In this document: in pieces, positions 1 to 64,000 of the stretch
How the letters are laid out: each line of letters begins with the position of its first letter
How positions within the stretch are numbered: position 1 is the first letter of the stretch
From: Bdellovibrionales bacterium
GTDB lineage: Bacteria; Bdellovibrionota; Bdellovibrionia; Bdellovibrionales; UBA1609
DNA length: 64,000 nucleotides
Reading direction: 5' to 3'
Assembly: GCA_965261545.1 (NCBI GenBank)
Contig: CBDHDF010000007.1
Location: forward strand, 539,488 to 603,487
Notes under the pieces: generated by a model
The model's database searches: none
What the model was told of the DNA's origin: nothing
Seen by the model: the letters and a program-made list of their open reading frames with translations, nothing else
Position numbers and translations under genes: made by a program

Positions 1-163
1 TATCACCAGAATCTTTCTTTTCTTTAACAAGGTCTTCATGAACCATATGGGCAAACTCTGGATGGCGATCAATGATGTTATTAATTTGCTGCAATTCTGT
101 ACTGAGTTGGTGGTTAGGATATTGGGAAAAGAGTCCCAACTGTGTCTTCTTCAAATGGCGCAT
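1..163 (-). CDS. ISNCY/IS5-like transposase, N-terminus (runs off window)
   Basis: Hand translation MRHLKKTQLGLFSQYPNHQLSTELQQINNIIDRHPEF... with GGGGG RBS. Likely element end CTGGACAGGAAC at 2599-2610 resembles the reverse complement of the end GTTTCTGTCCAG at 42762. Confidence 0.55.
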   Translation of the reverse strand, partial: MRHLKKTQLGLFSQYPNHQLSTELQQINNIIDRHPEFAHMVHEDLVKEKKDSGD

Positions 164-593
164 AGTCCCCCCTTTGGTGAAAGTTTCTCTTTAATTTTTA
201 TATTAACATACGTTTTTTTGAGGGAAAAAAGTGAGCAAGGATGTCTTTTAAGAAGAAAAAAATCAGAGAGGTTCTCGGAGAACATGGATAAGAATTCTAC
301 CTCATAGAGAGGTTCCCACGCCTCCTAAAACCTACATAAAAAATAAATGAAGAATAAAATATCAAAAATTATTTCTCTGAAAAAACACGTCAAGTATTTT
401 TTGAAGTTGATGCGCAACGTAATGTTATTTCCCTGAAGGAGGTTTGAAATCACCACGGTGGAAACACAGGTTGATCCAACTCTTCCTCTCATATCAAGTA
501 ACCAGTTGATAGCCACATAAGTCACTGAAAGGGAGGGGCTGTGAAAGGTTCGTCAAGAGAGGGGGGGGGGGGAACTTATTTTATTTTTCCGTT

Positions 594-2482
594 GGGACTG
601 TAAAAATAATTGTGTAACTGCAATTTTTTTCTTAAATCTTAAAGCCACTTATGTGGCTCCACTCCTGGTAAAAAGCACAGTCCCATATTATTCGTCAATG
701 TATAATTGACATTTTTTCCTTCAAGCGATTTTGTCAGTCACAATGCATTATAAGTTAATGGGGAGGTGGACATCTTCGCTGGTCTATATAATTGGCCTCT
801 TTAGTTACTCTGGACTTTTGATTGTATTATGGAGCCGTAATGGGATCATATCAGAACTGGAAAGAACTCAAATAAATAATTATCATCTTGGTTGAAAAAA
901 AATCAGCAATGGCTCTCTCAAAAAAATGGAAATTCCAATCTCATCAAAGGGTTCATGTGTTTAGGTTCCCATACTATATTACCCCCTTTTTTTTATTTTT
1001 TTTAACTTAGGATATTCGAGAAATACCAGAATTGGGATGAAATATGAAAAAAAATGGGAACCCAAATCTGCACCAAGAGGGCATGTATTTAGGTTCCCAT
1101 ACTATATTACCCTAACCATAGTCTCGGTATTCCAGTACTTCTGTCAACGCCTTAGAGGGGCTTTTAAGCCCCCTTATAAGGCAGGTGGTGGACCTTATTA
1201 AAAAACTTAGTTGTCAAAACGGTCACCGTATTCAATGGCAAACCTGTTCATGGCTGGCTTCCAGTTGTGTAATGGTCGTGTCCATCGCTTAGAGGCCATT
1301 TTTATCGCTAAATATACAACTTTTAAAGCCGACCGATCACTGGGAAATATCTTACGATTTCTGATCGCCTTGCGGATCACGCTATTTAACGACTCTATGG
1401 CGTTTGTGGTATAAAAAATCTTTCTGATTTCATCCGGATAATCGAAAATAGTGATGAGATTGTCCCAATTCCTACGCCAAGACTTTTCAATATTCGGATA
1501 CTTTGAAGACCACTTGGTACAAAATTCCTCAAGGGCCTTTTCAGCTTCTGTCAGAGTCGTAGAGCCATAAATGGACTTGAGGTCTTGGGCGACAGCTTTC
1601 ATATCCTTGGAAGGGACATAGCGAAGGGAATTGCGGACCATATGGACAATGCACAGTTGTACTTTAGACTTGGGAAAAGCCGCTGAAATGGCTTGAGGAA
1701 AACCTGTAAGACCATCTACAGAAAATATAAATACGTCTTTCAACCCTCGATTTTGCAGCTCAGTCAAAACACTCAACCAAAACTTTGAACCCTCATTTTC
1801 AGAAATCCATAGGCCCAACAAGTCTTTCTGACCCTCCTCTGTAATACCAAGAGCTAGGTAAATCGCCTTATTAATAACTCTCTTGTCTTGATGGACCTTC
1901 ACCACGATACAGTCCAAAAATACGATAGGGTAAGTGCTATCCAAGGGGCGGTTCTGCCAAGCCGTAACTTCATCAATAACAGCATCCGTCACGTTGGCTA
2001 TCACTGAGTGGGATATCTCTGCACCATGGTAAAGGTCTTTGATAGCTCCTTGAATATCCCTGGTCGTCATTCCCCTCGCATAGAGGGTCAGAATACTGTC
2101 TTCAAAGCCCTCAAGACGAGTCTTGCCTTTGGGAATGACTTGGGGCTCAAAGGAGGCACTTCGGTCACGGGGGACCTGAAGCTCCACCTCGCCTTTCTCT
2201 CCCTTTATGGTCTTTCTACTGTAACCATTGCGAGTGTTGGATTTGCGGGTCTCAGACTTCTCATGCCTCTCATAACCTAGGTGATCGTCCATTTCCGCAT
2301 TAAGAGCTGTCTCTAAAACAACCTTCATCAGTTGACCCGTTATGTCGGATAAATCCTTTTGGGTCTTGACGCTCTTCGCTAGTTCCTTGCCTATTGTCTT
2401 GATATCCATTCTGCCTTCTCCTTTCAGGATGATAGTTCATCCTAATATGATTCGGCAGTTACACAAAATAGTTTACAGGCTC
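594..2482 (-). mobile_element. IS256-family element, copy 1 (1889 bp)
   Basis: Imperfect TIRs GGGACTGTAAAAATAATTGTGTAACTG / CAGTTACACAAAATAGTTTACAGGCTC; 8-bp TSD TTTCCGTT at 586-593 and 2483-2490. Confidence 0.95.
1207..2409 (-). CDS. IS256-family transposase
   Basis: RNGY, VPRDR, VFLDCIVVKV, VDGL, QLCIVH, YTTNAIES motifs. Confidence 0.97.
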   Translation of the reverse strand: MDIKTIGKELAKSVKTQKDLSDITGQLMKVVLETALNAEMDDHLGYERHEKSETRKSNTRNGYSRKTIKGEKGEVELQVPRDRSASFEPQVIPKGKTRLEGFEDSILTLYARGMTTRDIQGAIKDLYHGAEISHSVIANVTDAVIDEVTAWQNRPLDSTYPIVFLDCIVVKVHQDKRVINKAIYLALGITEEGQKDLLGLWISENEGSKFWLSVLTELQNRGLKDVFIFSVDGLTGFPQAISAAFPKSKVQLCIVHMVRNSLRYVPSKDMKAVAQDLKSIYGSTTLTEAEKALEEFCTKWSSKYPNIEKSWRRNWDNLITIFDYPDEIRKIFYTTNAIESLNSVIRKAIRNRKIFPSDRSALKVVYLAIKMASKRWTRPLHNWKPAMNRFAIEYGDRFDN

Positions 2483-2610
2483 TTTCCGTTTTATGTAAGT
2501 AACTGAATTTACACGGATTATGTTTGATGGACTCCATTTTAAAGCATAAAATCTAAAGGGAAGGCATGTAAATACTTAAAACTACTTAACTTTCTTCCCT
2601 GGACAGGAAC

Positions 2611-3339
2611 TAGGTAGTTTTGAGAGTAATAGCATAACTCTCTACGATAGGCTTTATTTATCTACAGAGATTATTAAGGCCCATGCTCAAGCCAGTAACT
2701 TCTTTATTGCGCGTTGTAAGCGAGGCTCTACTTTTATCCCCATCGTAAATTTATTTAATGGCCCAGGTTGGTATTCACAAATGGTTATTGAGGGGGTGGT
2801 CATTCATCTCTATAAGTATAAAAACCCAAAGACTGGGGAGTTCTCTGTTTTGGCCACTAATCTTCCGCATGGCTCCTTGGACAAGAAGGATATGGTTGCT
2901 CTTTACTCTCGTCGTTGGGAAATAGAAACGACATTTCGTGATTTTACATCGACAATGAAAATGGAGCAGTGGCACTCAACAAGCCTTAATGGAATATTGC
3001 AAGAGCTGTATTCTTATTTTTGGCTCTTCAATTATACAAAGATTCAAATGAGCATAAATGAGGATGAAGACAGTGTGAATCAGTTGGTAAAAAATGACTA
3101 CAAAAAACCTAACTTTAAACTGATTCTTGATTTCATAATGGATAGCATCCCCCTTTTTGTTGCGGGGCTCTATCAGAAATTTAGGAAGCAGATAAAGTTG
3201 CTGATGAAGATTTCAATGGAGAAGAGGAGGCACTTCAAAAGAAGCTATGAAAGGTCTATCAAAAGGGCTGGGAGTTCTTTTAAAAGAAATAGCTTAACGC
3301 AGAGGCAGAGGGGTGTGGTGGCTTAAGGAAACGGCATTG
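2611..3339 (+). pseudogene. 3' half of IS4-family element (same element as 37383-38799)
   Basis: Near-identical to the 37.4-kb copy; Y-x2-R-x3-E motif (LYSRRWEIE); TIR CTTAAGGAAACGGCATTG at 3322-3339; 5' part cut at a TA next to the ISNCY end. Confidence 0.9.
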
Positions 3340-3700
3340 ATCTCTGTACGAATCCAGACCTCTCGATCACCGACCTGTACAGGTACTGCCTCAACCTTAA
3401 GTAAATCTTGCATGGCTTCAGCGACAGTGAGAGGGCGAGTCTTAATATCCCCACTTTCTACTGCTGAACTTTTTAGAGTAGCGTACCCTTGTGGGGTTTT
3501 AACCTTTCTAATGTACATATCTACATTAACTACAAAATAAAGAGAAAAATCAATAAAAATGTCTCATGTCATATATATAGAATATTGAATCACTTTAAAA
3601 CTCCACTACATTATTTTCTGTAAAAGAGCTAATTTCGGGCTGAAATGTCGATAGGTTTGAGTAGAGCACTTTTGACACATATGCTGCTGTCAAACTCGGG
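3340..3700 (-). mobile_element. Internally deleted relative of IS1634-type A
   Basis: End CCCGAGTTTGACAGCAGCAT at 3700; ORF 3518-3294 joins an N-terminus (MYIRKVKT) to a C-terminus-like segment (RPLTVAEAMQDL...VWIRTEI); truncated by the IS4. Confidence 0.8.
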
Positions 3701-3990
3701 GAGCCTATGGGAATCTTTTTTCTTTTGGTCTTAATTTGACCTGTAAGCTCATCCTTTCTTCCAAGGTAGATGCGTTTTTGCCTGGCCTGCTTTTTTTCCT
3801 TGTCCCAAAAGCTTTCAACTTTATAGACATAGGTTTTTCCCTTATTTTTTTGCTCAAAAGTGTATGACATCGTTAATATTGTAACTATGCTTTTGAAGAG
3901 ATGACAATCTCTTAATCAAAGTGAAGGCCTTCTCAGACAATAATCAGGACTTAAATCCTACACCTAGTTACAACTTTTAGGGATTTCAGG
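3701..3990 (-). pseudogene. 5' fragment of IS1634-type B
   Basis: Near-identical to 35655-35944, including TIR CCTGAAATCCCTAAAAGTTGTAACTAGGT and MSYTFEQKNKGK start. Confidence 0.9.
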
Positions 3991-4062
3991 GAGATAATAC
4001 GAAGCTTCTTTTTTTGGCATTTATACATTTATGGAAGTTTAAAAAAGGAAAATCCGGGAAGT

Positions 4063-5400
4063 TTAAAAGGGGAAACCTCCTCGCCCCATGCCACCTTTTA
4101 TTCCACCTTTCATCATCTTGGACATAAGACGCTTGGTTTGTTCAAAGTTCTTGATAAATTGATTCACATCTCTCACTTCTGTTCCACTCCCCTTGGCGAT
4201 GCGAAGTCTTCTTGATCCATTGAGAATTTGGTGATGACGACGCTCCTTAGGTGTCATCGAAGAAATAATGGCTTCGATTTTAGTCACCTCCTTGTCGGGT
4301 GGAGTCATATTTTTTACTTGCTTCATAAGCTGGCCAGCTCCTGGGAGCATCTTCAAAATACTTTCCATTCCCCCCATTTTTTTTATCATCTTAATTTGCT
4401 TAAGAAAGTCCTCCACTGTGAACTGATTTTTGGCCATTTTCTTGGCAGCGGCCGTGGCCTCTTTTTCACTCACCAGGCCATCCACTCTCTCCACAAGACT
4501 GAGAACATCCCCCATATCAAGAATTCTCGATGCAAGACGGTCGGGGTGAAAAACTTCAAGAGCTTCCACTTTCTCTCCCACACCTAAAAATTTAATGGGC
4601 ACTCCTGTGGATTGGCGAATACTGAGTGCGGCACCACCGCGCGCATCCCCATCCACCTTGGTGAGAATAAGCCCTGTCAACCCCAAGAGTTTATGAAAGC
4701 CCTCTGCCACATTGACAGACTGCTGACCCAACATCGCATCTGCCACAAGAAGGATTTCCGATGGAGACCAGACCTTTCGAAGACGGCCCAATTCGGACAT
4801 GAGGGCATCGTCTATTTGCAAGCGCCCCGCTGTATCCACAATAACCACATCAATCATGTTGTCCCTAGCCCAGACCTTAGCCTCCTCTAACAAATCTTCT
4901 GGCTTTTTCTGAGGATCGGAGTCAAAAACAGGAAGCTGGTTTTCCAAACCCAGTTGTTTCAGCTGCTCAATGGCCGCAGGCCGATAGACATCCACGGGAA
5001 CAAGCCCTGGTTTTTTTTTAAATTTCTTTCGTATGTGAAGGGCCAGTTTGGCTGAAGACGTGGTTTTTCCCGTGCCTTGAAGCCCCACGAGAAAGATCAC
5101 ACCTGGGTCTCCTCGAAAGTTGAGTTCCACAGCTTCACCGCCAAGGATGTGAACCAGTTCATCATGGACAATTTTTACAAATTGCTGCCCGGCATTAAGC
5201 CCCGAGAGAACTTCGTGCCCCATGGCCTTTTCTTTCACTTGGCGGGTAAATTCCTTAACAACTTTGAAGTTCACATCAGCTTCGAGCAAGTTAAAGCGGA
5301 TATCTTTAATGACTTGTGCGATATTGGCCTCTGTGATTTTTCCCTGCCCACGGATTTTTTTCAAACTCGATAGTAGCTTATCTGAGAGTTGGTCAAACAT
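4063..5400 (-). CDS. ffh: Signal recognition particle protein
   Basis: LLEADV, GLQGTGKTT, DTAGR, TKVDGDARGGAALS, Met-rich C-terminus. Confidence 0.98.
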   Translation of the reverse strand: MFDQLSDKLLSSLKKIRGQGKITEANIAQVIKDIRFNLLEADVNFKVVKEFTRQVKEKAMGHEVLSGLNAGQQFVKIVHDELVHILGGEAVELNFRGDPGVIFLVGLQGTGKTTSSAKLALHIRKKFKKKPGLVPVDVYRPAAIEQLKQLGLENQLPVFDSDPQKKPEDLLEEAKVWARDNMIDVVIVDTAGRLQIDDALMSELGRLRKVWSPSEILLVADAMLGQQSVNVAEGFHKLLGLTGLILTKVDGDARGGAALSIRQSTGVPIKFLGVGEKVEALEVFHPDRLASRILDMGDVLSLVERVDGLVSEKEATAAAKKMAKNQFTVEDFLKQIKMIKKMGGMESILKMLPGAGQLMKQVKNMTPPDKEVTKIEAIISSMTPKERRHHQILNGSRRLRIAKGSGTEVRDVNQFIKNFEQTKRLMSKMMKGGIKGGMGRGGFPF

Positions 5401-5550
5401 AATAGAAGCTCCATTTGTGATATTTATTCATGTGTAGTTATTTATTCATTATTCATGTGTGGTATACGCATAGCAACTTGGTCCCTTCCCACGAGATAAC
5501 AAAGCCGCTACACAGTTTCATGTACTTTTTTATTCTATCTTGCAACAGCC

Positions 5551-5979
5551 TCAGTGACAACGGTGACAATACTTAATATTTTGAATATGAGCCACCACTA
5601 AAATGAGACTTCCTGAAATAGTCATCAATGTACTGGTTTTATCCATAGCCACTTCATGGAGCCAAAGAGAGGCTGTAAGAATAAAAAAGCCAAGGACGGC
5701 GAGAATGAGAGGAAACACTCGTTTGTGATGTCGGTAACCACTCCTAAAAGCCATCGTTGCCAGAAATATCAGGGGAGCAAACCCAATCATATGCATTTCA
5801 TTTTCAAATTTAAATAACGGAATGGCGAGGGCTAAAAAGGGTGTGCAAAGGCAGTGAATAAGACAAAAGGTAGACAACCCAATGGCCCCAAAGTCCCAGC
5901 GATGATGATGGGACTGGCCCCCATGTTGCCCATGAGAGTGATGTTGCTGGTGCTGATAATTTTTGTAAGATTTGCTCAT
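5551..5979 (-). CDS. MerC-domain membrane protein with His-rich N-terminus
   Basis: S-x-x-CLIHC motif, four hydrophobic segments, AH-x-x-N near C-terminus. Confidence 0.75.
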   Translation of the reverse strand: MSKSYKNYQHQQHHSHGQHGGQSHHHRWDFGAIGLSTFCLIHCLCTPFLALAIPLFKFENEMHMIGFAPLIFLATMAFRSGYRHHKRVFPLILAVLGFFILTASLWLHEVAMDKTSTLMTISGSLILVVAHIQNIKYCHRCH

Positions 5980-6108
5980 GGAAAAGTTGAAAAGCCCTCT
6001 ACAGCAAGATGGTGAAAAACGGTGAAAAAAGGGGACCCCTCCCTATAGTCCATAGCTATCGCCTGCGCAAGCGAAATTGACGCACCAAATAAATTCCTCT
6101 ACCTTTAT

Positions 6109-7590
6109 TTGCCCCTAGCTTCTCCTAGAACCTATGATGTTCATATGTCCTCATTAAAAATTCATGGTTACATAGAGCCTCACAGAGTCATTTCTTTTGC
6201 GAACTATCAGCAAGTTTTGGATGGGCCCCAGCCCCCCATGGTGGTGGCCATTTGTGAACCTGAGTTCAAGAACTCAAGAACAACAAATCTTAAAAGAGAA
6301 GGCAAATGTAAAACCACAGATTCTTGCTCTCCCCAGGTGGAGTGGGCGGAGTTGATAGAATTTCTTAAACAGCTCTTCCAAAAACAATCCCCCGTTCTCC
6401 CCTCCACAGAAGTCATACTTGCAAGTCATCTTTTCGATGCTTCTTCCATACAGTTTTTCATAAATCACTTTCATATTTTTAGAATTCTTCCCTTTCGCCT
6501 TTCAAATAAAGAACTTCAAGAAATTTTAGATCAAGCCCTTCAGCATTACAAAAACAAAGAATCTAAGATCAATAATCATACATATGGTATGCATGGCACA
6601 CACAAAATGAAAAGCAACCTCTTAAAAGAAAATTTTACATCAAGAAAGAAGGATATAAATCCTGTCAAAAAAAATGAATTTTATGAAAAGTACTGGGAAG
6701 AAACTTCGAAGATGGCAGAAATAGGTCTCATAGGAAGCAGCATTGCCCATGAACTCAACAGCCCCTTAGGGGGAATGATATCCTTTATCCAATTGATGAA
6801 AATGAATAATTCTCATCACCACATTCACAATAATGATTTGTTAGCCGATTTATTAAAAATGGAAAATGATGGAAATACATGTAAAAAGACAATAGAAAAT
6901 CTACTTTATTTTTCTAAACCACCTCAATATTTCAATTTTTCCAAGACTGAGACTTTGTCCTCAGAGATATTGTCCACAGAGATATTAAAGTGGGAGAAGA
7001 GCACACCTGACAAGAGTTTTTGCTCAAAAAACTCAGAAGATTGGACCTTTGACCTCCAAGACTTTGATCTCAAAGAGGTTGTGCAGCAAAGTCTCCAAAT
7101 TATGGAACTAGAAAAGAAAAATCATAACTTTAAATGGTTCTTACATATTCCTGACCAAGAAATGAAGATCAAAGGGCAGCCCCACCTTTTGACTCAAGCA
7201 ATTTATAATCTCTTAAGAAATGCAAAAGACTCCATTGAAATGAAAGCAAAGATAGAACCTATAAGAATAAATTCTATATATGAGGGAAGAATTAGGGTTG
7301 TTGTAGAGACACAAGAAGATAAATTTATTATTAATATTATAGATAATGGAATTAAGCACAAATACAGTGACTACCAAAACTTTGTTCAGTCTTTTTTAAA
7401 ACTTCCAATTTATCCCACGAACCACCATGAAGCACCTTTACAAAGGTATGACTTTTTAAAGAGTCTAAGCCTCATGGTTGCCCACCAAATCATTCTTGAA
7501 CACGACGGTCAACTAAGCCTTTCCCCCTATTCTAATGTCGAGACAAATGTCAAAATTTCTTTAAAGCGTCTAGGTCAAACAAGCCCGTAG
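6109..7590 (+). CDS. Sensor histidine kinase-like protein (degenerate ATP-binding region)
   Basis: H-box AHELNSPL, N-box NLLRNAKD, DNG; no G2 GxGLGL motif. Confidence 0.75.
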   Translation: MPLASPRTYDVHMSSLKIHGYIEPHRVISFANYQQVLDGPQPPMVVAICEPEFKNSRTTNLKREGKCKTTDSCSPQVEWAELIEFLKQLFQKQSPVLPSTEVILASHLFDASSIQFFINHFHIFRILPFRLSNKELQEILDQALQHYKNKESKINNHTYGMHGTHKMKSNLLKENFTSRKKDINPVKKNEFYEKYWEETSKMAEIGLIGSSIAHELNSPLGGMISFIQLMKMNNSHHHIHNNDLLADLLKMENDGNTCKKTIENLLYFSKPPQYFNFSKTETLSSEILSTEILKWEKSTPDKSFCSKNSEDWTFDLQDFDLKEVVQQSLQIMELEKKNHNFKWFLHIPDQEMKIKGQPHLLTQAIYNLLRNAKDSIEMKAKIEPIRINSIYEGRIRVVVETQEDKFIINIIDNGIKHKYSDYQNFVQSFLKLPIYPTNHHEAPLQRYDFLKSLSLMVAHQIILEHDGQLSLSPYSNVETNVKISLKRLGQTSP

Positions 7591-7820
7591 ACAAGTTTTA
7601 CACTAGAAAATTTGACACTATGATATTCAACTTCCTACAATAGGTCGATAAAGCCACTAAAAATTATTCATTAATCTTGGCCTTTAAACATAACAAAGAC
7701 ATGTATAAAATCTAGGTAAAAGAATATCGCCAAAAGGCCTAAAAAGAAGCATGAAAAAAGAATCTGCACCTACCCTTTGCAGGTGCCAAGGGACTTTTTT
7801 CACTTCTGGGGAAGGAACGA

Positions 7821-9302
7821 GTGAACCACCACCAAAAAATCCTCATTGTGGAAAGTCAGTCTCACTTAAGAACCAAGCTCTTTCGTTTATTAAACCGTAA
7901 GGGTTTTCAGGTGATTACAGCTCACTCTCAGAGCCAGGCTCAATCTTTGGCCGGAAGAGACCTTCGTTGGGATATTGCTATTATCAATGGGGACCTTTTA
8001 GGTCACTGGGAATCTCCAGACCACCAAAGTTCTATCAATGAGACCAATAAATTTTTATGCCATTTAGAATCTATAAATCCTGAACTTGGCGTCATTGTTC
8101 TTTTTGATTCTCAAAAGAATTTTGAAAAAGTTTCAACAAAAGGTTATCATATTATTCACTCACCTTTTTTTATGGAAAAGATTGTACAGACTGTGGAAAA
8201 TATGATCTCAAAAATATTACCACAACCCTCGTCTTCATCTTCTCAAGCTTCTTCACCTTCTCAAAAGAAAAATTCTCAACTCCAATTACAGGAAAAATAT
8301 AAATTCGAAGATATCATCGGGCAAAGTCTTCAAATAAAAAAACTTTTAGAACTTGTTGAGAAAATTTCTGATTCAGACTCAACAGTCTTAGTTACTGGAG
8401 AAAGTGGTACGGGGAAAGAATTGGTTGCAAAAGCCATTCACTTTAATTCCCCAAGATCCAAATCCGCTTTTGTACCCATCAATTGTGGAGCCATTCCTAG
8501 TGAGCTTTTAGAAAGTGAGCTCTTTGGGCACGTCAAAGGAGCATTTACCAACGCCATTTCCAATCGCATGGGCCGCTTTGAGCTTGCCGAGGGAGGTACC
8601 ATATTTTTTGATGAGATTGGCGATATGAGCCCCCACTTACAGGTCAAGCTTCTAAGGGTGTTGCAAGAAAGAACTTTTGAGCCCATTGGAAGCACAAAGA
8701 CCCTAGAGGCGAATGTAAGAGTCATTGCTGCCACCAATATTCATTTAGAAAAGGCTGTTCAAGAAAGAAAATTTAGAGAGGATCTCTACTATCGTCTGAA
8801 TGTGATTCCTGTCAATATTCCATCTCTCAAAGAAAGACAAGAAGACATACCTATCTTATTTCATCATTTTATGCAAAAGTTCAACAAAAATCGCAGTAAG
8901 AAAATAACAGGCATCACACCTGAAGCTCTTCAAGTTCTTTGTCAACACAAATGGCCAGGCAACATTAGAGAGCTAGAAAACCTTATTGAACGATTGAGCA
9001 TTCTCAAAGGAGGTGGTTTGATTGAACTCAGTGACTTACCTTCAAACTACAGATATGCCATGTCTTCCATCAAATCTCCCTTGGCAAACTCTCATATAGA
9101 AATGTCTGAAGTAGGAGTGTCCGAAGTAGACATGGATTTTAATTCCGCCGTAGATGCCTATGAAAATGCACTTATCATGCGAGCCTTGGAAAAAACAGGG
9201 TGGAATAGAAACCAAGCTGCGATACTCTTAAAGCTAAATCGTACAACACTTGTTGAAAAAATTAAGAAAAAAGGCTTAAAGCCTTCTGATAAATTATCGT
9301 AA
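7821..9302 (+). CDS. Sigma-54-dependent activator (NtrC/FleQ-like) with atypical receiver
   Basis: GESGTGKE, ESELFGH, GAFTNA, FFDEIG, FREDLYYRL, WPGNIREL, Fis-type HTH. Confidence 0.93.
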   Translation: MNHHQKILIVESQSHLRTKLFRLLNRKGFQVITAHSQSQAQSLAGRDLRWDIAIINGDLLGHWESPDHQSSINETNKFLCHLESINPELGVIVLFDSQKNFEKVSTKGYHIIHSPFFMEKIVQTVENMISKILPQPSSSSSQASSPSQKKNSQLQLQEKYKFEDIIGQSLQIKKLLELVEKISDSDSTVLVTGESGTGKELVAKAIHFNSPRSKSAFVPINCGAIPSELLESELFGHVKGAFTNAISNRMGRFELAEGGTIFFDEIGDMSPHLQVKLLRVLQERTFEPIGSTKTLEANVRVIAATNIHLEKAVQERKFREDLYYRLNVIPVNIPSLKERQEDIPILFHHFMQKFNKNRSKKITGITPEALQVLCQHKWPGNIRELENLIERLSILKGGGLIELSDLPSNYRYAMSSIKSPLANSHIEMSEVGVSEVDMDFNSAVDAYENALIMRALEKTGWNRNQAAILLKLNRTTLVEKIKKKGLKPSDKLS

Positions 9303-9330
9303 GAATATGATCAGGAGGAAATAATTATAT

Positions 9331-10530
9331 ATGAAGAAGGCAAAACGAGTTATCATTGCAGCAGGTGGCTCCGGTGGACATATCTATCCAGCCCTTGCTC
9401 TTGCCCATGCCTTTCTAAAGCTTTACCCTGAGACTCAGGTTCATTTTTGGGGTTCCCATGGGGGAATGGAAAACCGCATTGTTCCACAAAATGGATTTTC
9501 ATTAAAGACCATTCCCATAGGTCGCCTTCAAAGTAATGTCTCTTATTTAGAAAGATTAACAACCGTATTTCTTTTGCCTTTAGCTCTTTTAAGAGCCTTA
9601 TTGTTCTTACTAAACTACCGGCCCCATTTGGTTCTAGGCGTGGGGGGGCATGCCTCGGGTCCTTTGCTTTTAGTTTCTTCTCTATTAAGAACTTTTCAAA
9701 TTTTTCATATTTCCAATGCTATATGGGAGCCCAATGCCATGCCAGGTCTCACCAACCGCTGGCTATCTCGTTTTGTTCAAAAAAATCTTATCGTTTTTAA
9801 AGAAGCAGAAAAATATTTAAAGACTTCTTCGGTCTCAATCTCTACTATTCACTTCGTAGGTATGCCCGTTCGCGAAGAAATTAAAACATCTCAAGCCAAA
9901 ATCAAAATGCATAAGAAATTTCGAATTTTTATCTTCGGTGGAAGCCAGGGGTCCGTAGCTATCAATGAGGTTATCGGTCGCACTTTTCAAAACCAAGGGG
10001 CTACGGAAGAAAATCAATGCCAAGAGAAAAATGAATGGAAAAAAAACCTTCAAGTTGTTCACCAAACAGGAATAAAAAATTTTGATAAATTCAATAATAT
10101 ATATCCATCAAACATGAATATCGAAGTTGTTCCCTATATTGATAACATGGGAGAACGCTATGCCTGGGCTGACTTAGTGATTTGCCGAAGCGGCACAGGG
10201 ACCCTTTTTGAACTCGCCGCTAGCGGCTGTCCTTCTATTTTGATTCCTCTACCAACGGCGGCGAATGATCACCAAAAGAAAAATGCTGAAGTTTTTCATA
10301 AGTCTGGAGCGGCCATTATGATTTTGCAAAATGACTTCAATGAGTTAACTCTCAAAAAAGCCATTATTGAACTTCAGACCAACTTCGAGAAGAGGAATCT
10401 CATGTCTAGAAAGGCTCACCAATTCCACAAGCCCCATGCCGCAGAAAATATTGTTAAGATTCTAAATGAAAATATAGATGATGAAACCAAAGGTGATGAG
10501 AAGAATAATAAAAATAAGGTGTTACATTAA
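9331..10530 (+). CDS. murG: Lipid II GlcNAc transferase
   Basis: GGSGGHIYPA, EPNAMPG, GGSQG, HQTG, DHQKKNA. Confidence 0.96.
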   Translation: MKKAKRVIIAAGGSGGHIYPALALAHAFLKLYPETQVHFWGSHGGMENRIVPQNGFSLKTIPIGRLQSNVSYLERLTTVFLLPLALLRALLFLLNYRPHLVLGVGGHASGPLLLVSSLLRTFQIFHISNAIWEPNAMPGLTNRWLSRFVQKNLIVFKEAEKYLKTSSVSISTIHFVGMPVREEIKTSQAKIKMHKKFRIFIFGGSQGSVAINEVIGRTFQNQGATEENQCQEKNEWKKNLQVVHQTGIKNFDKFNNIYPSNMNIEVVPYIDNMGERYAWADLVICRSGTGTLFELAASGCPSILIPLPTAANDHQKKNAEVFHKSGAAIMILQNDFNELTLKKAIIELQTNFEKRNLMSRKAHQFHKPHAAENIVKILNENIDDETKGDEKNNKNKVLH

Positions 10531-10596
10531 TTCAGGAGATTATTTTAAAAAGAATAACATTTGGCGTTACCCTATTGCTTTAAGATGAGTTTATGA

Positions 10597-11040
10597 GTGG
10601 GGATAGTGACAAACCCCATGGGGTTTGTTAAAATAACGAGAGTGTATAATTTAGATTTAAATCTCATATTTTCTCTTTTGATTGCCTTTCAGGTTAAGCA
10701 CTTTGTGGCCGATTACCCCCTTCAATATGACTATATGATGCAGAAAATTGATATGACTTGGAGGTTTCTTATTCCTCTCGGCGTTCACTGTGCCATTCAT
10801 GCTCTATTAACTTTGGCGATTTGTTTGTATTTTGCTCCCCACTTGTGGTGGTTATCGATATTAGATTTTGTGATTCATTTTATTATGGATCGTATCAAAT
10901 CGGGGCCGAAGTATTTAGGTCGCTTTGATGATCCTGTCAAGCATAGCTTTTGGATTTGCTTGGGGCTGGATCAAATGATCCATCATTTAACTCACTATTT
11001 CATTGTGTGGTACATTTACACAAATATACATTTCTTGTAG
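10597..11040 (+). CDS. DUF3307-like membrane protein
   Basis: KHFVADYPLQ, H..IH, HFIMD, LGLDQMIH pattern. Confidence 0.8.
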   Translation: MGIVTNPMGFVKITRVYNLDLNLIFSLLIAFQVKHFVADYPLQYDYMMQKIDMTWRFLIPLGVHCAIHALLTLAICLYFAPHLWWLSILDFVIHFIMDRIKSGPKYLGRFDDPVKHSFWICLGLDQMIHHLTHYFIVWYIYTNIHFL

Positions 11041-11041
11041 A

Positions 11042-12436
11042 TCACTGATTGCCTATGTAGTGAACAATGGACCAATCCAATTTTTTTTTTGTTCCATCTT
11101 TTTGAAGAATTACAGGTTGACTGAGACTGAGAAACAAACCTGATGAACTCAAATAGGGAGGAGACTGGAGCTCCCCACTTAAATAGACAGCGTTTATAGC
11201 CTGGCCATTTTGAGGATTGATAATACACAGTTTACTCTTTCCACAGGGAGACCAGAGAAACCAGTCTCCAGTATTTTGGGTGAGTGGACGGGTGGGGTGG
11301 TGGGATAAGCGCATGGCTTGGATGAGGTTGGAGGTGGTGTGATGCTCTGTTTTCAAAACCCATTTCTTCTTTCCAGAGTGGCGGTCTATGGCCTGAAGGT
11401 AGGAATTTTTATCTAGAGCCACAATGAGTTCGTGTTTAGGAATATAGGTCAATGAGGCATTGATGGTTGTTTTCAGTGGGTGCTGCCAAATCTTATGGCC
11501 TGTCTTAGCATGCAAAGCGAATATCAATCCTTTTTTATCAGCGAGATAAAGGGCTTCTCCAACCACAGTCACCACAGTGTGTATGGGTGCTTCCATGGGA
11601 GTTGACCACGCCAAATCGCCACTGTGGCTATCAAAAGCCAAAACTTTATGGGTGCTATTGACAACAATGAGATCAAGCTGGGGATGAGCTGCTATGGAAT
11701 GGCCTGTGGGTTGAAATTCGTGTTTAGAGATCCACAGTAATTTTCCCGATCCTGGGTGGATCTTGGTAAGTTGAGCCTTTATTTTTTCTTTTGTGTGGAA
11801 TTGAGTTAAGGCATAGAGCCCATCTTTGAATAAGAGGGGTCGGGCTGAAAGGGGGGTGCGCAAGGCAAGAAACCACTGCATCTTGCCTGTTGTTTTGTGG
11901 AGGGAGTAGATATGGCCAGATGAAGAGGAAACAAAGGCAGAGTTTTTAGAAAAATCAGGTAAAAATAAATGAGAGGAGTCTTTTTGGGGTAGAGAAAAAT
12001 TCCACAATTCCGTACCATTTGTGTTAGAGGCAATGAGCCACTGGGGGTATATAAGATAGATTTGTTTATGAGCGAGAACCCAAGAGGTGGGGGGCTTCTT
12101 ATCTCCATGAAGGACTTTGGCCATTTTAAGTTTTACGCTCCCAAGAAATTTGGGAGAGGCCATTTGTCGATTTAAATAGGGAGCCGCGGAGAAACGATGG
12201 GCTTTGGTGTTCTTCCCGGTGCTCTCTCCGGCAATATCCTCCTCCCAAGGGAGAGGTTTTTCAGGAGGTTGGGGAAATATCAGGTGTTGGAAATTTGTGT
12301 GATGAAGATTGCTAGAAAGGGAGTCTGGAGAAAATAAAAGGGGGTTGAGCTTTAAAACAAAAAACATCACTCCCACAAAGTAGACGGGAAACATAAAGGA
12401 GCCAAATCTCCTTAGAGGACTGGATGGGTTTTTCAT
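11042..12436 (-). CDS. PQQ-like / BamB-like beta-propeller protein
   Basis: Repeated AL..xTG...W propeller blades; N-terminal hydrophobic segment. Confidence 0.75.
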   Translation of the reverse strand: MKNPSSPLRRFGSFMFPVYFVGVMFFVLKLNPLLFSPDSLSSNLHHTNFQHLIFPQPPEKPLPWEEDIAGESTGKNTKAHRFSAAPYLNRQMASPKFLGSVKLKMAKVLHGDKKPPTSWVLAHKQIYLIYPQWLIASNTNGTELWNFSLPQKDSSHLFLPDFSKNSAFVSSSSGHIYSLHKTTGKMQWFLALRTPLSARPLLFKDGLYALTQFHTKEKIKAQLTKIHPGSGKLLWISKHEFQPTGHSIAAHPQLDLIVVNSTHKVLAFDSHSGDLAWSTPMEAPIHTVVTVVGEALYLADKKGLIFALHAKTGHKIWQHPLKTTINASLTYIPKHELIVALDKNSYLQAIDRHSGKKKWVLKTEHHTTSNLIQAMRLSHHPTRPLTQNTGDWFLWSPCGKSKLCIINPQNGQAINAVYLSGELQSPPYLSSSGLFLSLSQPVILQKDGTKKKLDWSIVHYIGNQ

Positions 12437-13671
12437 GGCTCCTCCTTGGAAAGTTGATTCTTTTGATCAGGATTTGCTAAAGGGTCGGCCAGATAATCAA
12501 CAAAATCAACCAGAGAGTCAACCTGACATATATTTTCAAACTCAAACTCCCTGGTGTCATTGGAACTCAATATTTTTTGGGTTACAAAATAGCTAGTAAC
12601 TCCAGTGAAATCATGTTTACCCTCATACTTTTTACAAAGAGTTTTGGCTTTGTGAAAGTTCAATAGGGGGTGACAGGAACTCATGGATCCACTTTCATGA
12701 GTGCTAATAATGGACTGTTTAAAGTGGATAAAGTTATATTGCTCACAATGAATGTTTGCGCTGTAAGAGCTCAAACGTAGAGGGAATTTTTTAGGTAAAA
12801 TGGTTTCACTCCATAGGGGTAAGATTTGGATAACACCAAAAATAAACATGGTGGAAAGAGTCCACCATGGATGAGTTTCTGTCCCCCTATAGAAGGGTTG
12901 ATAAATATAATCTCGACCCTTTGCCTTTTCTTCGTAAAAGTTGATGGCGAGATAAAGCAGGCACAACATTTGAATAGATGCCACAAAGGGTGAAATGTAT
13001 ATCCAATAGAATAGGTGATAAGAAGCAAAAAGAAAGAAACTGAGGAGAAATTTCTTTGACCTCTTGGAAATCAATCCAAAGGGAAGTGTCAACTCAATGG
13101 CCACACAGGCTGCGGCAACCCACTCCACAGCTTTTATGGGCCAATCTGTAAGATGAATCGAAAGCCAAGATCCAGTAAACCAATCAGATTGAATCTTAAG
13201 CATTCCAGAGGCAAAGTACATAGAAATAATGAGAGTTGTGATCGTGTTTTTCTTATGTGGTACAAAGAAGAAGCAAAATTCAATAAAAAATAAGAAGCAA
13301 TGAATATTATCTGCCAATGTGTTATCGCTTAAGTAGAAAACCCATTTTGTTGTAAAACTTATTAGCAAAAGCCACCACCCAATGACCATGGTGAACCTGA
13401 AGCAAAGTAGAAAAAGAGCGAGAAGAGCAAGAACTCCATAGGCTGTAGTGATGTGGTGAGTGTAGGGGGAGAAAAAAGTTTGCCAGTTTTCACAAAAAGG
13501 TAGGAGACTCCAACAAATAGGAGCTTCCTGTGGGCTGGTAGAGGACCACTGAGACCACTGGGACCATTGGAGAGCTGTCACAAAATGGATAAAGCTAAGA
13601 AATATCCCCAAAGTAGTGAGAGATTTGGAACTCTTTATTTCTTCGTGGTGGGGTTTAAGCCATTGTATCAT
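12433..13671 (-). CDS. Multi-pass membrane protein, HTTM-like
   Basis: Many TM segments; YFASGMLKI..DW..G resembles HTTM-domain proteins; overlaps both neighbours by 4 nt. Confidence 0.55.
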   Translation of the reverse strand: MIQWLKPHHEEIKSSKSLTTLGIFLSFIHFVTALQWSQWSQWSSTSPQEAPICWSLLPFCENWQTFFSPYTHHITTAYGVLALLALFLLCFRFTMVIGWWLLLISFTTKWVFYLSDNTLADNIHCFLFFIEFCFFFVPHKKNTITTLIISMYFASGMLKIQSDWFTGSWLSIHLTDWPIKAVEWVAAACVAIELTLPFGLISKRSKKFLLSFFLFASYHLFYWIYISPFVASIQMLCLLYLAINFYEEKAKGRDYIYQPFYRGTETHPWWTLSTMFIFGVIQILPLWSETILPKKFPLRLSSYSANIHCEQYNFIHFKQSIISTHESGSMSSCHPLLNFHKAKTLCKKYEGKHDFTGVTSYFVTQKILSSNDTREFEFENICQVDSLVDFVDYLADPLANPDQKNQLSKEEP

Positions 13672-14225
13672 GCCGGAGTTCCTTGGGTTCGTCGGTAATC
13701 AAGAGCGTAATCCAAAGCTGAGAGTAGGCTGAGAAAAACGGTTCCCCATAGGATGATATAGCTCAGCATTTCGAGCCAGGACGAACCTATGTGTTTTCCA
13801 AAAAGCATAAGGGGCACGGCGATCATTTGAATGGCTGTCTTAGCTTTTCCCATGGACTTGGCAGCAATGACAATGTGGTTGGCCGCAGCCACAGAGCGGA
13901 GACCACCAATGAGAATATCTCGGGAGATGATAATAAAAATCATAAAAATATCAACAGAACCCAACTCATGGAGACATAAGAGAGCGGATAGCATTAAAAT
14001 TTTGTCGGCAATGGCATCCATAAATTTACCTAAGTTACTTTCACAGTTGTAAATGCGAGCGTAGTGGCCATCCAGCCAATCTGTGGAAGCAGCCACAATA
14101 AACAAACACATACCGAAGAGAAACCGGTGGGGAAGCCCCTCGTGAAGTATCATAAATAAAAAGGGGGCGAGTATCATACGCGTGTAGGTGATCCACATAG
14201 GTAGTGAACTTTTATAATCACTCAT
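13668..14225 (-). CDS. pgsA: CDP-diacylglycerol--glycerol-3-phosphate 3-phosphatidyltransferase
   Basis: CDP-alcohol phosphotransferase motif DWLDGHYAR...GKFMDAIADK; GKAKT. Confidence 0.92.
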   Translation of the reverse strand: MSDYKSSLPMWITYTRMILAPFLFMILHEGLPHRFLFGMCLFIVAASTDWLDGHYARIYNCESNLGKFMDAIADKILMLSALLCLHELGSVDIFMIFIIISRDILIGGLRSVAAANHIVIAAKSMGKAKTAIQMIAVPLMLFGKHIGSSWLEMLSYIILWGTVFLSLLSALDYALDYRRTQGTPA

Positions 14226-14255
14226 CGTATCCCTTTCTACGCAATATTCTGTACC

Positions 14256-14350
14256 ATGACCACATATGAGCTATGATTTATCACATGAGCTATGACAATT
14301 CACAAGAACTATAACAATCACAAGAGCTTATGACAATTCACAGGAACCCA
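14256..14350. repeat. Degenerate ~19-bp tandem repeat, about 5 units
   Basis: Consensus ATGACAATTCACAAGAGCT between divergent pgsA and glpX. Confidence 0.7.
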
Positions 14351-14440
14351 CATCATTATACTGTCAAAGACGGTGGAAATGTCAAAGGAAGGGATTGAAG
14401 GGGTGAGTGAAGTATGTCATGATCTCATGGAATCAGATCA

Positions 14441-15427
14441 TTGGAGGTTAGCAAAGTGGATCGTAATTTAGCTCTTGAATTAGTGAGAGTGACAGAGGCC
14501 GCAGCTTTAGCGAGCGCAAGGTATATGGGGCGAGGTGATGAAACTGCGGCTGACCAAGCGGCTGTGGATGCCATGCGCAGAGCCTTTCAGAAGGTCTATA
14601 TCAATGGCACTGTCGTGATTGGAGAGGGAGAGCGAGATCAGGCCCCTATGCTTTATATTGGAGAAAAGGTGGGTTTGGGAGGAGAATTATCTCCTGAAGT
14701 CGATATTGCCTTAGACCCCTTGGAGGGCACCACGATGTGTGCCAAGGGTGAAGTGGGTGCCATTTCAGTGATTGCTGTTGCCAAAAAAGGAGGCTTTCTT
14801 CATGCTCCCGATATCTACATGGGTAAAATGGCCTGTGGCCCTCGTTGTAAGAACCACCTTAGCTTTGAAAAATCTCCTGCAAAGAATATTCAAACCGTGA
14901 GCGAGGTGTTGGACAAACCTCTTTCGGATGTGACTGTTGTTATCTTAGATCGCCCTCGTCACAAGACTTTAGTTCAGGAGGTTCGAAAAACAGGGGCCCG
15001 CATTCGCTTTGTAAATGATGGGGATGTCTCTGCGGGAATTGCCACTTGCGGAGATCGATCTGGTGTGGATTTACTTTTAGGTATTGGGGGGGCTCCTGAG
15101 GGTGTTATCACCGCAGCAGCTATAAAGTGTTTGGGAGGTGACTTTCAAGGTCAGTTGGTTTTTTCCAAGGACGAAGAAAAAGAACGAGCTCTTCAAATGG
15201 GTATTCAAGATTTAAACAAAGTTTACACCATGGAAGAATTGGCCCATGGCCACGTTATGTTTTGTGGCACAGGTGTGACCGATGGGCCTCTGCTCAAAGG
15301 CGTGAGGACGATTCATAGCCATCGAGCCCAGACTCATTCCATTGTGATGCGCTCAGAAACTGGGACCACCAGGAATATTGAAGCGGAACACAACTTTAAT
15401 ATCAAGCCTCTTATTGAGACTTTTTAA
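14441..15427 (+). CDS. glpX: Fructose-1,6-bisphosphatase class II
   Basis: VRVTEAAA, VIGEGERD.APMLYIGE, DPLEGT, GGAPEGV. Confidence 0.97.
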   Translation: MEVSKVDRNLALELVRVTEAAALASARYMGRGDETAADQAAVDAMRRAFQKVYINGTVVIGEGERDQAPMLYIGEKVGLGGELSPEVDIALDPLEGTTMCAKGEVGAISVIAVAKKGGFLHAPDIYMGKMACGPRCKNHLSFEKSPAKNIQTVSEVLDKPLSDVTVVILDRPRHKTLVQEVRKTGARIRFVNDGDVSAGIATCGDRSGVDLLLGIGGAPEGVITAAAIKCLGGDFQGQLVFSKDEEKERALQMGIQDLNKVYTMEELAHGHVMFCGTGVTDGPLLKGVRTIHSHRAQTHSIVMRSETGTTRNIEAEHNFNIKPLIETF

Positions 15428-15615
15428 ATACTTGGACACCTTTTAAATTAAGTACTTATTTTTCTGATTAGGCCTTTAACTCCGGAAATTCACAGGATTA
15501 GCTTTAATATAGGTATATAAAAGGCGGTCAAAAACCTGAGTAGGCCAATATCTTCGCTTAAACCCAATCCTTACAATTCTAAACTACTGCCACCATCTTT
15601 CGGCGAGAATTGCTG

Positions 15616-15735
15616 TGACATGATTAATGTTATACCTATGCTTTTGAGGAGATGGCAATTTCTTAATCAAACTGAGGGCCTTCTCAGGCAATAATCAAGA
15701 CTTAAGTCCTATGCCTAGTAACTTTGGATTTCAGG
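15616..15735 (-). mobile_element. Decayed left end of an IS1634-type B-like element
   Basis: Aligns by eye with 3865-3990 (ends ...CCTAGTAACTTTGGATTTCAGG). Confidence 0.7.
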
Positions 15736-15875
15736 GTTGAACTTCAACCATTCCTCTCTTTACAGGGTTGCCAAAGCCATCTGGGAAATGAGTCAATACG
15801 GCCTCCCCATCCACGCCCATGAATGTTATGTATAAAAATAGAATTTATTAATAAATCCAGTATTATTAAATCTGC

Positions 15876-16400
15876 TTAAATACCTGCCTCGTGACGCTCT
15901 TTGTCATCCACGAGGCTGAGGATGCCTCCCTTGAGGTTGGGGCGATAGGCTAAGTAACGAATATCGTAGTTAAAGTCATTTCCATGGAGCCCAGGGGTTT
16001 GCCACTCAGGCCCCATTCGGATGGCATCCACAGGGCAAGCCTCCTCACAGAATCCACAATAGACACATCGGAGGATATCGATGTCATAACGGATGGGATA
16101 TTTCTCCACGGAGGGGTCATCGTGTTCGGCGGCCGTGATGGTAATGCACTGGGCGGGGCAGTGGGTGGCACATAGCATGCAAGCCGTGCAACGAATGGAG
16201 CCATCTTTTTTCACAGTTAAGATATGGTTGCCTTTAAAGCGAGGACCGTAGTTATACTTTTCCTCGGGATAATTGAGAGTGGGCATTTTTTTTCGGTGAA
16301 AGAAGTTTTTAATAAGCTTGCCCATGGTGAGCCTAAGTCCCTGGACAATTCCTGGGAAATACCAAAGGGAGGAAGCTGATTTTCTTTTGACCGCACTCAT
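15876..16400 (-). CDS. nuoI: NADH-quinone oxidoreductase subunit I
   Basis: Two CxxCxxCxxxCP motifs; T.NYPEE. Confidence 0.95.
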   Translation of the reverse strand: MSAVKRKSASSLWYFPGIVQGLRLTMGKLIKNFFHRKKMPTLNYPEEKYNYGPRFKGNHILTVKKDGSIRCTACMLCATHCPAQCITITAAEHDDPSVEKYPIRYDIDILRCVYCGFCEEACPVDAIRMGPEWQTPGLHGNDFNYDIRYLAYRPNLKGGILSLVDDKERHEAGI

Positions 16401-16430
16401 ATTAGATCCTTTCTCATATTATATCCTTTT

Positions 16431-18140
16431 TTATATTGTGTCCTTTCTGTGGACAAATTCATTAGAAATGGGAGTGGTTTGAAGATAAGGGGGAAAACTT
16501 AGCTCCCGGCCTCCAAGGAGTTGGCTAGCTTCACTGAGAGTGAGGGCACCTGCCACAACAGTGGTGATCGCTTTGATTTTCTGGTGGCGTCCTTCAAAGT
16601 TTATAAAAGTTCCCTCCTTTTCCACAAAGGTTTTCATGGGAATTTGCCATGTTTTTGATAAAACTTGAGAAACCTTATCCCTAGAAATCTCAGCCCTAGA
16701 AACCACATCTATATCTGTCACAGCATCTGTAGAAGGTTTGTTTGTGGAGGGTAGGGGGGTTGCTGAAAGCCATATCATGGAGTTCGCCTTGGAAAATTCT
16801 TTGATTCGGTCATTGAGATCGGGAAACACCGAGGGATTTTCAGGTCCAGCAACAATGAGTCCCTTGATTTTTTTGTTTTCTAATTTTGGGGAAAGCTTGG
16901 ACATATGGGATTTATCCCCAGAAAGACCTCTTTCCTCAAGAGCGGATTGAAGCCCCTTGGTATTGGGGTTTTTATCACCACGGAGAAGAAGTCCATCAAA
17001 CTCATCCCATTGTTCGGGATTGTTTACCCAGTGGTAAATATTTTGAGATCTGAGTTCGCCTGTAAAAAAATCCAAAATGTCTTTGTACTCCTCAGAGGTG
17101 TATTGCCCCGTAAGGACCAAAGCCAAAGCATCTGACCCTTCTTCTTCCAAGAGCTTGCGAAGCCAAACTCCTGATTCTTTGGCGGCCATTCCACTAGAGA
17201 GCTCTGTCCACTGTGAGTCTCCATGGGGACTCCATTGAGCTTTTGTGAGCCGGTGGTCTTTGTTGACAAACTTATAAACCTCCCGTCCCTTATCGCACAT
17301 CCAGTGTCCGTTAACATCTTGGTTAAAAACGGGTTGGACCCTAAAAAAACCTTCTTTGTTGAAAAAAGTGCGGATATGACAGCCCGTGGAACAGCCGGGG
17401 CAAATGGTTTCAGCATCTTTTAGATACCATACCCTTTGACGAAAACGAAAATCCTTGGAGGTGAGGGCTCCCACAGGGCAAATATCCACCGTGTTGAGAG
17501 CATAGTCGTTTTCTAGGGGGTTATCCTTAAAAGTGCCTATTTCACTACGGTCTCCGCGATTGAAAATTCCTAACTCGTGGGTCTTGGAAACTTCTTCAGT
17601 GAATCGAACACATCGCGAGCATAAAATACACCTCTCGGTGTCTAAGACAATTTTAGAGCCGAGGTCCACCACCTTGCGTTTTTTGATCTTGGATTCAGCC
17701 ATTTCGGGGTCGTATTGGCCAAATTTCATATATTGTTGCTGGAGGCCACATTCCCCGGCTTGATCGCAAATGGGGCAGTCCAAGGGATGGTTGATAAGGT
17801 GAAAGTCCATACCCCAACGGACAGTTTCTTTGACCTGTTGGCTTTGGTTTGTGATGACCATGCCATCTTTGATTTCTGTGTTGCAGGCAATTTGCAACCG
17901 AGGCACTCCCTCAATTTCAACCATGCAGAGCCGACAAACTCCCGCGACAGAGAGGCCGGGGTGCCAACAATAGTGGGCAATATCTGTTTCCAATTTTTTA
18001 TAGGCTTCTATAATAGTGGTGCCTGGGCTTACTTCTATGGGGTGGCCGTTGATGGTGCATCCAATAATGGGAGGTATATTAGGCGCAGCCTTAGGTATAT
18101 TAGGTGCACCAGTCTTAGGTATGTTAGACACATTAGGCAT
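16431..18140 (-). CDS. nuoG: NADH-quinone oxidoreductase subunit G (short form)
   Basis: HYCWH..LS.AG.CRLC, NHPLDCPICDQAGEC.LQ, CILCSRC, CPGCSTGC. Confidence 0.93.
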   Translation of the reverse strand: MPNVSNIPKTGAPNIPKAAPNIPPIIGCTINGHPIEVSPGTTIIEAYKKLETDIAHYCWHPGLSVAGVCRLCMVEIEGVPRLQIACNTEIKDGMVITNQSQQVKETVRWGMDFHLINHPLDCPICDQAGECGLQQQYMKFGQYDPEMAESKIKKRKVVDLGSKIVLDTERCILCSRCVRFTEEVSKTHELGIFNRGDRSEIGTFKDNPLENDYALNTVDICPVGALTSKDFRFRQRVWYLKDAETICPGCSTGCHIRTFFNKEGFFRVQPVFNQDVNGHWMCDKGREVYKFVNKDHRLTKAQWSPHGDSQWTELSSGMAAKESGVWLRKLLEEEGSDALALVLTGQYTSEEYKDILDFFTGELRSQNIYHWVNNPEQWDEFDGLLLRGDKNPNTKGLQSALEERGLSGDKSHMSKLSPKLENKKIKGLIVAGPENPSVFPDLNDRIKEFSKANSMIWLSATPLPSTNKPSTDAVTDIDVVSRAEISRDKVSQVLSKTWQIPMKTFVEKEGTFINFEGRHQKIKAITTVVAGALTLSEASQLLGGRELSFPPYLQTTPISNEFVHRKDTI

Positions 18141-19434
18141 TGAAAATATCTCCTCGGGTCGTCGATTTGACTTGGGATCGCCCCTCTTTCACAAAATATT
18201 CAAACTCATGGCGAAACTTTTGCACAAAACTCAAAGCGGGAAGAGCTGCCGCATCGGAAAGGGCACAAATGGTTTTTCCCATCATGTGATTGGATATTTT
18301 TTCAATAAGGTCAAGGTCTTGAAGTCGTCCCTCTCCGTTGACAATGCTTGTGACCACTTTGTGAAGCCATCCTGTTCCTTCCCGGCAAGGAGTGCATTGG
18401 CCACAGGATTCGTGGTGGTAAAAGTGCATCAACACTTTAAGGAGATCCACCATGCAATTAGAGTCGTCAATGACAATGATAGCTCCAGAGCCCAACATAC
18501 TTCCCATATCCTGGAGACACTCGTAATCCATGGTGGCTTTCATGGATTCTTCGTAGGTGAGCACAGGAGCTGAAGATCCCCCTGGAATCACGGCTTTCAG
18601 TTTTCGTCCAGGTTTCATTCCCCCACATTCTTTTTCAATCAGGTCTTTGAGTGGGTAACCCAAGGGGACTTCGTAGTTGCCAGGTTTGACCACGCTGCCA
18701 CTGACAGAAAAAAGCTTTGTCCCCGCCGATTTTTCAGTCCCTATTTTTTTGTAGACCGAGGCTCCATCTCGTATGATGTATTTGACTGCTGCTAAGGTTT
18801 CCACATTGTTAATAATGGTGGGTTGCCCCAAGTAGCCCTTAATGGCTGGGAAGGGAGGTTTGAGTTTGGGTTGTCCCTTTTTTCCTTCAAGAGATGATAA
18901 AAGCCCCGTTTCCTCACCACATATATAGGCGCCGGCCCCACTGTATACATCCATATCGTGGTCAAAGCCACTGTCGAGAATATTTTTTCCTAAAAAACCT
19001 GCTTCGTAAGCTTCACCAATGGCTTTTTTCACAACTTTCAGGGGTTTTTGAAATTCTCCACGAATGTAAATATAGGATTTGTGGGAGTGAATGGCAAAAG
19101 CGGAGATAATCATGCCCTCAATCAACTGGTGAGGGGCTCTTTCCATCATCATTCGATCCTTAAAAGTTCCAGGCTCTCCCTCGTCGGCATTGCAGATAAG
19201 ATATCTATAGGTTCCATTTTTGGCGATGGGAGGAAGAAAGTTCCACTTGACCCCCGTGGGAAAGCCAGCCCCACCACGACCTCGAAGTCCCGAAGCTTTC
19301 ACCTCGTCAATGATACTTTGGGGATCCATTTTGAGAGCTTGGGCAAGGACTTTGTATCCATCATATTTTTGATAGCCCTGGAGTTCGCAGAATTCAGTTT
19401 TGTCGTAGTACTTTGAAAGTAGTTTATGTTCCAC
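18133..19434 (-). CDS. nuoF: NADH-quinone oxidoreductase subunit F
   Basis: SGLRGRGGAGFP, NADEGEPGTFKDR, ESCGQCTPCREG. Confidence 0.97.
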   Translation of the reverse strand: MEHKLLSKYYDKTEFCELQGYQKYDGYKVLAQALKMDPQSIIDEVKASGLRGRGGAGFPTGVKWNFLPPIAKNGTYRYLICNADEGEPGTFKDRMMMERAPHQLIEGMIISAFAIHSHKSYIYIRGEFQKPLKVVKKAIGEAYEAGFLGKNILDSGFDHDMDVYSGAGAYICGEETGLLSSLEGKKGQPKLKPPFPAIKGYLGQPTIINNVETLAAVKYIIRDGASVYKKIGTEKSAGTKLFSVSGSVVKPGNYEVPLGYPLKDLIEKECGGMKPGRKLKAVIPGGSSAPVLTYEESMKATMDYECLQDMGSMLGSGAIIVIDDSNCMVDLLKVLMHFYHHESCGQCTPCREGTGWLHKVVTSIVNGEGRLQDLDLIEKISNHMMGKTICALSDAAALPALSFVQKFRHEFEYFVKEGRSQVKSTTRGDIFNA

Positions 19435-19518
19435 TTTTATGCTCCAGTTTATGTTCCATTTTTAGGCTCCTTATGCCCTTTTAGTTTCTTTTTATGTCCA
19501 TATTAGTGCACTATGTCA

Positions 19519-19995
19519 TCATTGACGCATGGATTCCAGCAGTTCCACAGCCTTTTCATGGGTGAGGTTTTCATGGTAGTCATCGTTGACCTGCATCATA
19601 GGAGCGGTGTCACAAGAAGCTAGGCACTCGACCTGAGAAACCTTAATAAAGCCATCTTTGCTGACTTCACCCAATTTCACTCCATATTTTTGGCAGATAT
19701 GGTAGGTGAGTTCGCGCCCTCCATTCATGGCGCAGGAAATATTGGTACACACTTGAACATGAACCTTTCCCACGGGCTGGGTGTTGAACATGGTGTAGAA
19801 GTTGAGAACTTCTTGGATCCATGCCGAGGGAATATCCATAAACTGACTGAGGGCTTCCACACACTCAGGACTGACCCACCCCCCATGGTCTTTTTGCACC
19901 CGAAAGAGGCTAGGGATAATTGCCGAACGCTTGGTCTCATAACGATTCATTTCACTTTTGATAAATTGAGCTGTTTCATCGGAAATTTTAAACAT
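19519..19995 (-). CDS. nuoE: NADH-quinone oxidoreductase subunit E
   Basis: FYTMF, CTNISC, ECLASCDTAP. Confidence 0.96.
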   Translation of the reverse strand: MFKISDETAQFIKSEMNRYETKRSAIIPSLFRVQKDHGGWVSPECVEALSQFMDIPSAWIQEVLNFYTMFNTQPVGKVHVQVCTNISCAMNGGRELTYHICQKYGVKLGEVSKDGFIKVSQVECLASCDTAPMMQVNDDYHENLTHEKAVELLESMRQ

Positions 19996-20078
19996 ATTCT
20001 TTTTTCACCTCTCGGTCTTTTCGATTTGTTTTCTTCAGCAACCCAGTGCGCCGTCCACCAATAAGTTCATGCCTCTCT

Positions 20079-21761
20079 TCAGCGATCCAATTCGCCGGCA
20101 ATCAAGTTCATGCTTCCCAAAATGGAGATGACATTAGCGACAAGTCCCCCCGTGATTTGGTCGGGAAAGGACTGATAAATGGCAAAGCAGGGAGGGCGCA
20201 CTTTCAAGCGATAGGGATTGGCTGTCCCATCACTGACCAAGTAAAAGCCAAGTTCCCCGTTGGCGGCCTCGGTGAAGTCGTAGGTCTCTCCTTCGGGAGG
20301 ACGCAAGCCGTTGATGACCAACATAAAGTGATTCATCAAACCTTCAATGTTACCGTAAACATCTTTTTTCTCAGGTAAAACAATATTTTTGTCGCGAATG
20401 GTATAATCGCCACCAGGAACATTGTTAGCCACTTGTTCAATAATTTTCAACGATTCTTTCATTTCTTCCACACGCACCAAATAGCGATCAAAAACATCGC
20501 CAGAAGTTCCGGTGGGTATTTTAAAATCCAAAGTTTCATAGCCGTAATAGGGGGCGGCCTTTCGTAGATCCAGGGCCACCCCCGCTGCACGGAGACAGGG
20601 TCCTGTGTAGCCCCAGTCAATGGCTTCATCGGCAGTGATGGCACCCACCCCCTCCGTTCTTTGAATCCATATTTTATTTCCAGAAAGGAGAGTTTCAATT
20701 TCTGAAATCCCCACATGCATTTCTTTGCAAAACTCCAAAACATTGTTAAACCAACCCTCGGGGGCATCCTGAGCCATTCCTCCCACGCGGGTCATCGAGA
20801 CAGTCAGACGGGCACCACAGAGTTTTTCAAAGAGAGTGTAGACTTTTTCCCGGTAGGTGAAGAGGTGGAAAAAACCTGTCAAAGCACCGAGATCCACGGC
20901 ATTGGCGGCAATGCAAACAATATGGTCAATAATTCTTGAAAGCTCACAGAGGATAATTCGCATGGCTTGAGCTCGAATGGGAATCTCCACGCCTAGCATT
21001 TTTTCCACGGCTTTGCAGTAGCCCACGTTATTCATGGGGGCCGAGCAGTAGTTGAGTCGGTCAGTGTAGGGAATCACTTGGTTGTAGGGGTGGGTTTCTG
21101 CCATTTTTTCAAAGCAACGGTGCAAAAAACCCAGTTCCACATTGGCTCTTTTTACAGTTTCACCGTCGAGTTCGCACATGATCCGAAGGGTGCCGTGGGT
21201 GGCGGGGTGAGAGGGGCCAATATTGAGGGGCATCAACTGTTTGTTGGGATTGGGGGTGTAGTTTTCCTCTCCCTCAAAGTGAATGGGAAGGGATTCTGTG
21301 CAATGTTGCTGAAGGTCTGCGGGGTAGTCCTTGCGCAGGGGGTGTCCTTGAAACTGATGGTGGGTTAAAATGCGAGTCATGTTGGGGTGGCCTTCAAACT
21401 CAACTCCGAACATGTCGTAGACTTCACGCTCAAACCAGTTGGCGGCACGCCAAACGGGAATGGCCGTGGGTACGGTTTCTCCTTCGGCCACAGAGGTTTT
21501 GATGCGAACACGCATTCCATTTCTCGTTGAAAATAACTCATAGGCCATATCAAAGCGTTGAGGTCGGTGGGGGTAGTCGGTGGCTGTAATATGTAGGAGC
21601 ATGTCAATTTTTTTTGTCACCTTGAGGTGCCTGAGAACATCGATGAGCTTGGACTTTTCTACGTAAATGACATCATTTCCGTAGGCATGGGTATATTGGA
21701 AAGAATGAGATGGATACTTTTGATTTAAATCTTGTTGTATTTGGCCAATCCCACCACTCAT
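20079..21761 (-). CDS. nuoCD: NADH-quinone oxidoreductase fused subunit C/D
   Basis: [28 protein letters not shown]-terminal GELDR. Confidence 0.96.
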
Positions 21762-22339
21762 TTATGCCCTCCTGCTTTATACCCTTCTGTAGACGCCCCT
21801 TTTTCTCTTTTCGCTGCTTTTTTATACTCTCCAGGGATCCATGTGTCCTTCCAGGGACGGGGAGCTTGGTCGGCAATCATTTTTTGTAAAAGCATCACCC
21901 CATCCAATACAGCCTCAGGGGTGGGGGGGCAACCGGGGACGTAAACATCCACCGGAATCACCTTATCCACACCTTGGAGAACATGATAGGATCGGTAAAA
22001 GCCACCAGAGCTAGCACAGGCTCCCATGGAGATAACGTATTTGGGTTCCAGCATTTGCTCATAAATCCGCAAAATGACGGGGGTCATTTTTTCGGTGATG
22101 GTTCCGGCCACAATCATCAAGTCCGCTTGTCTCGGAGAAAATCGGACCACCTCAGCTCCAAATCGAGCCAAATCATAGCGAGGTCCCATGATGGACATCA
22201 TTTCAATACCACAACATGCCGTTCCGAAGGGCATGGGCCAAAGAGAATTCTTGCGGCCCCATGCCACAATGGCCTCCAGTTGCGTAGTAAAAGCAAAGGA
22301 CTGGGATGGTTCGACCATATATTTTTGTGTATTCTTCAT
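21758..22339 (-). CDS. nuoB: NADH-quinone oxidoreductase subunit B
   Basis: [28 protein letters not shown]. Confidence 0.97.
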
Positions 22340-22490
22340 GGCTGCGTATTTCCTTATGAATACTTAATATTTTGTATGGCTTTGTTTTCTTACGACTACG
22401 TATTCCTATGACTGTGTATTTTGTGTGGCTGTGTACTATATAGCTGCGTTTTCTTAATGGCTATACTTTCTATATGGCTGTTGTTCTCCA
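22338..22490. repeat. Degenerate ~17-bp tandem repeats upstream of nuoB
   Basis: Variants of ATGGCTGCGTATTTCCT, the reverse complement of the nuoB RBS/start region. Confidence 0.6.
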
Positions 22491-22788
22491 CGATATCTCT
22501 TCTTATAAATCAACCTATTCCATACAGGAATGAGATTCAAGCTTCTTTGCAATATAAATAGTTATTATGTTCCCCTGTTGAGAAGCTATCACAAAGACTA
22601 GTTTTCTTAAGGGTATCTAGTTTTCCATTGAAAGCAAGCCAAGGCAACTCATAAAATTTCTATAACTTGTAACGACTTCGACCTATGTCATCTTTTCATT
22701 AAGAGATGTCATTTTGAATGGCTGCCTCAAAATGCTTTTCTTTGAATTCATGGCTGGGTGAGTGGTTACCGAAACCTAAGGAGGGGAT

Positions 22789-24375
22789 ATGAAGCGTTTG
22801 TTATTATGGGTTATACTATCATTTTTTGGTTTAAGTCCATCTGCTTTTGCCGGAGATTACTTAGTTAAAATTGATGGAGGACTTAAGCCATCGTCGGCAT
22901 CTGATATGAATCTCATATCTCATATTCAAGGGATGAGTGCCAGTGCGGTTCATGTCAAGGCTTTGCCCTTGGAAAATTGGGTGAAGGTTTCTACGCCTGA
23001 AGGCGAGGAACTGGATTTACAAAGGTTGCAAGCTCATCCGTATATTCAGTATGTTCAAAAAAATTATAAATATGGAATTTTCCAAAATCCATATATTGCT
23101 CAACAAACTGAGATCATCAAAGAAAAATTCTCAAATTTAGCTCCCCGGTTTAAAGGGATTCAGGAAGATTGTCCCTTTCATCCCATCATTTGCGCTATTC
23201 TTGGCATTGGAGAGGGTGGCGGTTTTCCTGGATTTCCTGGTGGGGGAGAAAATGGCCTCAAAGATAATCCTGATATCCCCGCTAGCAACCCAACACAAGT
23301 GGGTGCGGATCCCTTATTTGATAAGCAGTGGGGAATGAAAGACGTCCAAGTGACCGAGGCCCATAAAGTTCACCAAGGAAGCCCTGAGGTTGTGGTGGCG
23401 ATCATTGATACAGGTGTTGACTATACCCACGAAGACCTTGTGAATAACCTTTGGAGAAATCCTGGTGAGATGGGTGAAGATGCCAATGGTAAAGATAAGT
23501 CCACCAACGGAGTCGATGATGATGGCAACGGTTATGTAGATGATGTCATTGGTTGGGATTTTGTTGACAATGATAACAAGCCCTACGATTTAAAGGGGGC
23601 AAACCTTCTTCAAGGCGGAAACCCTGGTCATGGCACCCATTGTGCTGGGAATGCAGCCGCTCAAGGAAATAATCAACTTGGAGTGAAGGGCGTGGCTCCC
23701 AATGTAAAAATCATGCCCCTTCGGTTTATCAGTGCTGATGGACAGGGAACCACAGAAGCGGCTGTGGCGGCGATTCGTTATGCCATTGACAATGGAGCCA
23801 CGGTGACTTCCAACTCTTGGGGAGTGACGGTTTCCCGTGAGGAAGCTGCAAAGGATAAGCTTCTCAAAGAGGCTTTAGACTACTCTCAAGAAAAGGGAGT
23901 GTTGTTTGTGGCCGCTGCAGGCAATGGAAATAAAATGGGAGTGGGCTTCGACAATGATTCATCACAAACTCCCGCTTATCCAGCCTCTTTTGAACACGAT
24001 ATTATCGTGAGTGTGGCAGCAACAGATATTAAACAAGAGAGAGGTTCTTTTTCAAATTGGGGTGCGACTTCTGTGGATATTGCGGCACCAGGTGTTGAAA
24101 TTCTCTCCACAGCTGTGGGTAACCTCTATCAAGATAAGGTCAAGGTGCCTTTGATGGGGGAAGCGCCTTGGGCTGGAACTTCAATGGCCACTCCCTTTGT
24201 CTCAGGTGCTGCGGCTCTTTATATTTCCGCAAACCCTAGTGCTGATTGGAGATCTGTGAAGGATAGGATTTTGTCCACCGCCACGCCGACGCCTTCTATG
24301 CAGGGCAAAGCGGTTTCCAACGGACGGCTCAATGTCGGAGATTTAATGACGCAGCCACCACAGCTACAGCCATAG
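22789..24375 (+). CDS. Secreted S8 subtilisin-like serine protease
   Basis: Signal peptide; triad IIDTG / GHGTH / GTSMA; DDDGNGYVDD insert; RBS AAGGAGG. Confidence 0.96.
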   Translation: MKRLLLWVILSFFGLSPSAFAGDYLVKIDGGLKPSSASDMNLISHIQGMSASAVHVKALPLENWVKVSTPEGEELDLQRLQAHPYIQYVQKNYKYGIFQNPYIAQQTEIIKEKFSNLAPRFKGIQEDCPFHPIICAILGIGEGGGFPGFPGGGENGLKDNPDIPASNPTQVGADPLFDKQWGMKDVQVTEAHKVHQGSPEVVVAIIDTGVDYTHEDLVNNLWRNPGEMGEDANGKDKSTNGVDDDGNGYVDDVIGWDFVDNDNKPYDLKGANLLQGGNPGHGTHCAGNAAAQGNNQLGVKGVAPNVKIMPLRFISADGQGTTEAAVAAIRYAIDNGATVTSNSWGVTVSREEAAKDKLLKEALDYSQEKGVLFVAAAGNGNKMGVGFDNDSSQTPAYPASFEHDIIVSVAATDIKQERGSFSNWGATSVDIAAPGVEILSTAVGNLYQDKVKVPLMGEAPWAGTSMATPFVSGAAALYISANPSADWRSVKDRILSTATPTPSMQGKAVSNGRLNVGDLMTQPPQLQP

Positions 24376-24389
24376 ATCGCGCCAAGCCA

Positions 24390-25358
24390 TTGAGTCACCG
24401 TGACCTATCCCGCTCTTCATTGAATCAGTTCCATGATTTGCTATGTGAACTTTGCGAGGGGGTTAAGGCCAAGGATGTTCGCTCCTTGGCTCGCCTTCTT
24501 ACACAGGTGGAGCGTGAAGGTGGATGCTCTTTGGTCAACCCCGATCTGCTCGACCCTCCCCATGGGAGCTTAAGGATAGGTGTGACGGGGCCTCCAGGGG
24601 CTGGTAAGTCCACTCTTGTGGGTGAGCTGATTCGATCCTTTCGAGCTAAAAATTGGAGCGTGGGGGTCCTCGCTGTTGATCCCTCCAGCTCTTTCAGCCA
24701 TGGTGCCATCTTAGGCGACCGCATTAGGTACTCGGATCACTTCCTCGATAAAAATGTTTTTATCCGATCCTTAGGGACAAGGGGTAGCTTGGGGGGCTTA
24801 AGTGCCTCTACTTATCTTATGCTGAGAGCTTATGATCTTTTTGCCTTTGATATTGTTCTCATAGAGACTGTGGGAGTGGGGCAAACTGAGTTAGAAATTG
24901 TTAATGTGGCGGATCAGGTGGGAGTGGTTCTTGTTCCGGAGTCGGGTGACTCCATACAAATGATAAAAGCGGGTCTTCTCGAAATTGCAAACTTTTATAT
25001 TGTTAATAAATCAGATCGTCCAGGAGCAGCTTCTTTGGCCCGAGAGGTGGAGGCCCACTGGGGCTCCGAGGGGGGGGCAGATTCGGACTCACTAAGAATA
25101 AAAAAAGTATTTAAGACCGTGGCCACAGAGGGGAAGGGCCTTGAAGGAATCGTTCAACTGTGTGAGCAGCTCAAGCTCCAAGTCCAAGATATGAAGAGGC
25201 AAAGAAACTCCCCCCATAGGCTTAGCAAAGAGGCTCAAGCTCTTCTGCGAGCTAGATATGAAGAACGCTTGATAGAGAAGGTGACTGGTATTCAAAGTCT
25301 TAAGGAGTTTCAAGAGTTGGTCCTTAGGACCCATGATGGTGCTGCCTCTACCTGGTGA
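24390..25358 (+). CDS. meaB: Methylmalonyl-CoA mutase-associated GTPase
   Basis: GPPGAGKST, AVDPSS, ILGDRIR, ETVGVGQ, NKSD. Confidence 0.93.
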   Translation: MSHRDLSRSSLNQFHDLLCELCEGVKAKDVRSLARLLTQVEREGGCSLVNPDLLDPPHGSLRIGVTGPPGAGKSTLVGELIRSFRAKNWSVGVLAVDPSSSFSHGAILGDRIRYSDHFLDKNVFIRSLGTRGSLGGLSASTYLMLRAYDLFAFDIVLIETVGVGQTELEIVNVADQVGVVLVPESGDSIQMIKAGLLEIANFYIVNKSDRPGAASLAREVEAHWGSEGGADSDSLRIKKVFKTVATEGKGLEGIVQLCEQLKLQVQDMKRQRNSPHRLSKEAQALLRARYEERLIEKVTGIQSLKEFQELVLRTHDGAASTW

Positions 25359-25371
25359 TGCTATGCTGCCT

Positions 25372-25773
25372 TTATTTAAAGAATTCGGCGCCAAATTTCC
25401 AACCATGATCGGCAAAGCTCCAATAGTCGCCATTTCCGAATATAATGTGATCCACAATAGGTATCTCTACCAATTGGCTGGCCTGAATAATTTGTCGTGT
25501 GAATTGAATATCCTGTGGCGAGGGTTCGGGATTTCCACTGGGGTGATTATGGGCGATGAGCAAAGAAGAAGAGTTATTTGTAATTGCAAAGCGAAAGATA
25601 TCCCTAGGGTGAACCATGCATTGGTCCACAGTTCCCCGAAACAAACAGCACCTAGCAAGGGTTTTCTTATTTGAGCTAAGAGCAATGCTCCAAAACTCTT
25701 CCACATCCTTGGAAAAACAAGATTTTAGTTGACTGTATGCATCTAGGCTCGTTGTAATGGTGCCCATATCCAT
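25372..25773 (-). CDS. radC: RadC-like JAB domain protein (short form)
   Basis: VHPRDIF, AHNHPSG..EPSPQD, DHII. Confidence 0.9.
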   Translation of the reverse strand: MDMGTITTSLDAYSQLKSCFSKDVEEFWSIALSSNKKTLARCCLFRGTVDQCMVHPRDIFRFAITNNSSSLLIAHNHPSGNPEPSPQDIQFTRQIIQASQLVEIPIVDHIIFGNGDYWSFADHGWKFGAEFFK

Positions 25774-25906
25774 GCTTGAACCTTATGCAATGTGGTGCCA
25801 AAATCCCTCTCCTCTAGAGTTGTGAATGAGTTTAGAAAGGGCCGTATTCCGAATGGTTTATTTTTGTTCGGCATAAAGACACAAATGATTAAGCGAGAGG
25901 AGTTAG

Positions 25907-28507
25907 ATGATGAAAATTTCTTTAAAGTGGCTACAAGATTACATAGATGTGCAAGAGTTTTTTTCAAAACCTGATGAGCTTGGGGAGATTCTTACTCACG
26001 GAGGTTTGGAGCTTGAAAATATCCAAAGAGAATCCGAAAGATTAGACAGTGTGGTGGTGGGGCATATCTGTAGCCTGGAGCAACATCCCCAAGCCGACCG
26101 CCTCACTCTCTGCCAAGTGGATGTGGGAGAGAAAAATCTTCGGCCCATTATTTGTGGAGCAACGAACCACAAGCAAGGGGACAAAGTAGTGGTGGCACTC
26201 CCTGGAGCCAAGCTCTCCTGTGGACTTCATATTAAAAAATCAAAGATTCGTGGGATCGAAAGCCTTGGAATGCTTTGCTCAGAGTCTGAGTTGGGATTTA
26301 CGGAAAAAAGCGAGGGCATTTGCATCCTGCCTTCAGAGGCGCCCGTGGGAACATCCTATGCAGAGTATACTCGCCTTGATGATGTCATTTTGGAGTTAAA
26401 TGTCACCCCTAACCGTGCGGACTGTCTCAGTCACGTTGGCTTGGCCCGTGAGTTGGGGGCCCTCCTTGGCCTTGAGGTGCAAAGCCCCAAAGTTCACTTT
26501 GAGATGGGGGGGCACTCCGTAGAAGAGGCGGCAGAACTTGAGCTTCTTAGCGTGGATCTGTGTCCTCGATACGCAGGGTGCTTAATAAAGGGAGTTAAAG
26601 TTGGAGAGTCCCCAGACTGGATGAAGGCCCGACTGGAAGCTGTGGGAATCCACTCCATCAACAATGTGGTGGATGTCACCAATTATGTCATGATGGAATT
26701 GGGCCAACCCCTTCACGCCTTTGATATTCGCTTCATAGAGGGGCAGAAGATACTTGTGGAACGATCGAAAAAGGGAGAAGAGTTCACCAGCTTGGATGGG
26801 ACAAAGATTGAACTCACAGGAAGTGAACTCGCTATTCGTGATAAAAAGAAAGTCATTGCTCTTGCTGGTATCATCGGTGGCCTCAATTCGGGAGTTGTCC
26901 AAGAAACCACAGATATTTTTATTGAGTCGGCTCACTTCACTCCAAAAACAGTTCGCTCCACGTCAAGGCGCTTGGGTTTCCAAACAGATTCCGCCTATCG
27001 TTTTGCCCGGGGAACGGATCCCCAGGGTGTTAAATACGCCCTACAACGAAGTTGCCATCTTATCCAAAAGATGGCCGGGGGAGAAGTGAGCTGCGACTTT
27101 TACGATGAATATCCCGAGCCAATTGTATCTACGCCCGTTGCGGTGAGATATCAAACTCTGGAGGATCGTCTAGGTTACCCTGTTTCCAAAGAGGACTTTC
27201 ATTTATGGATGAAGTCCTTGGGCTGTGAATTCGTGAAAACAGAGGATTTCAGTACGACCTTAAGACCACCTTCCTACAGGTGGGATCTCAAAATAGAAAT
27301 GGATTTTGTCGAAGAATATGCCAGGCTCAAGGGATATAACAAAATTCCCGAACACTTGCCCGCCCTGGTGGACCCTCCCAGCGAGCACCACAGCTTCTAC
27401 AAGACAGATAGAGTTTTAACACAGTGGATGTGTGAACAGGGATATTTTCAAGCTGTGAACTATCATTTCATAGGAGAATCCTTTTTGAAGAGCTTTCTTG
27501 GGGATATTTCCAAACTTTTCTTCTATGCTCATGGCGGTGGTAGTGCTCATGGCTGTGATGGTGGCACTCGTGATTGTGTTGGTGATTATAGCCATCATAC
27601 TCATAGTCATGGTTTGGAATGGGGTCCTATCCTTGTAAAAAATCCACTCAGTGAAGACACCAATGCGATGAGAACAATGTTATTGCCGGGGTTGATGAAA
27701 AACCTGCTTTATAACTATCGCCATGGCTCCCACTATGGAAGACTCTTTGAGTTGGGAAAAACCTTTGCTCGGAGAACAGACAGTGCTTTCAGCCACCAAG
27801 CTTCCGCCATAAAGACTTCCACAGAGCAGGGTTTCTCCAGCCAAGCTTCCACAGAGAAAAGTCTCTTTGCCGAAAATCACCACCTTGCCTTGCTTGCCTG
27901 GGGACAAAGAGAAACCCTGTGGCAAAAATCGTCCCAACGTCCTGTCATTTACGACCTCAAGTCCTCCATGGAGTCCTTGTTTTCACGCCTTCGAAGCTCT
28001 TCTTTTCAATGGAGAGATATACACTCTCCGCCAGACTTTCTTCACTCTGGCCAATGTGCAAGTTTATTCTTTGAAGGGCAAACAGTGGGTTTTATAGGGA
28101 CTCTTCACCCCCGCCTTAAGGAGGAATACAAGCTTCGTCATGATGTTGCTATGGGAGAGTTTTACGTTGAAGGACTCATGCGTGGGCAGCCCCGTAAACC
28201 TAAACTCAAGGAGCTTTCTAAATATCCCGCTGTGGAGCGAGACTTTGCCTTTGTTTTGCCCGATGATTTAAAGGTTGGTGATGTCATCAGGCATATCCAG
28301 AAGTCTGCGGGAAAAGAACTTCAATCTGTGGTTGTTTTTGATGACTACCGTGGCTCCAGTGTTGACAGACAAGATGGTCACCACTCTGTGGCCTTTCGAC
28401 TTATCTACCAAGACCCCACAGAAACTCTCTCTGAAAAGCGACTTTCAGAGCTTCACCAGAAGCTTATTTCAGCAGTGACCAAGAAATTTTCCATTTCAAC
28501 AAGGTAA
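25907..28507 (+). CDS. pheT: Phenylalanine--tRNA ligase beta subunit
   Basis: MKISLKWL, CGATN, TPNRADC, GQPLHAFD, FDX-ACB C-terminus; carries low-complexity inserts. Confidence 0.97.
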   Translation: MMKISLKWLQDYIDVQEFFSKPDELGEILTHGGLELENIQRESERLDSVVVGHICSLEQHPQADRLTLCQVDVGEKNLRPIICGATNHKQGDKVVVALPGAKLSCGLHIKKSKIRGIESLGMLCSESELGFTEKSEGICILPSEAPVGTSYAEYTRLDDVILELNVTPNRADCLSHVGLARELGALLGLEVQSPKVHFEMGGHSVEEAAELELLSVDLCPRYAGCLIKGVKVGESPDWMKARLEAVGIHSINNVVDVTNYVMMELGQPLHAFDIRFIEGQKILVERSKKGEEFTSLDGTKIELTGSELAIRDKKKVIALAGIIGGLNSGVVQETTDIFIESAHFTPKTVRSTSRRLGFQTDSAYRFARGTDPQGVKYALQRSCHLIQKMAGGEVSCDFYDEYPEPIVSTPVAVRYQTLEDRLGYPVSKEDFHLWMKSLGCEFVKTEDFSTTLRPPSYRWDLKIEMDFVEEYARLKGYNKIPEHLPALVDPPSEHHSFYKTDRVLTQWMCEQGYFQAVNYHFIGESFLKSFLGDISKLFFYAHGGGSAHGCDGGTRDCVGDYSHHTHSHGLEWGPILVKNPLSEDTNAMRTMLLPGLMKNLLYNYRHGSHYGRLFELGKTFARRTDSAFSHQASAIKTSTEQGFSSQASTEKSLFAENHHLALLAWGQRETLWQKSSQRPVIYDLKSSMESLFSRLRSSSFQWRDIHSPPDFLHSGQCASLFFEGQTVGFIGTLHPRLKEEYKLRHDVAMGEFYVEGLMRGQPRKPKLKELSKYPAVERDFAFVLPDDLKVGDVIRHIQKSAGKELQSVVVFDDYRGSSVDRQDGHHSVAFRLIYQDPTETLSEKRLSELHQKLISAVTKKFSISTR

Positions 28508-28564
28508 GATCGTTGTGTGGAGGCAAATGGATGGACTTTAAATGGGTTCAACACCTGTCTGAAT
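28455..28564 (+). repeat. 110-bp direct repeat flanking IS1634-type A copy 1 (second copy 30477-30586)
   Basis: ACCAGAAGCTT...CCTGTCTGAAT on both sides of the element. Confidence 0.97.
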
Positions 28565-30476
28565 CCCGAGTTTGACAGCAGCATCTGCGTTAAAATGCGA
28601 AATTTCCAGAAATTGGGGTTGTACTGAAATATAATGGTAGCTGCTGGAAAAATTAAAATTGACGTAAAAAAAGTGTAGAAAACAAAATAGGATTTTATCG
28701 TTTTAAATATTGATATATCATAGAAATATGTAGAAAATATCCTCATGTACATCCAAACGACTAAAAACTCAAAAGGTCAGTGCTACTACCACCTTGTGGA
28801 GTCCTACAGAGAAAAAGGCAAATCCAAAAAACGCATGCTCATGTCCTTAGGTAAGGCTGGAGAAGGAGGAGAGGATAAGATTAATAGTTTGGCGCAGGCC
28901 GTATCCCGCCACCGAGAGCTTCTCACTGTGAGTCAATTGGCTAAGGAGCTTTACATCGAAGAGACTTTCATTTTGGGTCCCTTGCTGATTTTACAAAAGT
29001 TGTTTGATCAACTGGGTATCAATAAGACCCTCAAAGACATAAAAGATTCTCATGAGAAAGTTCAATTTGATTTATGTAAGGTGATTTTTACCTTAGTTGC
29101 CAGCCGATTTATTGCTCCTAGTTCCAAGTTAAAGGTTTTTGAGTATTGGCAAAAATCTTTTTACCCAGACATGATTAAGGGTGATTTGAGTCTCCAGCAT
29201 ATTTATCGGTCTATGGACTTACTTGCCTCCCATAAGGATGAAATAGAGAACTCGCTTTATTGGGTGGGGCGAGATTTATTTAATTTTCAAGTAGATATTG
29301 TGTTGTATGATTTAACAACCTTACGCTTCGAGAGTACAAGAACAGACTTAGGGAAACTTCGTCAATTTGGCTATAGTAAAGAGAGACGATCAGACTGCAC
29401 CCAAGTTGTCTTTGGTTTGTTGGTGAATCGGGATGGCATCCCTTTAGGTTTTGAGGTTTTCCCTGGAATACTTTTGAAGGCAAGACGCTTTCAGATATTG
29501 TTGATAAAATGAGAAAAAAGTTTAATGTACGCCGTTTCATTTTTGTGGCTGATAGGGGGCTTTTATCAAAGGCTAATACTGACAAACTCAGTGAGGATCA
29601 AAGCGAGTTTATTGTTGGTATGAAGCTTGGATCTTTAAAAAAAGAAAAGAAACAAGAGGTCTATGATTTAAATCGTTTTAGCTGGGTATATGAGAATGAG
29701 CTTGCTGTTTACGAAACAGACCATGGGGGGCATAGATGTATTGTGACTTGGTCTAGGAAAAGAGCAGAGAGGGATAAAAAATCTAGAGAATCCCTTCTTG
29801 AAAAGATCGAAGGAAAACTATCTTCTAAAGGTGTTCAGTCTAGTACTTTTGTTTCCAATAAAGGTTATAAGAAATATGTAAAGATGGCTGACGACAAAAA
29901 TAAAAAACCTGAATTAAATGCAGAACAAATAGAATTAGATGAAAAAATTGATGGTTTTTTTGCCGTCCTTACAAATGTCAAAGACTTGACGGCAGATGAG
30001 ATTATTATCAACTACAAAGAATTGTGGAAAATTGAAGATGCTTTTGGTGAGTTAAAAGGGACTTTGAAAACACGTCCTGTTTTCCATTGGACAGACCAGA
30101 GGATTATTGGACATTTAACTCTATGCTTTTTAACTTATCTTTGTGAGGCCCACCTTACAAAATGTTTAAGAGATAAGAAGATGAACCTAAAAAGCCCAGC
30201 CATAGGCATTGGTCATGTTAAAGAGCGACCTTTAACTGTTGTAGAGGCCATGAGGGAACTCAAGGAAGTTAGGGCTATCCCTGTTAAAATTCGTGATCAA
30301 GTCATTTGGACCCGCACAGATATCACTGGCAATGCCAACTCCTTATTTAAAGCCGCAGGCGTCCCCATCCCTCCCAGAATCCTTAATGCCCACAAGTGTG
30401 GATAAACAAAATACAACTATATGCGTTAATCCTTTAATATCATTCGTTTGACGCAGATGCTGCTGTCAAACTCGGG
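28565..30476 (+). mobile_element. IS1634-type A, copy 1 (transposase split by a 1-nt deletion near 29466; ORFs 28745-29512 and 29509-30405)
   Basis: 26-bp perfect TIR CCCGAGTTTGACAGCAGCATCTGCGT; YDLTT, GYSKE.R.D..QV, VADRG, Y..LW.IE.AF..LK, RPVFHW. Confidence 0.96.
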
Positions 30477-30665
30477 ACCAGAAGCTTATTTCAGCAGTGA
30501 CCAAGAAATTTTCCATTTCAACAAGGTAAGATCGTTGTGTGGAGGCAAATGGATGGACTTTAAATGGGTTCAACACCTGTCTGAATTTTCATTGAAATAT
30601 CTATAAACTATTGAAATTTTAGATATTCCTGCTAACCTGTTCCTTGTTATCAGTGAGGAGGTGAC

Positions 30666-30977
30666 ATGACTCATCCAAACTCAAGTCGCATTACAACCAC
30701 AAAGGCGGATATTGTTGAAAGCGTCTACCAAAGAATAGGCTTTTCTAAGCAGGAGGCTATCGATCTTGTGGAAATGGTTTTTGAAGCTCTTAAAGAGTCA
30801 CTGTGCGAGGGTGAAAAAGTGAAGATATCTGGGTTTGGTAATTTTTCTGTCAAGGAAAAGCAATCCCGGCGAGGAAGAAATCCACAAACAGGCGAGCAAA
30901 TCATCATCGATGCCCGTCGAGTTCTGACCTTTAAGCCAAGTCAAGTTCTAAAGGCAGTACTTAACAATGAAGAGTGA
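30666..30977 (+). CDS. ihfA: Integration host factor alpha subunit
   Basis: TKADI, VKISGFGNF, GRNPQTG, RRVLTFKPS; follows pheT. Confidence 0.93.
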   Translation: MTHPNSSRITTTKADIVESVYQRIGFSKQEAIDLVEMVFEALKESLCEGEKVKISGFGNFSVKEKQSRRGRNPQTGEQIIIDARRVLTFKPSQVLKAVLNNEE

Positions 30978-30995
30978 GCAAGGAGGTCACGGCCC

Positions 30996-31517
30996 ATGGA
31001 AGGTTTCATGAGCGAAGGGGTTACATTGGAAATGGGGAACAGGTACTCACCTCTACCTCCCCCCCATGGAAATTTTCGTCCCAGCCCCCCACCTCTCAGC
31101 GTAGATGAAAGTCTTCTTAAGAGTTTAAGAGGTATTCCCAACAAAATGGTCTTTAAAATTGGAGAGGTTGCGGAGATGTTGGAAGTCAAGTCCTCTGTTT
31201 TGAGATACTGGGAAACTGAGTTTGAAATGCTCAAGCCCCAGAAGTCAAAATACAACCAACGGATGTATTCACGAAAAAATGTAGAACTCTTGTTTATCAT
31301 CAAAAAGCTTCTCTACAAAGATCGATTTTCCATTGAGGGGGCTCGATCTGTTCTTAAGAAAACGCAGCAAGAGACAAAAAAAGCCATGGGCTTGCGCTTG
31401 CAAAGCCAAAACTACAGCCAGAGTCAACATGGATATCTTGAACAACATCTTGAAGAAATTAAAAGCAAGACTCGCCGCCTCCTTGGTGAGATACGGCGGG
31501 TTAAGTTAAAATTTTAA
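30996..31517 (+). CDS. MerR-family transcriptional regulator
   Basis: FKIGEVA...VLRYWETEF..LKP.K...R.Y; conserved ihfA-merR order. Confidence 0.92.
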   Translation: MEGFMSEGVTLEMGNRYSPLPPPHGNFRPSPPPLSVDESLLKSLRGIPNKMVFKIGEVAEMLEVKSSVLRYWETEFEMLKPQKSKYNQRMYSRKNVELLFIIKKLLYKDRFSIEGARSVLKKTQQETKKAMGLRLQSQNYSQSQHGYLEQHLEEIKSKTRRLLGEIRRVKLKF

Positions 31518-31620
31518 GTGACGGGAGGGGCAGCCAATAAGTGACCAGTGGCGATCATAATTAAATTACCTGAAATCCGCAAAATTATGACTAGGTGTTA
31601 GACTTAAGCCTAGATTTTCT

Positions 31621-33533
31621 CCCGAGTTTGACAGCAGCATCTGCGTCAAACGAATGATATTAAAGGATTAACGCATATAGTTGTATTTTGTTTATCCACA
31701 CTTGTGGGCATTAAGGATTCTGGGAGGGATGGGGACGCCTGCGGCTTTAAATAAGGAGTTGGCATTGCCAGTGATATCTGTGCGGGTCCAAATGACTTGA
31801 TCACGAATTTTAACAGGGATAGCCCTAACTTCCTTGAGTTCCCTCATGGCCTCTACAACAGTTAAAGGTCGCTCTTTAACATGACCAATGCCTATGGCTG
31901 GGCTTTTTAGGTTCATCTTCTTATCTCTTAAACATTTTGTAAGGTGGGCCTCACAAAGATAAGTTAAAAAGCATAGAGTTAAATGTCCAATAATCCTCTG
32001 GTCTGTCCAATGGAAAACAGGACGTGTTTTCAAAGTCCCTTTTAACTCACCAAAAGCATCTTCAATTTTCCACAATTCTTTGTAGTTGATAATAATCTCA
32101 TCTGCCGTCAAGTCTTTGACATTTGTAAGGACGGCAAAAAAACCATCAATTTTTTCATCTAATTCTATTTGTTCTGCATTTAATTCAGGTTTTTTATTTT
32201 TGTCGTCAGCCATCTTTACATATTTCTTATAACCTTTATTGGAAACAAAAGTACTAGACTGAACACCTTTAGAAGATAGTTTTCCTTCGATCTTTTCAAG
32301 AAGGGATTCTCTAGATTTTTTATCTCTCTCTGCTCTTTTCCTAGACCAAGTCACAATACATCTATGCCCCCCATGGTCTGTTTCGTAAACAGCAAGCTCA
32401 TTCTCATATACCCAGCTAAAACGATTTAAATCATAGACCTCTTGTTTCTTTTCTTTTTTTAAAGATCCAAGCTTCATACCAACAATAAACTCGCTTTGAT
32501 CCTCACTGAGTTTGTCAGTATTAGCCTTTGATAAAAGCCCCCTATCAGCCACAAAAATGAAACGGCGTACATTAAACTTTTTTCTCATTTTATCAACAAT
32601 ATCTGAAAGCGTCTTGCCTTCAAAAGTATTACCAGGGAAAACCTCAAAACCTAAAGGGATGCCATCCCGATTCACCAACAAACCAAAGACAACTTGGGTG
32701 CAGTCTGATCGTCTCTCTTTACTATAGCCAAATTGACGAAGTTTCCCTAAGTCTGTTCTTGTACTCTCGAAGCGTAAGGTTGTTAAATCATACAACACAA
32801 TGTCTACTTGGAAATTAAATAAATCTCGCCCCACCCAATAAAGCGAGTTCTCTATTTCATCCTTATGGGAGGCAAGTAAGTCCATAGACCGATAAATATG
32901 CTGGAGACTCAAATCACCCTTAATCATGTCTGGGTAAAAAGATTTTTGCCAATACTCAAAAACCTTTAACTTGGAACTAGGAGCAATAAATCGGCTGGCA
33001 ACTAAGGTAAAAATCACCTTACATAAATCAAATTGAACTTTCTCATGAGAATCTTTTATGTCTTTGAGGGTCTTATTGATACCCAGTTGATCAAACAACT
33101 TTTGTAAAATCAGCAAGGGACCCAAAATGAAAGTCTCTTCGATGTAAAGCTCCTTAGCCAATTGACTCACAGTGAGAAGCTCTCGGTGGCGGGATACGGC
33201 CTGCGCCAAACTATTAATCTTATCCTCTCCTCCTTCTCCAGCCTTACCTAAGGACATGAGCATGCGTTTTTTGGATTTGCCTTTTTCTCTGTAGGACTCC
33301 ACAAGGTGGTAGTAGCACTGACCTTTTGAGTTTTTAGTCGTTTGGATGTACATGAGGATATTTTCTACATATTTCTATGATATATCAATATTTAAAACGA
33401 TAAAATCCTATTTTGTTTTCTACACTTTTTTTACGTCAATTTTAATTTTTCCAGCAGCTACCATTATATTTCAGTACAACCCCAATTTCTGGAAATTTCG
33501 CATTTTAACGCAGATGCTGCTGTCAAACTCGGG
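31621..33533 (-). mobile_element. IS1634-type A, copy 2 (intact), with 57-bp direct repeats
   Basis: Same TIRs; DR at 31564-31620 and 33534-33590. Confidence 0.97.
31692..33353 (-). CDS. IS1634-family transposase (553 aa)
   Basis: Uninterrupted ORF with IS1634 DDE motifs. Confidence 0.96.
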   Translation of the reverse strand: MYIQTTKNSKGQCYYHLVESYREKGKSKKRMLMSLGKAGEGGEDKINSLAQAVSRHRELLTVSQLAKELYIEETFILGPLLILQKLFDQLGINKTLKDIKDSHEKVQFDLCKVIFTLVASRFIAPSSKLKVFEYWQKSFYPDMIKGDLSLQHIYRSMDLLASHKDEIENSLYWVGRDLFNFQVDIVLYDLTTLRFESTRTDLGKLRQFGYSKERRSDCTQVVFGLLVNRDGIPLGFEVFPGNTFEGKTLSDIVDKMRKKFNVRRFIFVADRGLLSKANTDKLSEDQSEFIVGMKLGSLKKEKKQEVYDLNRFSWVYENELAVYETDHGGHRCIVTWSRKRAERDKKSRESLLEKIEGKLSSKGVQSSTFVSNKGYKKYVKMADDKNKKPELNAEQIELDEKIDGFFAVLTNVKDLTADEIIINYKELWKIEDAFGELKGTLKTRPVFHWTDQRIIGHLTLCFLTYLCEAHLTKCLRDKKMNLKSPAIGIGHVKERPLTVVEAMRELKEVRAIPVKIRDQVIWTRTDITGNANSLFKAAGVPIPPRILNAHKCG

Positions 33534-33661
33534 AATTACCTGAAATCCGCAAAATTATGACTAGGTGTTAGACTTAAGCCTAGATTTTCTCTTCAAATCG
33601 AACATAATGAGGTTTTATCTCTCCTAAACATTGACGATGCGACGCATCCATAGTCATAATT

Positions 33662-34185
33662 ATGACTATGTCTTTCATATATGAGCAAAAAATCAAGGGT
33701 AAGGTCTACCTCTATAAGTCCACGAGCTACTGGGATAAAGAGAAAAAGCAGCCTCGTCAAAAAAGGGTGTATCTTGGTAAAAAGGATGAGGCCACGGGGG
33801 AACTCATTCCTACAACTCGGTGTTCCATTCCCACAGGCTCTTGGGATGTTGGCTCTCTTCACTTGTTAAAAAAGATTAGCAAAAAGCTAAATTTAGTACA
33901 AGCACTTAAAAAGATTTTTCCCGAAGATTATGAAGAAATTCTTTATTTATCTTTTTTCAAAGTTATTAAGAAAGAGCCTTATTATTTGTATCCCCTCTGG
34001 TGCGAAGACTCTTATGTTTCTGGTGAAAACTATTTAGATTCACGGTCAATAAGTAAATTCTTATTCACGGTTGGTCGTAATGAAGAAGCAATTGAGAATT
34101 TTTTTCTTGAATGGATTAAAAGGAATAAATCTGCTTCTCAAGCTGTGATGTTTGATATTACATCTATTTCTTCTTATGGTTCTGG
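33662..34185 (+). pseudogene. IS1634-type C transposase, N-terminal piece
   Basis: S.WDKEKKQPRQKRVYLGK, FDITSISSY; continues in frame at 47184 once the IS21 and one TSD are removed. Confidence 0.9.
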
Positions 34186-34195
34186 TGTAAAATTG

Positions 34196-34388
34196 GTTAC
34201 GGTAGGAATGCGTGTTGCCACGCACCCCCCGCACAGATCCGGACGTGCTCGTTAAAGCATCCGGCTCCTACTTCAGGTGGTACCGCATAGCGAACCTATC
34301 TGTTGGCCACGGGTGGCGTATGGATATACGAGGCCAGAATAGACGAATCATTCTATCCAACCTCTTCCACGAGAATCTCCGTCCACGC
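34196..34388 (-). mobile_element. Group II intron 3' remnant (maturase C-terminus, domains V and VI)
   Basis: Minus strand: ...WKRLDRMIRLFWPRISIRHPWPTDRF...stop, DV GAGCCGGATGCTTTAACGAGCACGTCCGGATC (34267-34236), DVI hairpin ending CCTACCGTAAC. Confidence 0.88.
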
Positions 34389-34530
34389 TGTTATACGATA
34401 CTTTATTCTGACTAGAATTCGCCTTTATTTTTTATTTTTCTTTGACCATCCCTAGAGAATTATTACATTCCCTTGACTAAGTCTTGTCATAACCTCCCCA
34501 TGAGTTTAATACTCTGCATCAGGAGGTGTT

Positions 34531-34980
34531 ATGATTTTAGCTACTTTTGTATCAACGGATGACCTTGTAAAAGAAGGTAAGAATTACAATTGGAAGAGGC
34601 CATGTAAGTGCCAAAATCCCGGCTGTAAAAGTGAGAAGCTCTGGGGCCATGGCTATGTGAAGAGATACTTTTTTGCATGCTCTGAAGCGGTCTACCTCAA
34701 GCGCTGGCGGTGTCCTCACTGCCACAGTGTTATAACGACAAGACCCAAGTCGTTCTGGCGTCGTTTTCAAGAGACAAAGTCTCGTATTTTCGAAGCATTA
34801 CGACATCGTCTGAACCCCAAGATTCCCAAGGCATGGCCCCTTTGGACAACGAGGCAAAGAGCGGGGCACTGGCTGAAAAAACTTCTTAATCACGCTAAGG
34901 CTTATAATCTGATGAAAGAAAAAGATCCACTTAGCACAGTGGCCTTTTATCAAGAGAAAAACCTGGACATTTTTGGTTAA
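34531..34980 (+). CDS. Small Cys-rich protein upstream of IS481-like transposase (DUF6431-like)
   Basis: C..C...LWGHG...R...R.RCP.C pattern. Confidence 0.65.
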   Translation: MILATFVSTDDLVKEGKNYNWKRPCKCQNPGCKSEKLWGHGYVKRYFFACSEAVYLKRWRCPHCHSVITTRPKSFWRRFQETKSRIFEALRHRLNPKIPKAWPLWTTRQRAGHWLKKLLNHAKAYNLMKEKDPLSTVAFYQEKNLDIFG

Positions 34981-35115
34981 CGAAGTTTGCCAGTGCTCCC
35001 ATTTATTTTCAACCTACCGTTTCTTGTCATTAACAAAGAGTCAGGAAGTTGTGTATCTCTTATTTCAAGAAAGATTTCCAATAACGGAAATTAAATCAAA
35101 GAAAGAGAGGTCAAA

Positions 35116-35654
35116 ATGGCTGATAAGGACAAGAAAATGGAGGTTGCCACCTTTAGATTCGGAGTGATTTCTGAATTTGTTACAGGGTTGCGCCTTGAAT
35201 ATGGAGAAAAAGAGAGATTGCTTACGGAAAAATCTTCCAAGAGCTATCGTGTTCCCTACTCATCATCGACTCGTGTGAGTCGTTCCACCATAAAAAAATG
35301 GATTGCAGACTACAAGGGATCGGGCAATAGATTAGAGGGGCTTATGCCATCGGATCGCAAGGATCAAGGTCAATTTAGAAGTCTTGATGAATCTCTCCAA
35401 GTGGTCATTAAAGAGATCATGAAGGCAAAGGGACATTTTACAGGCATAGCCCTTGTCAATGCTCTACGTCAGCGCGGCTCTATTGGTACCAATGAAGAGA
35501 TCAATATGAGTGTGCTTTATAGATTTTTAAAGCATCACAAATTGCAACAAAAAGAGTCCACAGATCGTAGGTCCTTTGAAGCTTCGTCTCCCAATGAAAT
35601 GTGGCAGTCAGATGTTCTTCATGGCCCCATTGTGGTTGGCAAAAAGAGAAAGAA
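35116..35654 (+). pseudogene. IS481-like transposase, 5' piece (continues 38987-39222)
   Basis: Removing IS1634-type B and one AAAGAA restores GKKRKKVKSYLIAILDDNSR. Confidence 0.85.
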
Positions 35655-35774
35655 CCTGAAATCCCTAAAAGTTGTAACTAGGTGTAGGGCTTAAGTCCTG
35701 ATTATTGTCTGAGAAGGCCTTCACTTTGATTAAGAGATTGTCATCTCTTCAAAAGCATAGTTACAATATTAACG

Positions 35775-37331
35775 ATGTCATACACTTTTGAGCAAAAAAA
35801 TAAGGGAAAAACCTATGTCTATAAAGTTGAAAGCTTTTGGGACAAGGAAAAAAAGCAGGCCAGGCAAAAACGCATCTACCTTGGAAGAAAGGATGAGTTT
35901 ACAGGTCAAATTAAGACCAAAAGAAAAAAGATTCCCATAGGCTCCTATAATGTGGGAGCCTTATTTTTCTTAGAGAAAATATGCGAACAACTAAATCTTC
36001 TAAAAACATTGTCTAAAATTTATCCAGATAATTACGAACATTATTTGCATTTAGCTTTTTTTAAAATAATCAAAAGAGAGCCCTTTTATCTTTACGATAT
36101 GTGGTGTCAAGAAGCTTATGTTTCAAAGAAAAATTTTATGTCGTCACAAAAAATAAGCAATCTCTTATGTGATCTTGGGAGAGATCAAAAAAAGATAGAA
36201 TCTTTCTTTAGCGAATGGATAAGTCAAGTGAAGGGTTCTGGTACGGTAATGTTTGACATCACATCCTTTTCTTCCTACTCTATGAATAATGAATTTTTAG
36301 AGAAAGGTTACAACAGAGATGGAGAGAATCTCGAACAGATAAACTTAGGTCTGATAAGTAGGAAATCTGAAGACAATAAAACTCATACGCCTATAGCGTA
36401 CAGAATCTATCCTGGAAGTATACCGGATGTCAAAACTTTATCGAATATTATTGAGATCATAACAAGTTATAAATTAGATTTAGATTGTTTAGTTATGGAT
36501 AAGGGTTTTTCTAGTGTAGAAAATATTAAGGGACTGCATCGTAAGGAATTGAAGTATTTGATACCCATGAGTTTTAGAACAAAACTCTCAAGAGAGCTTG
36601 CTGTGGCTTTAAATGAGAAAATAAAATCTCCATCATGCTCTTTTACTTTTAATGAGGAAATTTATTCGCATTGCAAAGAATCAATAAAAATCGGAGGATT
36701 TGATTGTACGGCTCATATTTTCTTAGACAAAGAAAGAAGGGTTTATGAGGAATCTGTGTTAATGAAAGAGTTGCTTGATTTTATGAAACTCTTTCTTGAG
36801 AAAGATTTGAAATCAGAAGAACAAGCTAGTTCCTATATGAAAGAAACTTTAGGAAATAAAAAAAGGTTTCTCAATATCTCTGATTGCACTCCATTTAAGA
36901 TTTCTTTAAATGAAGAAAATATTAATGAAGAATCTTCTACGCTGGGTATTATGATATTAATTACAAATAGTCATGATTTAAAGAAAACAGATATATTGAG
37001 TTTATATCGAAACAAAGATATCATTGAGAAAGTATTTTTCTCATTCAAGCATGATATTAATGGAAGGAGAAGTCGAGTTCATTCTCTCATGAATATGAGG
37101 GGAAGCATCTTTATTAATTTTCTCTCTTTAATTTTAATTTCACATATTGATACTGTTATGAAAGATAAGAAGTTATATAAAAAAATGTCTAAAATAGAAA
37201 TTTACAAAATGATGGACCGATTAAAATTTTATGAATTAGCTACAGGTGATCTGATGCTTGGAGAGCTGTCTAAAAAACAAAAGGATATTTTTTCAGCCTT
37301 CCAAATAGATGGGCTTCCCAAGACAAAATGA
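35775..37331 (+). CDS. IS1634-family transposase (518 aa)
   Basis: FDITS, GYNRD...QINLG, VMDKGF, YRNKDIIEKVF. Confidence 0.93.
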   Translation: MSYTFEQKNKGKTYVYKVESFWDKEKKQARQKRIYLGRKDEFTGQIKTKRKKIPIGSYNVGALFFLEKICEQLNLLKTLSKIYPDNYEHYLHLAFFKIIKREPFYLYDMWCQEAYVSKKNFMSSQKISNLLCDLGRDQKKIESFFSEWISQVKGSGTVMFDITSFSSYSMNNEFLEKGYNRDGENLEQINLGLISRKSEDNKTHTPIAYRIYPGSIPDVKTLSNIIEIITSYKLDLDCLVMDKGFSSVENIKGLHRKELKYLIPMSFRTKLSRELAVALNEKIKSPSCSFTFNEEIYSHCKESIKIGGFDCTAHIFLDKERRVYEESVLMKELLDFMKLFLEKDLKSEEQASSYMKETLGNKKRFLNISDCTPFKISLNEENINEESSTLGIMILITNSHDLKKTDILSLYRNKDIIEKVFFSFKHDINGRRSRVHSLMNMRGSIFINFLSLILISHIDTVMKDKKLYKKMSKIEIYKMMDRLKFYELATGDLMLGELSKKQKDIFSAFQIDGLPKTK

Positions 37332-37382
37332 TGTTTTTTATCTGTTTCAAATGTGACGGTGGCTGTGGCTACCACTATGCCT

Positions 37383-38799
37383 CAATGCCGTTTCCTTAAG
37401 CCACCACACCCCTCTGCCTCTGCGTTAAGCTATTTCTTTTAAAAGAACTCCCAGCGCTTTTGATAGACCTTTCATAGCTTCTTTTGAAGTGCCTCCTCTT
37501 CTCCATTGAAATCTTCATCAGCAACTTTATCTGCTTCCTAAATTTCTGATAGAGCCCCGCAACAAAAAGAGGGATGCTATCCATTATGAAATCAAGAATC
37601 AGTTTAAAGTTAGGTTTTTTGTAGTCATTTTTTACCAACTGATTCACACTGTCTTCATCCTCATTTATGCTCATTTGAATCTTTGTATAATTGAAGAGCC
37701 AAAAATAAGAATACAGCTCTTGCAATATTCCATTAAGGCTTGTTGAGTGCCACTGCTCCATTTTCATTGTCGATGTAAAATCACGAAATGTCGTTTCTAT
37801 TTCCCAACGACGAGAGTAAAGAGCAACCATATCCTTCTTGTCCAAGGAGCCATGCGGAAGATTAGTGGCCAAAACAGAGAACTCCCCAGTCTTTGGGTTT
37901 TTATACTTATAGAGATGAATGACCACCCCCTCAATAACCATTTGTGAATACCAACCTGGGCCATTAAATAAATTTACGATGGGGATAAAAGTAGAGCCTC
38001 GCTTACAACGCGCAATAAAGAAGTTACTGGCTTGAGCATGGGCCTTAATAATCTCTGTAGATAAATAAAGCCTATCGTAGAGAGTTATGCTATTACTCTC
38101 AAAACTACCTATCATTTGAATAGCATTGGCGATTTCGTTGAGAGCGGGAGAAAAGCAAAGATTCTTTGTCACACCCGATAAAACGTCATAAGCATGAGAT
38201 AGATACATACGTAAGAAATGAGTTTCCATCTCATTTGGGCAAGGGTACCCACAATAACCCTCCTTTAAAAGATCTTTAGAGCGAGGAAGTGCTAATTGGT
38301 CGCCATCTATGGCATAGATATAAAAACCATGAAACGTTTTTCTCAATGGTTCGTAGTCTGTAATCAGAGATTCAAAGATATCTTTGAAAAATAGGTAAGA
38401 AATACTTTGACGTATCTTGCTGAGACTGCTTTTGACTGGCATGAGAAGCAGGTCACCAAAATGAGTCCATACCGTCTTAAGAGCGATTTGGTAGCCTTCG
38501 TAATTTGTTCCGGAAATAAGATAGATAATGGTAAAAAAGAAAATTTGAGGATTAAATTTTCGATTCCTTTTTTGTTTTTCTGGATCGACAAGGTGCTCTG
38601 GCTTGAAGGAAGAATCAAGTTTTGGTAGAATAAAATGGTCATCTGTGACGCGAACTCGTCATTTGGGGGCTTTCGAGATCAATATTGGATTGCATGTGAC
38701 TTACTCCTTGGTTGAGGGTTGGGTGTAAAATAAAACAAGTCTTATTCTTGTCGATTTATCTAATGATTTCAAGAGATTTTTCTTAAGGAAACGGCATTG
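37383..38799 (-). mobile_element. IS4-family element
   Basis: 18-bp TIR CAATGCCGTTTCCTTAAG (IS4-like); 10-bp TSD CACTATGCCT (37373-37382, 38800-38809). Confidence 0.95.
37396..38442 (-). CDS. IS4-family transposase (frame open to ~38660; likely start ATG near 38695 is out of frame)
   Basis: AIDGD, LYDRLY, YSRRWEIE motifs. Confidence 0.88.
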   Translation of the reverse strand: MPVKSSLSKIRQSISYLFFKDIFESLITDYEPLRKTFHGFYIYAIDGDQLALPRSKDLLKEGYCGYPCPNEMETHFLRMYLSHAYDVLSGVTKNLCFSPALNEIANAIQMIGSFESNSITLYDRLYLSTEIIKAHAQASNFFIARCKRGSTFIPIVNLFNGPGWYSQMVIEGVVIHLYKYKNPKTGEFSVLATNLPHGSLDKKDMVALYSRRWEIETTFRDFTSTMKMEQWHSTSLNGILQELYSYFWLFNYTKIQMSINEDEDSVNQLVKNDYKKPNFKLILDFIMDSIPLFVAGLYQKFRKQIKLLMKISMEKRRHFKRSYERSIKSAGSSFKRNSLTQRQRGVVA

Positions 38800-39295
38800 C
38801 ACTATGCCTCATCTATCCAATGGAGACGAAGAGGACCTTTCGCAGCAAATTCTTATGAATCATATTAAATATATTAATACTATTAAACCTCTCAAACCGT
38901 TGACAGCAGCCAATTCCATAGGAAGAGAGGAAAGTTAACGCAATACATTAAACCTAGTTACAACTTTTAGGGATTTCAGGAAAGAAAGTAAAATCCTACC
39001 TCATTGCCATATTGGATGACAATTCTCGCATCATTCCCCACGGGGAGTTTTATGAGTCCGAAAGGCTTGAGAATATGAAGGATTGTCTTAAGAAAGCTGT
39101 TGAGAAGAGGGGGCTTCCTCAAAAGCTTTATATCGATAATGGGGCTTGTTTTAAGGCTATAAACTTGGAACAGGTCACAGCTTCCTTGGGTATTCAGATT
39201 ATTCACACTCCTCCTTATACTCTGAGGTGGACCCCAATGTCAGACTGAAAAACTTGATTTTTAAGCTACACCACAGCGCACAAAGAAGCCCCGTG

Positions 39296-40144
39296 TTAAT
39301 GTGTTAAATCCACCTCTCCCATATGCACCTGATAAGGGGTGCAATCCTGAAGAGACTGGTGTGGCCTTTTATTATTATAAAAATTAAAATACGTTTTAAA
39401 ACCTTTGTTGGCTTGAACCATTGATTTGTCTTGATAGCCTTTCAAGTAAACCTCTTCGTACTTAACAGACCGCCAAAGCCGCTCGATCATAATGTTGTCT
39501 AAACACCTGCCTTTGCCGTCCATACTGATCGAGATTCCATGATTTTTCAATAATTTTGTGAAAACCTCAGAAGTGAATTGGCACCCTTGATCAGTATTGA
39601 CGATATCAGGGCAACCAAATGTTTCTATGGCTTCCTCAAAGACTTCTAAACAAAAAGTTGTCTCAAAGCTATTAGAAAGTCTCCAAGACAGAACAAATCG
39701 GCTAAACCAATCTATCACAGCTACCAAGTAAGCAAAGCCACCAGACAACCTTATAAAAGTAATATCAGTAGCCCACACTTGGTTGGGGGAGCAGATATTA
39801 AGCCCCTTAAGTAGGTAGGGATAAACCTTATGCTGATGGTTTCGCTGACTGGTGTTTGGACCTGGGAAGATAGCGAAAAGACACATCTTTTCCATGAGCC
39901 GCTGAATCCTCTTGCGGTTGACCCCATGGCCATTAAGTCTTAAGTGAGCTGCCATTTTACGGCTCCCATAAAAAGGGGTCTCCAAGTACTGTTTGTCAAT
40001 TAAACTCATCAGTTTTAAGTTGTAGGCACTCTCAGGTATGGGCTTGTAGTACAAGGCTCCCTTAGAGAGTCCTAGCAACTCACATTGGCGAGTGACACAA
40101 ATATTTGGATGTTTCCAATTGATAGCGGCTTTTTTCTCAGGCAT
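39296..40144 (-). CDS. IS3-family transposase OrfB
   Basis: [29 protein letters not shown]. Confidence 0.95.
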
Positions 40145-40427
40145 TGAAGCTCTCAGATTTTTTTTTTAACCAATCATTTTCAACCTTTAACTGCCCTATT
40201 TGCCGATACAATTCATCAATGGTTTTTCTTTGTTCTTCTACCTCGTTGTTGTCCTTTTTTTTGCTCGCTAAGGCCTTAGGAATGGCTTCAATAGCTTGCT
40301 TCTTCCAATCTTGGATTTGGATGCGGTGAACTCCATGCTTGGAGGCCAACTCTGCCATTGTGTCAGTCTCACGAATGGCGTCAAGTGCGACTCTGGCCTT
40401 AAATTGTGCGCTGTGTTTCTTTCTCAT
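40137..40427 (-). CDS. IS3-family transposase OrfA
   Basis: HTH (FKARVAL...[13 protein letters not shown]) plus leucine zipper. Confidence 0.93.
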
Positions 40428-40502
40428 TATCCCCTCCTATGAGGGGCTTTTTACCCGCTGCGGTGTAACTTAGCAACCAGTCTGTTTTTGGGGTCCACTA
40501 TA

Positions 40503-42388
40503 AATTGAAGCTCCATGGCTGTAGATAAGTCCTGCCAACTCACATGCTGAATCAAGTTGATAACTCTTAAATATTCATGCTCGGCACGGCTTGAATCTTG
40601 TTGCTTGAGGTATTGATAAAAATTTTCAAACACATTTGTTGGAAAAAGAATGGATCGGTGAGCCCATCTTACCATGGCTTGCGGCTTACGAACTAAAGAG
40701 GGAAGGATATGTTCAAGAAGAAGACTATGCTCCCCATCAGGTTTTCTTTGATGGCGAGCGACAATTTCTTGCTTCCCTCCTGCACGATAGATCGTGACAT
40801 GATAGGGACCCTGTACGGTTTTACAGGGAGCTTGGATCACCTCATCAGGTATGGAATATGTGGTTTTACCTATTCTCAAAGTCCCATAACCATTACTTTG
40901 ACAAATATTCACCTTACAGAGAATATCTTCATCTCGTGGAGGCAAAGGCTTAAGAACTTTGGCCTCCTCCTCAAAGCGAGATTTGGTGGAGTCACTCTGA
41001 TGCTGATCCATATAAGACTCTAAAAACTGATTCAAATGATCCCAGTCTTTAAAAACAATTCCTTTGTTTCTAACAATATTTTTTATCCGAGAACTGAAGG
41101 TTCGAATATCACGCTCCACATCTCCCTTGTCAGAGCCCTTCCCTGCGCGGCAGGGAAGAACCTTAAATCCATAGTATTGGATGGCTCGATCAAAAGATTG
41201 GGTGTAAATTCGCTGATTTCCTTTAAGAACTTTCTTCACACAGGGAGATAAATTATCAATACGGATGTTCGCACTCATCCCACCTATCTTTTCAAAAAAA
41301 GCATGCACCCCATCGATGAAACACTCATAGACAAGAAAGGGGTAGGCACGAACCCAACAGGTGCCACTACAAGGCAATGTTCCAAAATGGAGATGAACGA
41401 TCTGAACACCATCGGCAAATGGTAAAGCAACCTTCTCCTTAAAATCAAACTGAGCCTGTTCTCCAGGATCATATCTTTGGCTGAAAAAACGCTCCTTGGG
41501 GCGAGAACCAAGAATCTCACAAACTCTTCTCTGAACCGTTCTCTCACTCCCACGATAACCCTCCTCAACTAATAGCTCATATATTTCACGGGCGGTGTTA
41601 CTTGGGTTCAACTTCAAAAAGTACTTCACCCGATCCATATATCCATTAAGGGGATCTGGGCGAGTTCTTTTGGACCTCGCCTTGTACTTCGGTGGGGTGT
41701 TGGACTCACAGTACTTGCGCACCGTCTTACGATTGATCCCTAATTCACGAGATATTTCTGTCTTATTTTTACCACTGTGACTCAGGTCACGAATGCGGCC
41801 GAAAGTGTATTGACTAATCATAAGATCCTCCTCATTGCTAACCTTTTGAGTTGCAAGAGGGAGGGACTCTGTGAGCTTAGTATCTATATCAGAAGAAGAG
41901 ACTTCATTGTCTAGTATTTGAACACTCCCTGAAGATTGGTCACTTTTCATTGGCGACAACCTCCATATTGAAAGTGGGACATTTTAATTGGCGACGGCTT
42001 TAAGGGAAGCCTGTCTTCAGAAAGAAATTCCATGAAAATTGAGGCAAATGTTGGAATCTTGTGGAATTTAAATACTTTAGAAAATGGGCACAGCCTAAAC
42101 AGGCTTTTCTTGACTATATATTTAACCTCATTGAAATCCAGAAACAGTCTACAAATGACAAATATGGAACCTGAATAGGCTGTCATGGAAGGACTCTCCA
42201 ACACGGAGCCCCTTTCCAGGTCGACAAGAACCCAAAAGGAGTTCTTATCAGCTCGGAGCCTTTTTATGAGTAATATCAATTGATTATATGCGTCTCGGTT
42301 GACAATGCCAAAAATCACCATAGGTCCTCCTCTGAAAAGTGGCCACTTTTCATTGGCGACGGTGGGGCATTTTAATTGTCAGCTAACA
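40503..42388 (-). pseudogene. istA: IS21-type A, truncated copy (istA 3'-cut, no istB)
   Basis: Near-identical to 50114-51999; cut exactly at the IS3 end. Confidence 0.92.
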
Positions 42389-42761
42389 AAGACAGTGGTT
42401 ATCATTGCAGATGAGTACGACCGAACCTGGCAAAAGCGTCAACGTGTCTTGAATACATTGTTGATTATACTTTTCATCTTCCGACTTGTTTTCTCTAAAG
42501 GAAAACAAGGTTATGATACAACTTTGATTGAACTTTGGGAGCAGTGTCGCATATTAGACATTGAACTCCCTCAACCTAAACCAGTTCGGGCATCCACTAT
42601 GTGTAGTGCACGGGCTAAAGTAGATGAAAATATATTTAAAGTTTTGCATGATGAAATTCTTAAACAAGACGGTATATCCAATTCTAGTACCTTATGGAAG
42701 GGCCATAAGGTTTTCGCAGTGGATGGATCGAAAATAAATTTACCACGTCAACTCGTAGATA
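42389..42761 (+). pseudogene. IS4-family transposase internal fragment
   Basis: W..R.R.L.T, CSARAK, WKGHKVFAVDGSKINLP. Confidence 0.8.
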
Positions 42762-43915
42762 GTTTCTGTCCAGAAAGGCCCATTTTTTGTTCTCTGACAC
42801 TCCCCATTGAGCCTCCCAATGCCTCAATGGGGGAGTGAGAGTTGGAGATTTGCCACACAAACTCTACAGATTAAGGGGAAAAAGGTCTTTAAGCGACTTG
42901 CGCCCTAGTTTTTTCGATTTGAAGACGCACCCCTACCTTTGGAAGATTTTAGCACCTTCGACCTGGTCCATTGCTGTTATTCCTAATGGATAAATTTAGG
43001 TGACAGTTGATAATTCATGTCTTGCCAAGACAACAAAATTATAGGCACAAACGGCATTCTTTACATACCTCTTAAAACCATCATGCCCTTTCCAGTAAGC
43101 AACTCTCATACCAAAACATCTCTTAAGGAATGAAATAACAGCCTCTATTCCGGCTCTCCAATTGAGAAGATTTTTAAAGACCCAAGCACTTTTAACCATC
43201 TTTAATATTTTCATTCCTTTTTTTTCTGGGAAGCAAACATCTTTAGCCCCCATCTCTTTGGCCTCTTCAAGATTTTCTTTTGAAGCAAACCCACCATCTG
43301 CACTTACTTTTACAGGGCAAGCCCCATAGGTTTGTGTCACTGAATTCATAACTTTTAAAAACATATCAGAGTCTGCGGGGTTGCCATCAGGGATCTGACA
43401 ATCTAAAATCATGTTGCTTTGCCCTGAGGTCAGAAAGATTTTATGCCCAAACTCGACTTCTCTTTGCCCCTTTACAATAATGTCTGTATGCGGTTCAAAG
43501 ATGGATAGGACCTTTTTTTCAGAAGATACTTTTTTCCCCTCAATAACTCTTTTTTGAGTTTGAAAGATGATTTTTTCCAGGTAGAAGGCAACATTTTCTA
43601 ACTGTTTTAGACTCTTTTTCAAAGCATTCATCTTCACACATTTTTGTTCTTTTTTTATCTTTCTGATGGTATCAGGTAATCCTTTGTTCAATTTGGTAGC
43701 GATTTTTAAAAGCTCCTTATAGCAAGGTAGTCTTTCCGCATCATTTTTGGAATTATTAATTTTGTAAAGAAAGGTTTTTGCTCTCTTAAGATCTTCTCTT
43801 GAAATAAGTCGCCAAAAATCTTTCATGACATTTTTACGAACTTTTTTAAATTCTCTTTCTGTAACTCTTATGCAGTCATATAAAAGCGATGCATCCGTTG
43901 GATGATGAATATTTG
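42762..43915 (-). pseudogene. ISNCY/IS5-like element, 3' part
   Basis: NIHHPTD, K.LSIFEPHTDIIVKG.R.VEFGHK, ADGGF, RAGIEA.IS.LKR; end GTTTCTGTCCAG after TA. Confidence 0.85.
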
Positions 43916-43936
43916 ATCACTCATGTTGATACCCCC

Positions 43937-44852
43937 TTAGTAACGTAGCTTTTTAATTGATCCGGACTTAAGTTTTTTAAAGTCAGATATGGTTTTTTTC
44001 TTATCTGGAAAGAGATAAGCCTTTGTTTTCTCGTGTTTTTTGACAATGATCCTCCCTTGTTTAATATGGTGATAAATCCAATGAACTTTAACATCAATAA
44101 GTGCTGCAATTTGAGATGTTGTGAGGCTTCCCTCGACTTTGGTCGGAAAAGAGTGCTTTCGATTCCGATAGATTTTATTGTTTAGTCTATAGGACTTCAC
44201 AGTATTTCTGAGAAAAGTGGTATCCATTGGTGATCTGAATCCTTTTTGGGTCAATAGTTTGGCAATATCTTCATCAGACACCCCAAGCTTGACCTGCTGC
44301 GCAATTATTTTCTTTATCGTTTCAGAAGATGACAGTTCATCAAAAGATCCAACTTTGATTGGAATGCTAGCTTCTGTTGTATCTCCTCCAATCCAAACAA
44401 TTCTCAGTGCAACCATATCTCTTTTCTTTCTGTGAATGACAACCTTTTCAACCAATGTTCTAAGAATTTTCTTTTTCATGTCTTTGGTCAATATCTTATC
44501 CTCCCATAGCGAAGGTAGTTTTTGATTCAAATCTGAAAATTCTCTTTTCATTTTTTGAGAGATCACAGTTGGAATACGCTGTTCATTCTTAACCCTCTCT
44601 AGGTGATCTTCGGCTTTTTTAAGTATTACTAAAGCCTCTTCCCATTGTGTTTCTAATTCATCTGCAACAAGTCTATTCTCAGGGTCTACTTTGCGATACC
44701 TCTTTTCTACCAGTTGAGCTTCATACCTTAAACGCTGAATTTGCTGAATGTGTGATTTGTAAACCTCTTGGTCAATTTTTGACTTATTTTCTAAAGCCTT
44801 GGCATACAAGTCTAGCTCGACAGGGGAAAGAACCTTAAAAAAAGCGTTTACT
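43937..44852 (-). pseudogene. Large serine recombinase, C-terminal part
   Basis: RLRYEAQL.E.RY..VDPENRLVA.ELE..WE coiled-coil signature; N-terminus lost at the adjacent IS4. Confidence 0.8.
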
Positions 44853-44879
44853 CATAGGTGTTCGTGGTTTTTAATTCTT

Positions 44880-46124
44880 TCATAGCAAGACCTTTTTAGC
44901 CATATTCATTGATGTTTTTCGCCGTCGGTAGTTTGTGTCATAAATTTCATGGGAGAATATCTTGATCTTCTCTATCAAAATATTTAAATACTTTTGAGAT
45001 GAGCTTAGGAGATATTTGATAAAATCAGAGGCTAATAAGACGGTAACCTTAGCAACTCTTTGAAACGATGTGGAGTCATTTTGTTCCTTATTGAGTTTAG
45101 TTCTTCCTATCCTCAAAACAACACTTGATGTGAGGTGAGCCGCTAATGAAGCAAGAAGAAGACTCTCTATGATATTTTGATCGTTTGAGGTGATCTGATT
45201 TGCATTCAAAGAATTCTTACAAGATTTGAAAATAAGTTCACATTGCCAACGTAAACGATAAATTGGATATATGGACTCCGCTGCCACATCTAAATTCGTG
45301 CAATACCAATGATAGCGTTTTTCGGAGGAATTCCAGAAGCCTACAATTCTCAAACTTACCCATTTACCATTGGACAAGACACTGCCTATAAATTCAACAA
45401 CATCGTTTTTTTTCTTGAGTTTAATATCAGAGAATTCTTTTCCAACATAGTAATCTGGCAAACCTTCAACAACAGCATCAATAAGAATAGAGGCATTTGA
45501 CTTCACTCTAGACAAGAAAAATCCTTTAGCTTCATGAATAGATGACAATAAGCCATAGTCCCAATATCCCAAATCAAAGATGACTAATTTTCCAACGAGT
45601 TCCTTTATATCAGGAAAGCACTTCCTATCGTTAGTGGAAGACGGAGTTAATTCGAACCAAGTCATTATACCACTGAATAAACTGAAACAAGCGTGCCATT
45701 TAATTCCTGCGTTTGTTCTTGTCCCTGGAAAATTCTCAGATGCTCCATCCCAAAGGCTTATTGTGCTTGAGTCAACAAGAAGAACGTCTGAGACTCCCAG
45801 TTGTAATAATATGGCTTTGCTCCCATGAAAAGCTCCATGAGATAGCTTTATCATGAGCATTTCAACCAGTTTACTCAGAAGCTCTTTTAATCTTTTTCTA
45901 GAGAGTCTTTCCCAGAAGCTGTGTCTTTCAATTCTTAATCCTAAATGACTTATCATAAACCTCCTAATTCCCTCTATTGAATATGTCTTAGAGTCTCCCT
46001 GGAATGACAAGACAAGAGCCACAATAAACTCAAGAGGTGGAATGGTTGCCCGAGAGTCCTTTTCAGGAATAACTTTCTTGAAACATTTTTTGATCGTTTT
46101 AAGTGTTTGAGCTTCCGTGCTCAT
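44880..46124 (-). CDS. IS4-family transposase
   Basis: LVDSS, IFDLGY, YRLRWQCELIFK..K. Confidence 0.93.
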   Translation of the reverse strand: MSTEAQTLKTIKKCFKKVIPEKDSRATIPPLEFIVALVLSFQGDSKTYSIEGIRRFMISHLGLRIERHSFWERLSRKRLKELLSKLVEMLMIKLSHGAFHGSKAILLQLGVSDVLLVDSSTISLWDGASENFPGTRTNAGIKWHACFSLFSGIMTWFELTPSSTNDRKCFPDIKELVGKLVIFDLGYWDYGLLSSIHEAKGFFLSRVKSNASILIDAVVEGLPDYYVGKEFSDIKLKKKNDVVEFIGSVLSNGKWVSLRIVGFWNSSEKRYHWYCTNLDVAAESIYPIYRLRWQCELIFKSCKNSLNANQITSNDQNIIESLLLASLAAHLTSSVVLRIGRTKLNKEQNDSTSFQRVAKVTVLLASDFIKYLLSSSQKYLNILIEKIKIFSHEIYDTNYRRRKTSMNMAKKVLL

Positions 46125-46229
46125 ATTTGCCCCCTGCGTTTAAAAAATAAAAATTTCCTCCAATTAATCTTGACCTATTAAGATACTAACGCGAGAATCA
46201 TTAAGTCTGTAGATAACTCACTTGTATCT

Positions 46230-46694
46230 ATGCGGATTCATTGTATTCGACAGGAGCAAAAAATAGCAATGATTTTTGGACTTTTAATATTACTTTCTTT
46301 GGGATCCTTTATATCTCTTCTTATTTCCTTATTGGTATTTGGATTTGGTTATTTACTGGCACTCATCCTCCCATTAACTCAGATGCAAGCATCTTCTTTG
46401 TTTTTTGCTTCACTCACACTTTTGGTTCTTACATGTATTTTTATGATGCTCATATCTCAATTTAAAAATCGTTACTTTCACCAGAATCTAGGAGATATTC
46501 TTTTTGATAATTTGGATGAGGATTTGGAAGATGAAAAGCAAAAAAAAATTGTAACTGAAGATATGTCTGCATCACAGCAGAAAAATGACCAAAGCGAAAA
46601 AATTGGAAGAAATCAATCCTGTCCATGCGGAAGTGGAAAGAAATTTAAATTCTGTTGTTCCCAAAAGTCCACAGTTCTTTCGTTACACAATTAA
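46230..46694 (+). CDS. SEC-C (zinc-binding) motif membrane protein
   Basis: N-terminal TM helices; KIGRNQSCPCGSGKKFKFCC. Confidence 0.85.
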   Translation: MRIHCIRQEQKIAMIFGLLILLSLGSFISLLISLLVFGFGYLLALILPLTQMQASSLFFASLTLLVLTCIFMMLISQFKNRYFHQNLGDILFDNLDEDLEDEKQKKIVTEDMSASQQKNDQSEKIGRNQSCPCGSGKKFKFCCSQKSTVLSLHN

Positions 46695-47566
46695 GTCTCT
46701 TAAAACACATGGCTTGTCGTGGATATCAAATGTCAATCTGCGTCCATTTCTCAAAATACCATCTATAAATATTTATAAATCGCCCACTTCCCTCTATGTA
46801 AAAAAGGAGGCTTGAAAAGTATTTCCATTAATTCGGAATTAAAATTAGAAAAAAACCACGAACACCTATGAGGTCCACCGTTATTACCACTCAACTGCCA
46901 ATAACGCATTGGTCAGAAATTATTGATGATGAGGTGCTGGCAGATACTATCATCGACCGTTTGAAGCATACCGCCATAAAAATTTTACTTAAAGGAGAGA
47001 GTTATCGAAAAATCCAGGGAACAAAACTTGACCAGGACTTTTCCCTAAAATAGGAAGAAATAGGATTACAAATTAACTAAAATTTTCCCCAGAAATGGGA
47101 AGGAAAATCATCAATGACGCATTGAAATAGGGAAAGTGAGGGTAATGGGTGCAACCAGTGCGGGCAATACGTGCAATTGTACAGTTCTGGCAATGATTTT
47201 TTAGAAAGAGGTTACAATAGAGATGGCGATAACTTGGACCAAACCAACTTAGGAATTTTAAGTCAAGACATAAAAATAGATTCAAAGTCTAAGAGTGCGA
47301 GTCTTCCAATTAGTTACAGAGTATATCCTGGTAGCATCAATGATGTGACTACTTTGAATAATATTCTGTAACATTCATGGGGGCGCCTTGCTTCCCCACC
47401 CACGCCCATGAATCTTATCTAGGCCCCCACTTCTTTGCACGAAGCAACTCGGTGGACAGCTTCGCTGGTCTATATAATTGGCCTCTTTTAGTTACTCTGG
47501 ACTTTTGATGGTATTTTTGTCATGTATGATTCCGATACAATAAAGGATAAAGCAATAACATTATTG

Positions 47567-47760
47567 GAAGGTGATAAGATGAGTGGCCGTTGAATAGATT
47601 GGTAATTTTAATTCCGTGAAGTAACATGGTCTTGAGCTTTGGATCGAACCCACGCATGTACCTGCACTCTGAGTGTATGGACGTATAGTAAGTTGACCTA
47701 TTTTCGCTTTAGAATTTATGGCAAAATCCCAAGGCTCTAGTTTTATCACCTTCTTTTTTT
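47567..47760 (+). ncRNA. Candidate IS110 bridge RNA
   Basis: Closing stem GAAGGTGATAA (47567-47577) / TTATCACCTTC (47743-47753) followed by a T-run; two internal-loop hairpins with target-matching and donor-matching segments. Confidence 0.75.
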
Positions 47761-49059
47761 CTAACAGAAAGGAGGAGTCATGTGGATATTATTTATAGTT
47801 CTGTTTGTGGAATAGATGTTCATCAACATATGTTGATGTGTACGATTGTCAAAGTGGAAGACGGTAAGAAGAAGTTTTTCACAAAAGAGTTCAAGAATTT
47901 TCCAAAAAATTTTCCTAGAATGCGCTCTTGGATGAAGCCACATAAGGTTGAGAGAGTTCTTTTTGAGAGCACAGGGATTTATTGGAATTCTTTATACGAT
48001 GATTTGACAGAAAAAGGTTATGAAGTAGATGTTATCAATGCCTTTCATGTCAAAAATATTACTGGTAAAAAAACTGACGTGTTGGATAGCCAGTGGATTG
48101 CAGAGCTTGGTGCTTGTGGTCTTCTAAGAGCTAGCTTCATTCCTCCACGTGAGATTCGTTCTATTAGACTTTTGGCTCGTTATCGTACAAAAACGATCCG
48201 CCAAATATCTTCGGAACAAAATCGTATGTATAAGGTTCTTGAATATTCAGGCATTCGTTTAACCTATGCAATGTCTAAAGCTGACTGCGTATCTGGTATG
48301 GCCATGATTCGTGCCATAGCTAATGGAGAGAGATCAGTTTCTAAATTGATGTCTCTTGCCAGAGGGTCTTTACGTCAAAAGACCGAAGAATTTTCTTACG
48401 CCCTGTCGGGAAAGATGACGGAAGAAAATCGTTTTGTTCTTCAACGCATTCTTGATCGAATAGATTTTTTGAAAAAAGAATGCTCTCAAATTGAAGAAGA
48501 ACTTTTCATTCGTATGAAACCCTATGAAAGGCAGTGGCATCTACTCCAGACTATACCTGGAATTGACGAATTAAGTGCAGCGCTTTTGATTGCAGAAATA
48601 GGAGGCAATGTGAAGTCTTTTAAAAATAAAGGAAATTTTTGCTCCTGGATGGGGATTTGCCCATCCAATAATGAGAGCGCAGGAAAAAAAAGTCTTCACG
48701 AACGAGGAAAGCGAACACATATGTGAAATCGTTGGTATGTGAGATGGCCAATAGTGTTAGGCGCCAATTAAAATTGGCCATTTTTAGAAGCCGTCGCCAA
48801 TGAAAAACGGCCAGTTGATGATGTACTGATTTAGTTATTCTTCGTTCAGAGTTTAGTCAAGTGTCTTTATTTTGCTCATCATTTAACTCGGACTATGCCA
48901 CAAGATTCTGAGGAATGATTTTCTACCCACCACTTTTGGCATGACCCCAAATGCATCCTTCAGCCCTATGGCAGAGGTAAATGGAGTATTTTTCAGGATT
49001 CCTTGGCGCAGCTAATGTCTAAATCTCCGCGAGAGTGACGAGCAAATAGTACGGTAAAA

Positions 49060-49156
49060 GCCAGTTATCCATAAATTTATCCATGGCGACACTGCGGCTG
49101 TGACCCCGATGTCTAGCAACGCAGTGCTGCTGTGGATAAATTTATGGATAACTGGC
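49060..49156. repeat. Large palindrome with 24-bp perfect arms and DnaA-box-like 9-mers
   Basis: GCCAGTTATCCATAAATTTATCCA ... TGGATAAATTTATGGATAACTGGC downstream of istB. Confidence 0.85.
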
Positions 49157-49183
49157 GAGTTCCTTCCCCAAAAGTGGGGATCT

Positions 49184-49966
49184 CTAATGAACTTCTTTGG
49201 TTGAACTTTCCTCTTTGCTCTGTTTAGACTTGGCTTTTGCGGATTCGGTTCTCCAACTTTCTTTTCCTTCAATGTTGAGGGTTTCACAGTTGTGAATAAT
49301 TCGATCAACAGCAGCAGCGGTGGTAATAGGGTTAAGAAACACCTTATCCCATTCAGAGTAAGTTAAGTTTGTAGTGATCATGAGACTTTTCCTTTCATAT
49401 CGCTGAGATATGAATTGAAAGAAAAGATCAGCACCCTCTGTGCAGGAAGCTGTATAGCCAAGTTCATCACAAGCAATAAGATCAAAACGGTCTAATTTCT
49501 TAAAAAGAGCATTCAATGAGAGTTCTTTCTTGCTTTCACGCATTGTTTCAATAAGTTCATGAGTGGTGACCCATAAACATCGATAGCCTTGTTCACAGAG
49601 TGAACGAACTAGGGACATGGCCAAATGACTTTTCCCCATTCCAAAGCTTCCGTAAAACACAACATTACAGGCTTTTCTGACCCACTCTCCCTCTGCCATC
49701 CGATTAATTTTCTGAGCTGTCACTCCCGTTCTTTTCTGGAAGTTATAAGTTTGGAGTGATTTAAGTTGAGGAAGCTTGGCCCCCTTAAGCAATCTTTTCA
49801 CTCTCTGGGAATGCTTGTCAGCAAGCTCATTTTGAACGAGTATACCTAAATACTGTTCATACGTCTTTTTTGTTTTTTCGGCAACTCTAGCCGTTGCAAC
49901 ATATTCATCCGCCATCGCTGGAAGTCGGAGTTTTTTAAGAGAACCTATAAGTTCTTCGTGATTCAT
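49184..49966 (-). CDS. istB: IS21 helper ATPase
   Basis: GSFGMGKSH, DELGY, RYERKS..ITTNL, DRIIH. Confidence 0.95.
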   Translation of the reverse strand: MNHEELIGSLKKLRLPAMADEYVATARVAEKTKKTYEQYLGILVQNELADKHSQRVKRLLKGAKLPQLKSLQTYNFQKRTGVTAQKINRMAEGEWVRKACNVVFYGSFGMGKSHLAMSLVRSLCEQGYRCLWVTTHELIETMRESKKELSLNALFKKLDRFDLIACDELGYTASCTEGADLFFQFISQRYERKSLMITTNLTYSEWDKVFLNPITTAAAVDRIIHNCETLNIEGKESWRTESAKAKSKQSKEESSTKEVH

Positions 49967-51570
49967 TAAGAACCTCCTATGTTTGGAACAAGACTGTCAT
50001 ATTGAGACAATCTAGGTTGAAGTGGTTTTTGTTGGTCATTCAAATTAATTTTGGTGGGATTGCCTAAGAGCAAATCTTTTATGGATTTAAAGTCGAAAAT
50101 CTCACGACTTTCTAATTGAAGCTCCATGGCTGTAGATAAGTCCTGCCAACTCACATGCTGAATCAAGTTGATAACTCTTAAATATTCATGCTCGGCACGG
50201 CTTGAATCTTGTTGCTTGAGGTATTGATAAAAATTTTCAAACACATTTGTTGGAAAAAGAATGGATCGGTGAGCCCATCTTACCATGGCTTGCGGCTTAC
50301 GAACTAAAGAAGGAAGGATATGTTCAAGAAGAAGACTATGCTCCCCATCAGGTTTTCTTTGATGGCGAGCGACAATTTCTTGCTTCCCTCCTGCACGATA
50401 GATCGTGACATGATAGGGACCCTGTACGGTTTTACAGGGAGATTGGATCACCTCATCAGGTATGGAATATGTGGTTTTACCTATTCTCAAAGTCCCATAA
50501 CCATTACTTTGACAAATATTCACCTTACAGAGAATATCTTCATCTCGTGGAGGCAAAGGCTTAAGAACTTTGGCCTCCTCCTCAAAGCGAGATTTGGTGG
50601 AGTCACTCTGATGCTGATCCATATAAGACTCTAAAAACTGATTCAAATGATCCCAGTCTTTAAAAACAATTCCTTTGTTTCTAACAATATTTTTTATCCG
50701 AGAACTGAAGGTTCGAATATCACGCTCCACATCTCCCTTGTCAGAGCCCTTCCCTGCGCGGCAGGGAAGAACCTTAAATCCATAGTATTGGATGGCTCGA
50801 TCAAAAGATTGGGTGTAAATTCGCTGATTTCCTTTAAGAACTTTCTTCACACAGGGAGATAAATTATCAATACGGATGTTCGCACTCATCCCACCTATCT
50901 TTTCAAAAAAAGCATGCACCCCATCGATGAAACACTCATAGACAAGAAAGGGGTAGGCACGAACCCAACAGGTGCCACTACAAGGCAATGTTCCAAAATG
51001 GAGATGAACGATCTGAACACCATCGGCAAATGGTAAAGCAACCTTCTCCTTAAAATCAAACTGAGCCTGTTCTCCAGGATCATATCTTTGGCTGAAAAAA
51101 CGCTCCTTGGGGCGAGAACCAAGAATCTCACAAACTCTTCTCTGAACCGTTCTCTCACTCCCACGATAACCCTCCTCAACTAATAGCTCATATATTTCAC
51201 GGGCGGTGTTACTTGGGTTCAACTTCAAAAAGTACTTCACCCGATCCATATATCCATTAAGGGGATCTGGGCGAGTTCTTTTGGACCTCGCCTTGTACTT
51301 CGGTGGGGTGTTGGACTCACAGTACTTGCGCACCGTCTTACGATTGATCCCTAATTCACGAGATATTTCTGTCTTATTTTTACCACTGTGACTCAGGTCA
51401 CGAATGCGGCCGAAAGTGTATTGACTAATCATAAGATCCTCCTCATTGCTAACCTTTTGAGTTGCAAAAGGGAGGGACTCTGTGAGCTTAGTATCTATAT
51501 CAGAAGAAGAGACTTCATTGTCTAGTATTTGAACACTCCCTGAAGATTGGTCACTTTTCATTGGCGACAA
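49966..51570 (-). CDS. istA: IS21 transposase (true start probably MISQY near 51432)
   Basis: EISRELGINRKTVRKY HTH, PGEQAQFDF, IDN, KGDVER. Confidence 0.95.
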   Translation of the reverse strand: MSPMKSDQSSGSVQILDNEVSSSDIDTKLTESLPFATQKVSNEEDLMISQYTFGRIRDLSHSGKNKTEISRELGINRKTVRKYCESNTPPKYKARSKRTRPDPLNGYMDRVKYFLKLNPSNTAREIYELLVEEGYRGSERTVQRRVCEILGSRPKERFFSQRYDPGEQAQFDFKEKVALPFADGVQIVHLHFGTLPCSGTCWVRAYPFLVYECFIDGVHAFFEKIGGMSANIRIDNLSPCVKKVLKGNQRIYTQSFDRAIQYYGFKVLPCRAGKGSDKGDVERDIRTFSSRIKNIVRNKGIVFKDWDHLNQFLESYMDQHQSDSTKSRFEEEAKVLKPLPPRDEDILCKVNICQSNGYGTLRIGKTTYSIPDEVIQSPCKTVQGPYHVTIYRAGGKQEIVARHQRKPDGEHSLLLEHILPSLVRKPQAMVRWAHRSILFPTNVFENFYQYLKQQDSSRAEHEYLRVINLIQHVSWQDLSTAMELQLESREIFDFKSIKDLLLGNPTKINLNDQQKPLQPRLSQYDSLVPNIGGS

Positions 51571-52412
51571 CCTCCATATTGAAAGTGGGACATTTTAATT
51601 GGCGACGGCTTTAAGGGAAGCCTGTCTTCAGAAAGAAATTCCATGAAAATTGAGGCAAATGTTGGAATCTTGTGGAATTTAAATACTTTAGAAAATGGGC
51701 ACAGCCTAAACAGGCTTTTCTTGACTATATATTTAACCTCATTGAAATCCAGAAACAGTCTACAAATGACAAATATGGAACCTGAATAGGCTGTCATGGA
51801 AGGACTCTCCAACACGGAGCCCCTTTCCAGGTCGACAAGAACCCAAAAGGAGTTCTTATCAGCTCGGAGCCTTTTTATGAGTAATATCAATTGATTATAT
51901 GCGTCTCGGTTGACAATGCCAAAAATCACCATAGGTCCTCCTCTGAAAAGTGGCCACTTTTCATTGGCGACGGTGGGGCATTTTAATTGTCAGCTAACAA
52001 ATAGTGCTATTAAGACGAATTCACAATTCAAAGGCAAATACCAATCACTTGTTATAAGGCGTGGGCACAAGAGATCAGTGATTGCCGTTGGTCACAAAAT
52101 GATGGGAGTTGTTTATTCAGTCATAAGTAATGACACCCCCTACAAAGACCCTGGAATTGACTATGAAAAGCTCATGGTGAAAAAAAATGCACCAAGGTGG
52201 ATTAGAGCGTTAAAAAAGTATGATTTCATGTAATGTAGGATGATTTAAAAACTCGGACATTTGAAAAAATTCGAAGAACGGATAGTGGATTCGTGCGTCC
52301 AAACTACCCCGGAGATTCATAGTAACTATTCAGGGGGTGGGCGAATTCGAGTCATAAATGAGGGAAGTTTTCCTTGAAATAGCATATTTAGAGCATCTTT
52401 AGGTTCTATGCC

Positions 52413-54301
52413 GGGACTGTAAAAATAATTGTGTAACTGCAATTTTTTTCTTAAATCTTAAAGCCACTTATGTGGCTCCACTCCTGGTAAAAAGCACAGT
52501 CCCATATTATTCGTCAATGTATAATTGACATTTTTTCCTTCAAGCGATTTTGTCAGTCACAATGCATTATAAGTTAATGGGGAGGTGGACATCTTCGCTG
52601 GTCTATATAATTGGCCTCTTTAGTTACTCTGGACTTTTGATTGTATTATGGAGCCGTAATGGGATCATATCAGAACTGGAAAGAACTCAAATAAATAATT
52701 ATCATCTTGGTTGAAAAAAAATCAGCAATGGCTCTCTCAAAAAAATGGAAATTCCAATCTCATCAAAGGGTTCATGTGTTTAGGTTCCCATACTATATTA
52801 CCCCCTTTTTTTTATTTTTTTTAACTTAGGATATTCGAGAAATACCAGAATTGGGATGAAATATGAAAAAAAATGGGAACCCAAATCTGCACCAAGAGGG
52901 CATGTATTTAGGTTCCCATACTATATTACCCTAACCATAGTCTCGGTATTCCAGTACTTCTGTCAACGCCTTAGAGGGGCTTTTAAGCCCCCTTATAAGG
53001 CAGGTGGTGGACCTTATTAAAAAACTTAGTTGTCAAAACGGTCACCGTATTCAATGGCAAACCTGTTCATGGCTGGCTTCCAGTTGTGTAATGGTCGTGT
53101 CCATCGCTTAGAGGCCATTTTTATCGCTAAATATACAACTTTTAAAGCCGACCGATCACTGGGAAATATCTTACGATTTCTGATCGCCTTGCGGATCACG
53201 CTATTTAACGACTCTATGGCGTTTGTGGTATAAAAAATCTTTCTGATTTCATCCGGATAATCGAAAATAGTGATGAGATTGTCCCAATTCCTACGCCAAG
53301 ACTTTTCAATATTCGGATACTTTGAAGACCACTTGGTACAAAATTCCTCAAGGGCCTTTTCAGCTTCTGTCAGAGTCGTAGAGCCATAAATGGACTTGAG
53401 GTCTTGGGCGACAGCTTTCATATCCTTGGAAGGAACATAGCGAAGGGAATTGCGGACCATATGGACAATGCACAGTTGTACTTTAGACTTGGGAAAAGCC
53501 GCTGAAATGGCTTGAGGAAAACCTGTAAGACCATCTACAGAAAATATAAATACGTCTTTCAACCCTCGATTTTGCAGCTCAGTCAAAACACTCAACCAAA
53601 ACTTTGAACCCTCATTTTCAGAAATCCATAGGCCCAACAAGTCTTTCTGACCCTCCTCTGTAATACCAAGAGCTAGGTAAATCGCCTTATTAATAACTCT
53701 CTTGTCTTGATGGACCTTCACCACGATACAGTCCAAAAATACGATAGGGTAAGTGCTATCCAAGGGGCGGTTCTGCCAAGCCGTAACTTCATCAATAACA
53801 GCATCCGTCACGTTGGCTATCACTGAGTGGGATATCTCTGCACCATGGTAGAGGTCTTTGATAGCTCCTTGAATATCCCTGGTCGTCATTCCCCTCGCAT
53901 AGAGGGTCAGAATACTGTCTTCAAAGCCCTCAAGACGAGTCTTGCCTTTGGGAATGACTTGGGGCTCAAAGGAGGCACTTCGGTCACGGGGGACCTGAAG
54001 CTCCACCTCGCCTTTCTCTCCCTTTATGGTCTTTCTACTGTAACCATTGCGAGTGTTGGATTTGCGGGTCTCAGACTTCTCATGCCTCTCATAACCTAGG
54101 TGATCGTCCATTTCCGCATTAAGAGCTGTCTCTAAAACAACCTTCATCAGTTGACTCGTTATGTCGGATAAATCCTTTTGGGTCTTGACGTTCTTCGCTA
54201 GTTCCTTGCCTATTGTCTTGATATCCATTTTGCCTTCTCCTTTCAGGATGATAGTTCATCCTAATATGATTCGGCAGTTACACAAAATAGTTTACAGGCT
54301 C
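52413..54301 (-). mobile_element. IS256-family element, copy 2, inside the IS66 transposase 3' end
   Basis: Near-identical to 594-2482; 8-bp TSD TCTATGCC. Confidence 0.95.
53026..54228 (-). CDS. IS256-family transposase
   Basis: Two amino-acid differences from 1207-2409. Confidence 0.97.
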   Translation of the reverse strand: MDIKTIGKELAKNVKTQKDLSDITSQLMKVVLETALNAEMDDHLGYERHEKSETRKSNTRNGYSRKTIKGEKGEVELQVPRDRSASFEPQVIPKGKTRLEGFEDSILTLYARGMTTRDIQGAIKDLYHGAEISHSVIANVTDAVIDEVTAWQNRPLDSTYPIVFLDCIVVKVHQDKRVINKAIYLALGITEEGQKDLLGLWISENEGSKFWLSVLTELQNRGLKDVFIFSVDGLTGFPQAISAAFPKSKVQLCIVHMVRNSLRYVPSKDMKAVAQDLKSIYGSTTLTEAEKALEEFCTKWSSKYPNIEKSWRRNWDNLITIFDYPDEIRKIFYTTNAIESLNSVIRKAIRNRKIFPSDRSALKVVYLAIKMASKRWTRPLHNWKPAMNRFAIEYGDRFDN

Positions 54302-55659
54302 TCTATGCCATTTTTCTGGCAAGTCAGGAGAAAGCTTCGGTTTCTACAAAATGTCTTGGCTCCCATCAACGAACGAAAGCACCCAGATATTTTCTGCTGA
54401 ACTTTGGTCATTCTCAGATCATTTTCTGCTATATTATTCGTAAATGGAACTATGGGGTCCTTCATAAATAGCAAGGTATCATCTTCAAAGTTTCTCAGTC
54501 GATCTAGTAAATTTCTAGATTTGGATTGTTTAACCTTTCCCTTCTTTTTTTTCTCTGTCCTCTCCATTAATGGAGATTCCTTTTCCCCTTCGAAGAGAAT
54601 ATTTCGATATTTCTCTTTGTAATATTCAATTCGGTCTTGTGAAAGGCATTGGTTCTGCGTATCGTGCACCTCTTTGTTTATTGTCTCTAAAAGAGACTTC
54701 ATTTCTTTTGCCCATTTTTGATCATCTTGCTCCCAAGCTCTTTGAAGCTCCCTTAAATGGTGCGCATTGCAAAGGGCATGAATGCAGGAAGTATATGTAT
54801 AATAAGGTTTCCAATGGTCATGACAAACAATCCCTGTGTATTTTGGAAGAATTCCCATGCGATCCATAGCCTCTGCGCCTCTTTTTTCGTCCACCTGATA
54901 GAGAACCACAGTATCATTGGACAAGAGGTGAAACCACAGCCTCTTCCCATTAACATTCACTCCAGTTTCGTCAGCATGAATCAAAGGTGAGTTCAGAAGA
55001 GTTTCCTTTGCCCACTCCTCAAAAGCTTCCAGAGCCTCAAAGGCAGATTTGTTAAAATTGTGTACCGTAGATCCAGCAAGCGATAGACCCCATTGATTAA
55101 AGTAACTTGCGACTCGAAGATGAGGGATTAACTGAAACTGGGACATATAAACTGAGTGAGCTTTCACAGAAGGGCCATATTGAGTTGGGTTATTGATTCC
55201 TTCTGGAAAACCTGCAACCCACTGATTCCCATCTTGGTCTTCGAGGATTTCTCCTTGATACTCCGTGACATGCACAGAAAGGTCTACCTCAAATACTTGA
55301 CGCTTTTCAACTCCAGAAGAAATGTAATCACCTGGAGGAAGTTCCTCTTTATTAATAGAAATGAACTCCACCTTGTCTGGAGTATCCACGGGTTTTAAAG
55401 TAGCTCCTTCGTGTCCGGGTTGTCCTCCTGGCTTCTTACCAGTTTCTTCCTTAGGTTTCTTTTTAGGGCCATTCGGATCTTGAGAAGGGGCAATACTACT
55501 GTTTTGACTATTTAATTTTTTTTGATTTACTAGAATAGTGATGATTTTGATCAACAACTCAATGGCCACAATAAAAGCGGGAGAAAGGGACTTCTCTTTC
55601 TTAAGAAGCTTCCTGATTTTATTTATGGCTGAAGACACGTCAATATTTTCTATTTTCAT
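54302..55659 (-). pseudogene. IS66 transposase; last ~28 codons lie at 52412-52326 beyond IS256
   Basis: NS.NSS.APS.D, GGQPGHEG, HADETG, HALCNAHHLREL, PFTNN.AE.DLRM.K; restored tail ...GIEPKDALNMLFQGKLPSFMTRIRPPPE with its stop inside the TIR. Confidence 0.92.
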
Positions 55660-55933
55660 ACTTACCTTATGAAAATATTAACATGCCTTTTTTTCATTAA
55701 AAAAAATGCACTAGGATTCGTTCTAAGAAGCAAAAGGAATGAGAAGTGCCCCCCGCGACCTATGTTTCACAATCTTTCAATACTATGGCTCTCAGAGAGT
55801 TTAAGCCATATGCAGGAACATATTCGATAAAGAACAAATGAAAGAGGTCGTTTGCTTCAAAAACTTGTCAAGAATTTTTATACTTTTTTTAAAAAAATTG
55901 TTCGAATTAATGCAGCACCCCCTGAATAGTTAC

Positions 55934-56836
55934 AATATTCTTACTTTAGCTAAGGAGTACAAAATCAATCTAAAATGTTTGGTTTTAGACAAAGGATTTT
56001 ATAGCCAAAGCAATATCAAGGACTTGGATGATAAAGGACTATCTTATATTATCCCTATGAGCTTTGTGTCAAATCTTTCCAAAGAACTTGTAAATTCCTT
56101 ATCTTCTAACCTTTCGTCTTCGGCTTCAGCATTTGGTTTCCAAGGAGATACCTATTGGTATTGTCAGAAAGAGATAAAAATAGGGAAGGTAGATTGTGTA
56201 GCCCACCTATATTTGGACAAGAAAAAAAGAACTCAACAAGAGTCTAAATTTCTTGCAAAGATATATGAATTTGAAAATATTTTCTATCAGAAGACGTTTC
56301 AAGATGAATCTTCTTGTCGCACCTATATAAATGATACTTTCGGAGTTCAAAAGAAATTTTTTAAGATTAAAAAGGAGAATGAATATTTTGTTTTAGAAAG
56401 AAATGTGGATGATCTTGAGGTAGAAATCAATCGCATGGGGTGCGTCATCCTTCTAACAGATTCTAAGATAAATATCTCTAGGGATGAGGTACTATCTTTG
56501 TATAGAAACAAAGATAGTATAGAAAAAATATTCTTCTCTTTAAAGCATAATCTTAATGAAAAAAGAAATAGAATGCATTCTCTTCAAAATATGAAAGGAA
56601 GTCTTTTTATTAACTTTATAGCCTTGATTCTAATTTCATGGATCGATCATGTAATGAAAGAAAAGGAACTTTATAAAGATTTTTCAAAAGATGAAGTCTA
56701 TAAAATATTAGATCGCTTGAAATTTTATAAGTTAGCAACAGGTAAGGTCGTTTTGGGAGAAATATCAGGGAAGCAGAAGACTATTTACTCAGCCTTTAAC
56801 ATAGGAACTCATGTGGATCACAGGTTTAAAATATAG
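55934..56836 (+). pseudogene. IS1634-type C transposase, C-terminal piece
   Basis: VLDKGFYS, YRNKDSIEK.F..LK; in frame with 47184-47367 across the TSD. Confidence 0.9.
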
Positions 56837-57066
56837 TGTATTCGTTGCTTTAGAGCCTGTCGAGCCTGTCCTCATAATGAAATTGTACTTCAGTTTCCAT
56901 ACCTTAATCCAGTCGAAAAGAAACAAAGGAGGCAAAGATTTATTTATTTTGAGTATACAAAAAAATAATGGCCACTATTCTTCTCATTGAAGGCAGGTCT
57001 TAGGTCTTGGTTTATGCAAGCCTTTGGTCCTGAAACCTAGTCATAACTGAAGGGGATTTCAGGAAA

Positions 57067-59800
57067 TTAAGCTTCATCGTAGTCCCACAATGCCCCTAAG
57101 TCTAACTCTATCGCATCAAATGGCGGGGCCAAAGCCTTATCGTTTTCTGTAAAACCAATCTCCATTCGGTAATTTTGATCTTGAAAAGCAAAAATCTCCA
57201 AGGTTCGAGCAATGGGGTCTATCACCCAATAATACGGGATGCCATTAGCAGCATATATTCGCATCTTTGAAATTCTGTCATAGCGTGCCGTGGATGGAGA
57301 CAAAACCTCACAAACCCAATCTGGAGGTAATTCAAAATAAGATGTTTCTGGAAGTTTTGGGAGACGGTCTTTTTTCCAACCTGCTAAATCAGGCACAATC
57401 ACATTGTATTTCTCTTTTTTTTGAGTGGGATTTTTAAAATGAAGCTCCGGCTCATAAATAATCCACCAGCCTCCTGGCCCCCCGTTTCCGAATTGAAAAG
57501 GCCCTCCAATTTTAACCACTAAAGATGAAGAAGTCACCGCATGTCTCGGAGCAGGTCTTGGTGAAGTAATTCCCGAGTTTGACAGCAGCATCTGCGTTAA
57601 AATGCGAAATTTCCAGAAATTGGGGTTGTACTGAAATATAATGGTAGCTGCTGGAAAAATTAAAATTGACGTAAAAAAAGTGTAGAAAACAAAATAGGAT
57701 TTTATCGTTTTAAATATTGATATATCATAGAAATATGTAGAAAATATCCTCATGTACATCCAAACGACTAAAAACTCAAAAGGTCAGTGCTACTACCACC
57801 TTGTGGAGTCCTACAGAGAAAAAGGCAAATCCAAAAAACGCATGCTCATGTCCTTAGGTAAGGCTGGAGAAGGAGGAGAGGATAAGATTAATAGTTTGGC
57901 GCAGGCGTATCCCGCCACCGAGAGCTTCTCACTGTGAGTCAATTGGCTAAGGAGCTTTACATCGAAGAGACTTTCATTTTGGGTCCCTTGCTGATTTTAC
58001 AAAAGTTGTTTGATCAACTGGGTATCAATAAGACCCTCAAAGACATAAAAGATTCTCATGAGAAAGTTCAATTTGATTTATGTAAGGTGATTTTTACCTT
58101 AGTTGCCAGCCGATTTATTGCTCCTAGTTCCAAGTTAAAGGTTTTTGAGTATTGGCAAAAATCTTTTTACCCAGACATGATTAAGGGTGATTTGAGTCTC
58201 CAGCATATTTATCGGTCTATGGACTTACTTGCCTCCCATAAGGATGAAATAGAGAACTCGCTTTATTGGGTGGGGCGAGATTTATTTAATTTCCAAGTAG
58301 ACATTGTGTTGTATGATTTAACAACCTTACGCTTCGAGAGTACAAGAACAGACTTAGGGAAACTTCGTCAATTTGGCTATAGTAAAGAGAGACGATCAGA
58401 CTGCACCCAAGTTGTCTTTGGTTTGTTGGTGAATCGGGATGGCATCCCTTTAGGTTTTGAGGTTTTCCCTGGTAATACTTTTGAAGGCAAGACGCTTTCA
58501 GATATTGTTGATAAAATGAGAAAAAAGTTTAATGTACGCCGTTTCATTTTTGTGGCTGATAGGGGGCTTTTATCAAAGGCTAATACTGACAAACTCAGTG
58601 AGGATCAAAGCGAGTTTATTGTTGGTATGAAGCTTGGATCTTTAAAAAAAGAAAAGAAACAAGAGGTCTATGATTTAAATCGTTTTAGCTGGGTATATGA
58701 GAATGAGCTTGCTGTTTACGAAACAGACCATGGGGGGCATAGATGTATTGTGACTTGGTCTAGGAAAAGAGCAGAGAGGGATAAAAAATCTAGAGAATCC
58801 CTTCTTGAAAAGATCGAAGGAAAACTATCTTCTAAAGGTGTTCAGTCTAGTACTTTTGTTTCCAATAAAGGTTATAAGAAATATGTAAAGATGGCTGACG
58901 ACAAAAATAAAAAACCTGAATTAAATGCAGAACAAATAGAATTAGATGAAAAAATTGATGGTTTTTTTGCCGTCCTTACAAATGTCAAAGACTTGACGGC
59001 AGATGAGATTATTATCAACTACAAAGAATTGTGGAAAATTGAAGATGCTTTTGGTGAGTTAAAAGGGACTTTGAAAACACGTCCTGTTTTCCATTGGACA
59101 GACCAGAGGATTATTGGACATTTAACTCTATGCTTTTTAACTTATCTTTGTGAGGCCCACCTTACAAAATGTTTAAGAGATAAGAAGATGAACCTAAAAA
59201 GCCCAGCCATAGGCATTGGTCATGTTAAAGAGCGACCTTTAACTGTTGTAGAGGCCATGAGGGAACTCAAGGAAGTTAGGGCTATCCCTGTTAAAATTCG
59301 TGATCAAGTCATTTGGACCCGCACAGATATCACTGGCAATGCCAACTCCTTATTTAAAGCCGCAGGCGTCCCCATCCCTCCCAGAATCCTTAATGCCCAC
59401 AAGTGTGGATAAACAAAATACAACTATATGCGTTAATCCTTTAATATCATTCGTTTGACGCAGATGCTGCTGTCAAACTCGGGAGTTTTGGGAGACGGTC
59501 TTTTTTCCAACCTGCTAAATCAGGCACAATCACATTGTATTTCTCTTTTTTTTGAGTGGGATTTTTAAAATGAAGCTCCGGCTCATAAATAATCCACCAG
59601 CCTCCTGGCCCCCCGTTTCCGAATTGAAAAGGCCCTCCAATTTTAACCACTAAAGATGAAGAAGTCACCGCATGTCTCGGAGCAGGTCTTGGTGAAGTAA
59701 TTAACTCATCATTAAAAATCTCACCCACAACATTTTCTGGTAAATCACACAATTCTTCCCACAAGCTTAAATATGTCTTTACTCTCTCTGCTTTGCTCAT
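57067..59800 (-). pseudogene. Uma2-family endonuclease split by IS1634-type A
   Basis: GEI...L..SPRP...H, EPELH, VPDLAGW, PDWVCEVLSPST..D...K...YA..G...YW..DP. Confidence 0.9.
57572..59483 (+). mobile_element. IS1634-type A, copy 3 (1-nt deletion near 57906), with 219-bp direct repeats
   Basis: Same TIRs; DR at 57353-57571 and 59484-59702. Confidence 0.96.
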
Positions 59801-59883
59801 GATTATGATGCCTCTGAAGATTTTTCTAAACCTCTCATCTAAAGCTCTAACAATTCTCCCTGGGTCTTCGCCCTTCGTCCAGA

Positions 59884-62800
59884 TTAAAAGTGGGCCTTAT
59901 ACCCCATGTAGTATGTGGCAAATCCTCTATACAATGATGTATCTATATAGGGGCTTGCGTGGACATCAAACTTGGGTTGTGAGTTGAAGACATTGATCAC
60001 CCCAAAAGTGAACTCCCCATTCATAGGAACGCCAGCCTGTTTCCACCTCATAAAGATATCATACTGGGAATGAGAGGGAATGCTTCCATCTTCATACATG
60101 GTAAGATAGTCCCCCACGGTTCTTCGTTTGAATTGAATATGACTACCCTCCAAGGCACCCCAGAGAGGTTGGTTCACAGAAAGGCTGTAGCGATAACGGG
60201 GCACACCGTACTCTCCCAAGTAGCTATGGTACCCCAACTCTTTAAAGGTTCGACTCTCTTTATTTAGAACACGAGAGTAGTCCAATGCCACAAAGGTTCT
60301 TCTGAAAGTAAAACCTGCTTTGATATCAATACCATCGGTTCGAGATCCCCCGATGTTGTTATAGGGGGCGATGATTTTATCGATATCGGGGTTGGCATCC
60401 ATATCCCGAATAATGTGAACGCCATATTTAGAGGGATCACCTCCCATGGCCTCCAACTTAAGGGCATCCACCACACCCGAGCCGATAGTGTCTTCTAATT
60501 CGTATTTCCAGTAATCCACAGAGAGGTTTAAATCTTTCATGAACTGAAAGCCCACTCCGAGATTGTAGGATAGAGAAGTTTCTTCCTTAAGATTTGGATT
60601 GGCTCCTCCCTCCGACAAAACGGATTTGGCTCGACAATATTGGTCTTCGCCGGTTTGGTCGCACTTAAGATAATCTTTGACACGGTAATACCCCTTTACG
60701 CTTCCTCCATGAACATCGGGAAGCTCAGGAGCTTTAAAACCTGTGCCCATGGATCCTCGAAGCATAAGCCAGTGGGTGGGTTGAAACCGAAGGGCCAACT
60801 TGGGGTTAAAGGTGCCACCAAAGTCAGAATAGTTGTCATACCTAGCGGCCAGTTGGGTTTCCAAAACATTGGAAAGCGTGGTTCCAAGTTCTACGTAGGC
60901 CGATTCTTGTATGCGATGCCCTGATCCATTCACTCCACCCAGCCCAGATGTGTTTTTGTTAACGACCTGGTCATCATCTGCCTCTTTGTAACCATGGTAG
61001 CCCAACTGCACACCTGTAGCCATGGAGAGGATCCATGGACCCACTTCTAGCAAAGATCCGTCTGCGGCAAAGTCCAAGGTGTTCACCAAATAGTTTGTGG
61101 TGGAAATGGGATCGTGAAACATCCCCCTCATATCATTGGCAAGACTGCTATGGAAGGGGTTGTACTGCCCATTTTTCATGGCCTCCTTGGACTTATCAAT
61201 CAATGCCATGCTGCCATATGTGGTGGACGTTCTATAGTTGGCGACATGGTTATTGAGAGACCAAACCCAATCACTCCATCCCTGAAGAAGTTCTCCCTCC
61301 ACTCCAGCATTGAGGCCCACTGTATATCCTCGATAGGAGTTCTTCCTCTCCAAGCTCTGAACACGGTGGGTGATTTGAAGTTTATCATTGGCTTGGACGC
61401 CCTCTAAACTCGTGCCCCATGGGGGAAGTTCTGTGGGATCAAAAGTAAGTCTCATAAAAGTGGGGCTATAGCCCGCAGACTCGGTAAAGCGCCCCAGGGC
61501 ATCCACATGGAGGGTCAAACCTGAAGACAAGGGATATTTCCACTCCGTGAAATTTGAAAGCACATGTCCGCCCCCCGACCGACTGATATGGCCAAAGTAT
61601 TGGCTGCAAAGACCTGTTTCTTCATCTCGCTCTTGGCAATTTTCAAAGGGTTTTTTGCCAATATTGGGTGTGGAGTAATTGTCTGAATAGTTGATTTCTC
61701 TTAGAGATGCTGGGTTGATGTAGTCAAGATCCTCTGTAAAGAGTGTTGTGCTTTGTCGATACTCAAGACTTGTGGTGAACTGACCTCTTGCCGAGTGGCC
61801 ACCATAGGTCACACTTGTGTTCAAAGTATCTCCACCTCTGGGCCCTGTCACATCCACCTTGGCACTGGCGACGACTCCAGTGAAGTCCTTGCGGGTGACG
61901 ATGTTAATCACTGAAGCCAGGGCTTCAGACCCGTAAACCGCCGAGGCCCCATCGGTCAGAACCTCAATACGTTCCACCGCCGATGTGGGAACGGCATTCA
62001 CATTGGAAGCTCGATTACCGTAGGCACTTCCCTGCCGGGGAAGGCGACGTCCGTTTACTAGCACAAGGGTGTTTTCAGCCCCCAGCCCGCGAACGTTGAT
62101 AGTGGATGAACTCCCTCCAAAAGGAGATACCGTAGAGTCACGAAGAACAGCTCCTATAGAATTGTGCCCTGTTTTCTCAATCTCCTCTCGGTCAATCACA
62201 TGAACAGGGGCTGGTCCCTCAAGATCGAGGCGACGAATGCGAGATCCCAGCACAGAGACCTTTTCTATGGATTCCATGGGCGGGGTGACGGGCGTCTCCT
62301 GTGGGACCTTCTCTTTCTCTTGGGCTTGCTTCTTTTTTAGCTTGCCTGTGGGCTTTGGATCCATGGGCTCAGCCGCAGGTTGTGCTGTGGGCTTTGGATC
62401 CATGGACTCAGCCGCAGGTTGTGCTGTGGGCTTTGGATCCATGGACTCAGCCGCAGGTTGTGCTGTGGGCTTTGGATCCATGGACTCAGCCGCAGGTTGT
62501 GCTGTGGGCTTTGGATCCATGGACTCAGCCGCAGGTTGTGCTGTGGGCTTTGGATCCATGGGTTCAGCCGCAGGTTGTGCTGTGGGTTTTGGATCCATGG
62601 GCTCAGCCGCAGGTTGTGCTATGGGCTTTTTGGCAAGTGGTTTTGCCGTTTCTTTTTCTTGAGGATCCTGTTGTTCTTGTTGCTTGTTTTGAGTCTCAGA
62701 AGTTGCTGCTTGAGACTGAGGAATGACTGGAGACTTAGGAGATACTGGAGGTTGGGAAGTCGTTTCTGATTTTGACGTGTTGGAGATTTTATCTTCCGTG

Positions 62801-62937
62801 GGATTTTCTTGAGCCAAAACGTTCATATTTAAAGCAAAAGTTAGTGAATAGGTCCATAAGAATAGCTTTGCAAATGATTTCATGATATTTCCCCCATTTT
62901 TATTTTCTTTATTTAAACCAAACACGCTAGCAATCAC
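59884..62937 (-). CDS. TonB-dependent receptor (start probably MKSFAK at 62883)
   Basis: Signal peptide, TonB-box-like EKVSVLGSR, plug motifs (RGLG...TLVLVNGRR, VERIEVL..GASAVYGS), C-terminal F. Confidence 0.95.
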   Translation of the reverse strand: MIASVFGLNKENKNGGNIMKSFAKLFLWTYSLTFALNMNVLAQENPTEDKISNTSKSETTSQPPVSPKSPVIPQSQAATSETQNKQQEQQDPQEKETAKPLAKKPIAQPAAEPMDPKPTAQPAAEPMDPKPTAQPAAESMDPKPTAQPAAESMDPKPTAQPAAESMDPKPTAQPAAESMDPKPTAQPAAEPMDPKPTGKLKKKQAQEKEKVPQETPVTPPMESIEKVSVLGSRIRRLDLEGPAPVHVIDREEIEKTGHNSIGAVLRDSTVSPFGGSSSTINVRGLGAENTLVLVNGRRLPRQGSAYGNRASNVNAVPTSAVERIEVLTDGASAVYGSEALASVINIVTRKDFTGVVASAKVDVTGPRGGDTLNTSVTYGGHSARGQFTTSLEYRQSTTLFTEDLDYINPASLREINYSDNYSTPNIGKKPFENCQERDEETGLCSQYFGHISRSGGGHVLSNFTEWKYPLSSGLTLHVDALGRFTESAGYSPTFMRLTFDPTELPPWGTSLEGVQANDKLQITHRVQSLERKNSYRGYTVGLNAGVEGELLQGWSDWVWSLNNHVANYRTSTTYGSMALIDKSKEAMKNGQYNPFHSSLANDMRGMFHDPISTTNYLVNTLDFAADGSLLEVGPWILSMATGVQLGYHGYKEADDDQVVNKNTSGLGGVNGSGHRIQESAYVELGTTLSNVLETQLAARYDNYSDFGGTFNPKLALRFQPTHWLMLRGSMGTGFKAPELPDVHGGSVKGYYRVKDYLKCDQTGEDQYCRAKSVLSEGGANPNLKEETSLSYNLGVGFQFMKDLNLSVDYWKYELEDTIGSGVVDALKLEAMGGDPSKYGVHIIRDMDANPDIDKIIAPYNNIGGSRTDGIDIKAGFTFRRTFVALDYSRVLNKESRTFKELGYHSYLGEYGVPRYRYSLSVNQPLWGALEGSHIQFKRRTVGDYLTMYEDGSIPSHSQYDIFMRWKQAGVPMNGEFTFGVINVFNSQPKFDVHASPYIDTSLYRGFATYYMGYKAHF
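62347..62629 (-). repeat. 39-bp coding VNTR, 7 full units (KPTAQPAAE[S/P]MDP)
   Basis: Unit TGTGGGCTTTGGATCCATGG[G/A]CTCAGCCGCAGGTTGTGC. Confidence 0.95.
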
Positions 62938-63281
62938 ACTTTAATATTAATATTTCTAAAATCACAGCAAAAGTTTTTATGCGTACCCTTTAAATTTTAA
63001 TAGGATACATTGAATGTATTAATACCTAGGTGGAGTGTGTATTAGGTGCTAGTGCTCCGTCAAAAAAGTCTTTTTCCCTGTACCAAGACTGAGATAAGTC
63101 CCTTCTGCGTTAAGCTATTGCTTTTAAAAGAACTTCCAGCCCCTGACTCAAACATGGCGTGTCACCGGGGGCTTTCTGGAAAATGGAAGAGTATTTCTTA
63201 GTTTTTGAGAAATGCGAGCTTAGTTTGTTAATAAATAATAAGTTCCCTTCGCACAAGCTATGGCAGATACTAGAGCCCCTG

Positions 63282-64000
63282 TGTACAATTGCGCGTATTG
63301 CCCGCACTGGTTGCACCCATTACCCTCACTTTCCCTATTTCAATGCGTCATTGATGATTTTCCTTCCCATTTCTGGGGAAAATTTTAGTTAATTTGTAAT
63401 CCTATTTCTTCCTATTTTAGGGAAAAGTCCTGGTCAAGTTTTGTTCCCTGGATTTTTCGATAACTCTCTCCTTTAAGTAAAATTTTTATGGCGGTATGCT
63501 TCAAACGGTCGATGATAGTATCTGCCAGCACCTCATCATCAATAATTTCTGACCAATGCGTTATTGGCAGTTGAGTGGTAATAACGGTGGACCTATCGGA
63601 ACGAAACTTTAAAATATCGCAGAAGTCTGTGGATTCACTTTGGGAGAACTTCCTTAATCCAAAGTCATCAAAAATTAACACTTGGGGGCGGCCCAGACGA
63701 CGCAAGTAGTTCAAATACCTTCCTGAGTGCCTTTCCAGGGCCAAGGTTTCTAGAAATATGTTGATGTCTATAAACAGTGTGGAGATTCTGGATTGACAAC
63801 ACTGGTGTCCCAGGCTCTGGGCCAAGAAGGTTTTACCCACCCCCGTTGGCCCTTCGACAATGATAGACCTTTGCTCCTTAACCCATGATAAAGTTTGAAG
63901 CCTATCCACCTCTCTTTTACTAATAGACCTTTTGGCATGGTGGTCAAATGCCTCACCTCTGACCTTGTGAGGCAGCTTTGAGGTCTTGAGAAGTCTTTGG
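63282..64000 (-). mobile_element. istB: IS21-type B right end with istB (ORF 63412 to beyond window)
   Basis: GPTGVGKT, FDDFG, ITTQLP, DRL; end TGTACAATTG matches 47174-47183. Confidence 0.9.

Follow-up and report, generated by a model that had tools for sequence, protein, structure and literature searches.

We identified, in a Bdellovibrionales genome, an IS110-family element inserted at the tip of the terminal inverted repeat (TIR) of a single-ORF IS66-family element, with the insertion point GTAA|CTATTCA. The right end of this 1.7-kb IS110 also terminates in GTAA, so the 18-bp IS66 TIR is rebuilt at the junction. In our overall reading, which we consider likely, a bridge-RNA-type IS110 targets the IS66 tip, rebuilds its TIR and thereby permits tandem arrays.

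An IS66–IS110 composite with a restored IS66 terminus

The window, a 64,000-nucleotide stretch of contig CBDHDF010000007.1, contains one such composite, nested within an IS1634-family element and itself interrupted by two further insertions:

47184..47367, +: IS1634-family element, 5' part, interrupted by the composite (contig join 47359->55934, runs X1-X3)
47360..47367, unstranded: IS66 8-bp target-site duplication (TSD), left copy AATATTCT
47368..47371, +: original IS66 tip GT and crossover core AA, now the outer junction (left ends, junction classes)
47372..47415, +: IS110 left-end box with TIR-like arm, hairpin and inner sub-terminal repeat ATGAATCT at 47408 (clade-conserved TCATG...CCCC...ATGAA)
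47555..47780, +: putative bridge RNA region (conserved blocks in an alignment with 19 related loci; fold z -1.67)
47591..47597, +: predicted target guide TGAATAG, reverse complement of CTATTCA (TIR positions 5-11; 7/7 match; covariation)
47618..47625, +: predicted second target guide GAAGTAAC, outer flank and core (covariation p<1e-4)
47684..47691, +: predicted donor guide TATAGTAA, matching the right end (covariation 85/105, p<1e-4)
47782..48754, +: IS110 transposase, 5' part (PF01548, PF02371; NF033542 from an intact copy)
48755..51999, -: IS21-family element (istA, istB) in the IS110 transposase, 5-bp TSD AATAG (join 48749->52000)
52005..52233, +: IS110 transposase, 3' part
52234..52325, +: IS110 right end, with sub-terminal repeat GGAGATTCAT at 52311-52320, then AGT and core AA
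52322..52339, unstranded: regenerated IS66 right TIR; minus-strand IS66 stop at 52326-52328
52322..55933, -: single-ORF IS66-family element, 1715 bp intact, transposase start 55659 (PF03050, NF033517, free copies)
52413..54301, -: IS256-family element near the 3' end of the IS66 transposase, 8-bp TSD TCTATGCC (join 52404->54302)
55916..55933, unstranded: IS66 left TIR, unoccupied
55934..55941, unstranded: 8-bp TSD, right copy
55934..56836, +: IS1634-family transposase, 3' part, interrupted (NF033559)

All bases given in an earlier note on this DNA were recovered, base for base. The TIR that it called perfect, GTAACTATTCAGGGGGTG at 52322-52339, matches 55916-55933 exactly in reverse complement, and the outer junction that it found TIR-like (47368-47385) lies at an edit distance of 3 from the TIR. 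The TSD that it described indeed borders both the outer IS110 end and the far IS66 end, and the IS66 stop codon (TAG, minus strand) falls within the crossover and is unchanged. Junction classes place the crossover core at AA (47370-71 and 52324-25). At the 12 right junctions that are neither TIR nor tandem, the base following TAA is C in seven, G in four and A in one; the C at 52326 is therefore that of IS66, and IS110 supplies GT only. Both transposases of the window copy are broken by insertions absent from the note, the IS110 gene by the IS21 and the IS66 gene by the IS256, which cuts it 27 codons before its stop; this IS66 could move only in trans. The empty site, with 47359 joined to 55934 and 8 bases in common, occurs in three of four read runs, all three from one sample, a join that is expected because the genome has other intact copies of that IS1634.

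Family assignment of the two elements

Judged by its sequence, the IS110 element belongs to an ISPpu9/ISAisp4-like clade and has a putative bridge RNA in its left end. Its transposase carries PF01548 (DEDD_Tnp_IS110, 82.8 bits) and PF02371 (Transposase_20, 53.1 bits), an intact copy scores 245.5 against NF033542 (NCBIfam IS110; cut-off 140), and a structure match to the 8WT6 family (IS621) was recovered at E 2.7e-15. The non-coding ends span 410 bp on the left, upstream of the transposase, and 92 bp on the right. The element inserts without a TSD, and its AA core is read from 37 right and 26 left junctions; together, the domains, the long upstream non-coding region, the shared short core and the guide segments place it in the IS110 group. 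Placement in the IS1111 group (IS4321-like), defined by 11-13-bp sub-terminal inverted repeats 7 and 3 bp from the ends and a long downstream non-coding region, was rejected: here a single 8-bp repeat lies 3 bp from the right end and ~40 bp from the left, and the long region is upstream. Between full and mini elements, the right sub-terminal repeat and the left inner repeat change together. The assembly lacks one A of an A-tract in the IS110 gene (48684-48691); the intact tract has 9 A in short-read contigs, and a programmed frameshift was discarded as an explanation, since the contigs of three runs carry the intact tract only. The host scores 285 against NF033517 (cut-off 180) and has the GTAA-starting TIRs and 8-bp TSD of the IS66 family; we take its single-ORF form to be the ISBst12 type. 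Matched 8-bp TSDs surround 4 free and 9 composite copies.

Predicted guides and target preference

Across 15 elements, three guide columns covary with each element's own target or donor. The predicted target guide column, TGAATAG, gave a permutation p of 0.0017 over these elements and matches its target at all seven positions, and real flanks respect only GT-AA of the second target guide. Target-guide agreement among relatives is modest, at 64/105 against a null of 54, and the related loci are not independent. No fourth guide was identified with confidence, and the guide region folds only weakly better than shuffles. The covariation set left out near-duplicates (L109, L168, L173) and two loci (L117, L154) whose target flank was unusable; L031 and L124 were dropped because the end-finding pattern did not match them, and L113/L114/L149/L156 because no end could be read. 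One further read run (X5; small share, another organism) covers a related transposase and not the ends.

Genome-wide, 15 of 33 TIR sites of this IS66 (IS66a) are occupied; the 19 ends of a second IS66, also GTAAC-ended (IS66b), and the 26 arms of a 103-bp MITE are all unoccupied. Exact 11-mers outside IS66 were occupied in one of only three instances, and the 11-mer may by itself suffice as a target. The 37 IS110 right junctions divide into 15 at TIRs, 10 in tandem and 12 elsewhere. Left ends are clustered, 19 of 36 falling within 6% of the genome, a pattern suggestive of local hopping. Among the 13 complete IS66 copies, end occupancy divides 5/4/4 by hand tally (binomial P=0.17) and fits independent arrival.

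Composites, arrays and the outer end

The earlier note had proposed that the regenerated target allows tandem re-insertion, and the genome bears this out. We recovered ten tandem right-end/left-end junctions, mixed left-end variants (haplotypes) at four of the nine traceable ones, and two further junctions at which the right end of a mini-element is followed by a full element; the mixed haplotypes support re-insertion at a rebuilt site. By sequence, a circle junction is indistinguishable from a tandem junction. Homologous recombination, amplification or assembly error among near-identical copies could also generate arrays and composites: the assembly shows homopolymer errors in the IS110 element and many rearrangements, some repeats take in flanking DNA (C7:228-232 kb, C7:311-313 kb), and the tandem junction is absent from the joins listed in short-read contigs. 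We nevertheless hold this origin to be highly improbable, given that the ten junctions are base-precise, that adjacent units at those four junctions differ by a non-homopolymer variant, that two junctions join different element types, and that TSD pairs close correctly around the composites.

The other composites that the note had suggested looking for exist: nine were found, with nine different 8-bp TSDs, and a later arrival of IS110 fits them equally well. Its proposal that IS66 carries the IS110 as cargo fared less well, as we saw no sign of movement as a unit and the haplotypes of IS66 and IS110 do not travel together; this test has low power because the copies are nearly identical, and its outcome is compatible with some composite movement. 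Two candidate markers of such movement were discarded: the elements inserted at IS66 position 84-91 are not the same (one IS256, one IS21-like), and an IS4-like element at IS110 position 1175 is found in either orientation. Taken further than in the note, the proposal has the IS110 left end selected as a working IS66 TIR, giving cargo carriage and 44-51-bp palindromes that move as MITEs, which we think rather unlikely; that the left end is at once bridge donor arm and IS66 TIR, each IS66 struck becoming a carrier and spawning a 51-bp MITE, strikes us as equally doubtful. The distinct TSDs of the composites and the excess, in-register TIR likeness of the outer end speak for dual use, as do 103-bp IS66-type MITEs with variant arms and 8-bp TSDs, by which the transposase tolerates some arm variation. 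The strongest hint comes from three palindromic units (C2:618569-618619, C6:99928-99978, C10:204619-204662), both arms of left-end type, with perfect and different 8-bp TSDs; a further such unit has no TSD, and one locus, repeated seven times, has a 7/8 TSD match. However, arm type and internal breakpoint vary among the three units, which would be expected if each arose by its own deletion between copies of the direct repeat CCCATGAAT found in double-ended composites (four such doubles are known in the genome). Such collapses do occur, as is shown by three other end types in which a left-end arm is fused to IS66 sub-terminal DNA; the palindromes may therefore be deletion scars. Moreover, no private marker is common to any two composites, the outer end always has the native inner TIR as a competitor, and the contig joins listed include no composite circle or joint.

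The note had also read the donor site as mimicking the host TIR, and this stands in part. The outer end is nearer the TIR than clade motifs predict (null 7e-4), with a G-run in exact register, and this G-run alone goes beyond the clade motifs (P about 7e-4). The likeness otherwise belongs mostly to a donor motif ancestral to the clade (TTCAYRNNAA at the right end, AA-C/A-NN-TCATG...CCCC...ATGAA at the left), which relatives with unrelated targets have kept. GTAA right ends occur at 10 of 24 related loci, none of these ten beside IS66. In the present genome, 24 of 26 free full-type left ends start G-TAAC. Half of what the note had named as counting against it was found, in that 16 relatives lack the TIR-like G-run (edit distance 5-10 versus 3 here). 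The G-run can be explained by hairpin pairing within the left end or by capture from the TIR. Derivation of the left end from the genome's second IS66 was rejected, the latter's TIR being GTAACTGCTCGCA; ends that seemed converted and then read CAATGCC actually have another IS inserted after the G-run; and the ungapped score (12/18) was set aside as non-discriminating, since 164 of 3539 background sites reach it. A single-protein scan of genome contigs for DNA of IS110 relatives gave nothing, searches of 41, 384 and 401 genomes found nothing above 41% identity within the E-value limits applied, plasmid matches were all below 60%, and viral contigs gave one match, at 35%. Seven proteins 65-80% identical to the transposase exist, with no readable DNA. 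No close relatives being available as DNA, the clade comparison rests on loci at about 39-51%.

Proposed mechanism

We therefore return to the reading of an IS110 that hunts a rebuilt site. The left-end bridge RNA, presumably expressed, would read the 11-bp site GT-AA-CTATTCA, which in this genome is the TIR tip of one IS66, and a putative IS110 circle junction would recombine with it at the AA core. The GTAA right end is ancestral in the clade and the outer flank hardly read, so the right junction recreates both the site and a perfect IS66 TIR. IS66 is left with two native ends, the rebuilt one presumably still active, and the rebuilt site can take further copies, giving head-to-tail arrays. 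IS66 probably arrived first and IS110 afterwards, which would explain the presence of the IS66 TSD beside the outer end. The look-alike at that end is mostly clade donor motif plus a G-run, from hairpin pairing or TIR pickup, and is probably not routinely used by IS66.

Comparison with known systems

IS4321 and IS5075, on which reference lists give a 2003 title by Partridge and Hall, cut the TIR in two and block their host transposon, whereas the present IS110 cuts four bases from the tip and the TIR is restored. IS4321 and IS5075 insert in TIRs of Tn21-family transposons (PMC8269217) and likewise find a safe harbour in the terminal repeat of another element; they differ in belonging to the IS1111 group and having a Tn3-family host, as opposed to the long left end and IS66 host seen here. 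ISAisp4, listed alongside ISPpu9 in one data set, shares a C-terminal NAPRW motif with the present element by eye (PMC11187229). ISPpu9 of Pseudomonas putida has a 43-bp left box whose inverted repeat recurs in the target half beyond the right end; with MITEPpu9 it shares the left box, a dinucleotide core and non-autonomous mini-elements with our system, but targets REP sequences with an AG core (PMC12288879). Mutation of its shared palindrome left circle formation intact (PMC12288879), and left-end/target likeness thus has a precedent that involves no second transposase. The IS621 bridge-RNA system is similar: its DEDD and Tnp domains go with a left-end RNA that carries both target and donor guides, a core of two nucleotides and about 11 specified bases (PMC11208160); here, however, the core is AA, not CT, specificity lies nearly all on one side (2+2+7), and of the predicted guides the one for the right half of the target is the first along the RNA. 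ISEc21, also of the IS110 group with an upstream non-coding region and targeting another IS family, differs in its site, the catalytic codons of IS3-family transposases as opposed to an element's end (PMC11187229).

Implications

That IS110 elements hunt the ends of other elements is already known. Our literature search on IS66 end recognition returned no mechanistic paper; if the outer end does serve IS66, one end would be read by two unrelated transposases and would also be a handle on that recognition. For bridge-recombinase engineering, a donor arm sharing the few bases that are read in the left part of the target would give a reusable landing site or unwanted multimers. The composite is a natural case in which insertion restores its own target exactly, contradicting a general statement in a 2026 preprint, and in which the host IS keeps two native ends. 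It offers an uncomplicated way to build tandem IS110 arrays and to parasitise another IS without harm.

Nested insertion and regeneration of the IS66 end

Five insertion sequences (IS1634, IS66, IS110, IS21 and IS256) are nested at the locus in the window:

47360-47367 and 55934-55941: 8-bp duplication AATATTCT of IS66
IS66: single-ORF, 1715 bp when intact, splitting an IS1634 gene
IS110: 1704 bp with a 400-aa transposase when intact, inserted in the right TIR of IS66, at its tip
48755-51999: IS21, interrupting the IS110 transposase
52413-54301: IS256, cutting the IS66 transposase 27 codons ahead of its stop

Short-read contigs from three runs of one sample contain the empty form of every insertion, namely IS1634 without the composite (IS66 plus IS110), IS110 without IS21, and IS66 without IS256. 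Because these contigs show the A-tract of the IS110 gene in its intact form only, the frameshift in most assembled copies (reading frame open in 8 of 26 rows) is an assembly error. The same frameshift, at window 48684-48691, recurs in three related database proteins (P0005, P0006 and P0015), whose truncations may also be assembly errors.

The junctions are as the earlier note described them: the IS66 TIR is rebuilt perfectly (52322-52339, matching the unoccupied left TIR exactly), the outer junction resembles it at an edit distance of 3, and the IS66 TSD adjoins the outer IS110 end. The IS110 crossover core is AA, and the element therefore contributes just GT to the rebuilding; at the 12 right junctions next to neither a TIR nor a tandem copy, the base following the core is C (7), G (4) or A (1). 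Nine IS66+IS110 composites were recovered in the genome, every one closed by its own distinct 8-bp TSD, with one TSD pair split between two contigs; TSDs also flank four free IS66 copies.

Positions 1-59800 of the window and the genome carry an extreme IS load, with about 80 full copies of an IS4-like element and many of IS21 and IS256. IS256 contains 65 bp of IS110 left-end sequence (window 47451-47515 and 52584-52647, 95% identical), a segment that, being carried within that element, is present dozens of times in the genome. A large ORF at 59884-62937, labelled by eye as TonB-dependent-receptor-like, has a 39-bp tandem repeat (13-aa unit) close to its N-terminus.

Target preference and tandem arrays

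Among 37 IS110 right junctions genome-wide, 15 lie next to an IS66 TIR, 10 next to another left end and 12 elsewhere, six of these last inside other IS110 copies. Occupancy reaches 15 of 33 IS66 TIR sites in the genome and, outside IS66, one of the three exact copies of the 11-mer, as against 0/19 ends of a second IS66 that likewise start GTAAC and 0/26 arms of a 103-bp IS66-type MITE. The outer flanks of inserted copies are similar to the outer flanks of free TIRs; together with the occupancy, this gives a recognised site of about GT-AA-CTATTCA. In a duplicated segment (C2:559493 and C2:591667), the same base is a GTATC-type MITE end in one copy and an IS110 left end in the other, hinting at rare insertion into a core-mismatched, guide-matching site. 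Right-end duplications of 22-23 bp within arrays (C7:122937-122961 and 266568-266612) arose where IS110 inserted into a near-cognate site within its own right end.

Tandem re-insertion at the regenerated target, proposed earlier, is favoured over local amplification, since at four of nine traceable junctions the two adjoining copies are told apart by a single-base variant of the left end that lies in no homopolymer, and at two further junctions a full element comes after the right end of a mini-element (105 bp). Copy-and-paste and half-match reactions, reported for IS621 in a preprint (10.64898/2026.08.31.748434), may likewise help to generate arrays and self-insertions. The non-autonomous mini-IS110 has the same end boxes (L004:245-353, at C6:3544; L001:253-350; L002:352-462) and is located at older IS66-type ends; compared with the full element, its sub-terminal repeat is changed on both sides at the paired base. 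In a Patescibacteria-group contig, the relative L117 shows a right-end/left-end junction, from either a circle or a tandem.

Putative bridge RNA and likeness of the outer end to the TIR

Aligned with 19 related loci, the IS110 left end retains the conserved blocks of its clade. Across 15 elements, each with its own target and set against shuffled pairings, guide matches number 64/105 for the right target half (null 54, p=0.0017; 7/7 in the IS110 studied here), 64/105 for the left target half (null 47) and 85/105 for the element right end (null 63), the p-values being optimistic because related loci are not independent. These three covarying columns match the bridge-RNA logic described for IS621 (PMC11208160), the RNA here being putative.

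The proposal that the donor mimics the TIR stands in part. Relatives at ~39-51% identity, with unrelated targets, are built alike as donors: the right end reads TTCAYRNNAA, and the left end AA-C/A-NN-TCATG followed by a C-run and ATGAA. The right end finishes GTAA in 10 of 24 related loci whose right end ends AA, none of those ten having an IS66 gene there; for these reasons the GTAA that rebuilds the TIR is ancestral, with IS66 tips a ready-made fit. Beyond the clade motif, however, a G-run brings the outer end to its edit distance of 3 from the TIR, compared with 5-10 in 16 relatives, so the TIR-like G-run is not conserved in these relatives; given the clade motif, the chance of such likeness is ~7e-4. 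The G-run could reflect pairing with the conserved C-run in a left-end hairpin, which also occurs in one of the 16 relatives (L185), or selection for recognition by IS66; it may instead have been captured from the TIR, given that fusions of a left arm to IS66 sub-terminal DNA are seen at three end types. ISPpu9, whose left end likewise resembles its target, is probably the closest element studied so far: a palindrome is common to left box and target, and mutating it left circle formation intact (PMC12288879).

Possible movement of the composite

A TSD outside IS110 is expected whether IS110 arrived before or after IS66 moved. No linkage between IS66 and IS110 variants was found among the genome copies, at low power, and candidate shared nested insertions, tried as markers of composite movement, proved to be independent insertions, again at low power. 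IS110 inserts at both IS66 ends; a hand tally of 13 complete IS66 copies gives 0, 1 and 2 occupied ends in 5, 4 and 4, which fits independence (P=0.17, low power). Over half of the left ends (19/36) fall within one 271-kb stretch (C7:81-352 kb). We regard the suggestion that IS66 carries IS110 as cargo as rather unlikely.

The best hint that the outer end is used comes from three palindromes, two of 51 bp and one of 44 bp (C2:618569-618619, C6:99928-99978 and C10:204619-204662), in each of which two IS110 left arms are combined and flanked by a perfect 8-bp TSD; a fourth such unit has no TSD. These could be MITEs, but neither arm type nor breakpoint is uniform among them. Such variation suits the reading towards which we lean slightly, that they are scars left when a double-ended composite, whose two left ends are inverted, underwent deletion between the direct repeats of CCCATGAAT that those ends contain, an event that yields the same sequence and retains the old TSD. 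The remnant of 'nearly precise excision' of Tn10 derivatives is roughly 50 bp. The proposed deletion resembles that process, which is known to occur by replication slippage (PMC12524634).

Relation to known elements

In the literature covered, we found no report of IS110 targeting IS66 ends or restoring a host TIR, although ISfinder, subscription journals and supplements (PMC11208160, bioRxiv) lay outside this scope and may hold one; 'IS66' is absent from the text and five supplements of PMC11187229. IS110-family elements that hunt TIRs are already known in IS4321/IS5075 (PMC8269217). The IS110 described here is a real and clean case of an element that both hunts TIRs and regenerates its target.

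Follow-up and report, generated by a model that had tools for sequence, protein, structure and literature searches.

A predicted bridge RNA of an IS110-family insertion sequence aimed at the terminal inverted repeats of IS66-family elements

Results

Nested insertion sequences at the locus

The window (the whole stretch of DNA that was analysed, 64,000 nucleotides) contains several insertion sequences nested within one another (Table 1). An IS4-like transposase gene runs from 47171 to 47367 and resumes at 55942, being split by an IS66-family element that occupies 47368-55933 (PF03050, 1.4e-49; NF033517, 277 bits) and is the host of an IS110-family element. The IS66-family element has an IS66-type DDE transposase, terminal inverted repeats (TIRs; 21 nt at 95%, starting with GTAACTATTCAGGGGGTG) and an 8-bp target duplication, such a duplication being typical of IS66. 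The IS110-family element lies at 47373-52326, placed after the fifth base of the IS66 left end, and its boundary is ambiguous over the GTAAC present at both junctions. This GTAAC is the stretch common to target and donor and contains the core, TAA or probably AA, the two bases that are invariant in both loops across the RNA family described below. An IS21-like element (IstA/IstB, 48755-51999, duplication AATAG) sits inside the IS110 recombinase gene, and for this reason the window copy is 4954 bp long. An IS256-family element (52413-54301) is nested in the same IS66 copy, with a minus-strand transposase (53026-54228; NF033543, 430.6 bits) and inverted ends at 52417-52440 and 54274-54297; at least 24 full-length copies of it are present in the genome.

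The new left junction, GTAAC/ATTCATGGGGGCG (47368-47385; slashes mark junctions), resembles the intact IS66 end GTAAC/TATTCAGGGGGTG (52322-52340), and its run of G residues is absent from the IS110 homologs. This likeness may be due to chance, or it may be mimicry through which the IS66 end stays usable.

Table 1. Positions of features of the nested elements and of the predicted RNA within the window.
Feature	Positions	Strand	Remarks
8-bp target duplication of IS66, AATATTCT	47360-47367 and 55934-55941
GTAAC, outermost 5 bp of IS66 terminal repeat	47368-47372	+	repeated at right junction, 52322-52326
Left non-coding end of IS110 element, 409 nt	47373-47781	+	about 35 copies at 99-100% identity
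Left-end hairpin, ATTCATGGG / CCCATGAAT	47373-47412	+	arms 47373-47381 with 47404-47412
65-nt dispersed repeat, outside RNA family	47451-47515	+	second copy 52584-52647
Bridge/seek RNA core (predicted), then T run	47566-47755	+	190 nt
Closing helix P1, GAAGGTGATAA / TTATCACCTTC	47567-47577 with 47744-47754	+	changes on both sides in 10/12 pairs, 17 sequences
Loop 1, target-binding (predicted)	47585-47631	+	basal stem GGCCGT 47585-47590 / ATGGTC 47626-47631; inner hairpin ~47601-47616
Loop-1 5' guide (predicted), UUGAAUAG	47590-47600	+	pairs with gene-sense C/TATTCAG (52326-52333)
Loop-1 3' guide (predicted), GUAAC + AU	47621-47627	+	identical to left junction GTAAC/AT (47368-47374)
Loop 2 region, donor-binding (predicted), multi-branch	47634-47737	+	P3 47634-47642 with 47729-47737
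Invariant motif CGAACCC in loop 2	47645-47651	+
Candidate left-end guide, CCCACGCATGT	47649-47659	+	overlaps invariant motif and apical helix
Loop 2 apical helix (helix 4)	47657-47662 with 47679-47683	+	changes on both sides in 3/5 pairs
Loop-2 3' guide (predicted), AUAGUAA	47685-47691	+	identical to right end ATAGTAA (52319-52325)
IS110-family recombinase gene, broken in window copy	47782-52233	+	coding resumes ~52005
Right non-coding end of IS110 element, 93 nt, ending ...GATTCATAGTAAC	52234-52326	+	family motif wTTCAyrkTAA
Remainder of interrupted IS66 terminal repeat, TATTCAGGGGGTGGGCG...	52327-52344	+
IS66 transposase gene	54292-55659	-
Other IS66 terminal repeat, CACCCCCTGAATAGTTAC on + strand	55916-55933	-	unoccupied

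Recombinase, ends and copies of the IS110-family element

An intact copy of the IS110-family element, found elsewhere in the genome, is 1705 bp long and encodes a 400-aa recombinase (NF033542, 245.5 bits against a cut-off of 140). The recombinase has a DEDD/RuvC-like domain and a Tnp domain (PF01548, 2.9e-23; PF02371, 4.3e-14), and the conserved Ser motif G..P....S is kept in the recombinase alignment. Comparison with the intact copy indicates that the gene in the window is broken both by a poly-A run (48684-48691) that is one base short and by the IS21-like insertion, and the window copy is unable to make its own recombinase. Located just after the conserved Ser motif, the poly-A run has nine residues (A9), which keeps the frame, in 14 copies; 18 copies have A7, and three, among them the window copy, have A8. 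These differences represent either a slippage-prone on/off tract or homopolymer errors of the assembly.

The copy number in the genome (4.3 Mb in 11 contigs) is about 35, based on 35 right ends and 34 full left ends. The left end is approximately 130 nt longer than in the homologs, the distance from the start of the element to the RNA being 196 nt as compared to 49-77 nt, and part of this extra length is accounted for by a 64-65-nt repeat. The repeat contains TATAAT and has 91 BLAST matches in the genome, 36 of them in IS110 left ends and about 50 outside these, mostly away from IS66 ends; some IS256 copies are without it. The founder IS110 copy seems to have acquired it as a small mobile repeat. 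Within the 3' arm region of the left-end hairpin, ATGAATC (47407-47413) is inverted relative to GATTCAT (52314-52320) near the right end. A 7-bp inverted repeat of this kind is conserved in the family, as CTTTCAy 5 nt from the right tip and rTGAAAG about 35-45 nt inside the left end, the latter preceded by CACCCC in the homolog loci.

A conserved RNA structure upstream of the recombinase gene

An earlier note on this DNA, made from the letters alone, had proposed an RNA of about 190 nt, closed by an 11-bp stem, upstream of the DEDD recombinase; every position and motif that it gave is exact in the sequence. For comparison, 159 homolog loci were fetched, of which 16 (recombinases 40-48% identical) had an upstream region that could be aligned, resulting in an alignment of 17 sequences. 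A search of the 159 loci by nhmmer with the RNA profile reached 23 matches, so more distant elements were inspected by hand. Recombinase relatives number in the thousands in metagenomes at 45-50% identity; a contig search with the single recombinase protein gave no close relatives, and among 40 related genomes searched distant matches (32-33% identity) were found in just two.

The alignment contains the invariant blocks GGTCG, TAAC, CGAACCC and TAA, with variable stretches between them, and supports five helices with 32 pairs. When the sequences were scored against these helices, 83.3% of 540 cells were paired, compared to 38-48% when the partners were slid by one to three columns. Compensatory changes on both sides were observed in 26 of the 32 pairs, including all seven of helix P3 (helix 3) and three of the five in the loop-1 stem (helix 2), which was paired in 92.9% of its cells. 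None of 500 shuffles reached any of the observed measures, and RNAalifold recovered 23 of the 32 pairs unaided. Loop 2 is a multi-branch structure made up of P3, the apical helix and a further hairpin, not a simple internal loop. Because the homologs are related to one another, both these statistics and the permutation statistics given below overstate independence; despite this kinship, the signal for a conserved RNA structure is strong.

The single sequence gave a more modest result. Its fold had a z of -2.47 relative to shuffles, 4 of 200 shuffles being as good, and the minimum free energy structure (-54.4 kcal/mol) is without the loop-1 stem, enforcement of the family stem resulting in -30.8 kcal/mol, a cost of about 24 kcal/mol. 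The fold alone would therefore not carry the claim; it is the family alignment that supports both the closing and the loop-1 stems of the earlier note. No Rfam 15 match was found over 44000-58000 at E up to 1, nor did a scan of the + strand at 47300-47850 find a sigma-70-like promoter or a terminator.

Covariation of loop sides with the insertion junctions

We propose a mechanism in which the RNA would be transcribed, bound by the recombinase and used in an IS621-like strand exchange. Two loops would be held by the long closing helix. The 5' side of loop 1, UUGAAUAG, would pair with the gene-sense strand of C/TATTCAG, and the 3' side, GUAAC, with the opposite strand of GTAAC, the following AU extending in a handshake-like manner into the first bases of the element. 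The two sides of loop 1 together would thus specify the tip of the IS66 TIR, with recombination taking place within TAA, five bases from the IS66 end, and the 3' side of loop 2, AUAGUAA, would read the right end of the element. By composition, GUAAC AU contains a short target guide, the core and two handshake-like bases that are the element's own first bases. On the 5' side, a bulge of A47598 might allow the UU at 47599-47600 to base-pair with the AA core.

We compared the loop sides with the junction sequences. The left junctions of the 17 loci were set by a guide-independent pattern; that of one locus (L139) is mislocated, to the disadvantage of the signal. Here, the 3' side of loop 1 agreed with the flank at positions -4 to -1 in 44 of 68 comparisons (permuted mean 25.5) and with the left end at +1 to +3 in 33 of 51 (permuted mean 21.7), in neither case with any of 10000 permutations as high. 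Identity at flank positions -2 and -1 and element positions +1 and +2 was 0.71, 0.94, 0.82 and 0.94 for cognate combinations, compared to 0.23, 0.73, 0.72 and 0.31 for non-cognate ones. The match of ATAGTAA in loop 2 to the right end, also pointed out in the earlier note, extends to the family: positions -4 to -1 and the core were identical to the right end in all 13 loci with a readable right end, four loci being left out because the right-end motif or sequence was missing. The 3' side of loop 2 followed the right end where this is variable (ATAG, CGGC, ACAT, ACAG and others), and over positions -6 to -1 there were 59 matches out of 78 (permuted mean 44.6; 0/10000 as high). The handshake positions of loop 2 gave no signal (11 of 26 matches vs 8.6; 1750/10000 permutations as high). 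Three more distant two-copy elements share the pattern of the 3' sides, both of which have the sequence of the gene-sense strand. In 14 single-copy homolog loci, the match between the 5' guide of loop 1 and the right flank was weak, the mean best run being 5.4 in cognate and 4.7 in non-cognate combinations.

A model with all four guides, in which CCCACGCATGT serves as the guide for the left end, was part of the earlier note. Its attraction is that 9 of the 11 positions of CCCACGCATGT agree with the left-end complement, and that the donor guide of IS621 is discontinuous (PMC11208160). Four of the nine matches, however, fall in the invariant CGAACCC(C) and three in the conserved apical helix; CCC(A) belongs to CGAACCC, which is the same throughout the family whatever the left end. 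In addition, gapped scoring over 16 loci, with L139 excluded because of its mislocated junction, gave no excess of the cognate score (126) over the permuted one (121.2), 1100 of 5000 permutations being as high. The data therefore do not support CCCACGCATGT as the left-end guide, and we consider the full four-guide model unlikely. More generally, neither ungapped inspection nor gapped scoring of loop 2 gave an excess for a left-end guide in the complementary sense; in the identical sense there was a small excess (89/5000 permutations as high). Covariation with the junction sequences is found for the 3' sides of both loops.

Target choice in the genome

Among the 35 right-end junctions, 15 continue with the TATTCAGGG.. 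of the IS66 repeat, 8 with the next IS110 copy and 12 with other sequence, and TAA is found after all 35. Non-tandem full left ends are preceded by GTAAC in 22 cases and by TTAAC in one, and the left flanks outside GTAAC are diverse. Insertion thus occurs without duplication, with a shared core, and at a specific site and orientation. These data indicate that the IS66 TIR is an actual insertion site of the element, and the tip GTAAC/TATTCAGGGGG is the one read by TGAATAG (47591-47597) and GTAAC (47621-47625) of loop 1, both as originally proposed.

The exact 16-mer GTAACTATTCAGGGGG occurs 32 times in the genome, and 14 of these sites are occupied, with both IS66 end types represented (6 and 6). 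Three variants that differ by one or two bases are the ends of related IS66-family elements: GTATC.. (13 occurrences), ..TGTTCA.. (10) and GTACC..CAAGGGG (7), none of which is occupied. The difference between exact and variant ends, 14/32 vs 0/30, has a Fisher p of 2e-5. The free exact sites, of which there are 18, include TGAATAGTTAC at 55923-55933 in the window, described in the earlier note as an unoccupied target. The 5' guide of loop 1 is backed by these occupancy data, specifically by the 14/32 for exact sites vs 0/10 for the TGTTCA variant. Off-target sites starting with TAAC keep 7, 6, 5, 5 and 4 of the 8 bases predicted to pair with this guide. The occupancy pattern amounts to a natural specificity experiment and fits guide-directed targeting.

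A potential concern with the occupancy data is that IS66 transposition with the IS110 element as passenger, and not fresh IS110 insertion, could account for some of the occupied IS66 ends. In its strong form, this explanation holds that most of the junctions are copies of one or two old insertions. Passenger copying would have been helped by the resemblance of the new left junction GTAAC/ATTCATGGGGG to an intact IS66 end, and all IS110 copies are nearly identical; the occurrence of occupied ends in IS66 copies at many genomic sites is expected from either process. However, both end types are occupied (6 and 6), 18 exact ends are still free, the IS110 element also occupies sites outside IS66 where the guide match is partly kept, and the covariation among homologs is left unexplained. 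We consider the strong form improbable, and it concerns the history of the copies, not the identity of the RNA.

Quite implausible in our view is recognition of the IS66 repeat by the recombinase protein alone, with the structured region a 5' leader for expression control and the matches coincidental: the lack of the loop-1 stem in the single-sequence fold and the little signal of the loop-1 5' guide in single-copy homologs would suit it, but the 3' sides of both loops change with the junctions across homologs using different sites, as is not expected of a leader, the matches occupy variable loop positions of a conserved fold, and the IS110 family is experimentally RNA-guided (PMC11208160, PMC11187229). 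We thus favor, at a probability of about 85%, the reading that 47566-47755 encodes the bridge (seek) RNA of the 1705-bp IS110-family element, with loop 1 aimed at the tip of the IS66 TIR.

Guide order and comparison with known systems

The pairing predicted above places the 5' side of both loops on the gene-sense (top) strand and the 3' side on the bottom strand, and this order, top-strand complement first, was found in the window element, the 16 homologs and three more distant elements. Because the 5' sides pair with the top strand in both loops, the guide order is the IS1111 one. The IS110-type order, with the bottom-strand match 5' of the top-strand match, is described for IS621 and ISEc21 (PMC11208160, PMC11187229) and was not found here. 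Both loops accordingly read the strand opposite to that read in IS621, in agreement with the earlier note. The recombination products stay the same if target and donor are both flipped, so the arrangement is mechanistically equivalent; judged from the pairing, the reversed order would amount to a donor site inverted relative to the RNA gene.

Like IS621 (PMC11208160, PMC11208158), the element combines a recombinase of DEDD and Tnp domains with an RNA of roughly 180 nt located upstream in the left end, has the target loop first and the donor loop second, and reads both strands around a shared core with each loop; the short target guide is followed by two bases that agree with the donor, like the handshake guides of PMC11208158. 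It differs from IS621 in its reversed guide order, in its core ((T)AA as compared to CT), in its multi-branch donor loop and in its recombinase of 400 aa, where PMC11187229 gives 315-330 aa for IS621-type recombinases. According to the same paper, 400 aa is the size class of the subgroup that holds IS110 itself.

Like the IS1111-type seekRNAs of ISEc11, ISPa11 and ISKpn4 (PMC11187229), the RNA has the top-strand complement 5' of the bottom-strand match, and donor-binding bases in a multi-loop are noted for many IS1111 members in PMC11208160. According to PMC11187229, however, IS1111-type RNAs lie downstream of a transposase of 330-350 aa and the elements carry, close to each end, a subterminal inverted repeat of 7-17 bp, whereas the present element has the RNA upstream, a protein of 400 aa, a right end of 93 nt and a single 7-bp repeat with its left arm about 35 nt inside.

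The genome also contains a second IS110-family element, of the IS1111 type, which is 2026 bp long and present in 3 copies (C7:185639-187664, C11:752299-754324 and C7:466498-469711). Its subterminal inverted repeats measure 14 bp, and its gene is followed by a long region (830 nt) in which 6-7-mer matches are too many to fix a strand convention.

Discussion

IS4321 and IS5075, members of the IS1111 family, reportedly use the terminal repeats (38 bp) of Tn21-family transposons as insertion sites (Partridge and Hall 2003). The element described here likewise belongs to the IS110 family and specialises in the TIR of a different mobile element, with one orientation and one position; it differs in that its prey is an IS66-family insertion sequence instead of a Tn3-family transposon, and in subgroup and RNA position. 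The novelty that the earlier note saw in the pairing of RNA and target was overstated, since targeting of TIRs is known from IS4321/IS5075 and the reversed order is published for IS1111-type seekRNAs (PMC11187229). What is new is the target, an IS66-family end, the bridge-RNA mechanism itself being already known. A literature search, in the titles and abstract openings it covered, gave no report of an IS110-family element targeting IS66 terminal inverted repeats, and IS66-family ends can be added to the termini of mobile elements that the IS110 family targets.

The one feature that might go beyond known bridge-RNA elements is the combination of guide polarity with upstream position. A tentative reading, for which we would give somewhat less than even odds, is that a large IS110-type clade joins an upstream RNA and a recombinase of about 380-400 aa with IS1111-type polarity and a multi-branch donor loop, and in this genome is also an IS66 parasite. 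If so, the clade would include the window element, its relatives at 40-48% identity and at least three relatives at 33-37%, and it would unite traits so far described only apart, the upstream RNA with large recombinase on the one hand and the IS1111-type polarity on the other. Plasmid-borne recombinase relatives 33-37% identical over residues 1-378 include Streptomyces records; enterobacterial plasmid-borne matches cover part of the protein at 23-28% identity. In the published passages searched, no statement was found of an upstream RNA with the IS1111-type order, and a literature search gave no paper on bridge RNAs of IS900, IS117, IS116, IS1110 or IS901. Wide mining of bridge RNA variants is reported in a 2026 preprint (10.64898/2026.10.21.760802).

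If such a clade exists, guide polarity would be separable from the location of the RNA gene, since the donor site has an inverted orientation with respect to that gene, and a division into IS110 and IS1111 types by RNA position would miss how the RNAs read DNA. In this genome, the IS110 element would also be a parasite of another insertion sequence, one that discriminates single-base variants of its prey's end and has a left end that mimics the prey's repeat. Confirmation of the polarity in the clade would bear on the reading and reprogramming of bridge RNAs of the larger IS110-type recombinases and on the evolutionary path between the IS110 and IS1111 arrangements. For the specificity of a bridge recombinase, the genome offers a natural data set, in which occupancy can be scored at 32 perfect and 30 near-perfect sites.

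Copies of the IS110 element also form head-to-tail tandem arrays (for example C7:122497-126500), with 8 right-end/left-end junctions in all; these chromosomal junctions would mimic a circle junction in a junction PCR. One right end (C10:1009936) is fused to the RNA gene of another copy at ATAGTAA/GTTGACC, in the DNA encoding the right-end guide. Tandem repeats are described as by-products of an IS110 element in 10.1101/2025.10.25.684509, and 'half-match' recombination at the donor arm in 10.64898/2026.08.31.748434. The tandem arrays and the right-end/RNA-gene junction would fit these published behaviours.
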